IMG/VR virus record: IMGVR_UViG_3300030104_004631
Span: 24,153 to 88,152 of that record
Length of the DNA: 64,000 nt
Reading direction: 5' to 3' (one strand)
Origin: a virus
Positions 1 to 64,000 of the stretch are shown here, piece after piece. The number at the start of each line of letters is the position of its first letter. The first letter of the stretch is position 1. The notes under the pieces are model-generated. The model was given only the letters and a program-made list of their open reading frames with translations, was not told the DNA's origin and did not search any database. Position numbers and translations under genes: made by a program.

Positions 1-2
1 CT

Positions 3-3000
3 GTAACTGGTACAACAATTACTGTTAATGTTGGTGCTGTTACTTCATCTCAGGTTGGATATCCAAGATCAACTGATCCTGCGTCTGGTAGTAACTTAGA
101 AATTGTTGCTGCTGATGCAACAACAATTACATTTAATGTTGGTAGTACAACAAATGTTCAAGCACATACATTTGTAAGTGCAACTTCTAATGGAATTACT
201 ACTGTTGGTCAATGTGCAAATGTTAAGAGTGCCATTGACACTCTAATTACAACCATTAACGACATTATTGCTCCTACTAGCAACGACTTTAATATTGGTG
301 CTGATAGATTATACTTTAATAGAGAATACATTAGTCAGGAAATTTCTGGTAGAACTGGTGCTCTTGGATTGCTTGGAACAGAACTTAACTATTCCATCCC
401 AAGTGGTACTTTCGCTGCTCTATCTTACGATATTACTAATTATAGAACTTATATTGAAGAGTTTATAATTGCTGCAATTTCAGATCTTCAAACAGGTGGT
501 AATAATAGTTCTATTGCTCAAATGGAAAAATTCTTGGATGCAACTAAGAAAATTACTCCTGTTGGTGATGAACTCTATGCATTCTTCTTTGCTCATGAAT
601 TAATAAAAACAGTAAGTGAAAAAGCAATTAAAAATTTACTCTATACAAATGGTGATAGTATATCTGGTGATCAATATGCAGCATCTCATACAAACATCGC
701 TGCATATAGAGATTCAGAATCTCCTACAGATATTAATGAAGTTTGGTATAGAATGCGAGATCTTATTGACTTTGGTTTAGATACTCTATTCCCAGGAGAT
801 GTTGAAGCACGTAGTGTAGTTAAAAATATTCTTTATAATAAGAATTACTATAAAGCAGAGATCGAATCTTTAGTCAATAGTCAATTTGGTGTTTCTTCTT
901 GGGCATACAATTCATTCATTGATGATGTTGTTAACAACGTTCAATATGATTACATCACTTCCAATACAGTTGACACACAGACAGCGTATTCTCTTGAATT
1001 TAGTTCATTGAGTGGTAGTTTTGTTGTTGGAGAAACTATTATTGGTGGAGCAACAACTGCTATTGTTTTATATGCTTCTGGATCTAGAATGGTTATTGGA
1101 ACTGTTACTGGAACATTATATTCAGCAGGAGATAGTTTATCTGCTCCTGTTTCTGGTGCTACTGCTACAATTGCTACTGGTGGTATTACTTCAGTACATG
1201 AATGGTATAACAATTACAGTAATGTAAAAACTATTGAAAATGCTAAAACTAGTATATCTTCTTTAATTCAAGGTTCTGTTAACAATACTAATCTTTGGGT
1301 CGCACCTGAACAGTTCGATCAAAATTGGACACCAACTCTGACCACAGTTACCGCTAATGCAGGTTACAGTCCAGACTCTACATTAACATCTGAAAAACTT
1401 GTAGTTACTGCAACTAATGGTGAACACAAGATTGAAAGAACTTATAATTTAACATCATTTGATACATTTGATACTGATACAATTAAATGGGATAATGGTT
1501 CAGAAACATTTGATACTGGTGCTAATCTTGCAACACAAACATACACATCTTCAATGTTTGTCAAAAAAGGAGAAGATGATAGAGTTAGATTTACAGTTCT
1601 TTTAGATACTGGTGCAGAATATGGACACTTTAGTGTCAATCTAACCACAGGTGTTGTTGGTAGTATATTCTCTACTTCTGGCGTAAATGTCTCTGCACAT
1701 GGATCTATCCCTCTTGGTGATGGATGGTATAGACTATTCATGACAATAGATATTGGATATGGATTTGGTTCTCTTAAAAATAGACTTAGTGTTCTTAGTA
1801 GTACTGGTTTATTGGATTATACTGGTGCTGGTGGAACTGGTGTATTTGTTTGGGGTGCCAAACTTACTACAAAATCACTTGGAACATATGTTTCTGTTCT
1901 TGGAACCGAATTCTATACAAATGCAGAGTATAATATTAAAACATTTGCATTAGATCTGTTAAGAGGTTATGTAAAACAAGCACTTAATGATACTTTGGTA
2001 AGTCCATCACCAGCCGCAGGTTTCTATAAATTCTATGATAGTGCTAGTGCTGCATATTATAATACTGATACAGCGATGGCATTTGTTGGGACTAGTTTGG
2101 ACATAGTTGCTGGACAACTAAAAGATACTGAACATTTCACTACAATTTCTGAAAATAATGGATTATCTACAATAACTAAAGTTTATGGTGACCGTGATAT
2201 TCCTGTTGGAATTAGTGGTGAGATAGTTCAATCTGATTATGCGTACTCTGTTACATTGGATGTTTCTGCAGAAATTCAACAACTCACTTTAAATGAAGCA
2301 AAGGTTGCTAAAGTTTATAAGAGATTTAGAATTGATGGAGTTATTACTGATGGTCCATTCACAATGAATGAAGTTGTCCAGAAGCAAGGTGATTCTGGAA
2401 TTACTGGTGTTGTATATGGTTTCCATGAAGATGCTAATTACAAGTATCTCGATGTTGCTGTAACTGCAGGAACATGGCAAGTTACAGACGTAATTCAAGG
2501 TGCAGCAAATACAACACTTGCTCAGATTAGTGCGATTGAAAGTAGACTGCATGTCATTGATGTTAAGGGTTCCTTTACTGAAAACATTTCATTCAAGGGA
2601 TATACAAGCACACAATCTGCAGACCCCGTTTCTTATACTACTAATGTTGCAGCAGTTCTTGATAATACTGGAGGAAGACTACAGGTAGATACAGCATCTC
2701 TTCTTGGATCTCTTGAAACAACATCTGTTGTTTATCCTAATTCATCTAGAGAATACTTGGATGTTAAGAAATATAATGGTCTTGATGTTCAAGTAGGGGA
2801 TAAAGTTGCTTCTATTGGTCATGTGAGATTGACTGTAAGTGTAGATGCTACTTTAAATACTTTCACTGTTGGTAACAGAATTTATCGCATTATTAATGGT
2901 GGTCAGGACACTAGTAATTATGGTATTATTACTGAATATGATTCAACCAATAATTACGTTTATTATGTTCCTGTTGAGGGAACAATAGGAAATGGTCACA

Positions 3001-4163
3001 CCATTGGTGATTATTCATCTACTAATGACACTTTAGTTGGACAAGCAACAGTTTCTGCTGCAACTACTATTGCTGGTGGAGGTTCTGCTCGTATTCAAGA
3101 AATTCGTGATGTTTCTCTTAACAAGAGATTATATCTCACAAATGTTAATGGAACCTTTAGTGCTAGAGATGGTCTCAGAGGTGGAGATAACTATAGATCC
3201 GCAGTTATTACTAGAAAAGAACTTAAAGCAAGGACTAAGAGATTCTTTAAAGGATTTGATGGAACTCAAACCATATTTAATTTGACTACCAGTAACGGTA
3301 CTCAATATCTCCCTGATCCTGATGGTCATATGATGATCTTTATAAATGGTATTTTACAACCTCCAGGAGCAGGAAATGCATATACAGCATTCTCTGATAA
3401 AATTCAATTTAGTGAAGCTCCTGAACTTGGTGCATCGTTTACAGGATTCTATCTTGGTAAATTAAGACAATTAGATGATATTGGATTTGAATTTGATTCC
3501 TTACGTCAATCATTTAACCTTAAGCGTAACGACATTTTCTACTCGCTTACACTCACTGATGGTGTTCAATCATCCACTATTCGACCAGAAAATAATATTA
3601 TTATTTCTGTTAATGGTGTTCTTCAGGAACCAGGTATTGGTTTTGAACTTGTTGGTTCTAGAATTATATTCTCTGAAGTTCCTCGTTTTGGATCAACATT
3701 TGTAGGATTCTCTTATGTTGGTTCTGAGGCAGACGTTGATGCAGACGTAGTTGTACCACCAGTTGAAGCGGGTGACTTTATTGATATTGAAGGTGAGGTA
3801 AGTGACCGTGAGGTTGCAGTTATAGAATCTTCAAACTCATTAATTACATTTGATTATCTTGGATCTGTCTTTGGACAAAATGCAAATGCTACTGCAGTCT
3901 TAACTAGTGGATTTATTGAAAGGGTTAGCGTAACATCTGGTGGATCTGGATATACCTCTAGACCTGTTGTAAGATTAGATTCTATTTCTGGATTTGAAGG
4001 TCAGGTGAAGGCACTTATTGGTATTGCTGGAGTCACGGTTACAAATGTTGGTTCTGGATATAAAAATCCTGAGGTTGATGTTGAAACTACGGTTCCTACA
4101 GATTGGACTCCACCAGATCTTTCACAGTATGGTGAAGAACTAATAGATCCAGAGATCCTATAA
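3..4163 (+). CDS. Large virion structural/baseplate-associated protein, 5'-truncated by the window
   Basis: Frame is open from position 3 (VTGTTITVNVG...), so the 369 start is artificial. Has a head-spike/CBM-like domain (TNLW..EQF..W...SPD...GDGWYR...VFVWGA) and repeated DG..T.F.L...INGILQ.P...I.FSE.P modules typical of cyanomyovirus structural proteins. Confidence 0.75.
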   Translation, partial: VTGTTITVNVGAVTSSQVGYPRSTDPASGSNLEIVAADATTITFNVGSTTNVQAHTFVSATSNGITTVGQCANVKSAIDTLITTINDIIAPTSNDFNIGADRLYFNREYISQEISGRTGALGLLGTELNYSIPSGTFAALSYDITNYRTYIEEFIIAAISDLQTGGNNSSIAQMEKFLDATKKITPVGDELYAFFFAHELIKTVSEKAIKNLLYTNGDSISGDQYAASHTNIAAYRDSESPTDINEVWYRMRDLIDFGLDTLFPGDVEARSVVKNILYNKNYYKAEIESLVNSQFGVSSWAYNSFIDDVVNNVQYDYITSNTVDTQTAYSLEFSSLSGSFVVGETIIGGATTAIVLYASGSRMVIGTVTGTLYSAGDSLSAPVSGATATIATGGITSVHEWYNNYSNVKTIENAKTSISSLIQGSVNNTNLWVAPEQFDQNWTPTLTTVTANAGYSPDSTLTSEKLVVTATNGEHKIERTYNLTSFDTFDTDTIKWDNGSETFDTGANLATQTYTSSMFVKKGEDDRVRFTVLLDTGAEYGHFSVNLTTGVVGSIFSTSGVNVSAHGSIPLGDGWYRLFMTIDIGYGFGSLKNRLSVLSSTGLLDYTGAGGTGVFVWGAKLTTKSLGTYVSVLGTEFYTNAEYNIKTFALDLLRGYVKQALNDTLVSPSPAAGFYKFYDSASAAYYNTDTAMAFVGTSLDIVAGQLKDTEHFTTISENNGLSTITKVYGDRDIPVGISGEIVQSDYAYSVTLDVSAEIQQLTLNEAKVAKVYKRFRIDGVITDGPFTMNEVVQKQGDSGITGVVYGFHEDANYKYLDVAVTAGTWQVTDVIQGAANTTLAQISAIESRLHVIDVKGSFTENISFKGYTSTQSADPVSYTTNVAAVLDNTGGRLQVDTASLLGSLETTSVVYPNSSREYLDVKKYNGLDVQVGDKVASIGHVRLTVSVDATLNTFTVGNRIYRIINGGQDTSNYGIITEYDSTNNYVYYVPVEGTIGNGHTIGDYSSTNDTLVGQATVSAATTIAGGGSARIQEIRDVSLNKRLYLTNVNGTFSARDGLRGGDNYRSAVITRKELKARTKRFFKGFDGTQTIFNLTTSNGTQYLPDPDGHMMIFINGILQPPGAGNAYTAFSDKIQFSEAPELGASFTGFYLGKLRQLDDIGFEFDSLRQSFNLKRNDIFYSLTLTDGVQSSTIRPENNIIISVNGVLQEPGIGFELVGSRIIFSEVPRFGSTFVGFSYVGSEADVDADVVVPPVEAGDFIDIEGEVSDREVAVIESSNSLITFDYLGSVFGQNANATAVLTSGFIERVSVTSGGSGYTSRPVVRLDSISGFEGQVKALIGIAGVTVTNVGSGYKNPEVDVETTVPTDWTPPDLSQYGEELIDPEIL

Positions 4164-4166
4164 ATA
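4159..4166 (+). promoter_or_regulatory. T4-like late promoter TATAAATA
   Basis: Exact TATAAATA about 20 nt upstream of ATG 4186; gp55 is in the window. Confidence 0.75.
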
Positions 4167-4185
4167 ACTAAAAAAGTAGTGAGTA

Positions 4186-5409
4186 ATGGCTAAACAATCC
4201 CTAAACATTGGTACTACAGCTAATGATAATACAGGTGATACGCTAAGAAGTGGTGGCGATAAAATTAATGATAATTTTAACGAACTTTACACTGCTCTTG
4301 GAAACAATACTGCGTTAAGTATATCTCTTTCTAATCCGTCTACGGGTCAGGTACTGAAATATAATGGTAGTTCTTTTGTTCCTGCTAATTTTAATGCATT
4401 AACTTCTGCATTGGATGTTTCAGGAAATAGTATTATTTCTGCTTCAAATGGAAATATTACACTTGCTCCTAATGGAACTGGAGATGTTCTTATCACTGCT
4501 GGAGGTGAAACTGCTACTTTTGACGGTGCTACTGGAGGTGTTAGTGTAGGATCAACTATTTCCTATAAAAACGAGTATACTGCTCTTGGTAATGCACCTG
4601 CAGCTACTAATACTGGTTATTTCTTTACGGTTGATGGTGATGATAATCCTTATGTAAATATTAATATCACTGCTGGTGGTGCTGGTGATGTAAGAGCAAA
4701 AATTATTACTGAATATTCTAGTGTTGGTCTACTAACAGATGTCGATATTACAACTGCTGCACCTACAGATGGACAAATTTTAAAGTGGAATGCTAGTGGA
4801 AGTAAATTTGTTCCTGGAGATGATAATGCAGGAGCAAGTTTACAGAATATATTTGCAACTGTTGCTGGTGATACTGGAACTACAACTGCTAACTCTACTA
4901 CAGATACACTAACTGTTGCAGGTGGTACTAACATTACTACTGCAGTTTCAGGAGATACAGTTACAGTTAATTTCAGTGGATCGTTAACTACAACTTTTGC
5001 TGCATTAACTGATACTGATGTACCTTCTATTACTCAGGGAGATTCTTTATACTGGAATGGAACTGATTGGGTTGTAACTCGCAGTCCGATGACTTGGTGG
5101 GAACTGAGTGCTGTTGGTGGGTCTCACTTTACATTTGATGGTCCTGGATTCTCTGCACCTACAGAAGATCCAACATTGTATGTTATGCGAGGCATGACAT
5201 ACGCATTTGATAACGGTGCAAATGGTACTAACCATCCATTTAGAATCCAAAGTACTCAGGGACTTTCTGGAACTCCATATACTACAGGTCAATCTGGTAG
5301 TGGAACAAGTATTCTTTATTGGACTGTTCCTATGGATTCTCCAAACACTCTTTATTATCAATGCACTGTTCATTCTCTTATGAACGGCACTATCAATATA
5401 TTAAACTAA
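4186..5409 (+). CDS. Baseplate wedge/tail fibre connector-like protein (gp9/gp10-type N-terminus) with C-terminal cupredoxin-like domain
   Basis: N-terminus KQ.LNIG...ND.TGDTLR.GG.KIN.NF.ELY is the T4 gp9/gp10 motif. C-terminus has HPF...YYQCTVHSLM. Confidence 0.7.
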   Translation: MAKQSLNIGTTANDNTGDTLRSGGDKINDNFNELYTALGNNTALSISLSNPSTGQVLKYNGSSFVPANFNALTSALDVSGNSIISASNGNITLAPNGTGDVLITAGGETATFDGATGGVSVGSTISYKNEYTALGNAPAATNTGYFFTVDGDDNPYVNINITAGGAGDVRAKIITEYSSVGLLTDVDITTAAPTDGQILKWNASGSKFVPGDDNAGASLQNIFATVAGDTGTTTANSTTDTLTVAGGTNITTAVSGDTVTVNFSGSLTTTFAALTDTDVPSITQGDSLYWNGTDWVVTRSPMTWWELSAVGGSHFTFDGPGFSAPTEDPTLYVMRGMTYAFDNGANGTNHPFRIQSTQGLSGTPYTTGQSGSGTSILYWTVPMDSPNTLYYQCTVHSLMNGTINILN

Positions 5410-5414
5410 TATAA

Positions 5415-8400
5415 ATGACTAGAACTGTTCCAGGTACAGGTGCTTCCATCAAACCAATTTTTGATGAGAATTTTGGAGTACGTGCAATACGAGTATTAGA
5501 AGGTGGATCGGGATATGATGCATCAAATCCACCACGATTAACTGTAACTGGTTGTGGAACACCAGATGCGGATGCATTATTGTATCCTATTATCGATTCT
5601 GATTCTGGACAAATTATTCATGTAAGAGTTCTTGAAAGAGGTCGTGGTTATGATCCTCTAAGATTACAGTTTTTTCCAGAACAAGAAACACCAAATGTTA
5701 TAAATTCCTTTGATGTTAATAGAATTTGGCAAGATCATCCAAACTCTTTAACTTCAGGAACCTTTAGTACAGATACAGATAGACTTCGCATACAATCTGA
5801 TAATCATCCTAAACCCACTTGGATCCAAGTAGAAGCAGCACCTAGTGGTGGTCCTTTAGTTGATAGATCATTTGATCAAACATTTATCTATCGTGGTGGT
5901 AAAGATGTACCTCATCCTACTATTAGAACAGAACAAGATAACAAAGTACTTGGCATTCTTGCTAACGGTGGTCTTTTACATACACCAGAATGGGGAACAA
6001 CAGGAAATGCACCAACTAACTTTGCTATTGATTCAGTAAAATATAATTATGTTAAAGGTAATAGTGTTTATGATACTGTAACTGAAGGAAATGTAAGATA
6101 TTATCATTCAAGTGAAACTCTTGATGAATTTAAACTTGAAAATGGTGTATTGGAATGGGGGAAATTCAAACAATTTACGTGGAATGTAAAGGTTGAAACT
6201 GGTAATGTTGCTATAGATGTAACAAACGTTGATGAAACTCTTGGTACTGTTGCTGTAGGTAGAACTATTGATGAAATTGGTGGTAATGCCTCTGGAGAAA
6301 TTTCTAAAGTAGTAAGAAATGGTAGTAATGTTGTAACTAGAATTTATTTGAGACAACTTACTGGGTCTTCTTTCTCTAAGAATGACTTATGTTTAGGTTC
6401 TACAGGATTTTCATTTAAAATTTCTGAGGATCCATATACTTTTAATGCATATTATATTGATTTTGGTACAGATGCAGCAAAATTTGGTACTTTTACACCA
6501 GGAACATTTTATTTTGCTCCAGAAAATATTATAGTAAAACAAAATTATCTGATTAAATTTAATCAATCAGATTCTACTAATAATAATCATCCAATCAGAT
6601 TTAGTACAACTGCTGACGGTACACATAACGATACTCCTGGAACTCTTTACTATACAAGTACTGGAGCATCTTCAGCACCAGCAACAGATTATGAAAGTGA
6701 ATATGCTCCCATATTCATGATGAATTCTGATGAAACAAATAGAATTTATTATTACTGTTTAAATCATCCAAATATGGCTGGTTCTTCTGGTGATGAAGGA
6801 TATATGATTATCAGTACAGATACTACTGCTGAGACATTAACCAATAATTATTATGTTGAAAATTATTATGGATCTGGTGGAACTTTAGATTATAGTCGTC
6901 ACACTGATGGACATTCTAAGATTATTGGTATGTCTTACGATGGATATCCCATCTATGGACCTTATGGATATAATTCTAGTGGTAATGCTGCAAGAGAAGT
7001 ATCTTCACATCGATTAAGAACTACTGCAGAACTTCCTGGTGCAAGACCTGTTGTAAATACGGTTGCTACAACTACCTATACTGTAACAGTTTCCAATGGT
7101 CAATTTTTATTTGATGGTTCTAGACCTAATTTCTTATCTTTAGGTAGAGGAAAGACTTTCATTTTTAATCAAGATAACGCTTCTAATGATGGTGAATTTT
7201 TACTCTTTTCAGAAACTGATGGTGGATGGCATCCTGCTAATAGCATTGGAACCACTTCATATTTGTATGAATTAGGTGTCACATATACATTAGATGGTTC
7301 TACAGTAACTTATGCTGCATATATCGCTGGATTTAACGCAGCAACTCAAAGAAGAATTCAAATTGTTGTTCCAGCAACAGCACCTGATGCTTTATACATT
7401 TTTGGATATCAAACTAGTGGTTTGGGATTAAGAACTGTTCAAAGTGGTTATATTTTAGGTGATTTAGTACAAGATTATATTTACGATTCTAGTGTTGGAA
7501 CTCTTGATGAATTTAATGGAAAGTTTGCGGTAACTCCAGACTATCCAAATGGTACATATGCATATTTTATGACAGAGGATGGCAGTGGAAATCCTGTTTA
7601 TCCATATGTCATTGGACGTAAATTTTACGGTACACCCTTATTTGAGGGAGATGCTGTTCCAGAAATCGTACAAGATTTCCCTGATGGTGCTGCTGGAGAC
7701 GTTGTACTTACAGATAGTGGTGCAGTATCTTATATCAAGATGAATAAGAATGGTGATAATTATTATAATACTACAAAAGCAAGAATTTTAGGCGGTGAAG
7801 GAACTGGTGCTACTGGAACATCTACAGTACAGACAATTACAGGTTTAACTTTATTAAATGCTGGTAGAAGTTATAGTAGTGCTCCTACAGTAGTTTTTGA
7901 AGGAGGAGGAGGTCAGGATGCTCAAGGATCTGCGAAAGTTGATACTACTGGAAAAGTTACTTCAATTAGTATTGCAGATCCTGGAGAATTCTATCAGGAA
8001 CCTCCCTTTGTTCTTTTGACTGGTGGAAATGGTATCGGAGCAAAAGCAGTTGCTACAATTGATCAGGGAGTGATTACAGGCATCACAGTAACTGATCAGG
8101 GTGAGGGTTATACTTCCCCACCAACTGTAATATTTACGAGATTGGTAAATCTCAAACGTAAGACTAGAGCTCGTCAGGCAAATAATGCTAAAAATATTTA
8201 CTTGACTGGTCTTACTAAAGATGTAACTACATCTGCTAGTGAAATTTATGTAAAAAATACTGGTGCTTTTCCTGGATCAGGTGAATTTATTTTAGACTAT
8301 GAAACTATTTCATATACTAGTAAAACCGATGAAAAATTTGCTGGTATTACTAGAGGTGTAAACTTTAATTATGATCAAAGAGTTATTCTTGATGATGGTC

Positions 8401-9539
8401 AAAATGACGACAGTGGTGTTTCTACATACAAATTCAATATTGGTGATCGAGTAATTCGTAGAGTTGAAAGTGCTAGTAATAAAATTGCTAAAGTTTATGA
8501 TTGGAATGCTAGTACTAGAGAACTGTTGTTAACATTTGAAATTGATGAATTAGCATTTATTGATGGTGGTATTCCATCTAGTGAAGAAGCTACAGTTCAA
8601 TTTGATGCTGGCGTTGCTGCTAGTGCAGGATCCACTGACTCTCCACATGTTATTCTTACCGTGGCGGGATCTTCAATTACAACCCTTACAGTCCCAATTT
8701 CAACTCTTCAAGATAAAGCATTCCAAGATATTGCGGAAAACGCTGGAGCAGGAGATGGTATACCTGATCTAGTCAATACAGCAACTGAGTATGAGAACCA
8801 AATTAGTTTGGATGGTGGTATTTACAATTCTCTTTATGGTATTGAAGAAACGCAAGGTGGAACAAATACTACATTATTACAAGTTGGTGATAGCGTTAAA
8901 GATGCTAATGTACCATTTAGATATGCAAATATTTCTATAGCAGGTGGTCTTAGTGAAGGAAGAGAGCACGTTGCTCTTGTTAATATAACATTGGATGCTA
9001 ATGATGGTAATGGTCAAAACTTCAGTGTTAACGAAGTTCTTACTGGAGATATATCTGGTGTCAGAGGAACAGTAGTTTCTTGGGATTCATCAACTAAAGT
9101 TCTTCAAGTAAAAGATGTTATTCCATTCAATACTGGTGATGTTAATGTTGGAGAATCTGGATTGTTATATAAATTTGCTGAAAATAGTACAATTGTTGAT
9201 GTTGTCGTACAAAATGCAGGAACAAACTATTCTGCAACACCGACAATGACATTTGAAGATGTTGGTGATATTAGAGCAACTGGAACGGTCACTATGACAA
9301 TTGCTGGCGACCAAGTTGAAGGAGTTACTATCACAAATGGTGGATATGGTTATGTGCAGAGTGTAGACAACTCATATAATCTACACCCATCACTCACCTT
9401 CACTAATGCTGGTGGAGATACAACTGGTTCTGGTGTTTTTGCATATGCAATTATGGGTGGTGAAAAGGTCTCTGGAAATAACGGAGCACAGTATAGAATT
9501 AAGAGCATTGAGTATTTATCAACCGTTCGTTCCAAATAG
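5415..9539 (+). CDS. Baseplate wedge initiator-like protein (gp7 position) with YHYH-like and cupredoxin-like domains
   Basis: Directly upstream of gp8. YHYH-family motifs HSKIIG.SYDGYPIYGPYG and LDEFNGKF.VTPDYPNGTYAYF; Gly-rich G.GY...P.V repeats. Confidence 0.65.
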   Translation: MTRTVPGTGASIKPIFDENFGVRAIRVLEGGSGYDASNPPRLTVTGCGTPDADALLYPIIDSDSGQIIHVRVLERGRGYDPLRLQFFPEQETPNVINSFDVNRIWQDHPNSLTSGTFSTDTDRLRIQSDNHPKPTWIQVEAAPSGGPLVDRSFDQTFIYRGGKDVPHPTIRTEQDNKVLGILANGGLLHTPEWGTTGNAPTNFAIDSVKYNYVKGNSVYDTVTEGNVRYYHSSETLDEFKLENGVLEWGKFKQFTWNVKVETGNVAIDVTNVDETLGTVAVGRTIDEIGGNASGEISKVVRNGSNVVTRIYLRQLTGSSFSKNDLCLGSTGFSFKISEDPYTFNAYYIDFGTDAAKFGTFTPGTFYFAPENIIVKQNYLIKFNQSDSTNNNHPIRFSTTADGTHNDTPGTLYYTSTGASSAPATDYESEYAPIFMMNSDETNRIYYYCLNHPNMAGSSGDEGYMIISTDTTAETLTNNYYVENYYGSGGTLDYSRHTDGHSKIIGMSYDGYPIYGPYGYNSSGNAAREVSSHRLRTTAELPGARPVVNTVATTTYTVTVSNGQFLFDGSRPNFLSLGRGKTFIFNQDNASNDGEFLLFSETDGGWHPANSIGTTSYLYELGVTYTLDGSTVTYAAYIAGFNAATQRRIQIVVPATAPDALYIFGYQTSGLGLRTVQSGYILGDLVQDYIYDSSVGTLDEFNGKFAVTPDYPNGTYAYFMTEDGSGNPVYPYVIGRKFYGTPLFEGDAVPEIVQDFPDGAAGDVVLTDSGAVSYIKMNKNGDNYYNTTKARILGGEGTGATGTSTVQTITGLTLLNAGRSYSSAPTVVFEGGGGQDAQGSAKVDTTGKVTSISIADPGEFYQEPPFVLLTGGNGIGAKAVATIDQGVITGITVTDQGEGYTSPPTVIFTRLVNLKRKTRARQANNAKNIYLTGLTKDVTTSASEIYVKNTGAFPGSGEFILDYETISYTSKTDEKFAGITRGVNFNYDQRVILDDGQNDDSGVSTYKFNIGDRVIRRVESASNKIAKVYDWNASTRELLLTFEIDELAFIDGGIPSSEEATVQFDAGVAASAGSTDSPHVILTVAGSSITTLTVPISTLQDKAFQDIAENAGAGDGIPDLVNTATEYENQISLDGGIYNSLYGIEETQGGTNTTLLQVGDSVKDANVPFRYANISIAGGLSEGREHVALVNITLDANDGNGQNFSVNEVLTGDISGVRGTVVSWDSSTKVLQVKDVIPFNTGDVNVGESGLLYKFAENSTIVDVVVQNAGTNYSATPTMTFEDVGDIRATGTVTMTIAGDQVEGVTITNGGYGYVQSVDNSYNLHPSLTFTNAGGDTTGSGVFAYAIMGGEKVSGNNGAQYRIKSIEYLSTVRSK

Positions 9540-9540
9540 A

Positions 9541-9548
9541 CATAAATA
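9541..9548 (+). promoter_or_regulatory. Late promoter CATAAATA
   Basis: Intergenic NATAAATA upstream of gp8. Confidence 0.65.
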
Positions 9549-9574
9549 AACAAGAGGACAATAGTACCTAGGAC

Positions 9575-11107
9575 ATGGCAGCCCTATTAACTGATCAATT
9601 TAGAATTTTCTCAGCGAGAAAATTCATCAAAGCACTTGAAGGACCAGATGCAACTCAAAGCGATTCTGCAGCAGGTTCTAATCGAGATAGACTTTATGTT
9701 TTTATTGGAAGATCCCAACCTTGGGACAATGAGAACGCACCCCCACAGGCAGTGGACTCATTTTCGGAGTTTTCTAACTCGTATGATGATATGATCTCTC
9801 TTAAGAGAGTTCTTGCTGCTGATACGGTTCAGGTTGTTCGTAGAATTGACTGGGTTTCTCCTGAAGAAACTACAGGTGGTTTGGGTTTTACTTATGACAT
9901 GTATCGTCATAACTATTCTCCAAGTAAAACTGCTGCTTCTGGTGCTACTAAATTATATGATGCAGACTTTTTTGTTGTGAATTCACAATATCAAGTATAT
10001 AAATGCATTTATAACGGTACCTCACCCTCTGATCCTAATGGTAAACCTTCTACAGTTGAGCCTACTGGCACCAGTACCTCTATTATTACTACTGGCGATG
10101 GATATCGTTGGAAGTATATGTACACCATCCCTGTTGCTTCAGTCCTTAAATTCTTCTCTAATGACTACATGCCAGTCTTTACCAATACTGCGGTAAAGAC
10201 TAATGCTGTTACTGGAGAAATCGATACTGTTGTTATAAACGCTGCTGGTTCTGGATATAATAACGGAACTTATGATAACGTTGCTATTAATGGTGATGGT
10301 ACTGGAGGACGTGTTTCTATCGTTGTTGACGGTGGTAAGATTACTTCTGCCACAGTGACATCTGGTGGTACAGGATACACGTTTGGTCAAATCAGTATCA
10401 ATGCTATCACTGGTATTGGAACTGGAACTAGTGGAGAAGTTGATGTTATTATTCCTCCTCCAGATGGACATGGATACGATTCAAGTATTGAACTTGGTGG
10501 TTTCCGTGTAATGATTAACGCTAAACTCTCATATGATGAGGGTGCAGGTGATTTCCCTATTGATAATGATTATCGTCGTATTGGATTAGTAACAAATCCA
10601 CTCAAGTTTGGTACATCAGAACTTCTTGCAGATTTGACAGTTTCTGCTACAAAAGCAGTTATTTTCTCTCCGACATTTCAAGGAAATTATGTTCCTGATG
10701 AAATTATTACTCAGACTAGAGTTGTTGGAGGTACTAACATTACTGCAAGAGCAAGAGTTATTTCTTGGAATGCAACAACTAAAGTTTTGAAATATTATCA
10801 GAACTCAGTTGATGGTATTTTCCCTGAAGTTACTGGTACACAAAATGAGTTTGATGGATCTAACGTTATAAGTGGAGCAACTTCAGGTGCATCTGGTCAA
10901 CCAGACGTAAACTTCCCTGCTGTTCCAAATTCCTCTTCTAGAACTATTAACAACACTGAATATGATTTGGGTATGAGATTTACTAGTGGATATGCAAAAG
11001 CAGAAATTGAACCAAACAGCGGTCAGGTTGTTTATATAGATAATAGGAGATCAATCAGTCGTGCAAACGACCAAGTAGAAGACATTAAAATCGTAATCGA
11101 GTTCTAA
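9575..11107 (+). CDS. gp8: Baseplate wedge subunit gp8
   Basis: YKC..N.......PS...P...DGYRWKYMY signature; LYVFIGR.QPW; synteny. Confidence 0.9.
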   Translation: MAALLTDQFRIFSARKFIKALEGPDATQSDSAAGSNRDRLYVFIGRSQPWDNENAPPQAVDSFSEFSNSYDDMISLKRVLAADTVQVVRRIDWVSPEETTGGLGFTYDMYRHNYSPSKTAASGATKLYDADFFVVNSQYQVYKCIYNGTSPSDPNGKPSTVEPTGTSTSIITTGDGYRWKYMYTIPVASVLKFFSNDYMPVFTNTAVKTNAVTGEIDTVVINAAGSGYNNGTYDNVAINGDGTGGRVSIVVDGGKITSATVTSGGTGYTFGQISINAITGIGTGTSGEVDVIIPPPDGHGYDSSIELGGFRVMINAKLSYDEGAGDFPIDNDYRRIGLVTNPLKFGTSELLADLTVSATKAVIFSPTFQGNYVPDEIITQTRVVGGTNITARARVISWNATTKVLKYYQNSVDGIFPEVTGTQNEFDGSNVISGATSGASGQPDVNFPAVPNSSSRTINNTEYDLGMRFTSGYAKAEIEPNSGQVVYIDNRRSISRANDQVEDIKIVIEF

Positions 11108-11112
11108 CCCGA

Positions 11113-14100
11113 ATGGCACAAAATACTAACCTAAACGTAACACCGTATTACGACGACTTCGATAAAGATAAGAATTTTTATCGAGTGCTGTTCCGTCCTG
11201 GATTTCCTATTCAGGCAAGAGAACTCAGTACAATGCAGAGTGTTCTGCAGAACCAAGTAGAATCTGTTGGAACGCACCTATTCAAAGATGGTGCAATGGT
11301 AATTCCAGGTCAAGTTGGTTATGACTTGGATGTTCAGGCAGTTCTTGTTCAAGAATCTTTCTTGGGTAGTGATGTTGAAACTTATAGAACTCAAATAACT
11401 GGAACTATTGTTGAGGGTCTAACTACAGGCGTTAAGGCAAAGGTTTTATATAGTATTTCTGCCTCGGAATCAGAAAAAGGTTATATCACATTATATGTTA
11501 AGTATATAGATTCTGGTGATACTACTTCTGCCACTGGTCTGAAAACATTCCAGATTAATGAACAGTTAATTACAGATAAGGAAATTACTTTTGGATCAAC
11601 TCTAATTGAGATCGGTACTCCTTTTGCTCAGTTGCTTCCTGTTGCTGCTACTGCTGTAGGTTCTACTGCATATATTAGTGAAGGTGTTTATTATATTAGA
11701 GGTCATTTTGTAAATGTCCCAACTAACTATCTAATTCTTGATCAGTATAGTAGCAATCCTTCTTACAGAGTAGGTCTTGAGATTTTAGAATCTATTGTCA
11801 CTCCTGAAGATGATGAATCTCTAAATGATAATGCTGCAGGAACTTCAAATTATTCTGCACCAGGTGCTCATAGATTTAAAATTCAAACACAGTTTGTAAA
11901 ACGATTAATTACTGATGAAGCAGATAAAGACTTCATTGAACTTTTAAGAATTAACAATAGTAGGGTAGAAAATTTTGTAGAGAGAACTGAATATAGTGAG
12001 TTAGAAAAATCATTGGCTCGTAGAACTTTTGAAGAGTCTGGTGACTATGTAATTGATACATTTAACGTTAATATGCGAGAGCATCTTAATGATGGATTTA
12101 ATAATGGTGTTTATAATAAAGGTCAAAACTCAGATCAAGGTAATCTCGCTGATGATAATAAATTAGCAATTGAGGTTTCTCCTGGTAAAGCATATATTAG
12201 AGGATATAGAACTAACTTTATTAGTCCACGATATGTTGATGTAGATAAACCAAGAGATTTTGAAACTCGTCAAAATGGTATTATTAACTTCAATCTTGGT
12301 AATTTTGTAAAGGTTTATGATGTTCATGGTTGGCCAGAAATATCTGGAGATGGTGTTAGTGATGCATATCAAACTCTAAATCTTTATGATGATTGGGCAG
12401 CAAATGCAACATCTTCTGTAAAGTCAGGTGCTAATAGAATTGGTAGATGTAGGGTAGTTCAGTTACAAAAATCTAGTAGTGCTTTAGCTGCAACATCACC
12501 ATTTGGAATCGAACCAACTATTGTTGGTGGTGTTTACGATCTCTGGTTCTTTGATGTTCAGATGTTTACCGTTCTGAATATCACGAATGCAGTAACTTAT
12601 ACTGCAGGTACTAAAATTGTTGGTAAAACTTCTGGGGCGACAGGTTATGTTGCAGATACTGGAAACAATACACATTACATCTATCTTGAGCATGTGAGTG
12701 GTGAATTTACCAATGGTGAAATTCTGTCTGTTAATAATAGAGATTCAGGAACCTTAGAGGCAGCACATACTTATCAATTAAGTGATGTTAGATCTTCTTT
12801 CGGTCTTGATGGTTCCAGTGCTGTTAGATTTGGTGCAAACTGGATTCTTAATGATTCTCGTCCTATTGAATCTTCTACAGTAAATATCGATGAGACAACT
12901 GGTGATGTTTTAACTGTTGATACTATTGGTGCTGCTGTTGGTGCCAGAACTGCAGGAACATATAATATTGCTAGTACTGGTGTATCCACTGATGGATCTG
13001 GAACTGGTGCTACCTTTACTATTGTTGTTGATGGTACTGGTGCTGCTACTATTACTGTCACTGGCGGTGGTAGTGGATATGTTATTAATGAAACTATTAC
13101 TGTTGCTGATGCTCAACTAGGAAGTGGTGGTGCTGCAGCGTTACAATTTGATGTTGCTAGTGTTGGTCGTGAAGATATTACTGGTTTCCGTACAAGATTT
13201 GAAAAGGATTTGAGACCAGGTGATGTAGTCACCCCAACACTTTCTGATTTGGAAGGTACAAATACTCTTCGTGTTAAGAGAGTTGATCCTACTGCTATTG
13301 CAACAACTTCTGGAAATAGAAAGTCTACAGTATTGGCAGGAGATGCTATATTTGATTACACTGATCAAACTACTAGACTTGACAATACTTTAAAGGTTGG
13401 TACAGTTGCTGCTGGTCAGTATAGTGAATTAGTTAGATTGCGTCCGTTCATTTTCCAGAAAGATTATCAGAACGGAGAACTTTCTTTTGACCTACCAGAA
13501 GATACGATGAAGTCTTTGAGCGATGAATCGTTCTTTGTCTTTAGAAACTTTGCATCCAAGACGGTAACTTCAGGTTCTATTACATTTACTCTTCCTGAGA
13601 CTGAAGCATTTGGTGCATTATCTGGTGATAATTATATTCTTACAATTATTGATAAAGGAACTTCTTCAGTGTTTACTGATGGAGAGAACGTAGATATTGA
13701 TGCACAGGTAGATGCTGGTGTATTATCAACATCTTTTGGTTCTGATAATCAGTCTTTCTCAATCAGTGGTCTTACTAATATTGCTACAGTAACTCTTACA
13801 GCATTAGTTTCTAAGAATACTGTTTCTAAAAAGATTAAGACTGCTGCTAAGATGAAGGCATTGAAAGTCATTAAAACTGATATAGATGTTGATACTCAAC
13901 CAACAGGTCTTACTTATAGTACTCTTTATGGAACTAGAGTTGAAGATTTAGATGTTTCGTTTGGTGTTAATGACGTTTATAACGTTCATGCAATATATGA
14001 ATCATATGATGATAATGATGCATCTTCACCATATGTTGTTCTTACTGAATCAGTATTCTTTGCTGCAAGCACATTAATTGTTGGTAAAACTTCTGGTGCT

Positions 14101-17100
14101 AGAGGTCGAGTTATTTCATTCTCTAACGCAGATTTAAAATTATATTATGTTGGTCTTAATGAAATTCCATTCATTACAGGAGAATCTATTACTGGTGAAA
14201 ATACTGCTGGAGATGCTATCACAGGTATTATTGATGATACTGAGGGTTCTATTTTTGCAGGAAGTAAAGTTATTACAGATCAGTTTGAACTTGAATCAGG
14301 ACAGAGAACTAATTTCTATGATGTATCAAAACTAATTCGTCTTCCTTCTACTGTAGCACCTACAAGACGATTGCTTGTAATTTTTGACTTCTTCTCCCAT
14401 GAAGCATCTGGTGATTATTTCTCAGCAGAATCTTATAGTGGAATTAGTTATAAAGAGATTCCTAATTACAAGATGGATGGTTCTATTAAGTATATTAGAG
14501 ATCAAATTGATTTCCGTCCTGCTATTAAAGAACTTAGAAATGGTTCTGGAACTGTTAGTGCTCCTTACTATGTCAATTGTAGTACTTTTGACTTTGTTTC
14601 TAGGGTATTCAGTACAGCTGGTGGTGCTGGCGGGGCAACTATCTTTGATATTATGCAGGTCAACTCTTCCTTTAGAGCAGACTATTCATGGTATCTTCCT
14701 AGAATTGATAAATTATATCTCTCTCATGATGGAAAACTAATTGTAAGTAAGGGTGTTTCTGGATATTACTTGATTCCACCCCCAAAAGTTGAAAATGCGA
14801 TGCTCTTAGCATCAATTGAATATAAACCATATGTGTTTGATCCAGAAAGAGATGTTCTGATTTCTACAGAAGTAATCAGAAGGTATACGATGAAAGATAT
14901 TGGTGATCTTGAGCAAAGACTCACCCACGTTGAATATTATACTTCATTATCATTACTCGAATCTCAAGCAGAAAACACCAAGACTTATGACGAGAATGGA
15001 TTTGATCGTTTGAAGAATGGTTATGTTGTAGATGATTTTACTGATCACACAACTGGTGATGTTCTGAATCCAGATTACAAGTGTTCTCTTGACTTTAAAG
15101 AGGGACAACTACGTCCACAACATTACACAACAAACGTAGGACTTGTATATAATGCAGCAGACTCTACGAATATTGTTAAGACTGCTGGTAATGTCTTGAT
15201 GTTACCTTACGAAGATGTTGCACTTATCACCCAACCTTATGCATCTAGAACTGAGAATGTTAACCCATTCAACGTATTTACATTCATTGGTCGTATTGAC
15301 TTAACACCTGCATCTGATGATTGGATTGATATTGAGCGTGTGCCAGCTCGTGTTGAGAACATTGAAGGAGACTTCTCATCCGTATCTAATGATTTGCAGG
15401 TTGATCAGAATGGTTTTGCACCTGTTCAATGGGGATCATGGCAGACTAACTGGACTGGTGAATCAGTTACATCAACATCACGAAACAGATCTGCATCTGG
15501 TACGTTTGGTGTTGGTCGTCAGTTAGGTTCTCTTGGTCATGGTCAGCGTCGTCAAGGTCTATTCTATCTACATGAACGTCGTACATTTCGTGTTGTAAAC
15601 AATCAAGCACGTCAAGGTGTTCGTACAAGGGTTGTTCCTAAGATCGAACGTAGATCTTTAGGAGATAGTGTTCTTTCCAGAAGTGCTATTCCTTGGATTA
15701 GATCTCGTAATATTGGTTTTAATGTCGATAGAATGAAACCACGTACTAGAATGTATGCATTCTTTGATGGTGTTGATGTAACTACTTACCTTACTCCTAA
15801 AGTAATTGAACTTATTAAGAACTCTACAACAGATTCTAGAACAAATGAAACTCCTTTTGTTGTTGGTGAAACTGTACTTGGAGAAACTTCAGGTTGTCAA
15901 TTAAAAGTTGTTGCTCCTGATGATGGATATAAGACTAATCCTTATGGTAAAGGCACAGAAGTTCTTCCTACATCATATGCTTCTCAAACAGCACTTCTAA
16001 ATCATGATATAACTGCTATATCTGAAACTGTATCACCAGATTACTTTGGTAATATGCAAGTTGGAGAAATTTTAGTTGGTCAAACTTCTGGTGCTAGAGC
16101 AGTTGTTCAGGATCGTCGTCTTCTAACTGATAATGTTGGTAACTTACAAGGTACATTCTTTGTTCCTTCTCCCAAGAACGATGCTAATCCACGTTGGGCA
16201 ACAGGTACTCGCTCATTTAGATTTACAACATCCGATTCAAATAGTAAAGCAATTGGTGCAGTAGATTCTTCTGCTGACACAACTTACGCAGCAACAGGAA
16301 CTTTACAAACTGTTCAGGAAAATGTTTTGGCAATTCGTAATGCTGAACTTGTTAGAGATACTGTTTCTGAAGATAGAGTTGTAGAAACAACTAGAACTGA
16401 AACACGTCAGATTGGTTGGTATGACCCTCTTGCTCAATCATTTATTGTTGAGGAAGAAGGTGGTGTATTCCTTTCAACTGTTGAAATCTTCTTCAACTCT
16501 AAAGATGCTAATATTCCAATCTCGATGCAAATCAGAACAATGGAAAATGGTTATCCTACAAAGACAATTCTTCCTTTCTCTGATGTTACTATAACACCTG
16601 ATCAGGTAGAAATTTCAGAAAGTGCTGCTGTTGCTACTAAGTTTACATTCAAAGCACCTGTATACATTAAGTCTTCTGTTGAATATTGTTTTGTTCTTCT
16701 GTCAGACTCTAATGAATATAAGGTTTGGATCTCTAGAATGGGTGATGTTGATATCAGTGGTAATAGAACAATCTCTGAACAACCTTATGCTGGTGTTCTG
16801 TTTAAATCACAGAACGCATCTACATGGACTGCTGACCAATATGAAGACTTGAAATTTACTGTGTATCGTGCAAACTTTACTCAGACAACTGGAACAGTCG
16901 CTCTTAACAATACACCACAAGGTAAAGGTAATGGTGGTATTCACAGGTTAATTGATAATCCAATTCAGACTATCAAACCAAAACTTGTCCTTACTGCTGG
17001 TCCTACTGCTACTCAGTATACCTTTAGTATTGGTGCTCGCTTATTGCAACTTACTACAGGTGCTGGAGCAACCGTAGTTTCTTCTACAACGTCTGGATCT

Positions 17101-18717
17101 GCTGCAGATACTATTACTGTTAATGATGTATCTGGTAATTGGTTAGCAGGAACATCTACTACTTTCCTTTTGAGATCTTCTGAAGCACTTGCAACTCAGG
17201 TTGTTGGTAGTGCATCTGGAACTTTGGAGGTTGGTGATATTGTTACTGGTGCAACTTCTGGATCTGTTGGTATTGTTAAGTCTTGGAATGGATCTACTGC
17301 ATTGGTACTTCATTATATTACTGGAGCATTTACTAATTCCGAAACTATAAATGAGACTGGTGGTTGGTCTGCAACTGTAACTTCTTCTACTGAAAGTGGT
17401 GATTCCTTCGGTGCTTATCTTTCTTCTGCACCTACTTATGCAAATGATGAGAAAGAAATTCTTATATATCATAGAAATCATGGTATGCATCAACGCACAA
17501 ATAATGTTAAAGTTGAAGGTGCAGTTTCTGAAATTGGTAATACATCCTTAACTAGTGCATTAGCAGCAGCGGCAACAACAATAACTGTTGAAAATGCAAG
17601 TACATTCCATGAAGTTGTAAATGGTGCTGCTATTAGTAATGCAAATCCAGGATACGTTAAGATTGAAGATGAAATTATCACATACAATGCTATTTCCTCT
17701 GATGGTAAAACCATTACTGTTGCTACCTCTGGTAGGGGTACTAACGGAACTACTGATGTAACACATGCATCTGGAGCAGTTGTTGAATGCTATAACCTTG
17801 ACGGTATTCCTCTAGTCGATATTAATAAGACTCATACAAGTATATCTTGTCCTTGGTTAGATACTTACATGCTTCATCTTAATGGTGTGGCAAATAATGG
17901 TATTCGTGCAGGTGGAAATCAAATTTTCGCTTCTCAAAATACACAGTTTGAAACTCTAACACCTACTGTTTCTGTAATGAATTTACCTGAAACAGATATT
18001 ACTGCTAAAATTAATACAACTACAGCAACATCTATTGGTAATGGAAGTGCTGTTGTTGATCAATCATCCTTTGTTAATGATGGTACTTATGAGTTTATAA
18101 CATTGAATGATTATAACTTCTTCCCCAATCCTAAGATGGTTTGTTCTGAAGTTAATGAGAATGCTAAACTAGATGGACAAAAATCATTGACTATGCTTAT
18201 TGATTTATCCACCACAAAATCATCACTTTCTCCTGTTGTTGACTTAGATAGATGTTCGTTGATTACAACATCTAATAGAATCAATGCTTGGCCAGGTGGT
18301 TCTTCTCCATACGGTCAGCAAAGTGCAATTGATACATCACAAGATGTTTCTCTTCTACCATTAGGCGATCAGAATGATGCCATTTATATTACAAGACTTG
18401 CTCGTTTGATTAGAGAGTCTAGATCAATTAGAGTTGATTTCCAAATGTCTCGTCCACCAGAGGCAGATGTTAGAATTTACTACAGAGCATTTAGCACTGG
18501 AAGTGGTGATGATATCGATTCTATCGGTTGGACACAAATGGATAAACCTCTTCAGTATGATGATTCTCCTAGTGAAGAAATTCTATGGAAGGATTATTAC
18601 TACGAGGTAAGTGGTTTGAACTTTAATGCATTCCAACTTAAGATTGTTCTAAGATCTTCTAACCAAGCGAGAGTTCCTTTACTTGCTGATTTACGTGCAA
18701 TCGCTCTTGCAACATAA
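11113..18717 (+). CDS. VrlC-like / DUF4815 large virion (baseplate/tail) protein
   Basis: N-terminus [11 protein letters not shown]...[50 protein letters not shown] motifs. Confidence 0.85.
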   Translation: [2534 protein letters not shown]

Positions 18718-19013
18718 TGATAGAGGATAATAAACCACACCCCCATGATTCTATGCCAATAGCAAATGGCACCAATAGATACGCACCCCCTGAAAAAATG
18801 ATTGAATTAGAAGAAAACCCAAGACCTGAAGAAGAAATAGCAGATGACTGGTTTGAGAATGATACTTATGCTTCACGACATGAATCAACACCTGACTTTG
18901 AGAAGGATGCTGAAGAGGTCGTGACTATACATGAGAAGATGTATAGAATGGCAAGATCAAAGTACAATCCATTTTCTGTAGGTGGATCGGAGAATATTCA
19001 TGACTTCGATTAA
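18717..19013 (+). CDS. Hypothetical protein
   Basis: 98 aa acidic ORF, TAATG-coupled to the upstream gene. Confidence 0.6.
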   Translation: MIEDNKPHPHDSMPIANGTNRYAPPEKMIELEENPRPEEEIADDWFENDTYASRHESTPDFEKDAEEVVTIHEKMYRMARSKYNPFSVGGSENIHDFD

Positions 19014-19251
19014 AGATGATTTGCCAGAGTTGATTCCTGTTGAGGGATCTGAGGGTTCTTATAGAGATGTATCTTCTACTGCTATAGTAAAAGATAATCA
19101 AGATGAATATGATAAATATATGGCATCTTACAATAAGAGGCAAAAAGAAGCAGCAGATAAGCGAGCTTTACAAAATGAGGTTTCTGAGTTAAAATCAGAG
19201 ATGAGTGAAATAAAAACACTTTTACTAACGTTAGTCCAAGACAAAAAATGA
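19000..19251 (+). CDS. Hypothetical coiled-coil protein
   Basis: Likely start ATG 19000 (MTSIKDD...). IPVEG...YRD..S.AIV and C-terminal LKSEMSEIKTLL resemble small proteins found after VrlC in T4-like phages. Confidence 0.65.
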   Translation: MTSIKDDLPELIPVEGSEGSYRDVSSTAIVKDNQDEYDKYMASYNKRQKEAADKRALQNEVSELKSEMSEIKTLLLTLVQDKK

Positions 19252-19517
19252 CAGATGATGCAACAGCACCTGTAGAAAAGGTGTCCCAAGAAACAATGCT
19301 CCAACAGTTTAGAGAGCGTTTTAATGCGGCAATTGAGGAGAATAAGCAATTGTCAGAAAAAATTAAAGCGAATGAAGTGATTGCACTAAAACTCCAAGGT
19401 GCTATTGAAGCGTTAGAGTATTATAATGAAAATCCTCCAACTGGAGTTCCTTCTCCAGATATTCCTGCTGATGATGTAGCAAGTGAATCCACAGAGATTG
19501 ATAACCTCACAACATAA
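19248..19517 (+). CDS. Hypothetical coiled-coil protein
   Basis: ATGA overlap with upstream gene; LKLQGAIEALEY motif. Confidence 0.65.
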   Translation: MTDDATAPVEKVSQETMLQQFRERFNAAIEENKQLSEKIKANEVIALKLQGAIEALEYYNENPPTGVPSPDIPADDVASESTEIDNLTT

Positions 19518-19524
19518 AAAGAGA

Positions 19525-19546
19525 GGAGACACCAGTCTCCTTTTTT
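19525..19546 (+). terminator. Rho-independent terminator
   Basis: GGAGAC-ACCA-GTCTCC followed by T6. Confidence 0.75.
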
Positions 19547-19551
19547 AATGG

Positions 19552-19559
19552 CATAAATA
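19552..19559 (+). promoter_or_regulatory. Late promoter CATAAATA
   Basis: Just after the terminator and upstream of the fibre gene. Confidence 0.65.
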
Positions 19560-19595
19560 ACTTGGAAGCATGTTCTCATAGAGTTGTCGTAAAAA

Positions 19596-22500
19596 ATGGC
19601 AAATAGAATTCAATTAAGACGTGGTAATGGGCAAGAATGGCAAAACTCTAACCCTATCCTCGCCCAAGGCGAACTTGGTATCGAACTTGATACAGGTCGT
19701 TTTAAGATAGGTGATGGTGTTACATCATGGAATACCCTTAGGTATGAACGACCGATTGAGTCGACCTCAAACACGGCAAATACGTTAGTTCAGAGAGATA
19801 CTGATGGTAATTTTTCTGCTGCAACCATTACTGCCACAGTCATTGGTAATGCTTCAACCGCATCTAGATTAGCAAGTTCTAGACAGATTCAAATAATTGG
19901 TGACGTTAGTGGTTCTCAAATTTTTGATGGATCCGAAAATATTTCTATTACATCAACTTTAGATCTATTATCTAGTTTACCTCACCATGATAATACGGAA
20001 ACTAGTAGTGGAACATATACAAAAGTTACTGTTGACGCTAAAGGTAGAGTTACTAATGCTTCAAACCCAACAACTCTTGCTGATTATAATTTAAATGGAA
20101 CTGTAGAAGGTTCATCTGCACAAGCATATGATTTAGATTTAGTTGCTGTAGCAGGTCTTACTACTACAGGTTTTATTTCTAGAACTGCTACAAATACAAT
20201 GGCAACCCGTACTATTACGGGAACTGCAGGTAAAATTAATGTAAACAATGGTGGTGGTCTTGCTGGTAATCCCACTTTAGATCTTGCAACTACTACAGTA
20301 GTTGATGGTGATTACAACACTGAATCACTAACATCAGTATCTGGTGTTGGTAGTAATAGCGAACCTTTTGGAACTGAAACTGTAAACGCAGTTAAGTTTT
20401 CAGTTGATGATAGAGGTCGTTTAACATCTGCAACAAATGTACCTATCGCTACTGCTACACAAGGTACAACAGCACTTGCTTATAACGCAGGAACTACTTA
20501 TGTTCGTGGTAATCAAATCACTAACGCATCGAAACTATATCAAGCAATAGCAGGTATTGCTGCTGGTGCTGGTGCTCCAACTCATTCAGATACAAGTGAT
20601 GCTGGATCGTGGAGACATCTTGGTGCTGCAACATCACCACAAAAAGGACTTGCTTCATTTGATCAAGAAGATTTTGCTGTAACTGCAGCAGGTCATGTTA
20701 CAATGGCTCTTGGTTCTATTGATAATGATCAATTACAGAACAGTAGAATATCCTTTGCTGATGGAAATGCTGTAGAGCATTTTGATCTAGATCAAGAACT
20801 AACTGCGACTACGGGATATAGAGGTTTAAATAAATTAAATTATATAAAGGTTAATGACACTTCAGGTAATCTTCTGTTTGGTGCTAATAACACTGGCGAT
20901 AGTAGTGCTGGTGAGATCGATGTCAATGTAAGATCATACTTTAGTGATCCAGATATTACTTTGGATGGTGCTGTTGCACAAACTTTAGACAAGACTGGAG
21001 ATGGTAATTTAACATTCCAGACTACACAGGACTCAACATCTGCTAGAACATTAAGTATTTTAGCAACTAATGCTGGTACTGGTACTAGTGGTGTTGTTGT
21101 AACTGCAGAAAATGCTGTTACAATCACTGCATCAGATGCTGCTGGTAAAGTACAAGTAGAAGACACATATTTCCAAGGAGATTATATTGCTTCTTCTGCT
21201 GCTACTATGATCCTAGATCCTGGTGATGATAGGGCAGTAAGTGGTAAAGTTCAGATAATGGGGGATTTACAGGTAGATGGAACGACTACAACAATTAATT
21301 CAACAATCACTACGTTGGATGATCCTATTATCACTCTTGGTGGTGATACTGCTCCAGGTTCAGATGACAACAAGGACAGAGGAGTTGAATTCAGATATTA
21401 TGACGCTTCGGCAAAGGTTGGATTCTTTGGTTACGACGATTCAGCCGCAGATCTTGGAGGGCATACAGGAGCGTTTACATTCCTCTACGATGCCACAAAT
21501 ACCTCCGAAGTATTCGCTGGAACAGATGCAGGGATCATCGCTGGTAATTTAAAACTTACAACCAATACTAACTCAACATCTAATACTACTGGAGACTTGG
21601 TAGTTGCTGGTGGTGTTGGAATTGGTGATGATGTTAATATTGGTGGACTATTAGATGTAGACGGTACATTCCGTGCTAATAGTACATCTAGATTTGATGA
21701 TAATATTGTATTCCAAGGTGCTTCTAAGACACTTGAATTGAAGAATGGTAGTGGTACAACTAAGACTACACTTCATACAACTACAGGTAATGCAGAATTT
21801 GGTGGTATTGTAACTACTACTGGTGCTATTGATGCTAATTCTACTTTGAACGTAGCAAACGAAGTTTATCTAGAAAGTACAAATGAACCTGATATTCTAT
21901 CTGGTGCTCCTCACTCAATTCAGAATGCCGACTACGGTGCTTTCAGATGTGATGGTGGTGGATACTTTGATAAGGCGGTATTGTTTAACGGTGACATCTT
22001 CCTGAATGGTGACTTTAACCAGCAAGAAGACGCAACTGAGAATTACGGTTTAAGGAACTATCTATCTGTACGATATAAAATGCGTGCAGGTTCTGTTGGT
22101 GTATATACTCCAAGTTATTCAAACCATAACACTTCTAACTTAAGAGTCTTTGGTGGTGCTGGTGTTAACACAACACTACACGTTGGTGCTACTGGAGTAG
22201 GACAAGGTTTATTTGTTGGTAAGAAAAACTCTGGAGACACAGTTAAGTTTAGTGTTGATGGTCCTTCTGGTAACGTTGATACTTCAGGTACTTTAGTTGT
22301 TGCAGGTCAGACAACTATTAATGATACACTCATTATCAATGCTGCTAATGAAGAGTTTGCTATTCAAAATGGTTCTGGTACTGATAAGTTTACAGTTGAT
22401 ACGGATAATGGTAATACAGTAATTCAAGGTACCGTTAATATTGAAGGTGTTACCGATATTGATAATGACTTTGCAGTTAGATCAGGAACTACTGATAAGT

Positions 22501-25500
22501 TCTTCGTTGCTTCAGCATCAGGTAATACTAATATTGAAGGAACTTTAACTGCTGATGGTCACACTGAATTAAACTCAACACTTAATGTTGATAATAATAC
22601 AACTCTTGGTGGTACACTTGTAGTCACAAACAACTCTGAGTTCAATGGAACTGTAGATGTTGATGCAGACTTTGCAGTTAGATCTGGTACAACAGATAAA
22701 GCAACAATCGCATCTTCCTCAGGTAATATAGCAACTGACGGAACTCTAGTTGTTGCGGGTCAAACAACTATTAATGATTCTCTAATCGTTCAAAGTGATA
22801 ATGAAGTAGTTAATATTAATAATGGTTCTGGTACAACTAAGTTTAGTATCGATACTGATAACGGTAATACAAACATCATTGGTACTGTTACTATTGGTGA
22901 TGCAACACAGATTAATGATACCTTAGGTGTTTCAGGTGTTACCACAATTACTAGAAATACTCAACAAACTCTATCTGGTTCTTATGCTGCTGATGGTGCA
23001 TTCCAACTAACTGGTGGTGCTGCTATTGGTAAGAACGTTGCTATTGGTGAAGGATTAAGAGTTTATGGTGGAACTGAATTAACTGGTGCTTTAGATCTTA
23101 ATAGTAGTGCAGATATATCTGGTGCTTTGGTATGTAATGATAATGTGAACATCAAAGCAGACAATAAGATGTTTACTATTGAAACTGCTGGTGGTGATGA
23201 TAAATTTACAGTTGATACCGATAATGGTAATACTGATATTCGTGGAACATTAGATGTTGGTGGTGATGTAACTGCTGAATCTAACCTCACAATTACGGGG
23301 AATCTTACTGTCAATGGAACAACAACTACTGTCAATTCTACGGTTACAACTCTCGATGACCCTATCATTACTGTGGGTGGTGACACAGCACCAGCGTCTA
23401 ACGACGGTAAGGATCGTGGTGTTGAGTTCCGTTATTATGACGGCTCTGCGAAAATTGGGTTCTTCGGATATGACAGATCCTCCTCACAATTCGCATTCCT
23501 AACAAGTGCAACTAATACTGCAGAGGTTCTTGCTGGTACAGATGGTGCTCTTCGTGCTGGCAGTTTAAATCTTACTGCTGCTGGTACTGCACTTGATGTA
23601 GATAATGATGCCAACATCGATGGTGCTTTAACTGTTGATGGTCAAATTGTTTCTAATAAATCAAGTGGTGCTCCATTCTCTATCGCTTCAACTACTAAGG
23701 TTGCTAACCTGAACGTTGACTTGTTGGATGGTATGACAACTGCAAGTGCTAATACAGCATCTACAGTTGTTAATCGTGATGGATCTGGAGACTTTGCTGC
23801 TAATCAAATCACTGCTGCTAGTGCTGCTGGTGCTGGTGCTGGATTCTTAGGTAACGCAACCACTGCTGACGCATGGAAGACTGCTAGAACATTCACTATT
23901 GACGGTGTTGTATCTGGTTCTGTATCTGTAGATGGTAGTGCTGCTCCAACAATTACAACAACATATGTTGATGCTGACATTACTGCTTTAGCAGCGATGA
24001 GTGGTACAGGATACGTTGTAAGAACTGCTGCAAATACTTACGCACAAAGAACACTTGCTGTAACAGCATCATCTGGTATTACACTTACTAACCCTGATGG
24101 TGTTTCTGGTAATACAACAATTAACGTTGCATCTTCAGATACAAACGCTGCAAACAACTTAGTATTACGTGACGGATCTGGTGACTTTGCTGCTAATGAG
24201 ATTACTTCAGACTTAGTTGGTAATCTTACAGGTGCTACTTCTACTGCTAAGGATCTTAATCCTGCTGCAGATAGTACATACGATCTTGGTACATCTTCTG
24301 TTAGATGGCAAGGAATCTTTGCAGATGCTGCAAATATAACTGCTATTACAGGAACCTTAACTGGTACAGTATCTAGTCTTGCTAACCATGACACTGCTGA
24401 CCTTGCTGAAGGCACTAATCTTTATTATACAGATGAGCGTGTTGATGATAGAGTTAATGCTCTTATAGTTGCTGGTACAGGTATTACTAAGGTTTATGAC
24501 GATGCTGCAGGAACTTATACACTTACAGTCACACAGGCAGATGTTAATACAGATAACATAACAGAAGGTTCAACTAATCTCTTTACAACTGCTGCAAGAA
24601 CTAGAACACACTTTACTTATGGAACTGGTATTACTCACTCTAGTGGCACTCTTTCTGTTACTCAGTCTGATATCGATACTGATAACGTTACTGAAGGTTC
24701 TACTAACCTCTTTACTACTGCTGCTAGGACACGTACTCACTTCACCTATGGTACAGGTATTACTCATAGTTCTGGTACTCTATCTGTTACTCAAGCGGAT
24801 ATAAACACTGATAATGTAACAGAGGGATCAACTAATCTCTTTACAACTGCTGCTAGAACTAGAACTCACTTTACATATGGTACTGGTATTACACACAGTT
24901 CTGGAACTCTATCTGTAACACAGGCAGATATTGACACTGACAATGTAACTGAAGGATCAACAAATCTATTCACTACTGCTGCTAGAACTAGAGGTCACAT
25001 CTCTGTTACTGGAGACCTAGCATACAACAGTGGCACAGGTGTTATCTCCTTTACTGAGAGGACTGATGCTGAGGTGAATACTCTTGCAGACGCAAGAGTT
25101 GCTGCTGCAACTGGTGCAAACCTTGATCTATCCAGTAAGTCTACAACTAACCTTTCTGAGGGAACTAATCAATATTATACAGAAGCAAGAGTACAAGCAA
25201 AACTTGATAATGCATTTGAGCAATTGAGTGCTATGCTTAATAACCTTGCAACTTCAACTACACTTACACTAGCACTTAGTGGAGACCCAACACCAGGTGC
25301 AGTTGTCACAACAGGAGTTAGTGTTGGTGGTGGCGGTGGATTTACTGCTGGAACTGGTGTAGCAACCAGTGGTGGTACAGGTTCTTCCTTGACAGTTGAT
25401 ACTACTGTTGTTGGTGGTGCTATTACTGCTGCTACAGTAAACGCAGGTGGTTCTGGATATCTAATTTCAGATACTGTCACAGTAACCAACCCCAATGCAG

Positions 25501-26213
25501 GTAAGGTTCTTACATTAAACTTAGCAACATTATCTGGTGGAACAGGTTACTCATCTGCAACTGGAGTCGCAGTTACTGGAGGATCTGGTTCTTCTATGAC
25601 TGCTGACATTACAGCATCTGCAGGTGCTATCACTAACGTAACAGTAAATGCTGGTGGAACTGGTTTCGCTGCAGGTGAGACCATAACTATTACCAATGCT
25701 AACGCATCTGGTATTAAGACTACAGGAAACGTTAGTGCTGCTGATGCATCAAGGACTGCTGGTACATATACAATCGGTGCTTCTGATTATGGTACAGGTG
25801 GATCTGGTAATTCTGCAACATTTAGTATTGTAGTTGATGGTAGCGGTGCTGCAACAATCACTGTTACTGATGACGGTACAGGATTTGTTGTTGATGAAAC
25901 AATCACAGTTGCTGATGCACAACTTGGTGGTGGTGGCGGTGCTGCTCTCACCTTTGATGCTACAGCAATTCATGGTAATGGAGCAACAGTTAATATCGCT
26001 ACTGTTGCAACAAACGCAACATTAACTCTTACTGACATCACAACGATGGAAGTTGGAGCAACTGTTACAGGTGCTACTTCTGGCACCACAGGTGTTGTTA
26101 CTGCTCTCGGCACTAACGCAATCACCGTTGATAATGTAGATGGATTCTTTAAGAAAGGAGAAGTCGTCAGTGCAAATGATGTTACTACATTAACTATATC
26201 TTCATTCTCTTGA
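19596..26213 (+). CDS. Long tail fibre / fibre protein
   Basis: N-terminal RIQLRRG...W...NP.LAQGE.G.E.DT..FKIGDG...WN.L (Mtd_N-like fibre anchor). T/G/A/S-rich with many internal repeats. Confidence 0.8.
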   Translation: MANRIQLRRGNGQEWQNSNPILAQGELGIELDTGRFKIGDGVTSWNTLRYERPIESTSNTANTLVQRDTDGNFSAATITATVIGNASTASRLASSRQIQIIGDVSGSQIFDGSENISITSTLDLLSSLPHHDNTETSSGTYTKVTVDAKGRVTNASNPTTLADYNLNGTVEGSSAQAYDLDLVAVAGLTTTGFISRTATNTMATRTITGTAGKINVNNGGGLAGNPTLDLATTTVVDGDYNTESLTSVSGVGSNSEPFGTETVNAVKFSVDDRGRLTSATNVPIATATQGTTALAYNAGTTYVRGNQITNASKLYQAIAGIAAGAGAPTHSDTSDAGSWRHLGAATSPQKGLASFDQEDFAVTAAGHVTMALGSIDNDQLQNSRISFADGNAVEHFDLDQELTATTGYRGLNKLNYIKVNDTSGNLLFGANNTGDSSAGEIDVNVRSYFSDPDITLDGAVAQTLDKTGDGNLTFQTTQDSTSARTLSILATNAGTGTSGVVVTAENAVTITASDAAGKVQVEDTYFQGDYIASSAATMILDPGDDRAVSGKVQIMGDLQVDGTTTTINSTITTLDDPIITLGGDTAPGSDDNKDRGVEFRYYDASAKVGFFGYDDSAADLGGHTGAFTFLYDATNTSEVFAGTDAGIIAGNLKLTTNTNSTSNTTGDLVVAGGVGIGDDVNIGGLLDVDGTFRANSTSRFDDNIVFQGASKTLELKNGSGTTKTTLHTTTGNAEFGGIVTTTGAIDANSTLNVANEVYLESTNEPDILSGAPHSIQNADYGAFRCDGGGYFDKAVLFNGDIFLNGDFNQQEDATENYGLRNYLSVRYKMRAGSVGVYTPSYSNHNTSNLRVFGGAGVNTTLHVGATGVGQGLFVGKKNSGDTVKFSVDGPSGNVDTSGTLVVAGQTTINDTLIINAANEEFAIQNGSGTDKFTVDTDNGNTVIQGTVNIEGVTDIDNDFAVRSGTTDKFFVASASGNTNIEGTLTADGHTELNSTLNVDNNTTLGGTLVVTNNSEFNGTVDVDADFAVRSGTTDKATIASSSGNIATDGTLVVAGQTTINDSLIVQSDNEVVNINNGSGTTKFSIDTDNGNTNIIGTVTIGDATQINDTLGVSGVTTITRNTQQTLSGSYAADGAFQLTGGAAIGKNVAIGEGLRVYGGTELTGALDLNSSADISGALVCNDNVNIKADNKMFTIETAGGDDKFTVDTDNGNTDIRGTLDVGGDVTAESNLTITGNLTVNGTTTTVNSTVTTLDDPIITVGGDTAPASNDGKDRGVEFRYYDGSAKIGFFGYDRSSSQFAFLTSATNTAEVLAGTDGALRAGSLNLTAAGTALDVDNDANIDGALTVDGQIVSNKSSGAPFSIASTTKVANLNVDLLDGMTTASANTASTVVNRDGSGDFAANQITAASAAGAGAGFLGNATTADAWKTARTFTIDGVVSGSVSVDGSAAPTITTTYVDADITALAAMSGTGYVVRTAANTYAQRTLAVTASSGITLTNPDGVSGNTTINVASSDTNAANNLVLRDGSGDFAANEITSDLVGNLTGATSTAKDLNPAADSTYDLGTSSVRWQGIFADAANITAITGTLTGTVSSLANHDTADLAEGTNLYYTDERVDDRVNALIVAGTGITKVYDDAAGTYTLTVTQADVNTDNITEGSTNLFTTAARTRTHFTYGTGITHSSGTLSVTQSDIDTDNVTEGSTNLFTTAARTRTHFTYGTGITHSSGTLSVTQADINTDNVTEGSTNLFTTAARTRTHFTYGTGITHSSGTLSVTQADIDTDNVTEGSTNLFTTAARTRGHISVTGDLAYNSGTGVISFTERTDAEVNTLADARVAAATGANLDLSSKSTTNLSEGTNQYYTEARVQAKLDNAFEQLSAMLNNLATSTTLTLALSGDPTPGAVVTTGVSVGGGGGFTAGTGVATSGGTGSSLTVDTTVVGGAITAATVNAGGSGYLISDTVTVTNPNAGKVLTLNLATLSGGTGYSSATGVAVTGGSGSSMTADITASAGAITNVTVNAGGTGFAAGETITITNANASGIKTTGNVSAADASRTAGTYTIGASDYGTGGSGNSATFSIVVDGSGAATITVTDDGTGFVVDETITVADAQLGGGGGAALTFDATAIHGNGATVNIATVATNATLTLTDITTMEVGATVTGATSGTTGVVTALGTNAITVDNVDGFFKKGEVVSANDVTTLTISSFS
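24531..24999 (+). repeat. Coding tandem repeat, 129-nt (43 aa) period, about 3.6 copies
   Basis: Units start at 24531, 24660, 24789 and 24918: TQxD[IV]xTDN[IV]TEGSTNLFTTAARTRTHFTYGTGITHSSGTLSV. Confidence 0.9.
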
Positions 26214-26219
26214 TAACCC

Positions 26220-27026
26220 ATGTCAGCAACTAGACCCGCAACTAAAACCGAACTAAGAGATTATGCTCTTCGTCGTTTGGGATATCCAACGATTGACATC
26301 AACGTTGCTACAACGCAACTCGATGATCTAATTGAAGAAGCAATTGACTACTACCAAGAGTATCATTATAATGGTAGTTACAAAACTTTTATTAAAATAG
26401 AAGTTACTGATGCTATTAAGACCGCTGCACAAGCATCTGCTCAAATTGGTTCTACTGCTTGGTATGAAGGAACTGAGTATGTTGATCTACCTCCTGGTGT
26501 ATTGAGTGTTAATAAGGTTTATAGTCAAATTGGTGCTTCTAGTATTGTTCCTGGAAATATTTTTAATATTAAATATCAAATTTTCTTGAATGATATTTAC
26601 TCAATGACTCATGGTCAAATCCTTCATTATTATATGACTTCTCAATATCTTGAGACTTTGGATTGGATTACCAATAGTAGTAATAGTCGTAGGACTAGAT
26701 TCAATGAACTGCAAGGAAGATTGTATCTTGATTTTGATTGGGAAGAACTACAAGCTGGTGATTTTATTTTAGTTGAAACAATGATGCGTCAAGATCCTGA
26801 AACTTACACTGCGATGTATAATGACAACTGGTTGAAAGATTATGTTGAGTCATTATTCCAACAACAGTGGGGTCGTAATTTAAGTAAGTATGATGGTATT
26901 CAAATGTTAGGTGGTGTTACACTTAATGGTCGTCAAATACTTGAGGATGCGAGTACCTTTAAGAAAGATCTTGAAACTACTCTTCGTGAGACATATGAAC
27001 TTCCACCTTTGGATTTGGTAGGTTAA
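26220..27026 (+). CDS. gp13: Neck protein gp13
   Basis: L.DYALRRLG.P.I.INV...Q.DD.I; QQWG.NL.KY.G.QM.GGVTLNG. Confidence 0.92.
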   Translation: MSATRPATKTELRDYALRRLGYPTIDINVATTQLDDLIEEAIDYYQEYHYNGSYKTFIKIEVTDAIKTAAQASAQIGSTAWYEGTEYVDLPPGVLSVNKVYSQIGASSIVPGNIFNIKYQIFLNDIYSMTHGQILHYYMTSQYLETLDWITNSSNSRRTRFNELQGRLYLDFDWEELQAGDFILVETMMRQDPETYTAMYNDNWLKDYVESLFQQQWGRNLSKYDGIQMLGGVTLNGRQILEDASTFKKDLETTLRETYELPPLDLVG

Positions 27027-27027
27027 T

Positions 27028-27954
27028 ATGGCATTTTCCAATTCTCCAGCGTCAGATTTTGTTTTTAGAGATCATACAAATCTTCTAAAAGCAAATGGTT
27101 CTGCTCAAGAACAAACTTTTATAGAAAATTTAATTGTAGAGAGTATTGAAATCTACGGTCAAGATATCTACTACATGCCTAGAACCTATGTCAACAGAGA
27201 CACTATTTTAGGTGAAGTTGAAAATAGTAGATTTACACAAGCATTACAAGTTAGAGCGTATGTTAATAACGTAGAGGGATGGGAAGGACAAGGAGAATTG
27301 TTAAGTAAGTTTGGTGTTCGTATTGAAGACAAAACAACTTTTGTTTTTTCTAGAGAAAAGTTTACATCTGCTGTAGATGATAATGCAGTATTGAATGTTG
27401 AGGGTCGTCCTAATGAAGGAGATTTAATTTGGTTTCCTGCTACTAAACATTTATTTGAGATTCAGTTTGTTGAGGCAGAAAGACCATTCTACCAGTTAGG
27501 AAAAGGTTTTGTTTGGGAATGTCAGTGTGAACTCTTCCAGTATGCAGACGAGGCACTCGATACTGGAGTTGCAGAGATTGATGGTATTGAAGCAGCATTT
27601 GCTAATGCTATTACAGTCAACTTTGCTGCTGGTGGTTCTGGTACGTTTACAGTTGGTGAGGTAGTTGCTGGTGGTACATCTAATGTAACTGCTGAAGTTA
27701 AAGCATGGAATGCTACTGACAGACAACTACAAGTGTACAATAGGTCTGGTATCTTTACTATTCCAGAAACTGTAACTGGACAAACTTCTGGTGCTGCTTG
27801 GACATCTGCATCCTATAATACACTAAATAACGTTAATACCGCTGACAGCATTGATACCAACTTTGGTTTTGAGACTGCTGATGACGATATCATAGATTTT
27901 ACAGAAGGTAATCCCTTCGGTTCAATTGGTTCCACTACTGACACTACAATCTGA
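27028..27954 (+). CDS. gp14: Neck protein gp14
   Basis: LIVESIEIYGQDIYY.PR; RPNEGDLI.FP....LFEI.FVE...PFYQLGK; ends DF.E.NPFG. Confidence 0.92.
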   Translation: MAFSNSPASDFVFRDHTNLLKANGSAQEQTFIENLIVESIEIYGQDIYYMPRTYVNRDTILGEVENSRFTQALQVRAYVNNVEGWEGQGELLSKFGVRIEDKTTFVFSREKFTSAVDDNAVLNVEGRPNEGDLIWFPATKHLFEIQFVEAERPFYQLGKGFVWECQCELFQYADEALDTGVAEIDGIEAAFANAITVNFAAGGSGTFTVGEVVAGGTSNVTAEVKAWNATDRQLQVYNRSGIFTIPETVTGQTSGAAWTSASYNTLNNVNTADSIDTNFGFETADDDIIDFTEGNPFGSIGSTTDTTI

Positions 27955-28742
27955 TGTTAGGTACATATTCATATCACGAAATTTTTAGACGAACTGTTGT
28001 AGCGTTTGGTACGTTGTTTAACAACATTGAACTTCGTCGTTCAACCGAGGTACAGAAAGTTCCTTTGGCTTATGGTCCAAAGCAAAAATTCTTAGCACGA
28101 TTAGATCAAGTTCCTGATCCTACTAACAAAAGAGTTCAAATTACATTACCTAGAATCTCTTTCGAGATTAATGGTATTCAATATGATTCTTCAAGAAAGG
28201 TATCACCCACTCAAAAAATTAAATTTCCTAAAGATGGTGACGAGAATAAGACAGCATATATGCCTGTTCCTTATAATCTCTCATTTGAATTAGCAATCAT
28301 TTCTAAGAATCAGGAAGATGGTCTTCAGATTCTTGAACAAATTCTTCCATTTTTTCAACCACATTTTAATCTGGCAGTTAAGTTAGTTCCTGATGTAAAT
28401 GAAACAAAGGATGTTCCTGTTGTTTTAAACAGTGTTGACTATGAAGATGATTATGAAAACAACTTTCAGACTCGTAGAGCAATCATTTACACTTTACAAT
28501 TTACTGTAAAAACTTATCTATACGGTCCTGTTACTGATACCAAGACTATCAAAAAAGTTATTACAGATTACTATACCGATACAAATACAACTTCTGCACC
28601 AAGAGAAGTTCGGTATACAATTCAACCAAATCCTATTACAGCAGATGCTGATGATGATTTTGGATTCGGTATTGTTGACGAAGACTTTACCGATATGAAG
28701 AAACGTAATCCTACAAGTGGATCTGACGAGACAATAACATGA
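27954..28742 (+). CDS. gp15: Tail sheath stabilizer/terminator gp15
   Basis: FGTLFNNI; VPLAYGPKQKFL; LPRISFE; QILEQILPFFQP. Confidence 0.92.
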   Translation: MLGTYSYHEIFRRTVVAFGTLFNNIELRRSTEVQKVPLAYGPKQKFLARLDQVPDPTNKRVQITLPRISFEINGIQYDSSRKVSPTQKIKFPKDGDENKTAYMPVPYNLSFELAIISKNQEDGLQILEQILPFFQPHFNLAVKLVPDVNETKDVPVVLNSVDYEDDYENNFQTRRAIIYTLQFTVKTYLYGPVTDTKTIKKVITDYYTDTNTTSAPREVRYTIQPNPITADADDDFGFGIVDEDFTDMKKRNPTSGSDETIT

Positions 28743-29170
28743 CGAATCCTTTTGATGGTCTCGATACTGCCTTTGGAGCAGAACCTTCTGAACTTCAGAA
28801 GCATGTTGAGAAGGTGAAACCCCAATTAAAAAAATCTGAAGAAGGTGATGTCAAGCAAGATTATGAGACTTCTCGTGCTGCATTACATATGTTAGTGATG
28901 AAAGGACAGGAGGCAGTAGATGGAATTCTTGACGTTGCGAGAGCAAGCGATCATCCTAGAGCTTATGAGGTTGCTGCGACAACGATTAAAAGTGTAGCAG
29001 ATACTGCTGACAAACTCATTGACTTACAAAAGAAAATGAAGGAGTTAGATGCTGAAGATAAAAAATCAGGACCATCGACTGTTAATAACACAATGTTCGT
29101 TGGTAGCACTGCTGATCTCCAAAAAATGTTAAAGAAACAAAAGGAGATAAATAATACTGACACGAAATAA
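28739..29170 (+). CDS. gp16: Terminase small subunit gp16
   Basis: DYE.SR; HPRAYEV; NN.MFVGST.DLQKML. Confidence 0.92.
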   Translation: MTNPFDGLDTAFGAEPSELQKHVEKVKPQLKKSEEGDVKQDYETSRAALHMLVMKGQEAVDGILDVARASDHPRAYEVAATTIKSVADTADKLIDLQKKMKELDAEDKKSGPSTVNNTMFVGSTADLQKMLKKQKEINNTDTK

Positions 29171-29176
29171 CAAGAC

Positions 29177-29713
29177 ATGACAGTTCTTAATGTATTAAGT
29201 ACCAATTCAGTAGCCGCTGGTGCGACTGAATATCAAACAGTACAAACAGGATATTATAGAGTTGGTTCTACAGCAGGTGCTGCTACTGTTTCTTTTAACG
29301 GTGGTGCGGCAATAACTCTAGTACAAAATGAATTCATTCTTATCAAGGGTGGCAAACCTGGTCAAGCAAAAATAGTTAAAGCAGTTGATGATTCTACTGC
29401 TGATTACTTTGTTGGTGAGCATCTTCAAGATACATCTGCAAATCATCCATTCTCTGTGGGAGATTTTATTGCGATTGTAGATGACTCTACTGATCCAGGA
29501 ATTGATAGTAACTTCCTTTCTGCTGGCACTGCTGGTAAAAAAATTACTGCAATTTCAACTAGTAACTTATTAACTACTGACGTAGATTCTTCTTCAGCAA
29601 GTGCTGATTACACTTGGTCATCTGGTCCTAAGGCAAGAATTTTACGTGCTGTTAAGATAACAGCTGCCACTAGTGCAGTTATTGTTGAAGAAGTACAAGT
29701 AGTAGGCGGTTAA
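29177..29713 (+). CDS. Hypothetical (probable virion) protein
   Basis: 178 aa ORF; late promoter-like GATAAATA at 29146-29153. Confidence 0.6.
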   Translation: MTVLNVLSTNSVAAGATEYQTVQTGYYRVGSTAGAATVSFNGGAAITLVQNEFILIKGGKPGQAKIVKAVDDSTADYFVGEHLQDTSANHPFSVGDFIAIVDDSTDPGIDSNFLSAGTAGKKITAISTSNLLTTDVDSSSASADYTWSSGPKARILRAVKITAATSAVIVEEVQVVGG

Positions 29714-30400
29714 ATGGCTGAAGGTTTTAAGTCTGATATTCCACCCGCAATTAATCAAACCGCTAAGAAATACATTAGAGGTATGATGAAGGGTAAAAAA
29801 CGTTGGTCTAAGTTATATGGCACACGTGATAAGGAAGTCATGCATAAGACTGCGAATAAAATGGCACTTAAAGATAATCTGAAAGTTATGTATTACAAAG
29901 ATTTCATCAACTTGGTTGAAGGCAATCCTACTACAAGGTTGCTTTCAAAAGCAAAATCTAAAACTACTGGAAATATTTCTGCAGATCGGGGAACCGATGA
30001 GAAGAAAAATAGATCGAGTAGAAAAAACCTTGAGAAAGATCTCAAGAAAAAAGGTATTGGTTACAAGAAAGGAGTCGGAGAATATAAATATTCATCAGGT
30101 GAAGGCACTGGACGTGAAGTCTCATACCAAACCTCTCCAGGTAAGGGAATGAGTAAGCGTCGCTTTGGTAAAGTTATGCGACGATTGGGTCGCAAACATG
30201 GACAGGAATCAGTAATCACAAAGAAAGCAGGTAAATCTGCTAAACTGCATGATACTGAATCAAAGAAACCCTCTAAGTCTATAAGTTTAGGAAAGGCAAA
30301 ACCAGGAAAAAATCCTTCTGGACAGGGAGAAACTTCTGGAACAAAAGTTAGAAAAGGAAAACTAGGTAAAACCAACAAACCATCATACCATTATGGATAA
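29714..30400 (+). CDS. Basic Lys-rich protein, probable internal head protein
   Basis: K/R-rich; YKDFINLVE|G resembles a prohead-protease-processed leader. Confidence 0.55.
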   Translation: MAEGFKSDIPPAINQTAKKYIRGMMKGKKRWSKLYGTRDKEVMHKTANKMALKDNLKVMYYKDFINLVEGNPTTRLLSKAKSKTTGNISADRGTDEKKNRSSRKNLEKDLKKKGIGYKKGVGEYKYSSGEGTGREVSYQTSPGKGMSKRRFGKVMRRLGRKHGQESVITKKAGKSAKLHDTESKKPSKSISLGKAKPGKNPSGQGETSGTKVRKGKLGKTNKPSYHYG

Positions 30401-32285
30401 CATGAAAGCAACTATCAATGAAAGGGGTGACCATTGGCATCCCGATCCTGAGAAGGATAAGAAGTTGGGTGGTCCTGGTGCTAATCAGCGTGCTCGTGAA
30501 GATCGTGCTGATGCTGCTAAACCAAAGTCTGATCCTAAGAAGTTGAGGAAGGGTGAATCATATATGGATTATGCTAAACGTCATGGACACAAGTCACCTA
30601 CTAAGAAAAAATCTCTCTTGGGTCGTTTAGGTTTGAGGAAAGAAGCGTATAGAGTGCTTGCTAAGGACAAAGGTGAAGAAGGTAAACCATCTCAGTTCTC
30701 ATATAAGGATGAGAAGGATGCTAAGAAATTTGCTGATGGTATTAATAAGAAAGGTGGTAAGGCAACTGTGACTAAAGAACATCATACAAAAGATAAAGAT
30801 GGTAAAGTAATAGAGCATGAGGATGGAACACCTAGTTCAGTAGAAGAAGAAATTAAGATGACTAGGAAAGCATATTCAAAAATCCATAAAGACTTTAGAA
30901 GTGACATGAAAAATCCTAGAACTACAAAGTATGTGCCAGGTAAAGGTACAGTATCAATGCCTGTTAAGTTTGTGGAAGAAGGAAAAGGTTATCAACCAGA
31001 AATCGAACATAGTAAAATGGGTGATGCTAAAAAGAAAGCAGAGAAGAAAAGGAAAGAAGCAGAAAAGAGTTTACCACCACATCTAAAATTGGATACCATG
31101 AGAAAAGCATTTGCACACACTAACGAAAGTATTGATCTAACTGAAGAGTGGGTTGATGCTAGTATAGAAGTATCAGCAGATTACTTTTTTGCAGAAGGAA
31201 TCAATGAAGATGGTCTTGATCAGATCATTGATGAAGTTGGACTAGAAGATTTTGTAGATTTTGTTATTGATCCTATTGAAGAACTTAATGAAGAAAGGGC
31301 AGCAAGAAAGGCATCTGCTAAAGCACCTTCATATGAAAAGGTAAAGGCAAAGGTTGATGCTGGTGATGCAGCAAGAAAGAAAGCAGGTAAAGGTGAGTAT
31401 GCTGATACTGCTGCTGCTAAACGTAACTATGGTGATGAAGAAGCACCAGAAGGTAAAACTGCTAAGAAAAAAGCAGTTGCCAAGGTTACTGTAAGGAAAC
31501 CTAAAGCAGCACCTAAGAAGAAAGCAGCAACTAAAGCAAAGGTAGAGAAGGCAGTTAAGACTGCTAAGAAAACTCAACCAGCAAAACCAACATCAAAGAA
31601 AGGTTTGTTTGGTAAGGTGGGTGATGCTGTTAAGAAAGGTATGGAAAGACATAACAAAGCAAGAGCAGCAGGTAAAGAACCAGAGAAGCGTGTAAAGGAA
31701 TTCGCAAAAGGATTTAAGAAAGGTGTTAAGGATACAGTTAAGTTTGCTGGTAAGGTTAAGAAAGCAGTAACTACTGAGGAAAGAGTAGCTGAAGGACTAA
31801 AGAAAGCAAGAAAGAATGTGGGAGCATCTACTTGTTGGGATGGTTACAAAGCTCAAGGAACTAAAAAGAAAGGTGGTAAGGAAGTTCCTAACTGCGTGAA
31901 GGAAGAAGAACAAGAACTCAAAGAGTACTCACCAAATGTAAGCTACCAAGCAAAAGGTGGTAAGAAGTCTGGTAAATTAGGCAAGTCTTCTGTTTACAGT
32001 CTTAGGGGAGATGATGAAAGTAAAAAAGATTTTAGGAAGTCTCACGTTAAAGATGTGAAAGATGGTTATGTTGGTAAAGGACACAAACCTACACCAGGTA
32101 AGTTTAAGAAAGAAGAAGCATTAGTTGTTGATGAAGGTATCGGTGATATGGCAATTAAAGCAATTGAAAAAACTAATCCTCCACATATCAGTAAGCGTTC
32201 TGACATGATGCGTAAAATTAAGTTGAATCAACTTAAGAGTTACTTGAAGAAACAGGACGAGAAAAAGAAAAAAGCAGCATCATAG
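30393..32285 (+). CDS. Lys-rich modular protein, probable internal head protein
   Basis: 630 aa; short modules ending in [ILVF]x(x)E; CWDGYK..GTKKKGGK.VPNCVKEE motif common in T4-like cyanophages. Confidence 0.6.
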   Translation: MDNMKATINERGDHWHPDPEKDKKLGGPGANQRAREDRADAAKPKSDPKKLRKGESYMDYAKRHGHKSPTKKKSLLGRLGLRKEAYRVLAKDKGEEGKPSQFSYKDEKDAKKFADGINKKGGKATVTKEHHTKDKDGKVIEHEDGTPSSVEEEIKMTRKAYSKIHKDFRSDMKNPRTTKYVPGKGTVSMPVKFVEEGKGYQPEIEHSKMGDAKKKAEKKRKEAEKSLPPHLKLDTMRKAFAHTNESIDLTEEWVDASIEVSADYFFAEGINEDGLDQIIDEVGLEDFVDFVIDPIEELNEERAARKASAKAPSYEKVKAKVDAGDAARKKAGKGEYADTAAAKRNYGDEEAPEGKTAKKKAVAKVTVRKPKAAPKKKAATKAKVEKAVKTAKKTQPAKPTSKKGLFGKVGDAVKKGMERHNKARAAGKEPEKRVKEFAKGFKKGVKDTVKFAGKVKKAVTTEERVAEGLKKARKNVGASTCWDGYKAQGTKKKGGKEVPNCVKEEEQELKEYSPNVSYQAKGGKKSGKLGKSSVYSLRGDDESKKDFRKSHVKDVKDGYVGKGHKPTPGKFKKEEALVVDEGIGDMAIKAIEKTNPPHISKRSDMMRKIKLNQLKSYLKKQDEKKKKAAS

Positions 32286-32296
32286 ATCGATAAACG

Positions 32297-32304
32297 TATA
32301 AATA
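32297..32304 (+). promoter_or_regulatory. Late promoter TATAAATA
   Basis: Exact match, intergenic. Confidence 0.7.
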
Positions 32305-32374
32305 CTTCTACTCAAATCAACAACTTGCTGTGATATTAGGCAGGGAGGTTTGGGAGAAGCATTTTAAAACTTAA

Positions 32375-32536
32375 ATGACAGACGGATCTATAGAGTCTGA
32401 TCTCAAGAAAGTCCAACAGAAGTTGAAAGATATTGAAAAGAAACAAGAGATAATGAATAAATTATATCAGTTGGATATTGAGAGAAAGAAGCAGATGGGA
32501 GAACGCCCATCTACACATCTCCATGAGATGACTTGA
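32375..32536 (+). CDS. Small hypothetical coiled-coil protein (53 aa, not in ORF track)
   Basis: MTDGSIESDLKKVQQKLKDIEKKQEIMNKLYQLDIERKKQMGERPSTHLHEMT; fills the gap after the late promoter. Confidence 0.6.
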   Translation: MTDGSIESDLKKVQQKLKDIEKKQEIMNKLYQLDIERKKQMGERPSTHLHEMT

Positions 32537-32575
32537 CAAGGTTGATATAATAGATATAGAAACAGACTGAGAGGT

Positions 32576-32893
32576 ATGACAGAAGAAGCGATTAAAAAAC
32601 TCTGCTATACCAAAGCAGAAATAGATGCAATGATTGCTGAAGCCGTTGAAGAGGCACGGAGAATTGATGAAGCATCTATGGCAAAGCATAACCGAGAAGC
32701 AACTATCATTAGTATGATACTTGGTTTTACTGCACTTGCATTGTTTGTTGATGGTCTTCTTAGGATACTAGGAATCATTCCACCGTTCATGCACCTTGAT
32801 GTCAACATCATTGATAAGATTACAGACAGAGTTGAGACTGATGTTATAGATAAGATTAGACAAGTTCCAATCAAGAAATTACTTAATCGATGA
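32576..32893 (+). CDS. Hypothetical membrane protein
   Basis: GAGG RBS; hydrophobic stretch IISMILGFTALALFVDGLLRILGII. Confidence 0.7.
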   Translation: MTEEAIKKLCYTKAEIDAMIAEAVEEARRIDEASMAKHNREATIISMILGFTALALFVDGLLRILGIIPPFMHLDVNIIDKITDRVETDVIDKIRQVPIKKLLNR

Positions 32894-33096
32894 AAAAACT
32901 ATTGCTCCTTACACCCCTTCTCTTAATGGGGTGTGGACTAGGAATGAATAATGGAGGTGGAGGCAGTGGATATGGTCTAGATGCATACTCCTTCATGAAT
33001 ACAGGTAGTGCAGACTCATACACTTGCGAAGAAGCAGGTGAAAATGCAGCAGCATACTATGCTACTGGTGAACATCCTAACTTAGCAGATTGTTAA
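32890..33096 (+). CDS. Putative small lipoprotein
   Basis: MKKLLLLTPLLLMGC signal peptide with lipobox Cys; overlaps both neighbours. Confidence 0.6.
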   Translation: MKKLLLLTPLLLMGCGLGMNNGGGGSGYGLDAYSFMNTGSADSYTCEEAGENAAAYYATGEHPNLADC

Positions 33097-33995
33097 TGAA
33101 ATATAATGTAGATATTGATGCAGGTAATGCTTTCGTTGAAAGATTAAAAACAAAAGCCCCTTACATTGGTGGATTTAATGGTATGATAAAGGTTCCTGTA
33201 GGATATGAGGAACCTCTTTTAGTATCTGGTGCTGATGGTGTTGGCACTAAAATTAATATTTGTAAGATATCAAGAGACTGGAAAACTATAGGTATTGACC
33301 TTGTTGCCATGTGTGTCAACGATGTTATTACATGTGGTGCTAGACCATTATACTTTCTAGATTATATTTCTACTGGTAAGTTAACTCCTATTGTGGATGA
33401 TATAATAGAAGGTATTCTTAAGGGATGTAATATAGCAGCTATAGATCTTTTAGGTGGAGAGACTGCTGAACATCCTAGACATGCACCTCCAAAAGCATAT
33501 GGTGATGATATCGATCTTGCTGGTTTTTGTACTGGTATTATTGATAAGGGTGAAGTTATAGATGGTAAACTTATTAAAAAAGGAGATAAAATTATTGGTT
33601 TACCTAGTAGTGGTATTCATAGTAATGGATATAGTTTAATTAATGAAATGTTATGGAGACATAAGATATCATGGGCAGATACTCCTGAGTTACTTACTCC
33701 CACTACAATCTATGCAAGACAAGTAGAAATATTATTACAAGAGTATCCTATAGTAGGTATGGCACATATCACTGGTGGTGGACTAGAAGAAAATGTATCT
33801 AGGGTTATTCCTAAAGGATTAAAAGCACATATAGATTGGACTTCTTGGGAAAGACCAGAGATCTTTAATAAGATAAAACAAGCAGGTGAAATAGAAGAGG
33901 AAGAAATGAGAAGAGTATTCAATTGTGGTATTGGTTATGCTATAATAGTTCCACCTGATATTGATTATGGTCTTCAAATAGGAGAGATAGTGTGA
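33096..33995 (+). CDS. purM: Phosphoribosylaminoimidazole (AIR) synthetase
   Basis: VDIDAGN; DGVGTK; IGIDLVAMCVND; GA.PLYFLDY; GGETAE; SSGIHSNGYSL; AHITGGGL.EN; FNCGIG. Start at ATG 33096. Confidence 0.95.
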   Translation: MKYNVDIDAGNAFVERLKTKAPYIGGFNGMIKVPVGYEEPLLVSGADGVGTKINICKISRDWKTIGIDLVAMCVNDVITCGARPLYFLDYISTGKLTPIVDDIIEGILKGCNIAAIDLLGGETAEHPRHAPPKAYGDDIDLAGFCTGIIDKGEVIDGKLIKKGDKIIGLPSSGIHSNGYSLINEMLWRHKISWADTPELLTPTTIYARQVEILLQEYPIVGMAHITGGGLEENVSRVIPKGLKAHIDWTSWERPEIFNKIKQAGEIEEEEMRRVFNCGIGYAIIVPPDIDYGLQIGEIV

Positions 33996-34026
33996 ACAAA
34001 TATATAAAGTATGGAAAGTATTTAAA

Positions 34027-35157
34027 ATGAAAAAACTAGCAATTGTTGGAGCTGGTAATGCTGGATGTATATCAGCATTACATTTTAAACAACATGAACC
34101 AGATTTAGAAATTGATTTATATCATGACTCTGATCATCATCCTATTGAAAGAGTAGGACAAGGGACGACTATCCCTGTAGCAAAATTATTATCTCAGTCT
34201 TTAGACTGTACTTGGTATGATAATCCTATTGAAGCCACGTTGAAGGCAGGAATTTTATATAGGAATTGGGGAAAAATACATGATTGCCCTACCGAGCGTA
34301 GGCATGATGCATTCTTTCATGATTTCTACACTATGGATCAAGTAAGTATGCATTACACACCAAAAAAATTAAGTGATGCTGTTTTATCTAGTAAGAAATT
34401 TAATGTTATAGAAAAAGAAATAAACGATCCCGAAGCAGAAATTGATTCTGATTTTATTATTGATTGTAGAGGTAAAAAATCTAGGGACAAAGAGAATCAA
34501 ACCTATTTGTATAATCCCATCGATTCTGTTTTACTTGGAAGTGTTACAGATGATTGTAATGTTAATATTCTTAACTACACTGATAAGATCCAAATGCAAT
34601 TTACTGAGGCATGTGCAACGCCTAACGGTTGGACTTTTATCGTTCCCACTCAGAATAAAATAAGCCTTGGTTATCTTTATAATTCAACTATAACTACTAA
34701 AGAAGAAGCAACAAGAGACTTTAAAGATCGTTTTGGTGTAGAAGAAGTAGAACATGCAATGAAGTTTGATAACTACTGTTCTCTTAAACCATTTGTCGGT
34801 GAACGTACATTATTGAATGGTAATCAATGTGCATTTATTGAACCTTTAGAAGCTACTGCAACAGGGTTATATCTTTGGATTGCAAGGGTTGGTTATGATC
34901 GCTTTATTAATAAGAGACCTACTGATGAGTGTATAGAACTTATTCATAGAGAAGTTGATTCAATTGCCAATTTTGTTCTCTGGCATTATAAAACAGGTTC
35001 ACCATTTGATAGTCGATTCTGGGATTACTGTACTACTATTCCTTTTACACCAATTCAAGAACCTATTGGTGATGAAAGGTATGGGCAATGGGGTAGAAAA
35101 TCTTTTGATAATTGGAGATATAACACTGGTGGAGAGATAATAGAAAATGCATCCTAA
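34027..35157 (+). CDS. Flavin-dependent tryptophan halogenase-like protein (PrnA family)
   Basis: GAGNAG Rossmann motif; VGQGT; ATLKAGI (catalytic Lys position); FIIDC.G; GWTFIVP; FIEPLEAT. Confidence 0.8.
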   Translation: MKKLAIVGAGNAGCISALHFKQHEPDLEIDLYHDSDHHPIERVGQGTTIPVAKLLSQSLDCTWYDNPIEATLKAGILYRNWGKIHDCPTERRHDAFFHDFYTMDQVSMHYTPKKLSDAVLSSKKFNVIEKEINDPEAEIDSDFIIDCRGKKSRDKENQTYLYNPIDSVLLGSVTDDCNVNILNYTDKIQMQFTEACATPNGWTFIVPTQNKISLGYLYNSTITTKEEATRDFKDRFGVEEVEHAMKFDNYCSLKPFVGERTLLNGNQCAFIEPLEATATGLYLWIARVGYDRFINKRPTDECIELIHREVDSIANFVLWHYKTGSPFDSRFWDYCTTIPFTPIQEPIGDERYGQWGRKSFDNWRYNTGGEIIENAS

Positions 35158-35443
35158 AGGTTACACTCAGGAGATGATCAAGGAAATGCTAGGCACTGCT
35201 TGGTTGGATAAAGATAATATACCTGAGTCTGGTAATCAGATTAGAAGAAGAAAGGGTAATGAGATGAGAGCAGGGTTGAGACCTTATCCCAAGTACCCAT
35301 CAAAGGAGTCAAGGATAGCAGACACTTCAGGTAAGTTTGATGAGAATGGACAATATGTTTACCCTGAAGGTAGTGGATTTAATTGGATGGAAAAGATCGA
35401 TCCTAATTCTCCTTGGAATTGTACAGGTGGTAAAGTGTCGTAG
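35147..35443 (+). CDS. Hypothetical protein
   Basis: 98 aa ORF overlapping the halogenase stop. Confidence 0.6.
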   Translation: MHPKGYTQEMIKEMLGTAWLDKDNIPESGNQIRRRKGNEMRAGLRPYPKYPSKESRIADTSGKFDENGQYVYPEGSGFNWMEKIDPNSPWNCTGGKVS

Positions 35444-35489
35444 AATACACACACAATTGCGTAATAATACTTACGTGCTATAATAAATA
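35435..35489 (+). promoter_or_regulatory. Promoter with two NtcA-like boxes, extended -10 and late promoter
   Basis: GTG-N8-TAC 35435-35448; GTA-N8-TAC 35461-35474; TGcTATAAT 35476-35484; AATAAATA 35482-35489. Confidence 0.5.
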
Positions 35490-35512
35490 CTAATAGTTGG
35501 GATTGAAAAATC

Positions 35513-35716
35513 ATGCCCCTTTCACACTATACCATAGGGTATCACGATGCAGAACAGCATCATCACGAAATATGCGAGTACGCTACACACTCGTATGAAG
35601 CAATTAAAGACGCAATAGAGGATGTTCCGTTTCTACGGGAGCATCCTTCTTTTGTTGATAGATGTACTAATGAATCAGGATTAGACTGGTTACGTTCACA
35701 AGGATCAATGGTATGA
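35513..35716 (+). CDS. Small His-rich hypothetical protein
   Basis: MPLSHYTIGYHDAEQHHHEICEYA...; has its own promoter. Confidence 0.7.
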   Translation: MPLSHYTIGYHDAEQHHHEICEYATHSYEAIKDAIEDVPFLREHPSFVDRCTNESGLDWLRSQGSMV

Positions 35717-35826
35717 CTTCTATTACTAAAAATAAGCATGAGATCATGTGGTGGATGAGTAGACTCACCATCATGGGTGTCTCTTTATCACTGGCAATAA
35801 CACTCGCTTCAACTGCTTGGGTCTAA
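35713..35826 (+). CDS. Small membrane protein (37 aa, not in ORF track)
   Basis: MTSITKNKHEIMWWMSRLTIMGVSLSLAITLASTAWV; ATGA overlap. Confidence 0.55.
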   Translation: MTSITKNKHEIMWWMSRLTIMGVSLSLAITLASTAWV

Positions 35827-35827
35827 A

Positions 35828-36001
35828 ATGGTTGTTTGGGGTGTGATCTGGATGGTTGCAATCCTTCTCATAATAGTAAGTTGGTATATTTACTATATAC
35901 TTCGTATGTCTTATGCGGAGATGAATGATGGGCAGGATGACACCCCCAAGTCGGAAGAGTTGTTACAACTTCCGAGTGATAAAGATAGTCAAGGTGCTTG
36001 A
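35828..36001 (+). CDS. Small membrane protein (57 aa, not in ORF track)
   Basis: MVVWGVIWMVAILLIIVSWYIYYILRMSYAEM... single TM helix plus acidic tail; overlaps the nuclease start. Confidence 0.5.
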   Translation: MVVWGVIWMVAILLIIVSWYIYYILRMSYAEMNDGQDDTPKSEELLQLPSDKDSQGA

Positions 36002-36392
36002 TGGTGACACTATTGATGTTACTATCGATCTCGGTTTTGATCTATACAAGAAAGAAAGAGTTAGAATTGCAGGAGTTGATACGCCAGAGAAGAGAACAAG
36101 AGATCTTGAAGAGAAAGCATTGGGAATAGATGCTACTAACTGGTTGAAAGAAAAACTTACTGAGACTATTAAAGGTGATGAGGAACTCACTATTAGAACT
36201 GAACTTAAGGGTGGCGTTGGGAAGTATGGTAGGCTTCTTGGTTGGCTCTACGTTGGCGAATCTAATATTTCACTAAATGAACTTATGATTGAGGAAGGTT
36301 ATGCTTGGGAATATGATGGCGGCACTAAACAGAAGAATTTTGAGGAGCTACGTGAAATTAGGAGACACTTTGGGACTCTGGTCGAGTCTTGA
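35925..36392 (+). CDS. Staphylococcal nuclease (thermonuclease) family protein
   Basis: V.DGDTID; R.AGVDTPE; KYGRLLG; LNE.MI.EGYA. Confidence 0.9.
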   Translation: MMGRMTPPSRKSCYNFRVIKIVKVLDGDTIDVTIDLGFDLYKKERVRIAGVDTPEKRTRDLEEKALGIDATNWLKEKLTETIKGDEELTIRTELKGGVGKYGRLLGWLYVGESNISLNELMIEEGYAWEYDGGTKQKNFEELREIRRHFGTLVES

Positions 36393-36481
36393 TCAAGTAA
36401 CCCTAAATACAAAAGGAGTGACCACCAGACGTTTATATGCTGAGTGGACTATCCCAATTGAAGAATATGAAAATGAATAAA

Positions 36482-36745
36482 ATGCGAGAACAACTTATTA
36501 GAGCACTACTAGCACATGCACAAGGAGATATCCAAAAGCATGTAGCAAATGTAGAAGTCTACCTCACTAACCCTGCAGGTATTGGAGAACATTCTGATAT
36601 CACAGAAGCAATTGAAACTGAATTAAATATCATTGCTAAGTATCAGGATCAAGTAGATGTGATAAACAAATATTTCAAACAAAAGAATTCTCCTGCTACA
36701 CCAGATTACTCTCAATACAAATCTCAAGAATACAGACCAGAATAA
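36482..36745 (+). CDS. Conserved hypothetical phage protein
   Basis: H..NVEVYL.NPAGIGEH.D motif; start uncertain (36467-36482). Confidence 0.7.
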   Translation: MREQLIRALLAHAQGDIQKHVANVEVYLTNPAGIGEHSDITEAIETELNIIAKYQDQVDVINKYFKQKNSPATPDYSQYKSQEYRPE

Positions 36746-37411
36746 ATGAGGACGACAATTCATTATGTTAACGCTCAACATAAGAGATTTGATGATTCGT
36801 TAGTGCGACAAAGTGATTTAGATGATGATCGTTTTGTCTATAGTCAATGTCCAGTTTATAATCATAAATCTAATAGAGTTTTTATAGGAACTTCTCCTAT
36901 TGATTTTGAACTTGAAATAGATAGAACTCAGAATATTATTAGATGTTCTGATGATACTTTGATAGAGGGTGATGATGAACACTTCAACTCACCACGACCA
37001 GTTGTTCAATTAACGTTTCCAAGATTTTTATTTTGGACACACGATGATGATGTTTGGTTGGAATTTAATGATCATCCAATGACATCATTAAGGAATAATT
37101 TTATTGCTCTAGGTGGGTGGTTTAATTTATCTAATTGGTCAAGAAATTCGAGTCTGGCTATTACTCTTGTTGATGAGAGAAAACCTGTTATAATAAAGAA
37201 AGGGGATCCTCTTTTTAGAGTGTCGTTTTATCCTTCTGATTTAAATAAGCAAATTAATTTATCACAAGAAAAAGATCCAACTAAAATAGATTATGCTTGG
37301 GATGAATATATAAAGAAACAACATATAGGTCAACAAGATAAAACTTGGAAACCTAAATTATTTTCAGAAACTGGTGAAAGTAAATGTCCTTTTAGTTTTT
37401 TATTTAAATGA
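36746..37411 (+). CDS. Hypothetical protein (C-terminal KCPF)
   Basis: 221 aa ORF abutting both neighbours. Confidence 0.65.
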   Translation: MRTTIHYVNAQHKRFDDSLVRQSDLDDDRFVYSQCPVYNHKSNRVFIGTSPIDFELEIDRTQNIIRCSDDTLIEGDDEHFNSPRPVVQLTFPRFLFWTHDDDVWLEFNDHPMTSLRNNFIALGGWFNLSNWSRNSSLAITLVDERKPVIIKKGDPLFRVSFYPSDLNKQINLSQEKDPTKIDYAWDEYIKKQHIGQQDKTWKPKLFSETGESKCPFSFLFK

Positions 37412-39060
37412 GCACAAATCAGGAACAGTATCTTGGTAATCCTAATTTAAAGAAAGCGAACGTTGCCACAAATTTTACTCCTGATGAAGTTCAAGAGTAT
37501 ATTAAATGTTCTGAGGATCCAGTATATTTTATTCAAACTTATATCAAGATTGTTTCTCTTGATAGGGGTTTGATTCCATTTGCCATGTATGATTTTCAAT
37601 CAGAAATGGTTGAGAAATTTCATGACAATAGATTCAACATAGCAAAGTTGCCTCGTCAGACTGGTAAATCGACTATCGTTACTTCATATCTGCTTTGGTA
37701 TGTTCTTTTTAAAGCGAATGTCAATGTCGCAATTCTAGCAAACAAAGCAGCAACTTCTCGTGAGATGCTGCAACGACTACAATTATCTTATGAAAACCTC
37801 CCAAAGTGGCTCCAGCAAGGAATCCTCCAATGGAACCGAGGCAGTCTGGAATTGGAGAATGGAAGTAAAATCATGGCTGCTTCTACTTCGTCTAGTGCTG
37901 TGCGGGGTATGTCGTTTAATGTTATATTTCTGGACGAATTCGCTTTCGTTCCGAATCATATCGCTGATCAGTTCTTTAGTTCTGTATATCCTACTATCTC
38001 ATCTGGTAAATCTACCAAGGTTATCATCATTAGTACACCTCATGGGATGAACATGTTCTACAAACTCTGGCATGATGCGGAGAGAGGTAAGAACGAATAC
38101 ATCCCAACTGAGGTTCATTGGTCTGCTGTTCCTGGTAGAGATGCAGCATGGAAAGATCAAACTATTGCTAACACGTCAGAGCAACAGTTTAAAGTTGAGT
38201 TTGAGTGTGAGTTTCTAGGATCTGTTGACACATTGATCAGTCCTAGTAAGTTGAGGACTATGCCTTATGAAGATCCTATCATACAAAATAGAGGTCTTGC
38301 GGTATATAAACAAGTAGAAGAAGATCATAATTATATTGTAACTGTTGACGTTGCTCGTGGTGTAAGTCAAGATTACTCAGCGTTCTGTGTTATTGATACT
38401 ACAACAGTACCATATGAACTCGTTGCTAAGTATAGAAATAATGATATCAAACCTATTATCTTCCCTAATGTTATTGTAGATGTAGCGAAAAACTATAATA
38501 ATGCTTACGTATTATGTGAGGTAAATGATATTGGTGGTCAGGTTGCAGATATTATTCAATTTGATCTTGAGTATGAAAATTTACTACAAGTTGCTATGAG
38601 AGGAAGGGCAGGACAGCAATTAGGACAGGGATTCTCAGGTAAGAAAACTCAACTTGGTGTAAAGATGAGTACTGCTGTCAAAGCAGTTGGTTGTTCTAAT
38701 CTTAAAGCATTATTAGAAGAAGATAAATTAATAATCAAAGATTATGATACGATTGCAGAACTAACTACATTTATTGTAAAGGGACAATCCTTTGCCGCAG
38801 AAGACGGATGTAATGATGACCTAGCAATGTGTCTAGTTATTTTTTCGTGGATGGCAATGCAAGAATTTTTTAAAGAGTTGCATGACAATGATGTAAGGCA
38901 ACGTATTTACGATGATCAAAGAGAAAATATTGAACAAGACATGGCTCCCTTTGGTTTTATATCAGATGGATTAGAGGATGATCATATCATCGATGCTCAA
39001 GGAGAAAGATGGGAGATTGCGGAATACGGGGATAAGTCCTACATGTGGGAGTTTAGGTAA
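37408..39060 (+). CDS. gp17: Terminase large subunit gp17
   Basis: YLGNPNLK; PRQTGKST Walker A; IFLDEFAF Walker B; STP.G.N.FY; DVARG...DYS; DDL.M. Confidence 0.97.
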   Translation: MSTNQEQYLGNPNLKKANVATNFTPDEVQEYIKCSEDPVYFIQTYIKIVSLDRGLIPFAMYDFQSEMVEKFHDNRFNIAKLPRQTGKSTIVTSYLLWYVLFKANVNVAILANKAATSREMLQRLQLSYENLPKWLQQGILQWNRGSLELENGSKIMAASTSSSAVRGMSFNVIFLDEFAFVPNHIADQFFSSVYPTISSGKSTKVIIISTPHGMNMFYKLWHDAERGKNEYIPTEVHWSAVPGRDAAWKDQTIANTSEQQFKVEFECEFLGSVDTLISPSKLRTMPYEDPIIQNRGLAVYKQVEEDHNYIVTVDVARGVSQDYSAFCVIDTTTVPYELVAKYRNNDIKPIIFPNVIVDVAKNYNNAYVLCEVNDIGGQVADIIQFDLEYENLLQVAMRGRAGQQLGQGFSGKKTQLGVKMSTAVKAVGCSNLKALLEEDKLIIKDYDTIAELTTFIVKGQSFAAEDGCNDDLAMCLVIFSWMAMQEFFKELHDNDVRQRIYDDQRENIEQDMAPFGFISDGLEDDHIIDAQGERWEIAEYGDKSYMWEFR

Positions 39061-39071
39061 CGTTTCAAAAA

Positions 39072-39079
39072 TATAAATA
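39072..39079 (+). promoter_or_regulatory. Late promoter TATAAATA
   Basis: Exact match upstream of gp18; AGGAG RBS follows. Confidence 0.75.
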
Positions 39080-39125
39080 ATCTTAGACAACCGATGTTGA
39101 CATCATTTCCTAGGAGTATATAAAC

Positions 39126-41375
39126 ATGGCAGCAAATCAATCATCGCCAGGTGTAGTGATACAGGAGAGAGACCTGACTACTATTACCACGCTCTCTACC
39201 GCAAACATTGGCGTAATTGCGGCACCATTTGAGCAAGGTCCAGTTGAAGAAATAGTAAATATTTCTAATGAGAGAAATCTTACAGACGTATTTGGGAAAC
39301 CAAATGACAATAACTATGAGTACTGGTATACTGCTGCTCAGTTTCTTTCATATGGTGGTGTCCTTAAGACAGTTCGTGTAACTTCAACTTCATTGAAGAA
39401 TGGTGTTGACACTGGAACTGCACCTCTAATCAAGAATTTTCAAGACTACGAAACAAACTACGAGACTGCAAACAATAACTGGACTTGGGCATCAAAAACT
39501 CCTGGTACTAAAGGTAATTCAATCGGTATATTTGTAACAGACGCTGGTGCTGATCAGATCGCTGTTCTCCCTGCTCCTGGTTCAGGTAACGAACATGAAT
39601 TTGTTGCTGATGCTGCATTAACTGCTGCTTCTGGTGCTGCTGGTAAAGTCTTCAAGTATAGCATCGTTCTTACTGTAGACACTGTTGTTGGTGATTTTAC
39701 TCCTGGTACTGCTACTACAATTAGTATTGGTGGTTCTGATGAGTCAGTAAATGTTCTCGCATGGGATCCTGCTAATAAGAAATTAGAAATTGGTCTTCCT
39801 TCTGGTGGTGTTACTGGTATTCTTTCAGATAACCAAGTAATTACTCAGGGAACAAATACCGCTGCTATCGATACTACCATTGAGCGTCGTTTGTATATTG
39901 GTCTTAATAAGGACAGTATTAATTTTGCTGCTGCTGATGTTGTTGCTGACACAAACTCTACTAACGTAACTGTTACTTCAGTTCGTGGTGAGTATGATGA
40001 GCGTGAGTATCTACCTGGTGTAAAGTGGGTAAGCGTTGCTCCTCGTCCTGGCACTTCTAAGTTTGCGACAGAGGTAGGTGGATTCCGTGATGAACTCCAT
40101 ATCGTTGTTGTTGACATTGATGGTAAAATCACTGGTACGACTGGTGCTTTACTTGAGCGTTTTATAGGTGTTTCTAAAGCATCTGATGCTAAAACTTCTG
40201 TTGGCGAAACAAACTACTATGTTAATGTTCTGAAGGCACGCTCCGAGTATATCTACTGGGGTGAGCATGAGTTAGGAGTATTCAACGCAGGTGCATCTGG
40301 TTCTACTGGTACTTGGGGTGTTTCTGCTTCTGCTAGACAGTTTAACCTTCTACGTTCTGCTGCTGGATCTACTGATTATCCTGCTGGACGTACAACTCTT
40401 GGTTCTAAGAACAACGCAACATTCTACTACAGACTTGCTGACGGTGCTGACTATGCTTCTTCTGGTGGTGTATATTCTGTAAGCAATACTGATGTAACCA
40501 CTGCATACGAACTACTTGAAGATCCTGAGTCACAGACAGTTGATTATATCTTGACTGGTCCTTCTGGTGCTACAGATGCTGAGGCACTTGCTAAAGTTAC
40601 TGCTTTAACAAATATTGTTGAAGAGCGTAGAGATTGCATGTTGTTTGTATCTCCTCGTCGTGGTAACATTATTGGTATAAGTAACGCAAATACAATCACT
40701 AATAACATTATTAATTTCTTTGATACGTTACCTTCTAGTTCTTACGTTTCATTTGATTCTGGTTACAAGTATATTTACGATAAGTATAATGATGTTTATC
40801 GTTACGTTCCTTGTAATGGTGACGTTGCTGGACTTTGCTTACAGACTACGGAAATTTCAGAACCTTGGTTCTCACCTGCTGGTTTCCAACGTGGTATCTT
40901 GAGAAATGCAATCAAACTTGCATATACTCCTAACAAGTCGCAACGTGATCGCTTGTATGCTGCTCGTGTTAATCCTATTGTTTCCTTCCCTGGTCAAGGT
41001 GTGGTTCTATATGGTGATAAGACTGCACAAGGATTTGCATCCGCATTTGATAGAATCAACGTTCGTCGTTTGTTCCTAACAATCGAAAGAGTAATCTCTG
41101 GTGCTGCTAAATCACAACTCTTTGAGCAAAATGATGCTGCACAACGTTCATTGTTCCTCAATATTGTTGAACCTTATCTTCGTGAAGTTCAAGGTCGTCG
41201 TGGTGTAACTGACTTCTTAGTTAAGTGTGACGATGACAACAACCCTTCTGAGGCAGTTGATCGTGGAGAGTTCTACGCAGAAATCTTCGTGAAACCAACA
41301 CGTACAATTAACTACATTACTCTTACATTTACAGCAACCAGAAGTGGTGTTGCATTTACTGAAGTAGCTAGTTAA
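39126..41375 (+). CDS. gp18: Tail sheath protein gp18
   Basis: SPGV.IQE.DLT; PWFSPAG.QRG; GDKT....SAFDRINVRRLF. Confidence 0.97.
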   Translation: MAANQSSPGVVIQERDLTTITTLSTANIGVIAAPFEQGPVEEIVNISNERNLTDVFGKPNDNNYEYWYTAAQFLSYGGVLKTVRVTSTSLKNGVDTGTAPLIKNFQDYETNYETANNNWTWASKTPGTKGNSIGIFVTDAGADQIAVLPAPGSGNEHEFVADAALTAASGAAGKVFKYSIVLTVDTVVGDFTPGTATTISIGGSDESVNVLAWDPANKKLEIGLPSGGVTGILSDNQVITQGTNTAAIDTTIERRLYIGLNKDSINFAAADVVADTNSTNVTVTSVRGEYDEREYLPGVKWVSVAPRPGTSKFATEVGGFRDELHIVVVDIDGKITGTTGALLERFIGVSKASDAKTSVGETNYYVNVLKARSEYIYWGEHELGVFNAGASGSTGTWGVSASARQFNLLRSAAGSTDYPAGRTTLGSKNNATFYYRLADGADYASSGGVYSVSNTDVTTAYELLEDPESQTVDYILTGPSGATDAEALAKVTALTNIVEERRDCMLFVSPRRGNIIGISNANTITNNIINFFDTLPSSSYVSFDSGYKYIYDKYNDVYRYVPCNGDVAGLCLQTTEISEPWFSPAGFQRGILRNAIKLAYTPNKSQRDRLYAARVNPIVSFPGQGVVLYGDKTAQGFASAFDRINVRRLFLTIERVISGAAKSQLFEQNDAAQRSLFLNIVEPYLREVQGRRGVTDFLVKCDDDNNPSEAVDRGEFYAEIFVKPTRTINYITLTFTATRSGVAFTEVAS

Positions 41376-41509
41376 TGAAAATAAAACCTCTTAAACATTG
41401 CAGGTTATCCCAGATGAAATTCTTCTACTGGGATCCTAAAGATGATCCAAGAGAACCAGAATATTGGGAGACCCGCAATGGGTCTCCTTTTTTTTGTCTG
41501 AAAATATGA
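41375..41509 (+). CDS. Small hypothetical protein (44 aa, not in ORF track)
   Basis: TAATG-coupled to gp18; MKIKPLKHCRLSQMKFFYWDPKDDPREPEYWETRNGSPFFCLKI; runs through the terminator. Confidence 0.4.
   Translation: MKIKPLKHCRLSQMKFFYWDPKDDPREPEYWETRNGSPFFCLKI
41467..41495 (+). terminator. Rho-independent terminator
   Basis: GGAGACCC-GCAAT-GGGTCTCC followed by T8. Confidence 0.85.
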
Positions 41510-41551
41510 ATTATTCTAAATATTACTGAAAGAGAAATCATCTAAAAAACC

Positions 41552-42142
41552 ATGGCAAAAAGAGGCACCATTGACGATTTTAAAGCAAACGTCGCTTCAG
41601 ACTTTGCTCGTCCTAATTTATTTCAGGTAGACCTTGCATTCCCTTCAGGAATTATTAATAATGCAAGTCTTGTAAATCTTGGAAAATTTACTGTTCGTGC
41701 AGCAAATCTTCCTTCTTCTCAGATTGGAGTTATTGAAGTTCCTTTCAGAGGTCGTGTTTTAAAGATTGCAGGAGACAGGACATTCGAACCTTGGACAATT
41801 ACAATTCAAAACGACAGTGGATTTGCTCTTCGCAATGCATTTGAACTTTGGACATCTGCCATTCAATCATATAACGAGAACTTTACATCTGCTGCTGGTC
41901 TTGGTGATCAGGATGATAGTAGTGGTTACTTTGCTGATATGAGTGTTCATCAGTTAGCACGTGATGTTAAAGATGGTGAGAAACCTAAAGTACTTAAGTC
42001 TTATAAGTTCTATAATGTCTTCCCAAGTAACATCGCTGCAATTGATCTAGATTTTGGTAACAATGATGCGATTGAAGAATTCACAGTTGAACTTCAAACT
42101 CAATACTGGACTCCTATAACTCCTACCAGTGCTACTTCATAG
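41552..42142 (+). CDS. gp19: Tail tube protein gp19
   Basis: ARPNLFQV; VPFRGR.LKIAGDRTF.PWTIT; FPSNI.AIDL....NDAIEEF.VE. Confidence 0.96.
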   Translation: MAKRGTIDDFKANVASDFARPNLFQVDLAFPSGIINNASLVNLGKFTVRAANLPSSQIGVIEVPFRGRVLKIAGDRTFEPWTITIQNDSGFALRNAFELWTSAIQSYNENFTSAAGLGDQDDSSGYFADMSVHQLARDVKDGEKPKVLKSYKFYNVFPSNIAAIDLDFGNNDAIEEFTVELQTQYWTPITPTSATS

Positions 42143-42182
42143 GACTGATAAATAGATCAGGACCAATTTAATCTAGAATATA

Positions 42183-43796
42183 ATGGCAAATCAGCTCTTC
42201 GGATATAGTCTTGAAAGAGCGAAGAAGGTTCCTAAGGGACCTTCTTTTGTTCAAAAAGATAACATGGATGGTTCGCAACCTGTAGTAGGTGGCGGGTACT
42301 ATGGTTATTCTGTTGATTTTGACGGAACTATCCGTAATGATTTCGAACTTATCACCCGATATAGGGAGATGGTGATGAATCCTGAGTGTGATAGTGCAGT
42401 TGATGATATTGTTAACGAAACAATTTGTGGAAATTTTGATGATGTACCAGTTGAGTTGGAACTTTCCAACCTAAAGGTTTCGGATAAAATTAAAAAATTA
42501 ATGCGAGAGGAGTTTGACGAAGTTCTACGTCTCCTTGATTTTGAAAATCGTTCGTATGAAATCTTCCGTAGATGGTATGTTGATGGAAGACTTTTTTATC
42601 ATAAAGTAATTGACCCTAAGAAACCTGAAGATGGTCTTTGTGAACTTCGCTATATCGATCCTCGTAAGATTCGCAAGGTAACTGAGTATGATAATAAACG
42701 TCCAGAGCAACTGCGTGATCAAGATCTTAATGCTCAACTAACACAAAAAAGTGCAGACTATTTTCTTTACAACCCTAAGGGTTTGAAGAACTCTACTAAT
42801 CAGGGTATGAAGATTACTGCTGATTCTATTACATATTGTCATTCTGGTGTTCAAGACCTTAATAAGAATATGACTCTTAGTCACCTGCATAAGGCGATTA
42901 AAGCAGTTAATCAACTTAGAATGATTGAAGACTCTCTTGTTATCTACAGATTATCAAGAGCACCAGAAAGAAGAATTTTTTATATTGATGTAGGTAACCT
43001 TCCTAAGAATAAAGCGGAACAATATCTACGTGAAGTAATGGGTCGTTACAGAAACAAAATTGTATACGATTCAAATACTGGTGAGATTAAGGATGACAAG
43101 AAGTTCATGTCCATGATGGAAGACTTCTGGTTACCTAGGAGAGAAGGTGGTAGAGGTACTGAAATTACTACATTACCTGGTGGACAAAACTTAGGTGAGT
43201 TAGAAGATGTTAAGTACTTCCAAAAGAAACTATACAAATCACTGAACGTTCCTAACTCAAGATTAGAGACAGAAACGACTTTTAATATTGGTCGTGCAGC
43301 AGAGATAACACGTGACGAAGTTAAGTTCCAGAAATTTATTGCACGTCTCCGTAAGAGATTTTCAGAACTCTTTATGGATCTTCTGAAAGCTCAAATTGTT
43401 CTTAAGGGTATTATAACTCTTGAAGAATGGGATGAGATGAAGACCCATATTCAATTTGATTTTGTTGCTGACAATTACTTCTCAGAACTTAAGGATATTG
43501 AGATCCGTAATGAGCGTATGAATCAAGTTAATGTTATGGATCCTTATGTTGGCAAATATTTCTCTGTTGAATATATGCGTCGTGAAGTTCTGAAACAGAC
43601 TGATCAAGAAATTATAGAAATTGACAAACAAATTGAAGAAGAAATGGAGGCGGGAATTATACAAGATCCTGCTGAATTAGCTGCAATGGAAGCAGGAGTT
43701 GATCCTGCCGCTGGTGGCAATGGTGCCCCTGCAGCAGAGGTAGCACCCAATGAATCTTCAATCGATCCTGCGGATCAAAAGCGGGGAGAATTCTAA
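42183..43796 (+). CDS. gp20: Portal vertex protein gp20
   Basis: RRWYVDGR; YRLSRAPERRIFYIDVGNLP; EDFWLPRREGGRGTEI; late promoter-like GATAAATA at 42147. Confidence 0.97.
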   Translation: MANQLFGYSLERAKKVPKGPSFVQKDNMDGSQPVVGGGYYGYSVDFDGTIRNDFELITRYREMVMNPECDSAVDDIVNETICGNFDDVPVELELSNLKVSDKIKKLMREEFDEVLRLLDFENRSYEIFRRWYVDGRLFYHKVIDPKKPEDGLCELRYIDPRKIRKVTEYDNKRPEQLRDQDLNAQLTQKSADYFLYNPKGLKNSTNQGMKITADSITYCHSGVQDLNKNMTLSHLHKAIKAVNQLRMIEDSLVIYRLSRAPERRIFYIDVGNLPKNKAEQYLREVMGRYRNKIVYDSNTGEIKDDKKFMSMMEDFWLPRREGGRGTEITTLPGGQNLGELEDVKYFQKKLYKSLNVPNSRLETETTFNIGRAAEITRDEVKFQKFIARLRKRFSELFMDLLKAQIVLKGIITLEEWDEMKTHIQFDFVADNYFSELKDIEIRNERMNQVNVMDPYVGKYFSVEYMRREVLKQTDQEIIEIDKQIEEEMEAGIIQDPAELAAMEAGVDPAAGGNGAPAAEVAPNESSIDPADQKRGEF

Positions 43797-43829
43797 ACTT
43801 ACTAAATAATACTACAGTGGGAACATATT

Positions 43830-44186
43830 ATGCCTAGTGATATTGCTAAACAAATCGTCCAACAAGTTTTTGGCGATAATAAAGCAGCTGCCGTTGATTC
43901 AATCAATGATGCTATTGCTGCTACAACATACGATGCAATTCAAGCAAGAAAAGTTGAATTTGCAAAAGCGATGGGTTTTGAGTTAGATGATACTGCTCAA
44001 GATGCTGCTGATGATATAGAGAAATCTATTGATGGAGTTGGTGATGCTGAAGTTACGGATGTTGATACCTCTGGTGTCAGACTTCCTTCAGATCCAGATC
44101 CTAATGAAGTAGAACAACCTACTGCTGAAACACCCACCGAGGAACCTGAAACCACAGAGGAACCAAAAGATGAGACTGATAGCTGA
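43830..44186 (+). CDS. Prohead core protein-like (gp67/68 position)
   Basis: Acidic 118 aa ORF between gp20 and gp21; CTAAATA upstream. Confidence 0.6.
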   Translation: MPSDIAKQIVQQVFGDNKAAAVDSINDAIAATTYDAIQARKVEFAKAMGFELDDTAQDAADDIEKSIDGVGDAEVTDVDTSGVRLPSDPDPNEVEQPTAETPTEEPETTEEPKDETDS

Positions 44187-44814
44187 AGAACTTACAGACG
44201 TTCAATTTTTAACCGAAGAGAAGGAAGGTAAGAAAAATTACTTCATTGAAGGTATATTTTTGCAAGCGGAATTAAAAAACCGTAATGGCAGAATGTATCC
44301 TCAGAAGACATTAGCACGTGAAGTTGCTAAATATGATGAGTCTTATATCAAATCTGGTCGTGCTCTTGGTGAATTAGGTCACCCTGACGGACCTTCTATT
44401 AATTTAGATAGGGTTTCACATAAGATACAATCTTTGAAAGAAGATGGAAATAACTTCATCGGTAGAGCAAAGATACTTGATACACCAAACGGAAAAATTG
44501 CAAAGTCTTTACTCGATGAGGGTGTAAGACTCGGAGTTTCTTCCAGAGGTATGGGATCAATCAAGAAGGAATCAAACTGCAATGTTGTATGTGATGATTT
44601 CATGCTTGCCACTGCTGCTGATATTGTAGCAGATCCTTCTGCACCTGATGCTTTCGTAAATGGAATCATGGAAGGTAAAGAATGGGTTTGGAATAATGGT
44701 GTACTTAAAGAGTCTGCTGTTGCCCAAATCAAACAAGAAATTGATGAAGCAACTCTTATTAATCTGCAGGAGAAGAAAATCTCCGCATTTGCAGCATTTT
44801 TAAAGAGTTTGTGA
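44170..44814 (+). CDS. gp21: Prohead protease gp21
   Basis: NRNGR.YP; ALGELGHP; GVSSRGMGS; D.VADPSAPDA. Confidence 0.96.
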   Translation: MRLIAEELTDVQFLTEEKEGKKNYFIEGIFLQAELKNRNGRMYPQKTLAREVAKYDESYIKSGRALGELGHPDGPSINLDRVSHKIQSLKEDGNNFIGRAKILDTPNGKIAKSLLDEGVRLGVSSRGMGSIKKESNCNVVCDDFMLATAADIVADPSAPDAFVNGIMEGKEWVWNNGVLKESAVAQIKQEIDEATLINLQEKKISAFAAFLKSL

Positions 44815-44816
44815 TT

Positions 44817-44824
44817 TATAAATA
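44817..44824 (+). promoter_or_regulatory. Late promoter TATAAATA
   Basis: Exact match upstream of gp22. Confidence 0.75.
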
Positions 44825-44862
44825 AATAAAGATAACGCTAAAGCATACACGGAGTTCAAACA

Positions 44863-45894
44863 ATGGCTGAGACCTCACTCGATAAAGAGTTAGATAATAT
44901 GGATCAAGTGACCGAAGGTTCTAACGCAGTTACTAAAGATGCTAAACCCGCTGAGAAGATCGATACTTCTAAAGGTGGAGCAAAGAAAGTAATTAACGTC
45001 ACCTCGGATTCCTTGGAAGGTGCCGCTGGCACAAAGAATGCAGGAGCATCTGCTGCTGCGTCAGTAGGTAAAGCACCTGTTCCTTCCACAAAACCAAGTG
45101 ATGCATCCGCAAAACAAGAGGAGGTAGAGACCGATGACAGCGAAAAGGAAACAATCGCTGAAACCGACATCGACTTTACTGAGGATGTTGACGCTCTTGT
45201 CGCTGGTGAAGACCTCTCAGAAGAGTTCCGAGTAAAAGCAGCAACAATCTTTGAAGCAGCTGTAACCAGCCGTGTTAACAAAGAAGCAGCAGCGTTGCAA
45301 GAGGCATTTGAATCTGCCCTAACTGAAGAAGTTGAAAAGATTCAAACAGATTTGGCCGAGAAGGTAGACGATTATCTCTCTTATGCCGCCGATACATGGA
45401 TGAAGGAAAATTCCCTTCAGATCGAGCATGGCATTAAGACCGAGATGGCAGAATCGTTCTTCACTGGTCTAAAAGGTCTCTTCTTAGAGCACAACTTTAC
45501 TGTGCCTGAGGAGAAATTCAACCTGCTTGATGGTATGGCAGGTGAGTTAGATGATATGGAAGCTAAACTCAACGAGCAAATCGACTCTAATGTATCTTTA
45601 AATAAGAGAATTGGGGAGTTTGTTAAAATGGAAATTGTGAACGAATGTGCAGTGGGACTCGCTGAGACCCAAAAGGAGAAGCTTGCTTCTCTCGCAGAGG
45701 GTGTTGAGTTTGAAACTGAAGATGATTTTAGAAATAAAGTCAATACGATCAAGGAATCATATTTCACTAGGAAGGCTGAGGTTACTGAAAAAGTGACTGA
45801 ACCCACCGAAGAAAGTTCTGAACCCCTTGTCGAAAGTACAACAAGTGGCACTATGTCTAAGTACGTAGATGCAATCGCTCGTTGGTCCAAATAA
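44863..45894 (+). CDS. gp22: Prohead scaffold protein gp22
   Basis: LSEEF..KAATIFEAAV; KVDDYL.Y....WM.EN; KESYF. Confidence 0.93.
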   Translation: MAETSLDKELDNMDQVTEGSNAVTKDAKPAEKIDTSKGGAKKVINVTSDSLEGAAGTKNAGASAAASVGKAPVPSTKPSDASAKQEEVETDDSEKETIAETDIDFTEDVDALVAGEDLSEEFRVKAATIFEAAVTSRVNKEAAALQEAFESALTEEVEKIQTDLAEKVDDYLSYAADTWMKENSLQIEHGIKTEMAESFFTGLKGLFLEHNFTVPEEKFNLLDGMAGELDDMEAKLNEQIDSNVSLNKRIGEFVKMEIVNECAVGLAETQKEKLASLAEGVEFETEDDFRNKVNTIKESYFTRKAEVTEKVTEPTEESSEPLVESTTSGTMSKYVDAIARWSK

Positions 45895-45925
45895 TTAATA
45901 ATTAAAACTACTTTTAAAGAGACAA

Positions 45926-47314
45926 ATGTCTATTAAACAACTCCAAGAAAAGTGGGCACCCGTTCTGAATCACGAAGCTCTTGACGAGATTAAGGATTCA
46001 CATAAGCGTGGCGTAGTCGCACAACTTCTTGAAAACCAAGAAAAAGCACAGATCGAAGAAGGACAAGTCCTTAATGAGACTCTGCAAACAACAGGTTATA
46101 CCAATGCAAACACAGCTACTGGCGGTGTTGCAGGTTTTGACCCAGTATTGATCAGTCTAATTAGACGTTCAATGCCACAACTAATTGCATATGATATCGC
46201 TGGCGTTCAGCCAATGACTGGTCCTACTGGACTTATCTTTGCGATGAGAACTAACTACGGTTCAGAGCGTAGACCTGCGAACAGTGACTTCAGAGAAGCA
46301 ATGTTCAACGAGCCTAACGCTGGTTTCTCTGGTGGAAAGGGCACAGGATTATCAAACTACGATCCTACTGCTTCTTCTTCTGGTGTTAACGACGCTGAAG
46401 GTGCTAACCCAGGACTTCTTAACGATTCACCTGCTGGTACTTACGAAAGGACTGGTGATGCTACTGGTATGACAACCGCTACGGTTGAAGCACTAGATGA
46501 TTCATCAGCGAACAACGAATTCCGTGAAATGGGATTCGCCATTGAGAAGGTAACTGTAACAGCCAGAGCACGTGCTCTAAAAGCTGAGTACAGCATTGAG
46601 CTTGCTCAGGACTTGAAAGCGATTCATGGTCTTGATGCCGAGCAAGAGCTAAGCAACATTCTCTCAACAGAGATCCTTGCTGAAATCAACAGAGAAGTTG
46701 TTAGAACTATCTACACAAACGCTGTTGCTGGTGCTCAGAACAATACTGCTACTGCTGGTATCTTCGACCTTGACGTTGACTCTAATGGTAGGTGGTCAGT
46801 TGAGAAATTCAAAGGACTTCTTTTCCAGATAGAAAGAGATGCTAACGCTATCGGTCAGCAAACTCGTCGTGGGAAGGGCAACATCCTCATCTGCTCTGCT
46901 GATGTGGCTTCTGCTCTTGGAATGGCTGGTGTACTAGATTACACACCTGCTCTTTCTGGTAACAACGCATTAACAAATGTAGATGATACTTCTTCTACTC
47001 TAGTTGGTACTCTTAACGGTAAGATTAAGGTATACGTTGATCCTTATTCTGCTAACGTTGCTGATAAGCACTTCTACGTTGCTGGATACAAAGGTACTTC
47101 ACCTTATGATGCTGGATTATTCTATTGCCCATATGTACCTCTACAGCAGGTCAGAGCAATTAATCCTGACACCTTCCAACCAAAAATTGGATTTAAGACT
47201 CGTTACGGTATGGTTTCAAACCCATTCTCAGGTGGTCTTACCCAAGGTTCTGGTGCTCTTACAGCGAATGCTAACAAGTACTACAGACGTACACAAGTTG
47301 CTAACATCATGTAA
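45926..47314 (+). CDS. gp23: Major capsid protein gp23
   Basis: FDPVLISL.RR.MP; GVQPM.GPTGLIFAMR; ELAQDLKAIHGLDAE.EL; FQPKIGFKTRYG. Confidence 0.98.
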   Translation: MSIKQLQEKWAPVLNHEALDEIKDSHKRGVVAQLLENQEKAQIEEGQVLNETLQTTGYTNANTATGGVAGFDPVLISLIRRSMPQLIAYDIAGVQPMTGPTGLIFAMRTNYGSERRPANSDFREAMFNEPNAGFSGGKGTGLSNYDPTASSSGVNDAEGANPGLLNDSPAGTYERTGDATGMTTATVEALDDSSANNEFREMGFAIEKVTVTARARALKAEYSIELAQDLKAIHGLDAEQELSNILSTEILAEINREVVRTIYTNAVAGAQNNTATAGIFDLDVDSNGRWSVEKFKGLLFQIERDANAIGQQTRRGKGNILICSADVASALGMAGVLDYTPALSGNNALTNVDDTSSTLVGTLNGKIKVYVDPYSANVADKHFYVAGYKGTSPYDAGLFYCPYVPLQQVRAINPDTFQPKIGFKTRYGMVSNPFSGGLTQGSGALTANANKYYRRTQVANIM

Positions 47315-47340
47315 TTTGGTGTTATTAACACATAACTTTA

Positions 47341-47367
47341 AAGAGACCCTAAGGGGTCTCTTTTTTT
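47341..47367 (+). terminator. Rho-independent terminator after gp23
   Basis: AAGAGACCC-TAAG-GGGTCTCTT followed by a T run. Confidence 0.85.
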
Positions 47368-47368
47368 G

Positions 47369-47376
47369 TATAAATA
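47369..47376 (+). promoter_or_regulatory. Late promoter TATAAATA for the aaRS-like/tRNA unit
   Basis: Exact match just after the gp23 terminator, 20 nt before ATG 47397. Confidence 0.75.
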
Positions 47377-47396
47377 TCTCAGTTTGACCAATAATA

Positions 47397-48194
47397 ATGA
47401 CAAGTCTAATTGACCCAAGAAAATACTCCGATGCAGTTGACCTATTAAGGTCATTTTTTTTGTCTAAAAATTTTCTAGAAGTCCATACTCAGAATCGTTT
47501 AAGTATACTTGCTGCCTGTGAAGATCCAGAAACAGTAGCAACATATAACTACGGTGGTAATATATGGCCACTACCACAGACAGGACAGATGTGGTTAGAA
47601 CATGAATTACTTTCTAACCCCAAAGAAGAGGGGTTTTTTTGTGTCTCAACATCATACAGAGCAGAACCTAATCCAGTACCAGGCAGACATGAAACTATAT
47701 TCCCCATGTTTGAATTTGAAATGAAGGGAGGTGTTGAAGAACTTAAATTAATGGAGATAGAATTGTGCGAATGGTTAGGTCTACCATTAGACAAAGGAAA
47801 TATACAGACTTATGATGATTGGACTAATCAATTTAACACTAAAGAACTAGACCATGATCACGAAGAAAAGATTGGTCGTGGTATGATTACTGACTTCCCT
47901 GAGTGGACATCGCCTTTCTGGAACATGGCACGTAATGAAGATGGTACCAGTAAGAAGATTGATGTTATATTAAATGGTATGGAAACTATCGGTAGTGCTG
48001 AACGTAGTACTGATAAAGATCAGATGCGTGATACATTCTATACTATATCAGATGGACAGTATGCTCAACTGATTATTGATTTGTTTGGTAGAAGTAGGGT
48101 AGAAGCAGAACTTGAAAAGTTCTTATCATTTGACTTCTTCCCTAGATCTGGTGGAGGCATCGGAATGACTCGTATAATATCAGCCCTTGAATAG
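47397..48194 (+). CDS. Class IIb aminoacyl-tRNA synthetase-like protein (Asn/Asp type), catalytic domain only
   Basis: Motif 1 LRSFFLSKNFLEVHT; LPQTGQMWLE; motif 2 SYRAE...GRHETIFPMFEFE; ETIGSAER; motif 3 PRSGGGIGMTR. At 265 aa it has no N-terminal OB anticodon-binding domain. Confidence 0.85.
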   Translation: MTSLIDPRKYSDAVDLLRSFFLSKNFLEVHTQNRLSILAACEDPETVATYNYGGNIWPLPQTGQMWLEHELLSNPKEEGFFCVSTSYRAEPNPVPGRHETIFPMFEFEMKGGVEELKLMEIELCEWLGLPLDKGNIQTYDDWTNQFNTKELDHDHEEKIGRGMITDFPEWTSPFWNMARNEDGTSKKIDVILNGMETIGSAERSTDKDQMRDTFYTISDGQYAQLIIDLFGRSRVEAELEKFLSFDFFPRSGGGIGMTRIISALE

Positions 48195-48201
48195 GGCTCT
48201 T

Positions 48202-48286
48202 TGTGAGGTGGCGAAACGGTAAACGCTCTAGTCTGTTTAACTAGTGTCTCTGGCGGGACTTGTAGGTTCGACTCCTACCCTCACAG
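48202..48286 (+). tRNA. tRNA with GUU (Asn) anticodon and atypical long variable arm; CCA not encoded
   Basis: Acceptor TGTGAGG/CCTCACA + G73; D-arm GCG..CGC; anticodon stem CTAGT/ACTAG with loop CTGTTTA; variable stem GTCTC/GGGAC; T-arm GTAGG-TTCGACT-CCTAC. Confidence 0.9.
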
Positions 48287-48336
48287 TTTAAAAAAAATAT
48301 TTAGGTATATATTAGTAGGCATTTATTTTTGTTAAA

Positions 48337-48352
48337 TGTATCAGGGAATACA
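48337..48352 (+). promoter_or_regulatory. NtcA-box (TGTA-N8-TACA)
   Basis: TGTA TCAGGGAA TACA, intergenic; CATAAATA at 48364-48371 and TAATAT at 48370-48375. Confidence 0.55.
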
Positions 48353-48462
48353 GACACAATTTGCATAAATAATATCAGTCAGGGAAACCTACACACAAGA
48401 GGAACAACCAGATGCACTGAAACTTCTATACATTATGAGTAAAGTTAAAAAGGAGAACAAGT

Positions 48463-48615
48463 ATGCATAACGTCTTATCGCAAAACAACATGGCAGAATG
48501 GAATCATCACACGTCTTATCAGGACAAAATATTAGATGATTATTACGAATGTCTAATCGAATGCGAGACAGACCAACCAAGTTGTAAGCGAATCTGTAAA
48601 GAGATTCTTATTTAA
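48463..48615 (+). CDS. Small Cys-rich protein (50 aa, CxxxC-x6-CxxxC; not in ORF track)
   Basis: AGGAG RBS at 48451; MHNVLSQNNMAEWNHHTSYQDKILDDYYECLIECETDQPSCKRICKEILI; terminator follows. Confidence 0.75.
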   Translation: MHNVLSQNNMAEWNHHTSYQDKILDDYYECLIECETDQPSCKRICKEILI

Positions 48616-48633
48616 AAAAAATAAAAGATAATT

Positions 48634-48659
48634 AAAAGGACTCTTCAGAGTCCTTTTTT
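48634..48659 (+). terminator. Rho-independent terminator
   Basis: AAAAGGACTC-TTCA-GAGTCCTTTTTT. Confidence 0.85.
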
Positions 48660-48697
48660 ATTGGGTGCATAAATATTAATGGAACAAGAATAGTCTA

Positions 48698-49246
48698 ATG
48701 GCAAACTGGTACTCAGACCAATTATCAAACAGAAATTTTCTTTCTCCAATAGGTTTCTTATTCCTTTTGGATAAAGCTAACAAGGTATCTTTCTTGTGTC
48801 AAAAAGCAGAAATTCCTACTGTAGAATTAGGACAAGTTGAGATTCCAACTAGGGGTTTAGTTCCTATTCCAGTTGAAGGGAATATGCGTTACAGTGAATT
48901 TTCTATGGAGTTTATTGTTGATGAAGATTTAAGAAATTATATGCAGATCCATAACTGGATGAGAGCATTAGGAACTCCTCAAGAATTTAAGGAAAGACGA
49001 GTTTGGTTAGACAAGTATGCAGATAGTCCCTCAGAAGATCCTAGATTTTCAGATGCTACACTGCAGGTACTGAACAACAATAACATTGCAAATTTTGATG
49101 TTGTATTTAAAAGTATGTTTCCTGTGAGTTTATCATCATTACCATTTGATGTTACTGGTGGTGATAATGATTACTTTACCTCAACAGCAACATTTAGATA
49201 TACACTCTACGAAATAAGAAATAAAAACTCACAAACAAGAAGATAA
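48698..49246 (+). CDS. gp3: Tail completion / sheath stabilizer gp3
   Basis: N.NFLSP.GF; F.VDEDL.NY..IHNWM; SDATL..L; FP.SLS; late promoter CATAAATA at 48668. Confidence 0.9.
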   Translation: MANWYSDQLSNRNFLSPIGFLFLLDKANKVSFLCQKAEIPTVELGQVEIPTRGLVPIPVEGNMRYSEFSMEFIVDEDLRNYMQIHNWMRALGTPQEFKERRVWLDKYADSPSEDPRFSDATLQVLNNNNIANFDVVFKSMFPVSLSSLPFDVTGGDNDYFTSTATFRYTLYEIRNKNSQTRR

Positions 49247-49267
49247 CCTATTGATTTTTTCTATACT

Positions 49268-49696
49268 ATGAATTTAGAAACATTGCAGAACCTGTGGAAG
49301 ACTGATTCCAAACTGGATGAAGATCAGCATGATAATGATTCCTTGGCAATTCCCCAACTTCATATGAAGTATATGGAGTTTCATAATCAATATTCTCTTA
49401 TGAAAAAAGAAAGAGAAATTGAAATGAAACGTCTCATTAAAGAGAAATGGTTATACTACAAAGGTAAGGCACCATCTTCAATCTATAAGGAAATGCCATT
49501 CGATCTCAAACTTACTACTAAGGAAGAGATCTCAATGTTTATTGAAGCGGATGAAGATATCGGAAAACTTAAATATAAAATTGAATACATAGACCAAGTG
49601 GTCTTCTTTTTAGATGGCGTTTTGCGTATGATTAATAATCGTACGTACCATATTAAAAACGCTATTGAATGGAAGAAATTTCAAAGTGGTTTTTAA
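49268..49696 (+). CDS. uvsY: Recombination mediator UvsY
   Basis: IPQLH.KY; W.YY.GK; R.Y.IKNAIEW.KF..G. Confidence 0.92.
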   Translation: MNLETLQNLWKTDSKLDEDQHDNDSLAIPQLHMKYMEFHNQYSLMKKEREIEMKRLIKEKWLYYKGKAPSSIYKEMPFDLKLTTKEEISMFIEADEDIGKLKYKIEYIDQVVFFLDGVLRMINNRTYHIKNAIEWKKFQSGF

Positions 49697-49698
49697 TA

Positions 49699-50244
49699 AT
49701 GAATTATGGAAAATTTTACAAGGAAGTATCCTTCAACACTCAGTCAATTAACATAGTACGAAAAGCAATATCACAAGATTTAAAATTTACTAAAGGAGAA
49801 CTACACAGTAGTCACAGATCAACAAGAAGTTCTGAGGTAGCGTGGTTGAGAGATATGGATCTCTTGTCTATGCTTATGCGTATGTCTAAACAGATTAATA
49901 GATCTGCAAATTGGAACGTAAAAATTGATGGTATGGAACCTGTACAATTTGGTATCTATGGAGAAGGAGATTTCTATGATTGGCATGTTGATCAACACCC
50001 AAAACCTATTGGGGGAATGGTAAGGAAGATTAGTATGTCACTTTTTCTTAATGATGATTTTGAAGGAGGGGAGTTTGATTTGGAGATATATAGACCAGAT
50101 GCAGATCCAAGGTATAAAACTTTTAAGTTAAAACCATGGTCTGCTATTTTTTTCCAAGGTGATCAATGGCATAGGGTTCGCCCTATCACCTCTGGAGTTA
50201 GAAAATCTATTGTAGCATGGTTTTATGGACCTCCTTATTCGTAA
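49699..50244 (+). CDS. 2OG-Fe(II) oxygenase (prolyl-4-hydroxylase-like)
   Basis: YDWHVD (HxD); RKISMS; FEGGEF; HRV.P.TSG.RKS.V.W. Confidence 0.9.
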   Translation: MNYGKFYKEVSFNTQSINIVRKAISQDLKFTKGELHSSHRSTRSSEVAWLRDMDLLSMLMRMSKQINRSANWNVKIDGMEPVQFGIYGEGDFYDWHVDQHPKPIGGMVRKISMSLFLNDDFEGGEFDLEIYRPDADPRYKTFKLKPWSAIFFQGDQWHRVRPITSGVRKSIVAWFYGPPYS

Positions 50245-51697
50245 GAAGAATGAAGTTTATTTAAAAGTTGAAGCGGAGCCTCATCTCCATAAAGAGGCAG
50301 CAGAATTTTTTACCTTTGAAATCCCCTCTGCAAAGTACATGCAAAGAACGAGGAGATACAAAGGTTGGGATGGTAAAGTACGGTTATACTCACCTGCTAC
50401 TGGAGAGATCTATTGCGGTTTAGTAGATTATCTAACTGACTGGGCAAAGGAAAGGGGATATCAGTATCAGTTCGAGGAATCTCAATACTTTGGACATCCC
50501 AAGGATCAGAACGATCTAATAACTCCTCAGTCTGTAGTTGGATTTGTTCAAGCACTGGGTCTGCCTTCGGGATTAAAGGTTCGGGATTACCAATATTCAG
50601 CAATATACGAGTCCCTACTATACAACAGACGGCTCCTATTGTCCCCAACTGCCAGCGGGAAATCCTTAATGATTTATTCATTGGTTCGGTTTCATGTAAA
50701 TGTTAAGAGGAATGTACTTATTATAGTACCAACTACTTCTCTTGTCGAACAAATGTATAAAGATTTTACAGAGTATGGTTGGAATACTGAGTACCATTGT
50801 CATAAAATCTATGCTGGAGAAGAAAAATATACAGACCATGATGTAGTTATATCAACTTGGCAGTCCTTATATAAGGAACCAAGAAAGTTTTTTGATAGGT
50901 TTGATGTTGTTATAGGTGACGAAGCACATTTGTTTAAAGCAAAGTCATTGACTAGATTGATGTCTAAGTTGCATAGTTGTAAATATCGTATTGGATTTAC
51001 TGGTACATTAGATGGGTCAGACACTAATCAATTAGTATTGGAGGGTGTATTTGGTAGATGTTCAAAGGTTACTAAGACATCTGATCTAATGAAAAAAGGA
51101 CATGTTTCAAAACTTAAAGTAAAAATTCTTTTATTAAAGCATGAAGAAAAAATCTTTGAGGGGTACCAAGATGAAATGGATTACCTTTGTGAGCATGAAC
51201 AACGTAATAAATTTATCCGCAATCTAGCGTGTGACCTTAAGGGAAACACGTTGGTACTATTCAACTACGTGGAAAAGCACGGTCTGCCTTTGTATGAAAT
51301 GATAAATACTTATACTGATAAACCAGTACATTTAGTTTATGGAGGAGTTGATGTTGATGACCGAGAAGAAATACGGAGGTTGGTTGAAAATGAAACTGAT
51401 CAAATTATTGTCGCCAGTTATGGCACTTTCAGTACTGGGATTAACATTAAGCGGTTGCACAACCTCGTCTTCGCCTCCCCCAGTAAGTCCAGAGTCCGTA
51501 ACCTCCAGTCTATCGGGAGGGTACTTCGACAGTATAGGGGAAAAGAAGTAGCAACATTATATGATATTGCAGATGACATCTCTACAGATCGTGGAAATAA
51601 TTACACACTAAATCATTTAATGGAGAGAGTCAAAATTTATAACCAAGAGAATTTTAATTATGAACTCATAGATGTAAAACTAAAAACTTATGATTAA
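50225..51697 (+). CDS. uvsW: RNA-DNA/DNA helicase UvsW
   Basis: SPTASGKS; DEAH; GFTGT; STGINI; QSIGRVLR. Confidence 0.96.
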   Translation: MDLLIRKKNEVYLKVEAEPHLHKEAAEFFTFEIPSAKYMQRTRRYKGWDGKVRLYSPATGEIYCGLVDYLTDWAKERGYQYQFEESQYFGHPKDQNDLITPQSVVGFVQALGLPSGLKVRDYQYSAIYESLLYNRRLLLSPTASGKSLMIYSLVRFHVNVKRNVLIIVPTTSLVEQMYKDFTEYGWNTEYHCHKIYAGEEKYTDHDVVISTWQSLYKEPRKFFDRFDVVIGDEAHLFKAKSLTRLMSKLHSCKYRIGFTGTLDGSDTNQLVLEGVFGRCSKVTKTSDLMKKGHVSKLKVKILLLKHEEKIFEGYQDEMDYLCEHEQRNKFIRNLACDLKGNTLVLFNYVEKHGLPLYEMINTYTDKPVHLVYGGVDVDDREEIRRLVENETDQIIVASYGTFSTGINIKRLHNLVFASPSKSRVRNLQSIGRVLRQYRGKEVATLYDIADDISTDRGNNYTLNHLMERVKIYNQENFNYELIDVKLKTYD

Positions 51698-52133
51698 CTA
51701 CGCCAAACACGAAGAAGAATTTTACGGAGTTTTTAAACTTGTCAGTGGAGAAGAAGTGCTAGGTAAAGCAGTTCTTACAGAAGAGAGTGGTGAATCCCTT
51801 GTTTTTATTCAAAATCCTGTTTGTACATTAGTAGTTAATAAAGAAATTGAAGATGGTCGCCAAGTTCGTGGGGTGGGTTTTGCTAAGTGGATGCAATTTT
51901 CTGATGAAGATTTCTTTATTATAAGAGAAAAAGATATTTTATCAGTTTCATCAATGAGTAAAGAAGTTTCGTTTATGTATGAAGCGTTTGTACAAAGTGA
52001 AAATAAAGATAAACCAAGAAAAAATAATTCAAAAATTGATCCAGAACCCCAGATGGGTTACCTAGGAAAAATTAATGAAGCAAGAAAAATGTTTGAAAAA
52101 ATTTATAAATTTAATCCTATTGAACCAAGATAG
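51690..52133 (+). CDS. Conserved hypothetical (Sm-like, KL.SGEE motif)
   Basis: FKLVSGEEVLG; typical position between uvsW and gp55. Confidence 0.7.
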   Translation: MINYAKHEEEFYGVFKLVSGEEVLGKAVLTEESGESLVFIQNPVCTLVVNKEIEDGRQVRGVGFAKWMQFSDEDFFIIREKDILSVSSMSKEVSFMYEAFVQSENKDKPRKNNSKIDPEPQMGYLGKINEARKMFEKIYKFNPIEPR

Positions 52134-52173
52134 AATTATTTCCTGAACCCTTACACGGTTAGTGTACATCAAA

Positions 52174-52202
52174 TTGACAAACGTGTCAAGCCCTGATATA
52201 AT
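52174..52202 (+). promoter_or_regulatory. Sigma70-type promoter for gp55
   Basis: Perfect TTGACA-N17-TATAAT. Confidence 0.85.
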
Positions 52203-52228
52203 GTATACAAAGCAAGACACCAAACGTA

Positions 52229-52762
52229 ATGAAAAAAATAAAAAAACAAAAACAACATTATGTTGACAACCAAGAGTTTCTTGCTGCTATAGTAAAATAT
52301 AAAGAAATAGTATATGTTGCTGCTGTAAAGGAGATTGAAGGTCTCGCTGACATGGATCCTGATGAGCAGTTTGCTACTTTAAAGAATTGGAAAAGTGAAA
52401 GTAAACCTAGAGTAGGAAATTATATTGGAAGTTGTTTTTTAAAGATAGCAACACATTTGTCGTATAGACCGAACTTTATCAACTACATGTATAAAGATGA
52501 TATGGTTTGTGATGGTATAGAAAACTGTATACAATACATAGATAATTTTAATCCAGCAAAGTCTAAGAATCCATTTGCATATTTTACACAGATAGTTTAC
52601 TATGCATTCTTAAGACGTATTGCTAAAGAGAAACGTCAGATGGATATTAAAGACAAAATTTTAGAAAAGTCAGGATATGATCATGTGTTCTCAGTTGACG
52701 GAGAAGGTGGAGCTGACTATAATCAAATTAAGAATCGTGTTGAAATGAATTCAAAAAGATAA
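52229..52762 (+). CDS. gp55: Late transcription sigma factor gp55
   Basis: HYVDN.EF; YIG.CFLKIA..LS.RPNF.NY; NPFAYFTQI.YYAF.RRI.KEK. Confidence 0.96.
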   Translation: MKKIKKQKQHYVDNQEFLAAIVKYKEIVYVAAVKEIEGLADMDPDEQFATLKNWKSESKPRVGNYIGSCFLKIATHLSYRPNFINYMYKDDMVCDGIENCIQYIDNFNPAKSKNPFAYFTQIVYYAFLRRIAKEKRQMDIKDKILEKSGYDHVFSVDGEGGADYNQIKNRVEMNSKR

Positions 52763-52765
52763 TCA

Positions 52766-53800
52766 ATGAAAATCTTATTGATAACCGATCAGCATTTCGG
52801 TGTGCGTAATGATAATCAAAATTTTATTGATCATTACCGAAAGTTTTATAGTGAAGTTGTAATCCCTTTTGTGGATGCAAACAAAATTGATACTATTATT
52901 AATCTAGGTGATACGTTTGATAAACGTCGATCTATTAATTTTATGTCATTGGATGCAGCAAAGGAGATGTGGTTTGATCCTCTTAAAGAGAGGGATGTTA
53001 AAATGCATATGCTCATAGGTAATCATGACATCTATTATAAAAATACTTTAAGAGTTAATGCTCCGACTGAGTTACTTGGTGAATATGAAAACATAATTTC
53101 TTATACAGAACCTACTACAATTATGTTTGATGGTCTTCCTATACTCATGTTACCTTGGATATGTGATGAGAACTATGATGAATCTCTACGAGCTGTTACT
53201 GAAAGTTCTGCTGATATCTGTATGGGTCATTTGGAACTTAATGGTTTTGAAGCACATCCTGGACATACTATGACAAATGGTATGGACGTTAAACATTTTT
53301 CTGGATTTAAAAAAGTGTTTAGTGGTCACTATCATATGAAATCTACTAAGAAAAATGTTACATATCTTGGAAACCCCTACCAACTTTACTGGAATGATTA
53401 CGGCACTAAGAGAGGCTTTCATGTCTTTAACACAGACACTCTACGATGTAGTTTCCATAGAAATCCCTTTGACACTTTTCATAAGTTGTATTATAATGGT
53501 GGAGTTGTACTTCCGAATGAGGACGAAGTTAAAGGAACGTTCGTCAAACTCATTGTAGAAGACAAAGGTGACTATTCAAAATTTGACTATACTGTTAGTC
53601 AACTTCAAGACATGGGTCTTGGTGATTTAAAAATCATTGAAGACTTAAGTGTTGAAGCAGAGAATGGTTCTAGATTGATGGAAACCGAAGATACCATGAC
53701 TCTTCTTGATGACTACATAGATGGAATAGATCTTAAAGTTAACAAGTCGAACATTAAAAGTGTTATGAGGTCGTTGTATATGGAGGCAGCAGAAATCTGA
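52766..53800 (+). CDS. gp47: Recombination endonuclease subunit gp47 (Mre11-like)
   Basis: TDQHFG; LGD.FD; GNHD; GHLE; SGHYH. Confidence 0.95.
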   Translation: MKILLITDQHFGVRNDNQNFIDHYRKFYSEVVIPFVDANKIDTIINLGDTFDKRRSINFMSLDAAKEMWFDPLKERDVKMHMLIGNHDIYYKNTLRVNAPTELLGEYENIISYTEPTTIMFDGLPILMLPWICDENYDESLRAVTESSADICMGHLELNGFEAHPGHTMTNGMDVKHFSGFKKVFSGHYHMKSTKKNVTYLGNPYQLYWNDYGTKRGFHVFNTDTLRCSFHRNPFDTFHKLYYNGGVVLPNEDEVKGTFVKLIVEDKGDYSKFDYTVSQLQDMGLGDLKIIEDLSVEAENGSRLMETEDTMTLLDDYIDGIDLKVNKSNIKSVMRSLYMEAAEI

Positions 53801-54048
53801 TGTTTGTTTTATCAGACACAAAATCAGGAGGTATCTATGCTATAAAAAGCAAAGACCGTAAGAAAACTGTGACTGTATTTGAAGACTATGAAGATGCTGA
53901 AAGGTATGCAGGACAATTGGAAGCAGAAGATTATGCAGATACTTTAGAAATTATTGAATGTGATTCTACTGTTATCTCTATAAACTGTGACACATATGGG
54001 TATAATTACATTTCCATTAAAAAAGACGACCTCATTATTCCCCCTTAA
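53800..54048 (+). CDS. Hypothetical protein (DUF3110-like)
   Basis: GIYA...V..FE..EDAERYA..LEA; ends IIPP. Confidence 0.6.
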   Translation: MFVLSDTKSGGIYAIKSKDRKKTVTVFEDYEDAERYAGQLEAEDYADTLEIIECDSTVISINCDTYGYNYISIKKDDLIIPP

Positions 54049-55769
54049 TGATTACATTTGAAAGTATCCGCTGGAAAAATTTCCTATCTACAGGAGACCA
54101 GTGGACTGAGATTGATTTTTGTGAGTCACCCTCAACATTAATTGTGGGTTCTAATGGTGCTGGAAAGTCCACGATGTTGGATGCTCTTTGTTTTGCTTTG
54201 TTTAACAAACCATTTAGAAAGATCAATCGTGGACAGTTAGTAAACAGTATTAATGAAAAAGGTTTAAAAGTTGAAGTATGTTTTTCTATAGGCAAAGATG
54301 AATACAGAGTTTTCAGGGGTGCAAAACCCAATCTCTTTGAGGTTTACAAAAACAATAAGATGGTTGACCAAGATGCTGCTGCCAAAGACACGCAGAAGTA
54401 TCTGGAGCAATCAGTACTCAAACTTAACTACAAAAGTTTTACCCAAGTCGTCATACTTGGTTCATCCACATTTGTACCCTTCATGCAATTGGGAGCAAGT
54501 GTCAGGAGAGAAGTTATTGAAGATCTACTCGACATCCAGATCTTCTCAAACATGAATTCCTTGCTGAAGGATAGAGTTCGTTCAGCACAAAATCAAAGTA
54601 ATGATTGTGGACACATGCTTCGTCTCACAAAGGAGAAAGTAGAAAGTCAACAGAAGTTACTTGATTCATTAAAAGAAGTTAATCATAATCGTCAAGAAGA
54701 AAAACGTAATCGATATAATAAAAATTCTAAAATTATTGAAGAAGTAAAATCTAATCATATTAAACTTAAAGATGAGATTCTAGTTCTTGAAGAAGAGGTA
54801 GGTGATGTTGAAGTTCAGAGAAAATTTGTTCGTAAACTTCGTCAAGGTCAAGCAGATAAAAAATCTGAACTTAAGTTAATTGCAAACAATCTTAAGTTCT
54901 TTAAGAGTCATGATCAATGCCCTACATGTACACAAAGCATTAGCACTTCTTTTAAAACCAATCAAGTTAATACTTTAACTGGTTCTGGAACAACAATTGC
55001 TACTGAGATTGAAGCGTTTACTCAAGACATCACTGAAGCAGTGAGTGTTATCAATAAGATAGAAGAGACTTCTGCAAAACTATATGAAGTTCGTAGTGAT
55101 GCTACTGCACAAGAACGAGAGATTGTTCGTCTTGAAAAGGAGAACCTTGAGATCTCTAAACAGATTCTCGAACTTCAACAAAGCACTCCTAACATTGATC
55201 AAGAAAAAGAAACTTTACAGGGGTATCTTGCTGAATATAAAACAACTGAAAAGGATTGTGCAGAAGTCAGTCAGAAGTTGGATGAGTTCCAAGTTGTATC
55301 TTCTTTATTAAAAGACTCTGGTATTAAGAGTCAGATTATTAAAAAGTACGTTCCTATCTTTAACCAACTAATTAACAAATACCTTTCGTCTATGGAATTT
55401 TTTGTTAACTTTACATTGGATGAAGAGTTTAATGAAGTTATCAAGAGTCGTTTCCGTGATGAGTTTTCTTATGCATCATTCTCTGAAGGTGAGAAGCAAA
55501 AGATTGACCTAGCACTATTGTTTACATGGAGAGAAGTTGCTAGGATGAAGAATAGTGTTGCTACTAATCTTCTTATTCTTGATGAGGTATTTGATAGTTC
55601 ACTTGATTCTTCTGGTACTGGAGAACTTCTTCAAATATTAAAAAGTCTTGGAAACGGAACAAATGTATTTGTCATTTCTCATAAAGGTGATATACTAGTA
55701 GATAAATTCCTAAGAACTTTAAAGTTTGAAAAAGTAAATGATTTTTCTAAAATGTCAGATGAGTCCTAA
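54048..55769 (+). CDS. gp46: Recombination endonuclease ATPase subunit gp46 (Rad50-like)
   Basis: GSNGAGKST; CPTC hook; FSEGEK; LILDEVFD; ISH. Confidence 0.96.
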   Translation: MITFESIRWKNFLSTGDQWTEIDFCESPSTLIVGSNGAGKSTMLDALCFALFNKPFRKINRGQLVNSINEKGLKVEVCFSIGKDEYRVFRGAKPNLFEVYKNNKMVDQDAAAKDTQKYLEQSVLKLNYKSFTQVVILGSSTFVPFMQLGASVRREVIEDLLDIQIFSNMNSLLKDRVRSAQNQSNDCGHMLRLTKEKVESQQKLLDSLKEVNHNRQEEKRNRYNKNSKIIEEVKSNHIKLKDEILVLEEEVGDVEVQRKFVRKLRQGQADKKSELKLIANNLKFFKSHDQCPTCTQSISTSFKTNQVNTLTGSGTTIATEIEAFTQDITEAVSVINKIEETSAKLYEVRSDATAQEREIVRLEKENLEISKQILELQQSTPNIDQEKETLQGYLAEYKTTEKDCAEVSQKLDEFQVVSSLLKDSGIKSQIIKKYVPIFNQLINKYLSSMEFFVNFTLDEEFNEVIKSRFRDEFSYASFSEGEKQKIDLALLFTWREVARMKNSVATNLLILDEVFDSSLDSSGTGELLQILKSLGNGTNVFVISHKGDILVDKFLRTLKFEKVNDFSKMSDES

Positions 55770-55793
55770 TAAATAAAATTTTACCTGCAACAT

Positions 55794-56093
55794 ATGCTTT
55801 CAACACAATATCGTTTAAGACTAACAGCAATTTGTAAGGACATAGGTGCTGGAGTTGAAGTTAGTCTAGAAGATATGATCTGGGCAGAGAAATTGTCCAA
55901 GGCAAACACTGCTGCTAGAGGTATGTTAAATACTGCAAGAAGAATAAGTAACGACCCTACTGATTCTTTTCTGAATAGTTTGGATTTAGGAGACCCCGAT
56001 TCAAACAATCACCGTAGGGGTTTCGGAGATCCACAAGATGTGGTAGACTGGTTCCACAATGAAAGGTCTGATGACTGGAGGCAACGTGATTGA
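55794..56093 (+). CDS. Conserved hypothetical cyanophage protein
   Basis: MLSTQYRLRL...DW(R)QRD; AATAAATA at 55768. Confidence 0.7.
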   Translation: MLSTQYRLRLTAICKDIGAGVEVSLEDMIWAEKLSKANTAARGMLNTARRISNDPTDSFLNSLDLGDPDSNNHRRGFGDPQDVVDWFHNERSDDWRQRD

Positions 56094-56277
56094 ATACACT
56101 GAACCAGCAACAGATAAAATGAAACTAAGAGCAGATGCTCTTAGAATTCTAATGGCACAATTCGGTAATGATGGAAAATCAGTATATGAATGTGCAGAAG
56201 ACTGGTGTAGTAAACAATATACTACAGCAGGTCTTGTCAAATATTATGAAGCATATTATTCTAAAAAAACAAAATGA
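56086..56277 (+). CDS. Hypothetical protein
   Basis: Probable GTG start; YECAEDW motif; overlaps neighbours. Confidence 0.55.
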   Translation: MIEYTEPATDKMKLRADALRILMAQFGNDGKSVYECAEDWCSKQYTTAGLVKYYEAYYSKKTK

Positions 56278-56531
56278 CTAAACCAATTGAAAGTTCAGAA
56301 CAATTGATTCAACGTTTTACTAAACGTACTATGCAGTTGTCTCAGAGAAAACAAGAATTAAAAGAAGCATATGATGAGTATGTAAAGTTAGAAAGAGATC
56401 TAACTAGACTTGAAGGTTCTATGCAAGCAATTGAATATGTTGCATACGGTAAGATGCCTGGTGATGGCAACCATGATAAATTCAAGGATCATAGACCAGT
56501 TAAGCATAACGATCTAGATGCATTAGACTAA
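56274..56531 (+). CDS. Hypothetical coiled-coil protein
   Basis: ATGA-coupled 85 aa ORF. Confidence 0.6.
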   Translation: MTKPIESSEQLIQRFTKRTMQLSQRKQELKEAYDEYVKLERDLTRLEGSMQAIEYVAYGKMPGDGNHDKFKDHRPVKHNDLDALD

Positions 56532-56683
56532 TGGATAGTGAACGTAAGCAAAGGATCATACAACGCATAGAAGAATTGACACTTCTACTGAATGGAACCT
56601 TTAGCAAGAGAAGTACTTATAGTAGTACAGGTCTACAAACTCAAAAAATTGTAATCGAATACGATCATCATCAAACGAAATGA
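56531..56683 (+). CDS. Small hypothetical protein (50 aa, not in ORF track)
   Basis: MDSERKQRIIQRIEELTLLLNGTFSKRSTYSSTGLQTQKIVIEYDHHQTK; coupled at both ends. Confidence 0.6.
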   Translation: MDSERKQRIIQRIEELTLLLNGTFSKRSTYSSTGLQTQKIVIEYDHHQTK

Positions 56684-56919
56684 AAGCAATTATCTACAGC
56701 GACAGAAACATTGAATCTGGAAGAGCTCAACAACTCTTGAAGTCTGTTCGTTTTGATGAGTTAGTTACATACTATCTTGATGATGATTTTAATAATACTC
56801 AATTCCAATCTGAGTTTGGTTGTGATGCACCTTATCCTCAGATCACTATTGGTACAGAACATGTCGGTGGATTGAAAGATACTCTTCATTACTTAAGTAA
56901 GAAGGGATTGATTGTATGA
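56680..56919 (+). CDS. Glutaredoxin-like protein lacking CxxC
   Basis: F..EFG..A.YPQI.IG..HVGG; no CxxC motif. Confidence 0.7.
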   Translation: MKAIIYSDRNIESGRAQQLLKSVRFDELVTYYLDDDFNNTQFQSEFGCDAPYPQITIGTEHVGGLKDTLHYLSKKGLIV

Positions 56920-57128
56920 GTAACGTAGAAGCACCTCCACAGGTATACTATGACAAGGATGGATGGGAGATTTCCCCACCCATTTCTGATAGAGAATGTA
57001 TCTATCGTTGTCTAGAGAACTGTGAACACCTTGCAGGTCTTGATAGGAAACAAGTCCAAAGATTGATGGAGGACTTTAAGACTAAGAAAACTGAATTTGT
57101 ACGCAATGAGGAGTATCCAGTATTATGA
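56916..57128 (+). CDS. Hypothetical protein
   Basis: ATGA-coupled 70 aa ORF. Confidence 0.55.
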   Translation: MSNVEAPPQVYYDKDGWEISPPISDRECIYRCLENCEHLAGLDRKQVQRLMEDFKTKKTEFVRNEEYPVL

Positions 57129-57388
57129 CTCAAAAGATTGACACTCAAGGAATGAGTGGTGACGCAGTTGAGGGGTGTGAGGATAATGTATATCCTCGTG
57201 ATGAGAATGGTGAACCAATCTATCCATCAATGAAGATTAAACCATTACCTTTGATTGAACCTAAATTAAGACAAGAGTTAAAAGATCTTATTAATGAAGT
57301 CCTTGACGAAAGGGAATATCAAAAGAAACTTAACGGTCCTTATGATGTACCCGAATACTCTTATCGTTTAGACGAGTTACAAGAATGA
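57125..57388 (+). CDS. Hypothetical protein
   Basis: KIDTQGMSG...ELKDLINEVLDER; coupled. Confidence 0.6.
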   Translation: MTQKIDTQGMSGDAVEGCEDNVYPRDENGEPIYPSMKIKPLPLIEPKLRQELKDLINEVLDEREYQKKLNGPYDVPEYSYRLDELQE

Positions 57389-57960
57389 AATTAGTAGTAT
57401 TATGTTCTGGCAACGGAACCAACTTCGAAAATATAGTCACTAATCCATTATGTAATAAGCATGAAGTTGTGCTTATGATACACAATAAAGAAAAATGTAA
57501 TGCAGTAAAACGTGCTGCAAGGTGGGGTATACCTCACATTCATATACCTCATAAAAATGAGGATCTTATGATAAGAACCATAAGAGCATTTGCTCCTAAC
57601 CTGATAGTATTGGCAGGGTATATGAGAATACTATCACCTAGATTTATAGGATCATTTGAAAATATAATCAATGTTCACCCATCTTTACTACCAAAATATA
57701 AAGGTATTAATGCTGTCGAACAAGCATTAGAGTCAGGTGATGCTGAAACAGGAGTTACTGTTCATTATGTTACTGAGGAACTTGACTCTGGACAAATAGT
57801 AATGCAACATAGAGTACCCATTTTACCTAATGATGATGTCAAGTCCTTGACAAAAGCAATTCAACGAGTAGAATATGGTATCTTGCCACAGGCGATCAAC
57901 CTATGTGCCAGTTCAGAAACTGTCCCAAGAGTTGCACATTCCGATCTTCGTCTGCTATAA
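57385..57960 (+). CDS. purN: Phosphoribosylglycinamide formyltransferase
   Basis: SGNGTNF; VLAGYMRIL; IN.HPSLLPKYKG; G.TVHYV..ELDSG. Confidence 0.95.
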   Translation: MKLVVLCSGNGTNFENIVTNPLCNKHEVVLMIHNKEKCNAVKRAARWGIPHIHIPHKNEDLMIRTIRAFAPNLIVLAGYMRILSPRFIGSFENIINVHPSLLPKYKGINAVEQALESGDAETGVTVHYVTEELDSGQIVMQHRVPILPNDDVKSLTKAIQRVEYGILPQAINLCASSETVPRVAHSDLRLL

Positions 57961-57961
57961 T
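57905..57961 (+). promoter_or_regulatory. Early-type promoter with upstream palindromic operator
   Basis: GTGCCAGTT-CAGA-AACTGTCC, then TTGCAC-N18-TATAAT with TGn extension. Confidence 0.6.
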
Positions 57962-57984
57962 AAAAGAGTAATCAAGGGAAACGG

Positions 57985-60135
57985 ATGAACACACAAGAGG
58001 TAAAAGGAACTCTCGCCAAACTGTTGGCAACCGAAAACCTTACTGTGGAACACCGTAAGGTAAGCACTGCTTGCTTTGATGTTGAAAAGCGTTTATTGAT
58101 TCTTCCTATCTGGAAGACTGCCTCTAATACCATCTATGACCTTCTAGTAGGACATGAAGTGGGTCATGCTCTATATACACCTAATACAGACTTCGGAGAT
58201 GCTCCAAAGGATTTTGTGAATGTATTAGAGGATGCTCGTATTGAGCGTATGATGAAAGTAACTTATCCTGGTCTTCGTAAGTCCTTCTTTGAAGGGTATC
58301 GTGAATTGTGGAATGATGATTTCTTTGGTGTAAAAGGTGAAGATCCTGCAGAGTTATCTTTGATTGATCGTATCAATCTTTACTTCAAAGGTAATTCAAG
58401 TATTCCTTTCTCTGATGAAGAAAAAGTATGGGTTAATCGCACAGAAAATACTAAGTCTTTCCAAGATGTTACTGATCTTGCTACAGAACTTTATGAGTAT
58501 TGTTCTGAGAAACAGGACGCAAAGGAATTAGATGAGATGCCTGAGGTTCTTGACAATCTCGATGATCTACAAGGTTCTAATTTTGAAGAGGAAATTAATA
58601 TTGACAATACTGATGATGGAGAATTGGAAGGAGAAAAAGGAGAAGGTGATTTAAATACACCCACTAGTGGATTGACAGAAGAAGAGTTGGATGAGTTAGA
58701 AGATAAAATGTATGATGATCATATAGGTGGAAAGACATCTACTCCTGATGAAACTCAGAGTGTTACAGACTCAGCATTCACTCAAGCACTTGAAACTTTA
58801 ATTGATGATAATGCTAAGGAGTGGGTATACCTTACTACTCCTAATCCTAAGGTTGAAGATTATACTATTCCTCATACTGAGATTCAAAAGAATCTATACA
58901 ACCATTTTTACGATCCTAATCAGAGTGAGAAGTGGTTTGAGAATGTTGAGTATGGTGTAGATCATTACAACACTTTCAAGAAAGATGCTCAAAAAACTGT
59001 TAACTATCTATGTAAGCAGTTTGAAATGAGGAAGTCTGCAGACGAGTATCGTCGTGCTGCAACTGCCAAGACAGGTGTTATTGATACTAACAAATTACAC
59101 ACTTACAAATACAACGAAGATATCTTTAAGAAGATCACCGTTGTTCCTGAAGGTAAGAATCATGGTTTGGTAATGTTCCTTGACTGGTCTGGTTCTATGC
59201 AGACTCAGTTGCTTGACACTCTAAAGCAAACTTACAATCTAATTTGGTTCTGTCAGAAGTCTGGTATTCCTTTTAGATTATATGCTTTCCAGTCTGGATT
59301 TAGTTCTTATGGTTATGATCATAACTCTAATATTAGTACTCAGCAGAAAGAAAATGAACTTTCTATGGGTGATGACTTCCGTCTATTTGAGTTCTTCTCT
59401 TCTCGCCAGAATAAGCAGTCTCTAGAGAAGTCTATGCAACTAGTATACCTTCAAGCGTTTGCTATGGGTGGATGGAGACTTTCTTACTATCAAGAGTATA
59501 CTCTAGGTGGAACTCCTCTTGCAGAAGCAATCTATTGCACTCGCAACATTGTTGCTAAACTTAAGGAAGTTGAGCGTGTTAGTAAAGTTAATGTTATTTG
59601 CTTGACTGATGGAGAATCAAATCCTATGAGTTACATTCATAAGTTCGATGATACTCATGATTATCGTGCTGGTGAAACCACTGAGCAGTATCTTTGCCAT
59701 GCTCGTGGTAAGGTATTCATCCTTCGTGATCCTAAGACTGGTTACAGTCGTAAGATCTCAAGTCATCCTTATGACACTACAAAGGAGATTGTATCTTTCT
59801 ATCGTGAAATCACTAATTACAATTGGGTTGGTATTCGCCTATGTAGTAAATCAGAACTAGGTAGACTTGTAAGAGAATTTTCTTATGAGGATTCTGCTTC
59901 TATTGATAAGCAATGGAGGAAAGATCGTTTTGCTTCTATTAAAGAGAAAGCAGGATTTACTGAAGCGTTCTATATGCCAGATAAGAATACTGGTCTAGGA
60001 ACTCAAGATCTTGAGGTAAAATCTAAAGCAGAAGTTGCTACCAAGGCAGAACTAACTCGTGCGTTTAAAAAACACATGGGTTCTAAAATGACTAACAAAA
60101 CTATCCTCAATGCATTCATTGAGCAAATCGCATGA
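57985..60135 (+). CDS. CobT-like metallopeptidase (HExxH) + VWA domain protein
   Basis: GHEVGH...N.LED.RIE; MIDAS DWSGSM; GGTPL; LTDGE. Confidence 0.85.
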   Translation: MNTQEVKGTLAKLLATENLTVEHRKVSTACFDVEKRLLILPIWKTASNTIYDLLVGHEVGHALYTPNTDFGDAPKDFVNVLEDARIERMMKVTYPGLRKSFFEGYRELWNDDFFGVKGEDPAELSLIDRINLYFKGNSSIPFSDEEKVWVNRTENTKSFQDVTDLATELYEYCSEKQDAKELDEMPEVLDNLDDLQGSNFEEEINIDNTDDGELEGEKGEGDLNTPTSGLTEEELDELEDKMYDDHIGGKTSTPDETQSVTDSAFTQALETLIDDNAKEWVYLTTPNPKVEDYTIPHTEIQKNLYNHFYDPNQSEKWFENVEYGVDHYNTFKKDAQKTVNYLCKQFEMRKSADEYRRAATAKTGVIDTNKLHTYKYNEDIFKKITVVPEGKNHGLVMFLDWSGSMQTQLLDTLKQTYNLIWFCQKSGIPFRLYAFQSGFSSYGYDHNSNISTQQKENELSMGDDFRLFEFFSSRQNKQSLEKSMQLVYLQAFAMGGWRLSYYQEYTLGGTPLAEAIYCTRNIVAKLKEVERVSKVNVICLTDGESNPMSYIHKFDDTHDYRAGETTEQYLCHARGKVFILRDPKTGYSRKISSHPYDTTKEIVSFYREITNYNWVGIRLCSKSELGRLVREFSYEDSASIDKQWRKDRFASIKEKAGFTEAFYMPDKNTGLGTQDLEVKSKAEVATKAELTRAFKKHMGSKMTNKTILNAFIEQIA

Positions 60136-60275
60136 AATGTAAAGTAACCCTTTTCAAAGCAGGTACAATTTTTGATGAAATTGTTATTGCTACAGATTAT
60201 GAAGATGCCAAAGAAGTTGCCTTGGCACGAAACCCTAATGCAACTATTATGGGGGTAACATCAGTATTTGAATGA
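60132..60275 (+). CDS. Small hypothetical protein (47 aa, not in ORF track)
   Basis: MKCKVTLFKAGTIFDEIVIATDYEDAKEVALARNPNATIMGVTSVFE; ATGA-coupled both ends. Confidence 0.7.
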   Translation: MKCKVTLFKAGTIFDEIVIATDYEDAKEVALARNPNATIMGVTSVFE

Positions 60276-60781
60276 ACATTTTTGTAACTGATCCTGACCC
60301 TGTTGTTTCAGCACAATGTTTGCCTGATAAACATGTGGTCAAGATGCCCCTAGAAACATGTCAAATGCTTTCTATCGTTGCGTCTGCTAGTTGGGGTCAT
60401 GGATATGGTCATTTACCTAAGAAAAAAACTGGCACATGGTATGCTACTGCTAAGGGTGCCTTTCGTAATCATCCTTGTACTATCTGGGCACAGTCTAATT
60501 TTCGTTGGTTGATCAGTCACGGTCTTGCATTATGTGAAGAGTATACACATAGATACAACAAGACGCATTCGTGCCAACTTACTCTGGAGTACGCTGATAT
60601 CATATTTCCTGATATCGAATGTCCTACTCCTTTTACACGTGCTATGCCTGATGAGTATAAACATGACACAAGCATTGACACTTTTACTGCTTACAAGAAT
60701 TACATTAGCAGCAAACCTTGGGTTGCATCTAATTATCTTCGTGACCCATCCCGACAACCAGATTGGGTGACAGTTAAATAA
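60272..60781 (+). CDS. Pyrimidine dimer DNA glycosylase (DenV-like family)
   Basis: MNIF...DKHVVKMPLE.CQML; NHPCTIW; L..EYT.RY.K.H; AMPDEYK. Confidence 0.75.
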   Translation: MNIFVTDPDPVVSAQCLPDKHVVKMPLETCQMLSIVASASWGHGYGHLPKKKTGTWYATAKGAFRNHPCTIWAQSNFRWLISHGLALCEEYTHRYNKTHSCQLTLEYADIIFPDIECPTPFTRAMPDEYKHDTSIDTFTAYKNYISSKPWVASNYLRDPSRQPDWVTVK

Positions 60782-60825
60782 GTGTCCACTAGACCCTCCC
60801 ATTCGGGGGGGTTTCCTGTTATAAT
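60767..60825 (+). promoter_or_regulatory. Early-type promoter with upstream palindromic operator
   Basis: GTGACAGTT-AAAT-AAGTGTCC, GC hairpin, then TGtTATAAT. Confidence 0.6.
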
Positions 60826-60851
60826 ATCTGTATAGACAACAAAGGAACTGT

Positions 60852-61919
60852 ATGACTTTCGCCCCAAACCCTGTGACCACTGAGCAATTAGTTCAGTATC
60901 TTTCTGAACATGTTGGAGATGAAGTTGGATGTAAGAATGTTAAAGAGGCAGCAACTCAATTAAAACTATCTTATGCTACCGCTTGTAAGCGTTTGAAGTC
61001 TTATAAAGCAGGTATTGGTAAGTGGAATTTGACTGCTGAACAAATTGAGAAAGCATATGAAGCACCTGCTGTAAATTCTGCTGCAAATTACATACCTGAA
61101 AAGGATGATTCTTATGTTCCTTTTGGTAACTTCAATAGTGTACGTAAAGTTATTTCATCTCGTAAATTCTATCCCACTTTCATTACAGGACTCTCAGGTA
61201 ATGGTAAAACAATGTCTGTTGAGCAAGCATGTGCTGCAGCAAAGAGAGAGTTGATTCGTGTCAACATCACAATCGAAACAGATGAGGATGATCTTATTGG
61301 TGGGTTCCGTCTTGTTAATGGTGATACTGTTTGGCATAACGGACCAGTCGTGGAAGCTCTTGAGAGGGGAGCTGTGTTGCTTCTAGATGAGATTGATTTA
61401 GCATCTAACAAGATCTTGTGTCTCCAGTCAGTCTTAGAAGGTAAAGGAGTGTTCCTTAAGAAGATCGGTAAGTATGTGCGTCCTTCTAGTGGATTTAATG
61501 TTATTGCAACCGCAAATACTAAAGGTAAAGGTTCTGAGGATGGTCGTTTTGTTGGAACTAACATTCTTAATGAAGCATTCCTTGAGAGATTCCCAATTAC
61601 ATTTGAGCAAGAGTATCCTACTTCTACTATAGAGACTAAGATCCTACTCAATGCTGGATGTGAGAAAGAGTTTACTGATAACCTAATCAAGTGGGCAGGT
61701 ATTATTCGTAAGACTTTCTTTGATGGTGGAGTAGATGAGGTCATTACCACTCGTCGTTTGGTTCATATCGTTCAGGCATATGACATTTTTGGTAATCGTC
61801 TGGATGCTATTACTAAGTGTGTGAATCGTTTTGATGACGATACCAAACAATCTTTCCTAGATCTCTATACTAAGGTTGACGCAGGAGAAGATTCAGAGTA
61901 TACTGATGAGGAGAAATAA
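60852..61919 (+). CDS. cobS: CobS-like MoxR/AAA+ ATPase
   Basis: GLSGNGKT Walker A; LLLDEID Walker B; ATANTKG.G; NEAFLERF. Confidence 0.88.
   Translation: MTFAPNPVTTEQLVQYLSEHVGDEVGCKNVKEAATQLKLSYATACKRLKSYKAGIGKWNLTAEQIEKAYEAPAVNSAANYIPEKDDSYVPFGNFNSVRKVISSRKFYPTFITGLSGNGKTMSVEQACAAAKRELIRVNITIETDEDDLIGGFRLVNGDTVWHNGPVVEALERGAVLLLDEIDLASNKILCLQSVLEGKGVFLKKIGKYVRPSSGFNVIATANTKGKGSEDGRFVGTNILNEAFLERFPITFEQEYPTSTIETKILLNAGCEKEFTDNLIKWAGIIRKTFFDGGVDEVITTRRLVHIVQAYDIFGNRLDAITKCVNRFDDDTKQSFLDLYTKVDAGEDSEYTDEEK
61876..61904 (+). promoter_or_regulatory. Sigma70-type promoter for the clamp/clamp-loader operon
   Basis: TTGACG-N17-TATACT inside the 3' end of cobS. Confidence 0.6.
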
Positions 61920-61922
61920 AAT

Positions 61923-62234
61923 ATGATGAAGTACAATGAAAATGAGATCTTGAAAGAGGTCTCAGACTATATTAGTCAAACTTACAGGGGTCACTACTCC
62001 TCAAACAATGTTCAGACATTGGACTTGATTGATTCAGTAGGTGACGCAGAGGCATTCTGTAGGTCTAACATATTGAAATATGCCTCAAGGTATGATAGAA
62101 AGGGTACAGCACGTAAGGACATCATTAAGATTATCCATTATGCTGTACTCCTTCTACACTTTAACGATAAGACTGCTGCAGCAAATGCTCTCCAGTCCAC
62201 CTCCACTCCTTTCTCCGTTGATTATGACAAGTAA
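61923..62234 (+). CDS. DUF3310-like hypothetical protein
   Basis: TY..HY; FC..NILKY..RY..K....DI.K..HYA. Confidence 0.75.
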   Translation: MMKYNENEILKEVSDYISQTYRGHYSSNNVQTLDLIDSVGDAEAFCRSNILKYASRYDRKGTARKDIIKIIHYAVLLLHFNDKTAAANALQSTSTPFSVDYDK

Positions 62235-62894
62235 ATGACAGTAATTACCAAACCAACAATTGAAGTCCTTAAGAACTTTTGTTCTATCAACAAATCTATT
62301 GTTATTAAACCTGGCAATCAAATTGCTACGCTTAGTATTAATAAGAATATACTTGCTATTGCTGATGTTGAAGAGCAGTTTGACTCCCAAATTTCTATCT
62401 ATGATCTGGGAGTATTCCTTGGAGGTCTATCTTTATTTGATCAACCAAAGATCGATACTACAGATTCAAATTATGTCACTGTAAGTGATCAGCGTGGAAA
62501 GTCTAAGACTCGTTTCTTCTATGCTGATCCTGATATAATTACGCAACCTCCAGAGAAAGAGATTGCTATTCCTTCTGTGGATGTTAAGTTTCGTCTTGAG
62601 GCAGGTATTTTGCAGCAACTTCAACGTGCTGCTATGGTCTATCAATTACCAGACCTATGTCTTTATGGAGATGGTACTGAGATGAGTCTATGTGTAACTG
62701 ATAAGAAGAATGATACTTCTAATAGTTACTCAGTTCAGGTTGGTGTTAGTGATGATGAGTTCTGTTATTGTTTCAAAGTTGAGAATTTAAAACTTCTTGC
62801 TGGAGATTATAATGTAACTATTAGTAAGCAGAATGTTGCCCTCTTCCAAGGTAGTGGCATTAAATACTTTATTGCACTGGAACCTAATGCCTAA
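62235..62894 (+). CDS. gp45: DNA polymerase sliding clamp gp45
   Basis: LKNF.SIN.SI; IYDL..FL; FKVENLK...GDY.V; Y.IALE. Confidence 0.95.
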   Translation: MTVITKPTIEVLKNFCSINKSIVIKPGNQIATLSINKNILAIADVEEQFDSQISIYDLGVFLGGLSLFDQPKIDTTDSNYVTVSDQRGKSKTRFFYADPDIITQPPEKEIAIPSVDVKFRLEAGILQQLQRAAMVYQLPDLCLYGDGTEMSLCVTDKKNDTSNSYSVQVGVSDDEFCYCFKVENLKLLAGDYNVTISKQNVALFQGSGIKYFIALEPNA

Positions 62895-63831
62895 TGATTT
62901 TTTATGGGTAGAGAAGTATCGTCCGAAAACTATTGAGGACTGTATACTTCCTACAGATGTGAAGAGTACCTTTAAAGGTTTTGTAGATCAGGGTGAGATT
63001 CCCAATCTATTACTTTCTGGTACTGCTGGTGTAGGCAAGACAACCATTGCTAAAGCACTATGTAACGAATTAGGGGTAGATAGTTATGTCATTAATGGGT
63101 CTGATGAGGGTAGATTCTTGGACACTGTACGCAATCAGGCAAAATCCTTTGCTGCTACTGTTTCTCTTACATCTACATCTCGTCATAAAGTTCTCATTAT
63201 TGATGAAGCAGACAATACGACAGCGGATGTACAACTACTCCTCAGGGCATCGATTGAAGAGTTTCAAAAGAACTGCAGGTTCATATTCACGTGTAACTTT
63301 AAGAATAAAATCATAGAACCATTACATAGTAGAACAACAGTAATAGATTTCAATGTCCGTGGAAAAACTAAACAAACTCTGGCGGCAGAGTTCTTTGAAA
63401 GATGTAGAGATATCTTGTCCAGAGAGAAAGTACGGTTCAATGACAAAGTGGTTGCCACAGTCGTCCAACAATACTTCCCAGACTTCAGAAGAGTCCTTAA
63501 CGAACTCCAGAGATATAGCTCTACAGGTGATATCGACACTGGAATCCTTGCAACGTTAGGTGATGCTAAGATAGATACACTGGTAGATGCATTAAAGAAT
63601 AAGAAGTTCAATGATGTGAAGAAGTGGGTTACTCAAAATCTTGATAGTGATCCTGTTTCTATAATGCGTAAATTGTATGACAATCTGTCCTCTGTGATGG
63701 ATGGTCCTAGTGTTGCTGCAGCAGTATTAATTATTGCTGAGTATCAATACAAATCTGCCTTTGTAGTGGATCAGGAGATTAACCTCCTTGCATGTTTAAC
63801 TCAATTAATGTTGGAGTGTAACTTTAAATGA
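62887..63831 (+). CDS. gp44: Clamp loader large subunit gp44
   Basis: LWVEKYRP; GTAGVGKTT; IIDEAD; PLHSR; FPDFRR. Start at ATG 62887. Confidence 0.96.
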   Translation: MPNDFLWVEKYRPKTIEDCILPTDVKSTFKGFVDQGEIPNLLLSGTAGVGKTTIAKALCNELGVDSYVINGSDEGRFLDTVRNQAKSFAATVSLTSTSRHKVLIIDEADNTTADVQLLLRASIEEFQKNCRFIFTCNFKNKIIEPLHSRTTVIDFNVRGKTKQTLAAEFFERCRDILSREKVRFNDKVVATVVQQYFPDFRRVLNELQRYSSTGDIDTGILATLGDAKIDTLVDALKNKKFNDVKKWVTQNLDSDPVSIMRKLYDNLSSVMDGPSVAAAVLIIAEYQYKSAFVVDQEINLLACLTQLMLECNFK

Positions 63832-64000
63832 CTTATGAAAAGCACAAAGCGACCCTTCTCAAACTCCTAAAGGAGAGAGCATATAAAAAGGGAGCGTATA
63901 CATTATCATCTGGCAAACGCTCAGAACATTATGTTAATTGTAAACCTGTAACACTATCGTGTGAGGGTAATGCACTCCTATCATCATTGATTTATAGTGA
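63828..64000 (+). CDS. pyrE: Orotate phosphoribosyltransferase, 3'-truncated by the window
   Basis: MTYEKHKATLLKLLKERAYKKGAYTLSSGKRSEHYVNCKPVTL matches the PyrE N-terminal G.F.LSSG..S..Y motif; ATGA-coupled to gp44. Confidence 0.75.
   Translation, partial: MTYEKHKATLLKLLKERAYKKGAYTLSSGKRSEHYVNCKPVTLSCEGNALLSSLIYS

What the first reader, a model, noticed from the sequence alone, without database searches (positions are those of the whole stretch)
47369..48286. Candidate new system: anticodon-domain-less Asn/Asp-type synthetase paralogue co-transcribed with a chimeric tRNA
Seen: after the gp23 terminator come a late promoter (TATAAATA 47369), a 265-aa class IIb aaRS catalytic core with motifs 1-3 but no anticodon-binding OB domain, and a GUU-anticodon tRNA with an abnormal body starting 7 nt after the stop. 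The stop sits inside a hairpin (AGCCCT-TGAAT-AGGGCT, 48182-48198) that abuts the tRNA 5' end. Known: stand-alone class IIb cores include archaeal asparagine synthetase (AS-AR) and EpmA, and neither charges tRNA. Inference: an enzyme that cannot read an anticodon, paired with a tRNA carrying an extra recognition arm, looks like a dedicated orthogonal enzyme-tRNA pair. It could perform direct Asn/Asp charging during late virion synthesis, supply Asn, or transfer an amino acid in a non-ribosomal tRNA-dependent reaction.
Basis: partly seen in the sequence, partly recalled or inferred. Interest (0 to 1): 0.92.

Follow-up and report, generated by a model that had tools for sequence, protein, structure and literature searches.

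The report
Phage AsnRS-like enzyme with captive tRNA
A marine cyanobacterial virus carries a self-contained cassette of a cut-down asparagine-tRNA-synthetase look-alike and an oddly built asparagine tRNA that always travel together, and the enzyme's relatives elsewhere sit among pyrimidine-synthesis genes, so the pair is probably an untested enzyme-plus-tRNA metabolic module, not a spare charging enzyme.

Summary
The window is 98.6% identical to Prochlorococcus phage P-SSM7, where the two genes are annotated 'tRNA ligase' and tRNA-Asn. No paper I found explains them. This scan had already reported the same cassette on other genomes.

Shown here:
- **Linkage, enzyme to tRNA:** the enzyme (X) is followed by the long-armed GUU tRNA in 76 of 76 assessable phage loci.
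- **Linkage, tRNA to enzyme:** the tRNA is preceded by X in 96 of 96 assessable loci.
- **Second clade:** the pairing recurs in an X clade only 41% identical.
- **tRNA:** its cloverleaf covaries. G34, U35, U36, U37 and G73 never change.
- **Cassette:** it carries its own late-type promoter (66/66) and a hairpin over the stop codon (56/56).
- **Other X homologues:** none has such a tRNA beside it (0 of 80 cellular loci). They lie next to pyrD and pyrE/pyrF, or are fused to them.
- **X-bearing genomes:** they mostly lack pyrB and keep a normal AsnRS.
- **X-bearing cyanophages:** they also carry pyrE.

Best reading (0.4): X is an Asn-type adenylate-forming enzyme of the orotate branch, and the tRNA supplies Asn. 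Main rival (0.25): a private charging pair for translation. No activity is known.

The parts
47340..47368 (+). Intrinsic-terminator-like hairpin plus T run that ends the gp23 (major capsid) transcript. It marks the upstream border of the cassette.
   Evidence: stem 47340-47363, 10 pairs, then a T run; the gp23-like ORF ends at 47314.
47369..47376 (+). T4-type late-promoter-like motif TATAAATA, 21 nt before the ATG.
   Evidence: a [T/C/A]TAAATA motif lies 27-31 nt before the ATG in 66 of 66 unique upstream regions (22 TATAAATA, 43 NCTAAATA, 1 GATAAATA). Majority-base conservation is 0.37-0.39 upstream of -36 and 0.58-0.70 downstream. That it acts as a promoter is inferred.
47377..47396 (+). Conserved short leader (contains AGTTTG) between the promoter motif and the start codon.
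   Evidence: mean majority fraction 0.70 over -20..-1 across 66 unique sequences, although the upstream contexts are unrelated.
47397..48194 (+). Enzyme X: a 265-aa stand-alone class IIb aminoacyl-tRNA-synthetase-like catalytic core of AsnRS type. It has no anticodon-binding domain and is very acidic (pI 4.6, net charge -20).
   Evidence: PHROG 29758, E 1.4e-182, function unknown; best solved relatives are AsnRS 2xti (E 7e-14) and archaeal/eukaryal AspRS; alignment with real AsnRS, AspRS and LysRS; charge. GenBank calls it 'tRNA ligase' in P-SSM7.
48182..48198 (+). Hairpin (6-bp stem, 5-nt loop) that encloses the stop codon TAG (48192-48194) and ends 3 nt before the tRNA.
   Evidence: a hairpin over the stop codon in 56 of 56 unique junctions, with compensating stem variants. 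The gap from stop to tRNA is 7-12 nt.
48202..48286 (+). Captive tRNA, 85 nt. It has U1-A72, G73, a 3-bp D stem, anticodon GUU (48235-48237) and U37 (48238). The variable arm is a 5-bp stem with a 4-nt loop (48246-48259). No CCA is encoded.
   Evidence: covariation. G34, U35, U36, U37 and G73 in 53 of 53; C33 in 8 of 53; the best matches of its model in two huge phages are tRNA-Leu genes.
63864..63992 (+). 5' end of a pyrE (orotate phosphoribosyltransferase) gene, cut off by the end of the record. Probable functional partner of X.
   Evidence: G000 88016-88144, model positions 3-45, 24.4 bits, below the cut-off because it is cut. P-SSM7 has the full gene 16 kb after X.

Best explanation
The locus is a self-contained, mobile cassette: late-type promoter, short leader, enzyme X, a hairpin over the stop codon, and a captive tRNA.

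**What X is.** X is an ATP-using, adenylate-forming enzyme descended from the AsnRS catalytic domain. Its pocket looks Asn-type. It belongs to a large uncharacterised family whose cellular and giant-virus members work with the last enzymes of pyrimidine synthesis (PyrD, PyrE, PyrF), mostly in genomes without aspartate carbamoyltransferase. It is therefore not a housekeeping synthetase.

**How I think the phage uses it.**
1. The tRNA carries the acceptor end and anticodon of tRNA-Asn on a Leu-like long-arm body. I propose that the host's aspartyl-tRNA synthetase loads it with Asp.
2. GatCAB then amidates the Asp to Asn on the tRNA.
3. The tRNA hands that Asn to X through its acceptor end.
4. 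The product of X feeds the orotate branch, together with the phage's own PyrE.
5. After RNase P cuts at the tRNA 5' end, the stop hairpin would protect the 3' end of the X mRNA.

**Shown:** the anatomy, the two-way linkage, the covariation, the family's pyrimidine association, and the co-occurrence with pyrE.

**Inferred:** the substrate, the direction of transfer between X and the tRNA, the chemistry (one consistent idea is that dihydroorotate is formally asparagine with a carbonyl bridging its two nitrogens), and the role of the hairpin.
For: **Linkage**
- 76 of 76 phage loci with at least 100 nt after X hold the tRNA. ARAGORN called GTT in 69; the other 7 were seen in the alignment.
- Conversely, of 118 IMG/VR loci that match a tRNA pattern, 4 are chance hits and 114 are this tRNA. 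96 have X upstream, 18 have no upstream DNA, and none lacks X.
- A second X clade, 41% identical, has the same kind of tRNA in 2 of 2 contigs.

**tRNA under selection**
- 99.8% of cells paired, 18 of 24 pairs compensatory.
- G34, U35, U36, U37 and G73 in 53 of 53.
- U1-A72 is the bacterial GatCAB determinant (Bailly 2006, abstract read).
- The host strain NATL1A has aspS and gatA (passages).

**X is catalytic and AsnRS-like**
- The motif 2 Arg, the motif 3 Arg and the acidic residues are nearly invariant.
- X has Leu where AspRS has Lys after the Q..Q motif, and E-x-E where AspRS has D-x-E.

**Pyrimidine link in the wider family**
- Fusions to DHODH and to OMP decarboxylase.
- DHODH or OMPDC within the locus in 16 of 80 cellular loci.
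- The top three Pfam families among 137 immediate neighbours are DHO_dh (8), OMPdecase (7) and Pribosyltran (7).
- Colinear pyrD, pyrE-pyrF and X.
- A giant-virus contig with X, OMPDC and DHODH in a row.
- pyrB found in 0 of 5, then 4 of 50, X-bearing genomes, against 14 of 14 controls.
- 19 of 27 genomes with DHODH have no pyrB-like match at all.
- Canonical AsnRS in 4 of 5.

**Pyrimidine link in the phages**
- pyrE in 8 of 10 X-bearing cyanophage records, counting the cut copy in this window.
- Among named phage isolates, the three with pyrE are the three with X.

**RNA libraries**
- Contigs from two marine RNA libraries bridge the ORF-tRNA junction. This is weak evidence, because DNA carry-over is not excluded.
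Against: - No enzyme activity is known for any member, and I know of no precedent for the proposed chemistry.
- The pyrimidine link is not universal:
  - DHODH was found in only 27 of 50 X-bearing genomes;
  - 4 of 50 have a normal pyrB;
  - 64 of 80 cellular loci show no pyr gene nearby;
  - these are MAGs of unknown completeness.
- Two X-bearing phage fragments (G010, G062) showed no pyrE. Neither did the second tRNA-linked clade's contig, G009.
- A late-type promoter suits a role in late protein synthesis better than nucleotide supply.
- Neither this reading nor the rival explains the invariant U37.
- The second clade's tRNA has A1-U72, not U1-A72.
- I could not test whether Prochlorococcus lacks AsnRS and asparagine synthetase. 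That rests on earlier scan notes and recall.
- X keeps the ATP-binding residues, which a pure user of Asn-tRNA would not need.
Confidence: 0.4

Rival explanations
1. Private charging pair for translation. X is a minimal AsnRS that cannot read an anticodon. It loads Asn directly onto its own long-armed tRNA(GUU), using the acceptor end (G73, 1-72 pair) and perhaps the variable arm as a handle. This would supply Asn-tRNA for late virion protein synthesis in a host that makes Asn-tRNA only by the slower indirect route.
For: - Catalytic motifs are intact and the diagnostic pocket residues are AsnRS-type.
- Two-way linkage is complete, and the pairing recurs in a clade 41% identical.
- The GUU anticodon is invariant, and the T and D loops are canonical.
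- The cassette has its own late-type promoter in 66 of 66.
- This is the only tRNA of P-SSM2, P-SSM5 and the 150-kb contig G010.
- A known precedent exists for an aaRS paralogue encoded beside an anomalous tRNA: ProRSx/tRNA-ProX (abstract read).
Against: - Relatives 45-57% identical in cells, giant viruses and other phages have no such tRNA beside them. A model of the tRNA found none anywhere in the five whole viral records searched.
- Carriers keep a full AsnRS (4 of 5).
- The family, and the phages themselves, are tied to pyrimidine genes.
- U37 is invariant, and C33 occurs in 8 of 53. Both are poor for decoding A-starting codons (the role of a purine at 37 is recalled).
- The protein is very acidic, net charge -20.
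- If the host really has no asparagine synthetase, free Asn for direct charging would be scarce (untested).
Confidence: 0.25
2. X is a non-catalytic or accessory partner of orotate phosphoribosyltransferase, as the HisRS paralogue HisZ is for the ATP phosphoribosyltransferase HisG. The tRNA is then an ordinary extra decoding tRNA that happens to travel with it.
For: - In cyanophages the co-occurring set is X plus pyrE, without pyrD or pyrF.
- In bacteria X abuts pyrE-pyrF fusions and a DHODH-OPRT fusion.
- HisZ is a known stand-alone class II paralogue without an anticodon domain that regulates a phosphoribosyltransferase (recalled).
Against: - X keeps nearly invariant ATP- and substrate-binding residues of an active class II enzyme.
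- This reading does not explain the lack of pyrB in carriers.
- It does not explain the strict two-way linkage and co-evolution with an abnormal tRNA.
Confidence: 0.1
3. The tRNA is mainly a cis-acting RNA element: an RNase P processing site and 3'-end stabiliser for the X mRNA, or a recombination target that makes the cassette mobile. It has no direct biochemical partnership with X.
For: - The conserved hairpin lies directly before the tRNA (56 of 56).
- The cassette sits in many unrelated contexts.
- Sullivan et al. 2010 note that tRNA genes co-occur with non-syntenic regions and may serve recombination (passage read).
- In 5 loci the hairpin is replaced by other inserts between X and the tRNA.
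Against: - A mere processing signal would not keep G34, U35, U36, U37, G73 and the 1-72 pair fixed over 53 variants while the stems covary.
- It would not be re-created on a different Leu-like body in a clade 41% identical.
- Any tRNA would serve, yet it is always this type.
Confidence: 0.1
4. Dual-identity tRNA. The long-arm body with G73 is charged by the host SerRS (or LeuRS), which do not read the anticodon. Asn codons would then be partly read as Ser or Leu late in infection. X is unrelated or modulates this.
For: - The body is of type II and Leu-like.
- G73 and a long variable arm are serine-tRNA features (recalled).
- Natural mistranslating tRNAs encoded beside aaRS paralogues are known (abstract read).
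Against: - In the known cases the neighbouring aaRS matches the tRNA body, not the anticodon. Here X is Asn-type and so is the anticodon.
- A73, the Leu discriminator (recalled), is absent.
- Proteome-wide Asn substitution in capsid genes seems costly.
- Nothing links X to this.
Confidence: 0.05

Closest known systems
Asparaginyl-tRNA synthetase, class IIb catalytic domain (closest solved: Brugia 2XTI/2XGT, human 8TC7/5XIX, P. horikoshii 1X54)
   Same: - Same fold family (Pfam PF00152).
- Motif 2 reads RAE...RH. Motif 3 Arg is present.
- Has the E-x-E and E..G-S-x-R elements.
- Has Leu/Glu after the Q..Q motif, as in AsnRS and unlike AspRS.
   Different: - No N-terminal OB anticodon-binding domain.
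- About 60-70 residues shorter between motifs 2 and 3.
- Has an extra conserved segment (DGxYA...FGKERV) before motif 3.
- Scores 18 bits against the asnS cut-off of 342.6.
- Cellular carriers have a separate full AsnRS.
Archaeal asparagine synthetase AS-AR and AsnA (stand-alone class II cores that make free Asn; 3P8T, 1NNH)
   Same: A stand-alone class IIb-type core without an anticodon domain. These are precedents for a metabolic, non-charging use of the fold.
   Different: - Much weaker sequence match (profile E 1.3e-6 and 2.9e-5, against 7e-14 for AsnRS).
- 17 bits against a cut-off of 389 for NF005055.
- AS-AR and AsnA have no partner tRNA and, as far as I recall, no pyrimidine-gene association.
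EpmA (PoxA/GenX), the LysRS paralogue that lysylates EF-P
   Same: A truncated class IIb core that transfers an activated amino acid to a non-tRNA acceptor.
   Different: Weak match only (17.1 bits against a cut-off of 264; PDB 3G1Z and 3A5Z at E about 1e-4). X has an Asn-type rather than a Lys-type pocket.
ProRSx with tRNA-ProX of Streptomyces/Kitasatospora (Schuntermann et al. 2023, PMC10404621; abstract read)
   Same: A distinct aaRS isoform, sometimes truncated, encoded next to a chimeric tRNA that combines the body of one identity with the anticodon of another.
   Different: - There the synthetase matches the tRNA body (Pro) and the anticodon belongs to another amino acid, which causes mistranslation.
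- Here the enzyme type and the anticodon agree (Asn) and the body is foreign (Leu-like).
- X lacks any anticodon domain, and its family is tied to pyrimidine genes.
tRNA-dependent asparagine synthesis: non-discriminating AspRS plus GatCAB acting on tRNA-Asn (Bailly et al. 2006, PMC1635274; abstract read)
   Same: - The phage tRNA keeps U1-A72 (the GatCAB determinant), G73 and GUU.
- The concept of a tRNA as cofactor for making an amino acid.
   Different: - The carrier here would be a dedicated tRNA of type II body with U37.
- It is encoded with an AsnRS-like enzyme that may consume the Asn.
- None of this has been shown.
HisZ, the HisRS paralogue that regulates ATP phosphoribosyltransferase (recalled)
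   Same: A class II paralogue without an anticodon domain that works with a phosphoribosyltransferase of nucleotide or amino-acid biosynthesis. X co-occurs with PyrE.
   Different: X keeps the catalytic residues of an active adenylate-forming enzyme. It belongs to class IIb, not IIa.

Membership tests
Canonical AsnRS (class IIb) | Class II catalytic core with motifs 1-3 | tested here: met
   Pfam PF00152, E 2e-13. The alignment with two real AsnRS shows the motif 1 helix, motif 2 RAE..RH and motif 3 G-x-G-x-x-R.
Canonical AsnRS (class IIb) | N-terminal OB-fold anticodon-binding domain | tested here: not met
   The 265-aa protein aligns only from the start of the catalytic domain. No other Pfam domain was found.
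Canonical AsnRS (class IIb) | Scores above the curated asnS models | tested here: not met
   TIGR00457: 18 bits against a cut-off of 342.6. NF003037: 17.3 against 414.
Canonical AsnRS (class IIb) | Aminoacylates tRNA-Asn with Asn | not testable with these tools
   Needs a biochemical assay.
Asparagine synthetase A / AS-AR | Scores above the curated model, or is the closest solved relative | tested here: not met
   NF005055: 17 bits against a cut-off of 389. 3P8T at E 1.3e-6 is weaker than AsnRS at 7e-14.
EpmA (EF-P lysine ligase) | Scores above the curated model | tested here: not met
   NF006828: 17.1 bits against 264. TIGR00462: 14.4 against 286.9.
PHROG 29758 / T4-like gene cluster 194 ('tRNA ligase') | Full-length match to the family profile | tested here: met
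   E 1.4e-182 over residues 1-265 of the 267-position profile. 100% identical to the P-SSM7 protein annotated T4-GC 194. The family has no assigned function.
Bacterial tRNA-Asn | Anticodon GUU, discriminator G73, U1-A72 | tested here: met
   53 of 53 have G34, U35, U36 and G73, and 52 of 53 have U1-A72. The role of U1-A72 comes from the Bailly 2006 abstract. The role of G73 is recalled.
Bacterial tRNA-Asn | Type I body (short variable loop) and a purine at position 37 | tested here: not met
   The variable region is 14-29 nt with a paired stem. U37 in 53 of 53. Normal tRNA-Asn genes of two huge phages are 74-77 nt with a CTGTTAA loop.
tRNA-Leu (type II) | Leu anticodon and A73 (A73 recalled) | tested here: not met
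   The anticodon is GUU and the discriminator is G. Only the body resembles tRNA-Leu: the top matches of model R1 are tRNA-Leu genes.
aaRS-paralogue plus chimeric-tRNA operons (ProRSx/tRNA-ProX type) | The synthetase type matches the tRNA body while the anticodon belongs to another amino acid | tested here: not met
   The enzyme is Asn-type and the anticodon is Asn. The body is Leu-like. Adjacency of the two genes is met.
Pyrimidine de novo pathway gene set (as a new member) | Conserved neighbourhood or fusion with pyrD, pyrE or pyrF | tested here: met
   - Two fusions.
- 16 of 80 loci have DHODH or OMPDC nearby.
- These are the top three neighbour families.
- Colinear clusters.
- A giant-virus cluster.
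- Phage pyrE co-occurrence.
- The association is partial: 64 of 80 loci show no pyr gene nearby.
Pyrimidine de novo pathway gene set (as a new member) | Catalyses a step that yields dihydroorotate or orotate | not testable with these tools
   Needs an enzyme assay or genetic complementation.

The most novel reading that the evidence does not exclude
X is the founding member of a new entry route into pyrimidine synthesis. It would replace carbamoyl-phosphate synthetase, aspartate carbamoyltransferase and dihydroorotase by making dihydroorotate (formally asparagine with a carbonyl bridging its two nitrogens) from asparagine and ATP.

Ocean cyanophages would have coupled it to a dedicated, non-translating carrier tRNA. 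The host's AspRS and GatCAB build the asparagine on that tRNA. A tRNA would thereby serve as the cofactor of a viral nucleotide-supply pathway.
Probability: 0.2. Interest if true: 0.95.

Novelty: new variant of a known kind. Interest (0 to 1): 0.8.

Why it matters
**Abundance.** The cassette is very common in the ocean.
- All 8000 candidate clusters that were scored passed; that number was capped.
- It is present in marine RNA libraries.
- Yet its function is unknown, and it is annotated only as 'tRNA ligase'.

**Either main reading is of wide interest.**
- A natural minimal synthetase that works without reading an anticodon, with its own tRNA. This would be useful for genetic-code engineering.
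- A tRNA used as a metabolic cofactor by a virus, attached to an enzyme family that may explain how many bacteria, CPR/DPANN symbionts and giant viruses make pyrimidines without aspartate carbamoyltransferase.

**Testability.** Both can be tested directly with a purified 265-aa protein, a tRNA transcript and a cultured phage-host pair (P-SSM7 or P-SSM2 on Prochlorococcus NATL1A).

Tried and rejected
I used the search for related loci instead.

**Searches that failed or found nothing**
- Alignments A2 and A1 were too diverse for the search for related loci. A 10-sequence alignment, A4, worked.
- P0161 found no viral locus.
- My first tRNA DNA pattern was mis-spaced and found nothing. I checked the patterns locally and a corrected one worked.
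I resent it with 50.
- The protein atlas only returned the protein's own viral 'tRNA ligase' clusters and had no model.

**Host asparagine enzymes**
- Whether the host lacks AsnRS, AsnA and AsnB therefore remains untested here. Papers gave only aspS and gatA for NATL1A.

**Literature.** Seven searches found no paper on this enzyme-tRNA pair or on an asparagine route to dihydroorotate.
- Sullivan 2010 lists 'tRNA ligase' in one table row only (passages). It has no pyrE or pyrimidine text.
- PMC3877843 was irrelevant.
- Supplementary files were not opened. The tables of Sullivan 2010 might say more about T4-GC 194.

**Negative or limited results**
- TATAAATA is not enriched in the window by count.
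- RNA-library contigs cannot show transcript ends, strand, processing or CCA addition. Parts without cover mean nothing.
- Sigma-70-like promoter matches were at chance level: 7 against 7.2.

**Readings rejected**
- X as AspRS-like: it lacks the Lys and has E-x-E.
- X as the cell's only AsnRS.
- The huge-phage homologues using a similar tRNA elsewhere in the genome: the best model hits are tRNA-Leu, and their tRNA-Asn genes are normal.

**Rows dropped**
- One search left out L004, L005, L006 (the same record as L001) and L086 (own). It also left out 6 loci with under 100 nt after X.
- lost 4 of 80 loci where my ORF caller missed X.
- Searches used 50 of the 80 loci.


Full report
**1. What is in the window**

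The 1.1 kb around the finding is 98.6% identical to Prochlorococcus phage P-SSM7. The window is the last 64 kb of an 88-kb IMG/VR record.

The features lie in this order:
- The gp23-like ORF (45926-47314).
- A terminator-like hairpin with a T run (47340-47363).
- TATAAATA at 47369-47376.
- A 265-aa ORF, here called X, at 47397-48194.
- A 6-bp hairpin at 48182-48198 that encloses the stop codon.
- Seven bases later, an 85-nt tRNA at 48202-48286 (ARAGORN; Rfam 52.8 bits).

In GenBank the two genes are called 'tRNA ligase' (T4-like gene cluster 194) and tRNA-Asn in P-SSM7, P-SSM2 and P-SSM5. Sullivan et al. 2010 list the 'tRNA ligase' in one table row without comment (passages seen). PHROGs files it as family 29758, function unknown.

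**2. The tRNA**

I aligned 53 distinct copies. On the cloverleaf with a paired variable arm:
- 99.8% of cells pair;
- 18 of 24 pairs show changes on both sides;
- 0 of 500 shuffles reach this, and slid controls fall to 41-49% paired.

Its fixed and variable features:
- G34, U35, U36, U37 and G73 are the same in 53 of 53.
- The first pair is U1-A72 in the cyanophage clade.
- Position 33 is C in 8 of 53.
- The variable region is 14-29 nt.
- No CCA is encoded.

A covariance model of it finds tRNA-Leu genes as its best matches in two huge-phage genomes. The tRNA-Asn genes of those phages are ordinary 74-77-nt tRNAs with a CTGTTAA loop.

So the tRNA is a true chimera. It has the acceptor end and anticodon of tRNA-Asn on a Leu-like type II body, with a pyrimidine at position 37. 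U1-A72 is the determinant for bacterial GatCAB (Bailly et al. 2006, abstract).

**3. Linkage in phages**

- Of the best 80 loci plus three GenBank phages, 76 have at least 100 nt after X, and all 76 hold the tRNA. ARAGORN called GTT in 69. The other 7 have longer variable arms and were seen in the alignment.
- In the reverse direction, a pattern from the tRNA found 120 stretches, of which I read 118.
  - 4 are chance matches in unrelated GC-rich DNA.
  - Of the 114 tRNAs, 96 have X upstream: 79 full, 12 cut by a contig end, and 5 with an insert between X and the tRNA.
  - 18 have no upstream DNA. None lacks X.
- A second X clade is only 41% identical and lies on contigs of a different phage type with an integrase. 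It is followed by the same kind of tRNA in 2 of 2 contigs: a CUGUUUA loop, G73, a long variable arm and an A1-U72 pair.
- The tRNA is the only tRNA in P-SSM2, P-SSM5 and a 150-kb contig.

**4. The cassette**

- The DNA upstream of X differs completely between loci. Even so, a [T/C/A]TAAATA motif lies 27-31 nt before the ATG in 66 of 66 unique upstream regions.
- Conservation drops to background beyond -36.
- The hairpin over the stop codon recurs in 56 of 56 unique junctions with compensating stem variants.
- In P-SSM2 and P-SSM5 the cassette lies in a different neighbourhood from P-SSM7.

It therefore behaves as a mobile unit: promoter, leader, X, hairpin, tRNA.

The count of TATAAATA in the window is itself at chance level, 6 against 6.0 expected, although all six are on the + strand.

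Contigs from two marine RNA libraries bridge the ORF-tRNA junction with at least 31 nt on each side (X2 record 10 and X5 record 22). This fits co-transcription but does not exclude DNA carry-over.

**5. The enzyme**

- *Database scores.* Pfam sees only tRNA-synt_2. All curated AsnRS, AspRS, AsnA, EpmA and LysRS models score far below their cut-offs.
- *Solved relatives.* A family profile finds AsnRS (2XTI, E 7e-14) and archaeal/eukaryal AspRS first. AS-AR comes at 1e-6 and EpmA at 1e-4.
- *Alignment.* I aligned X and relatives with real AsnRS, AspRS and LysRS taken from X-bearing genomes.
  - X begins at the catalytic domain.
  - It keeps the motif 2 RAE..RH, the E-x-E strand, the E..G-S-x-R element and the motif 3 Arg.
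  - At the two positions I recall as separating Asp from Asn recognition it is AsnRS-like: Leu, not Lys, three residues after the second Gln of the Q..Q motif, and Glu, not Asp.
  - It lacks the insertion between motifs 2 and 3.
  - It has its own conserved segment before motif 3.
- *Conservation and charge.* The catalytic residues are nearly invariant across 61 diverse members. The phage proteins are very acidic: median pI 4.67, with net charge -20 for this one.

**6. The wider family**

- At 50% clustering, 656 clusters match (169 at E <= 1e-30).
- 404 stretches occur in one-per-species prokaryote genomes. These include CPR/Patescibacteria, DPANN archaea, Dependentiae, Rickettsiales, Bdellovibrionales, Myxococcota and Aureispira/Saprospiraceae/Chitinophagales.
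- No GTT tRNA lies beside X in any of the following:
  - 0 of 80 cellular loci;
  - 0 of 14 giant-virus and other viral loci;
  - 0 of 6 loci of the marine P0138 clade, whose whole 47-kb record also has no model hit;
  - L094 and L095, whose whole records also have no model hit;
  - the huge phages.
- 4 of 5 X-bearing genomes have a full AsnRS above the cut-off.

So the core function of X does not need this tRNA and is not housekeeping Asn charging.

**7. The pyrimidine link**

I saw the link first in two fused proteins. One is DHODH+X and the other is X+OMP decarboxylase (noted before I read earlier scan notes). I then tested it in several ways.

- *Neighbourhood.*
  - DHODH lies within the locus in 12 of 80 cellular loci and OMPDC in 13 of 80; either one in 16.
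  - Among 137 immediate neighbours from 76 loci, the three commonest Pfam families are DHO_dh (8), OMPdecase (7) and Pribosyltran (7).
- *Named clusters*.
  - pyrD, a pyrE-pyrF fusion and X are colinear in L153.
  - X, pyrEF and pyrD are colinear in a Myxococcota MAG.
  - A DHODH-OPRT fusion lies beside X in L194.
  - A giant-virus contig has X, OMPDC and DHODH in a row.
- *Missing early steps.*
  - pyrB was found in 0 of 5 such genomes, against 14 of 14 controls.
  - DHODH was found in 5 of 5.
  - No dihydroorotase scored above the cut-off in any of the 5.
- *In 50 X-bearing genomes.*
  - DHODH is present in 27.
  - pyrB is above the cut-off in 4.
  - 19 of the 27 have no pyrB-like match at all.
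- *Limits.*
  - These are MAGs of unknown completeness.
  - 23 of the 50 show no DHODH.
  - The association is strong but partial.

**8. The link holds in the phages**

- pyrE is present in P-SSM7 and P-SSM2 and in P-SSM5.
- It is in 4 of 5 long X-bearing IMG/VR contigs, including the one rated complete.
- It is also at the very end of this window, as a cut 5' end at 63864-63992.
- Two fragments, G010 and G062, lack it.
- In the 50,697-record phage collection, pyrE of this type occurs in 13 records: P-SSM7, P-SSM2, P-SSM5, six single-cell viral fragments and one huge phage.
- X occurs in 9 records: the same three isolates and three huge-phage records.
- Among named isolates the two sets coincide. 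Outside them, seven pyrE records show no X and three X records show no pyrE.
- No phage DHODH was found in any of 5 records.

**9. Reading**

Two facts must be reconciled. The enzyme family is tied to the orotate branch and needs no special tRNA. In phages of marine cyanobacteria, however, it is welded to a tRNA that keeps exactly the marks of tRNA-Asn.

My best reading (0.4) has these parts:
- X binds asparagine, or a close analogue, and ATP.
- X acts upstream of PyrD and PyrE.
- The captive tRNA lets the host's AspRS and GatCAB make asparagine on it for X. NATL1A has aspS and gatA.

This borrows the carrier idea from an earlier scan note. It depends on the host lacking other asparagine sources, which I could not test.

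The late-type promoter and the intact catalytic site favour it. Neither reading explains the invariant U37.

Lesser rivals are:
- a HisZ-like partner of PyrE (0.1);
- a tRNA that is only a processing or mobility element (0.1);
- a dual-identity mistranslating tRNA of the ProRSx/tRNA-ProX kind (0.05; abstract read).

**10. Novelty**

The genes are annotated, so their existence is known. The scan has reported the cassette repeatedly on other genomes. Seven literature searches found no study of the pair or of the family's function.

I rate it a new variant of a known kind: an aaRS paralogue with a non-canonical role, and a dedicated enzyme-tRNA pair. It has a real chance (0.2) of being a new pathway step with a tRNA cofactor.

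Noticed in passing
window 47315-47396 compared with L001 3645-4000 (P-SSM7): P-SSM7 has three extra tRNA genes (Ile-TAT, Arg-TCT, Leu-TAA) between gp23 and X. The window has none there and holds only one tRNA in 64 kb. This is an indel polymorphism between phages 98.6% identical.
   Followed up: partly
L262, L277, L294, L303 (between the X stop and the tRNA); L301: In four IMG/VR loci a roughly 95-nt inverted-repeat element lies between X and the tRNA, and the usual stop hairpin is lost. In L301, X has a C-terminal extension followed by a different hairpin.
   Followed up: no
window 47438-47453 and 47616-47635, + strand: Two terminator-like hairpins with T runs lie inside the X coding region. 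Together with the others this makes 5 such sites in 2 kb, against 1.0 expected. I did not check whether they are conserved or act as attenuators.
   Followed up: no
window 63864-63992: The 5' end of pyrE (orotate phosphoribosyltransferase) runs off the end of the record.
   Followed up: partly
L322 1477-1590: In the second tRNA-linked clade the tRNA's first bases overlap the stop codon of X, and there is no stop hairpin.
   Followed up: no
G037 (Absconditabacterales MAG), C1:543609-544487: The DHODH match there has 15 in-frame TGA codons. This fits a genetic code in which TGA is read as an amino acid.
   Followed up: no
L004 5940-7499 and 8311-10317 (huge phage LR756501): Next to X in a 735-kb phage lie a RimK-like ATP-grasp protein and a large protein with a weak phosphoribosyltransferase-domain match (23.3 bits, below the cut-off).
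   Followed up: no
G016, G023, G041, G056 and other CPR genomes of 0.5-0.9 Mb: Several very small Patescibacteria/Saccharibacteria genomes that carry X also have a strong DHODH match (E down to 1.9e-84) but no pyrB match.
   Followed up: partly
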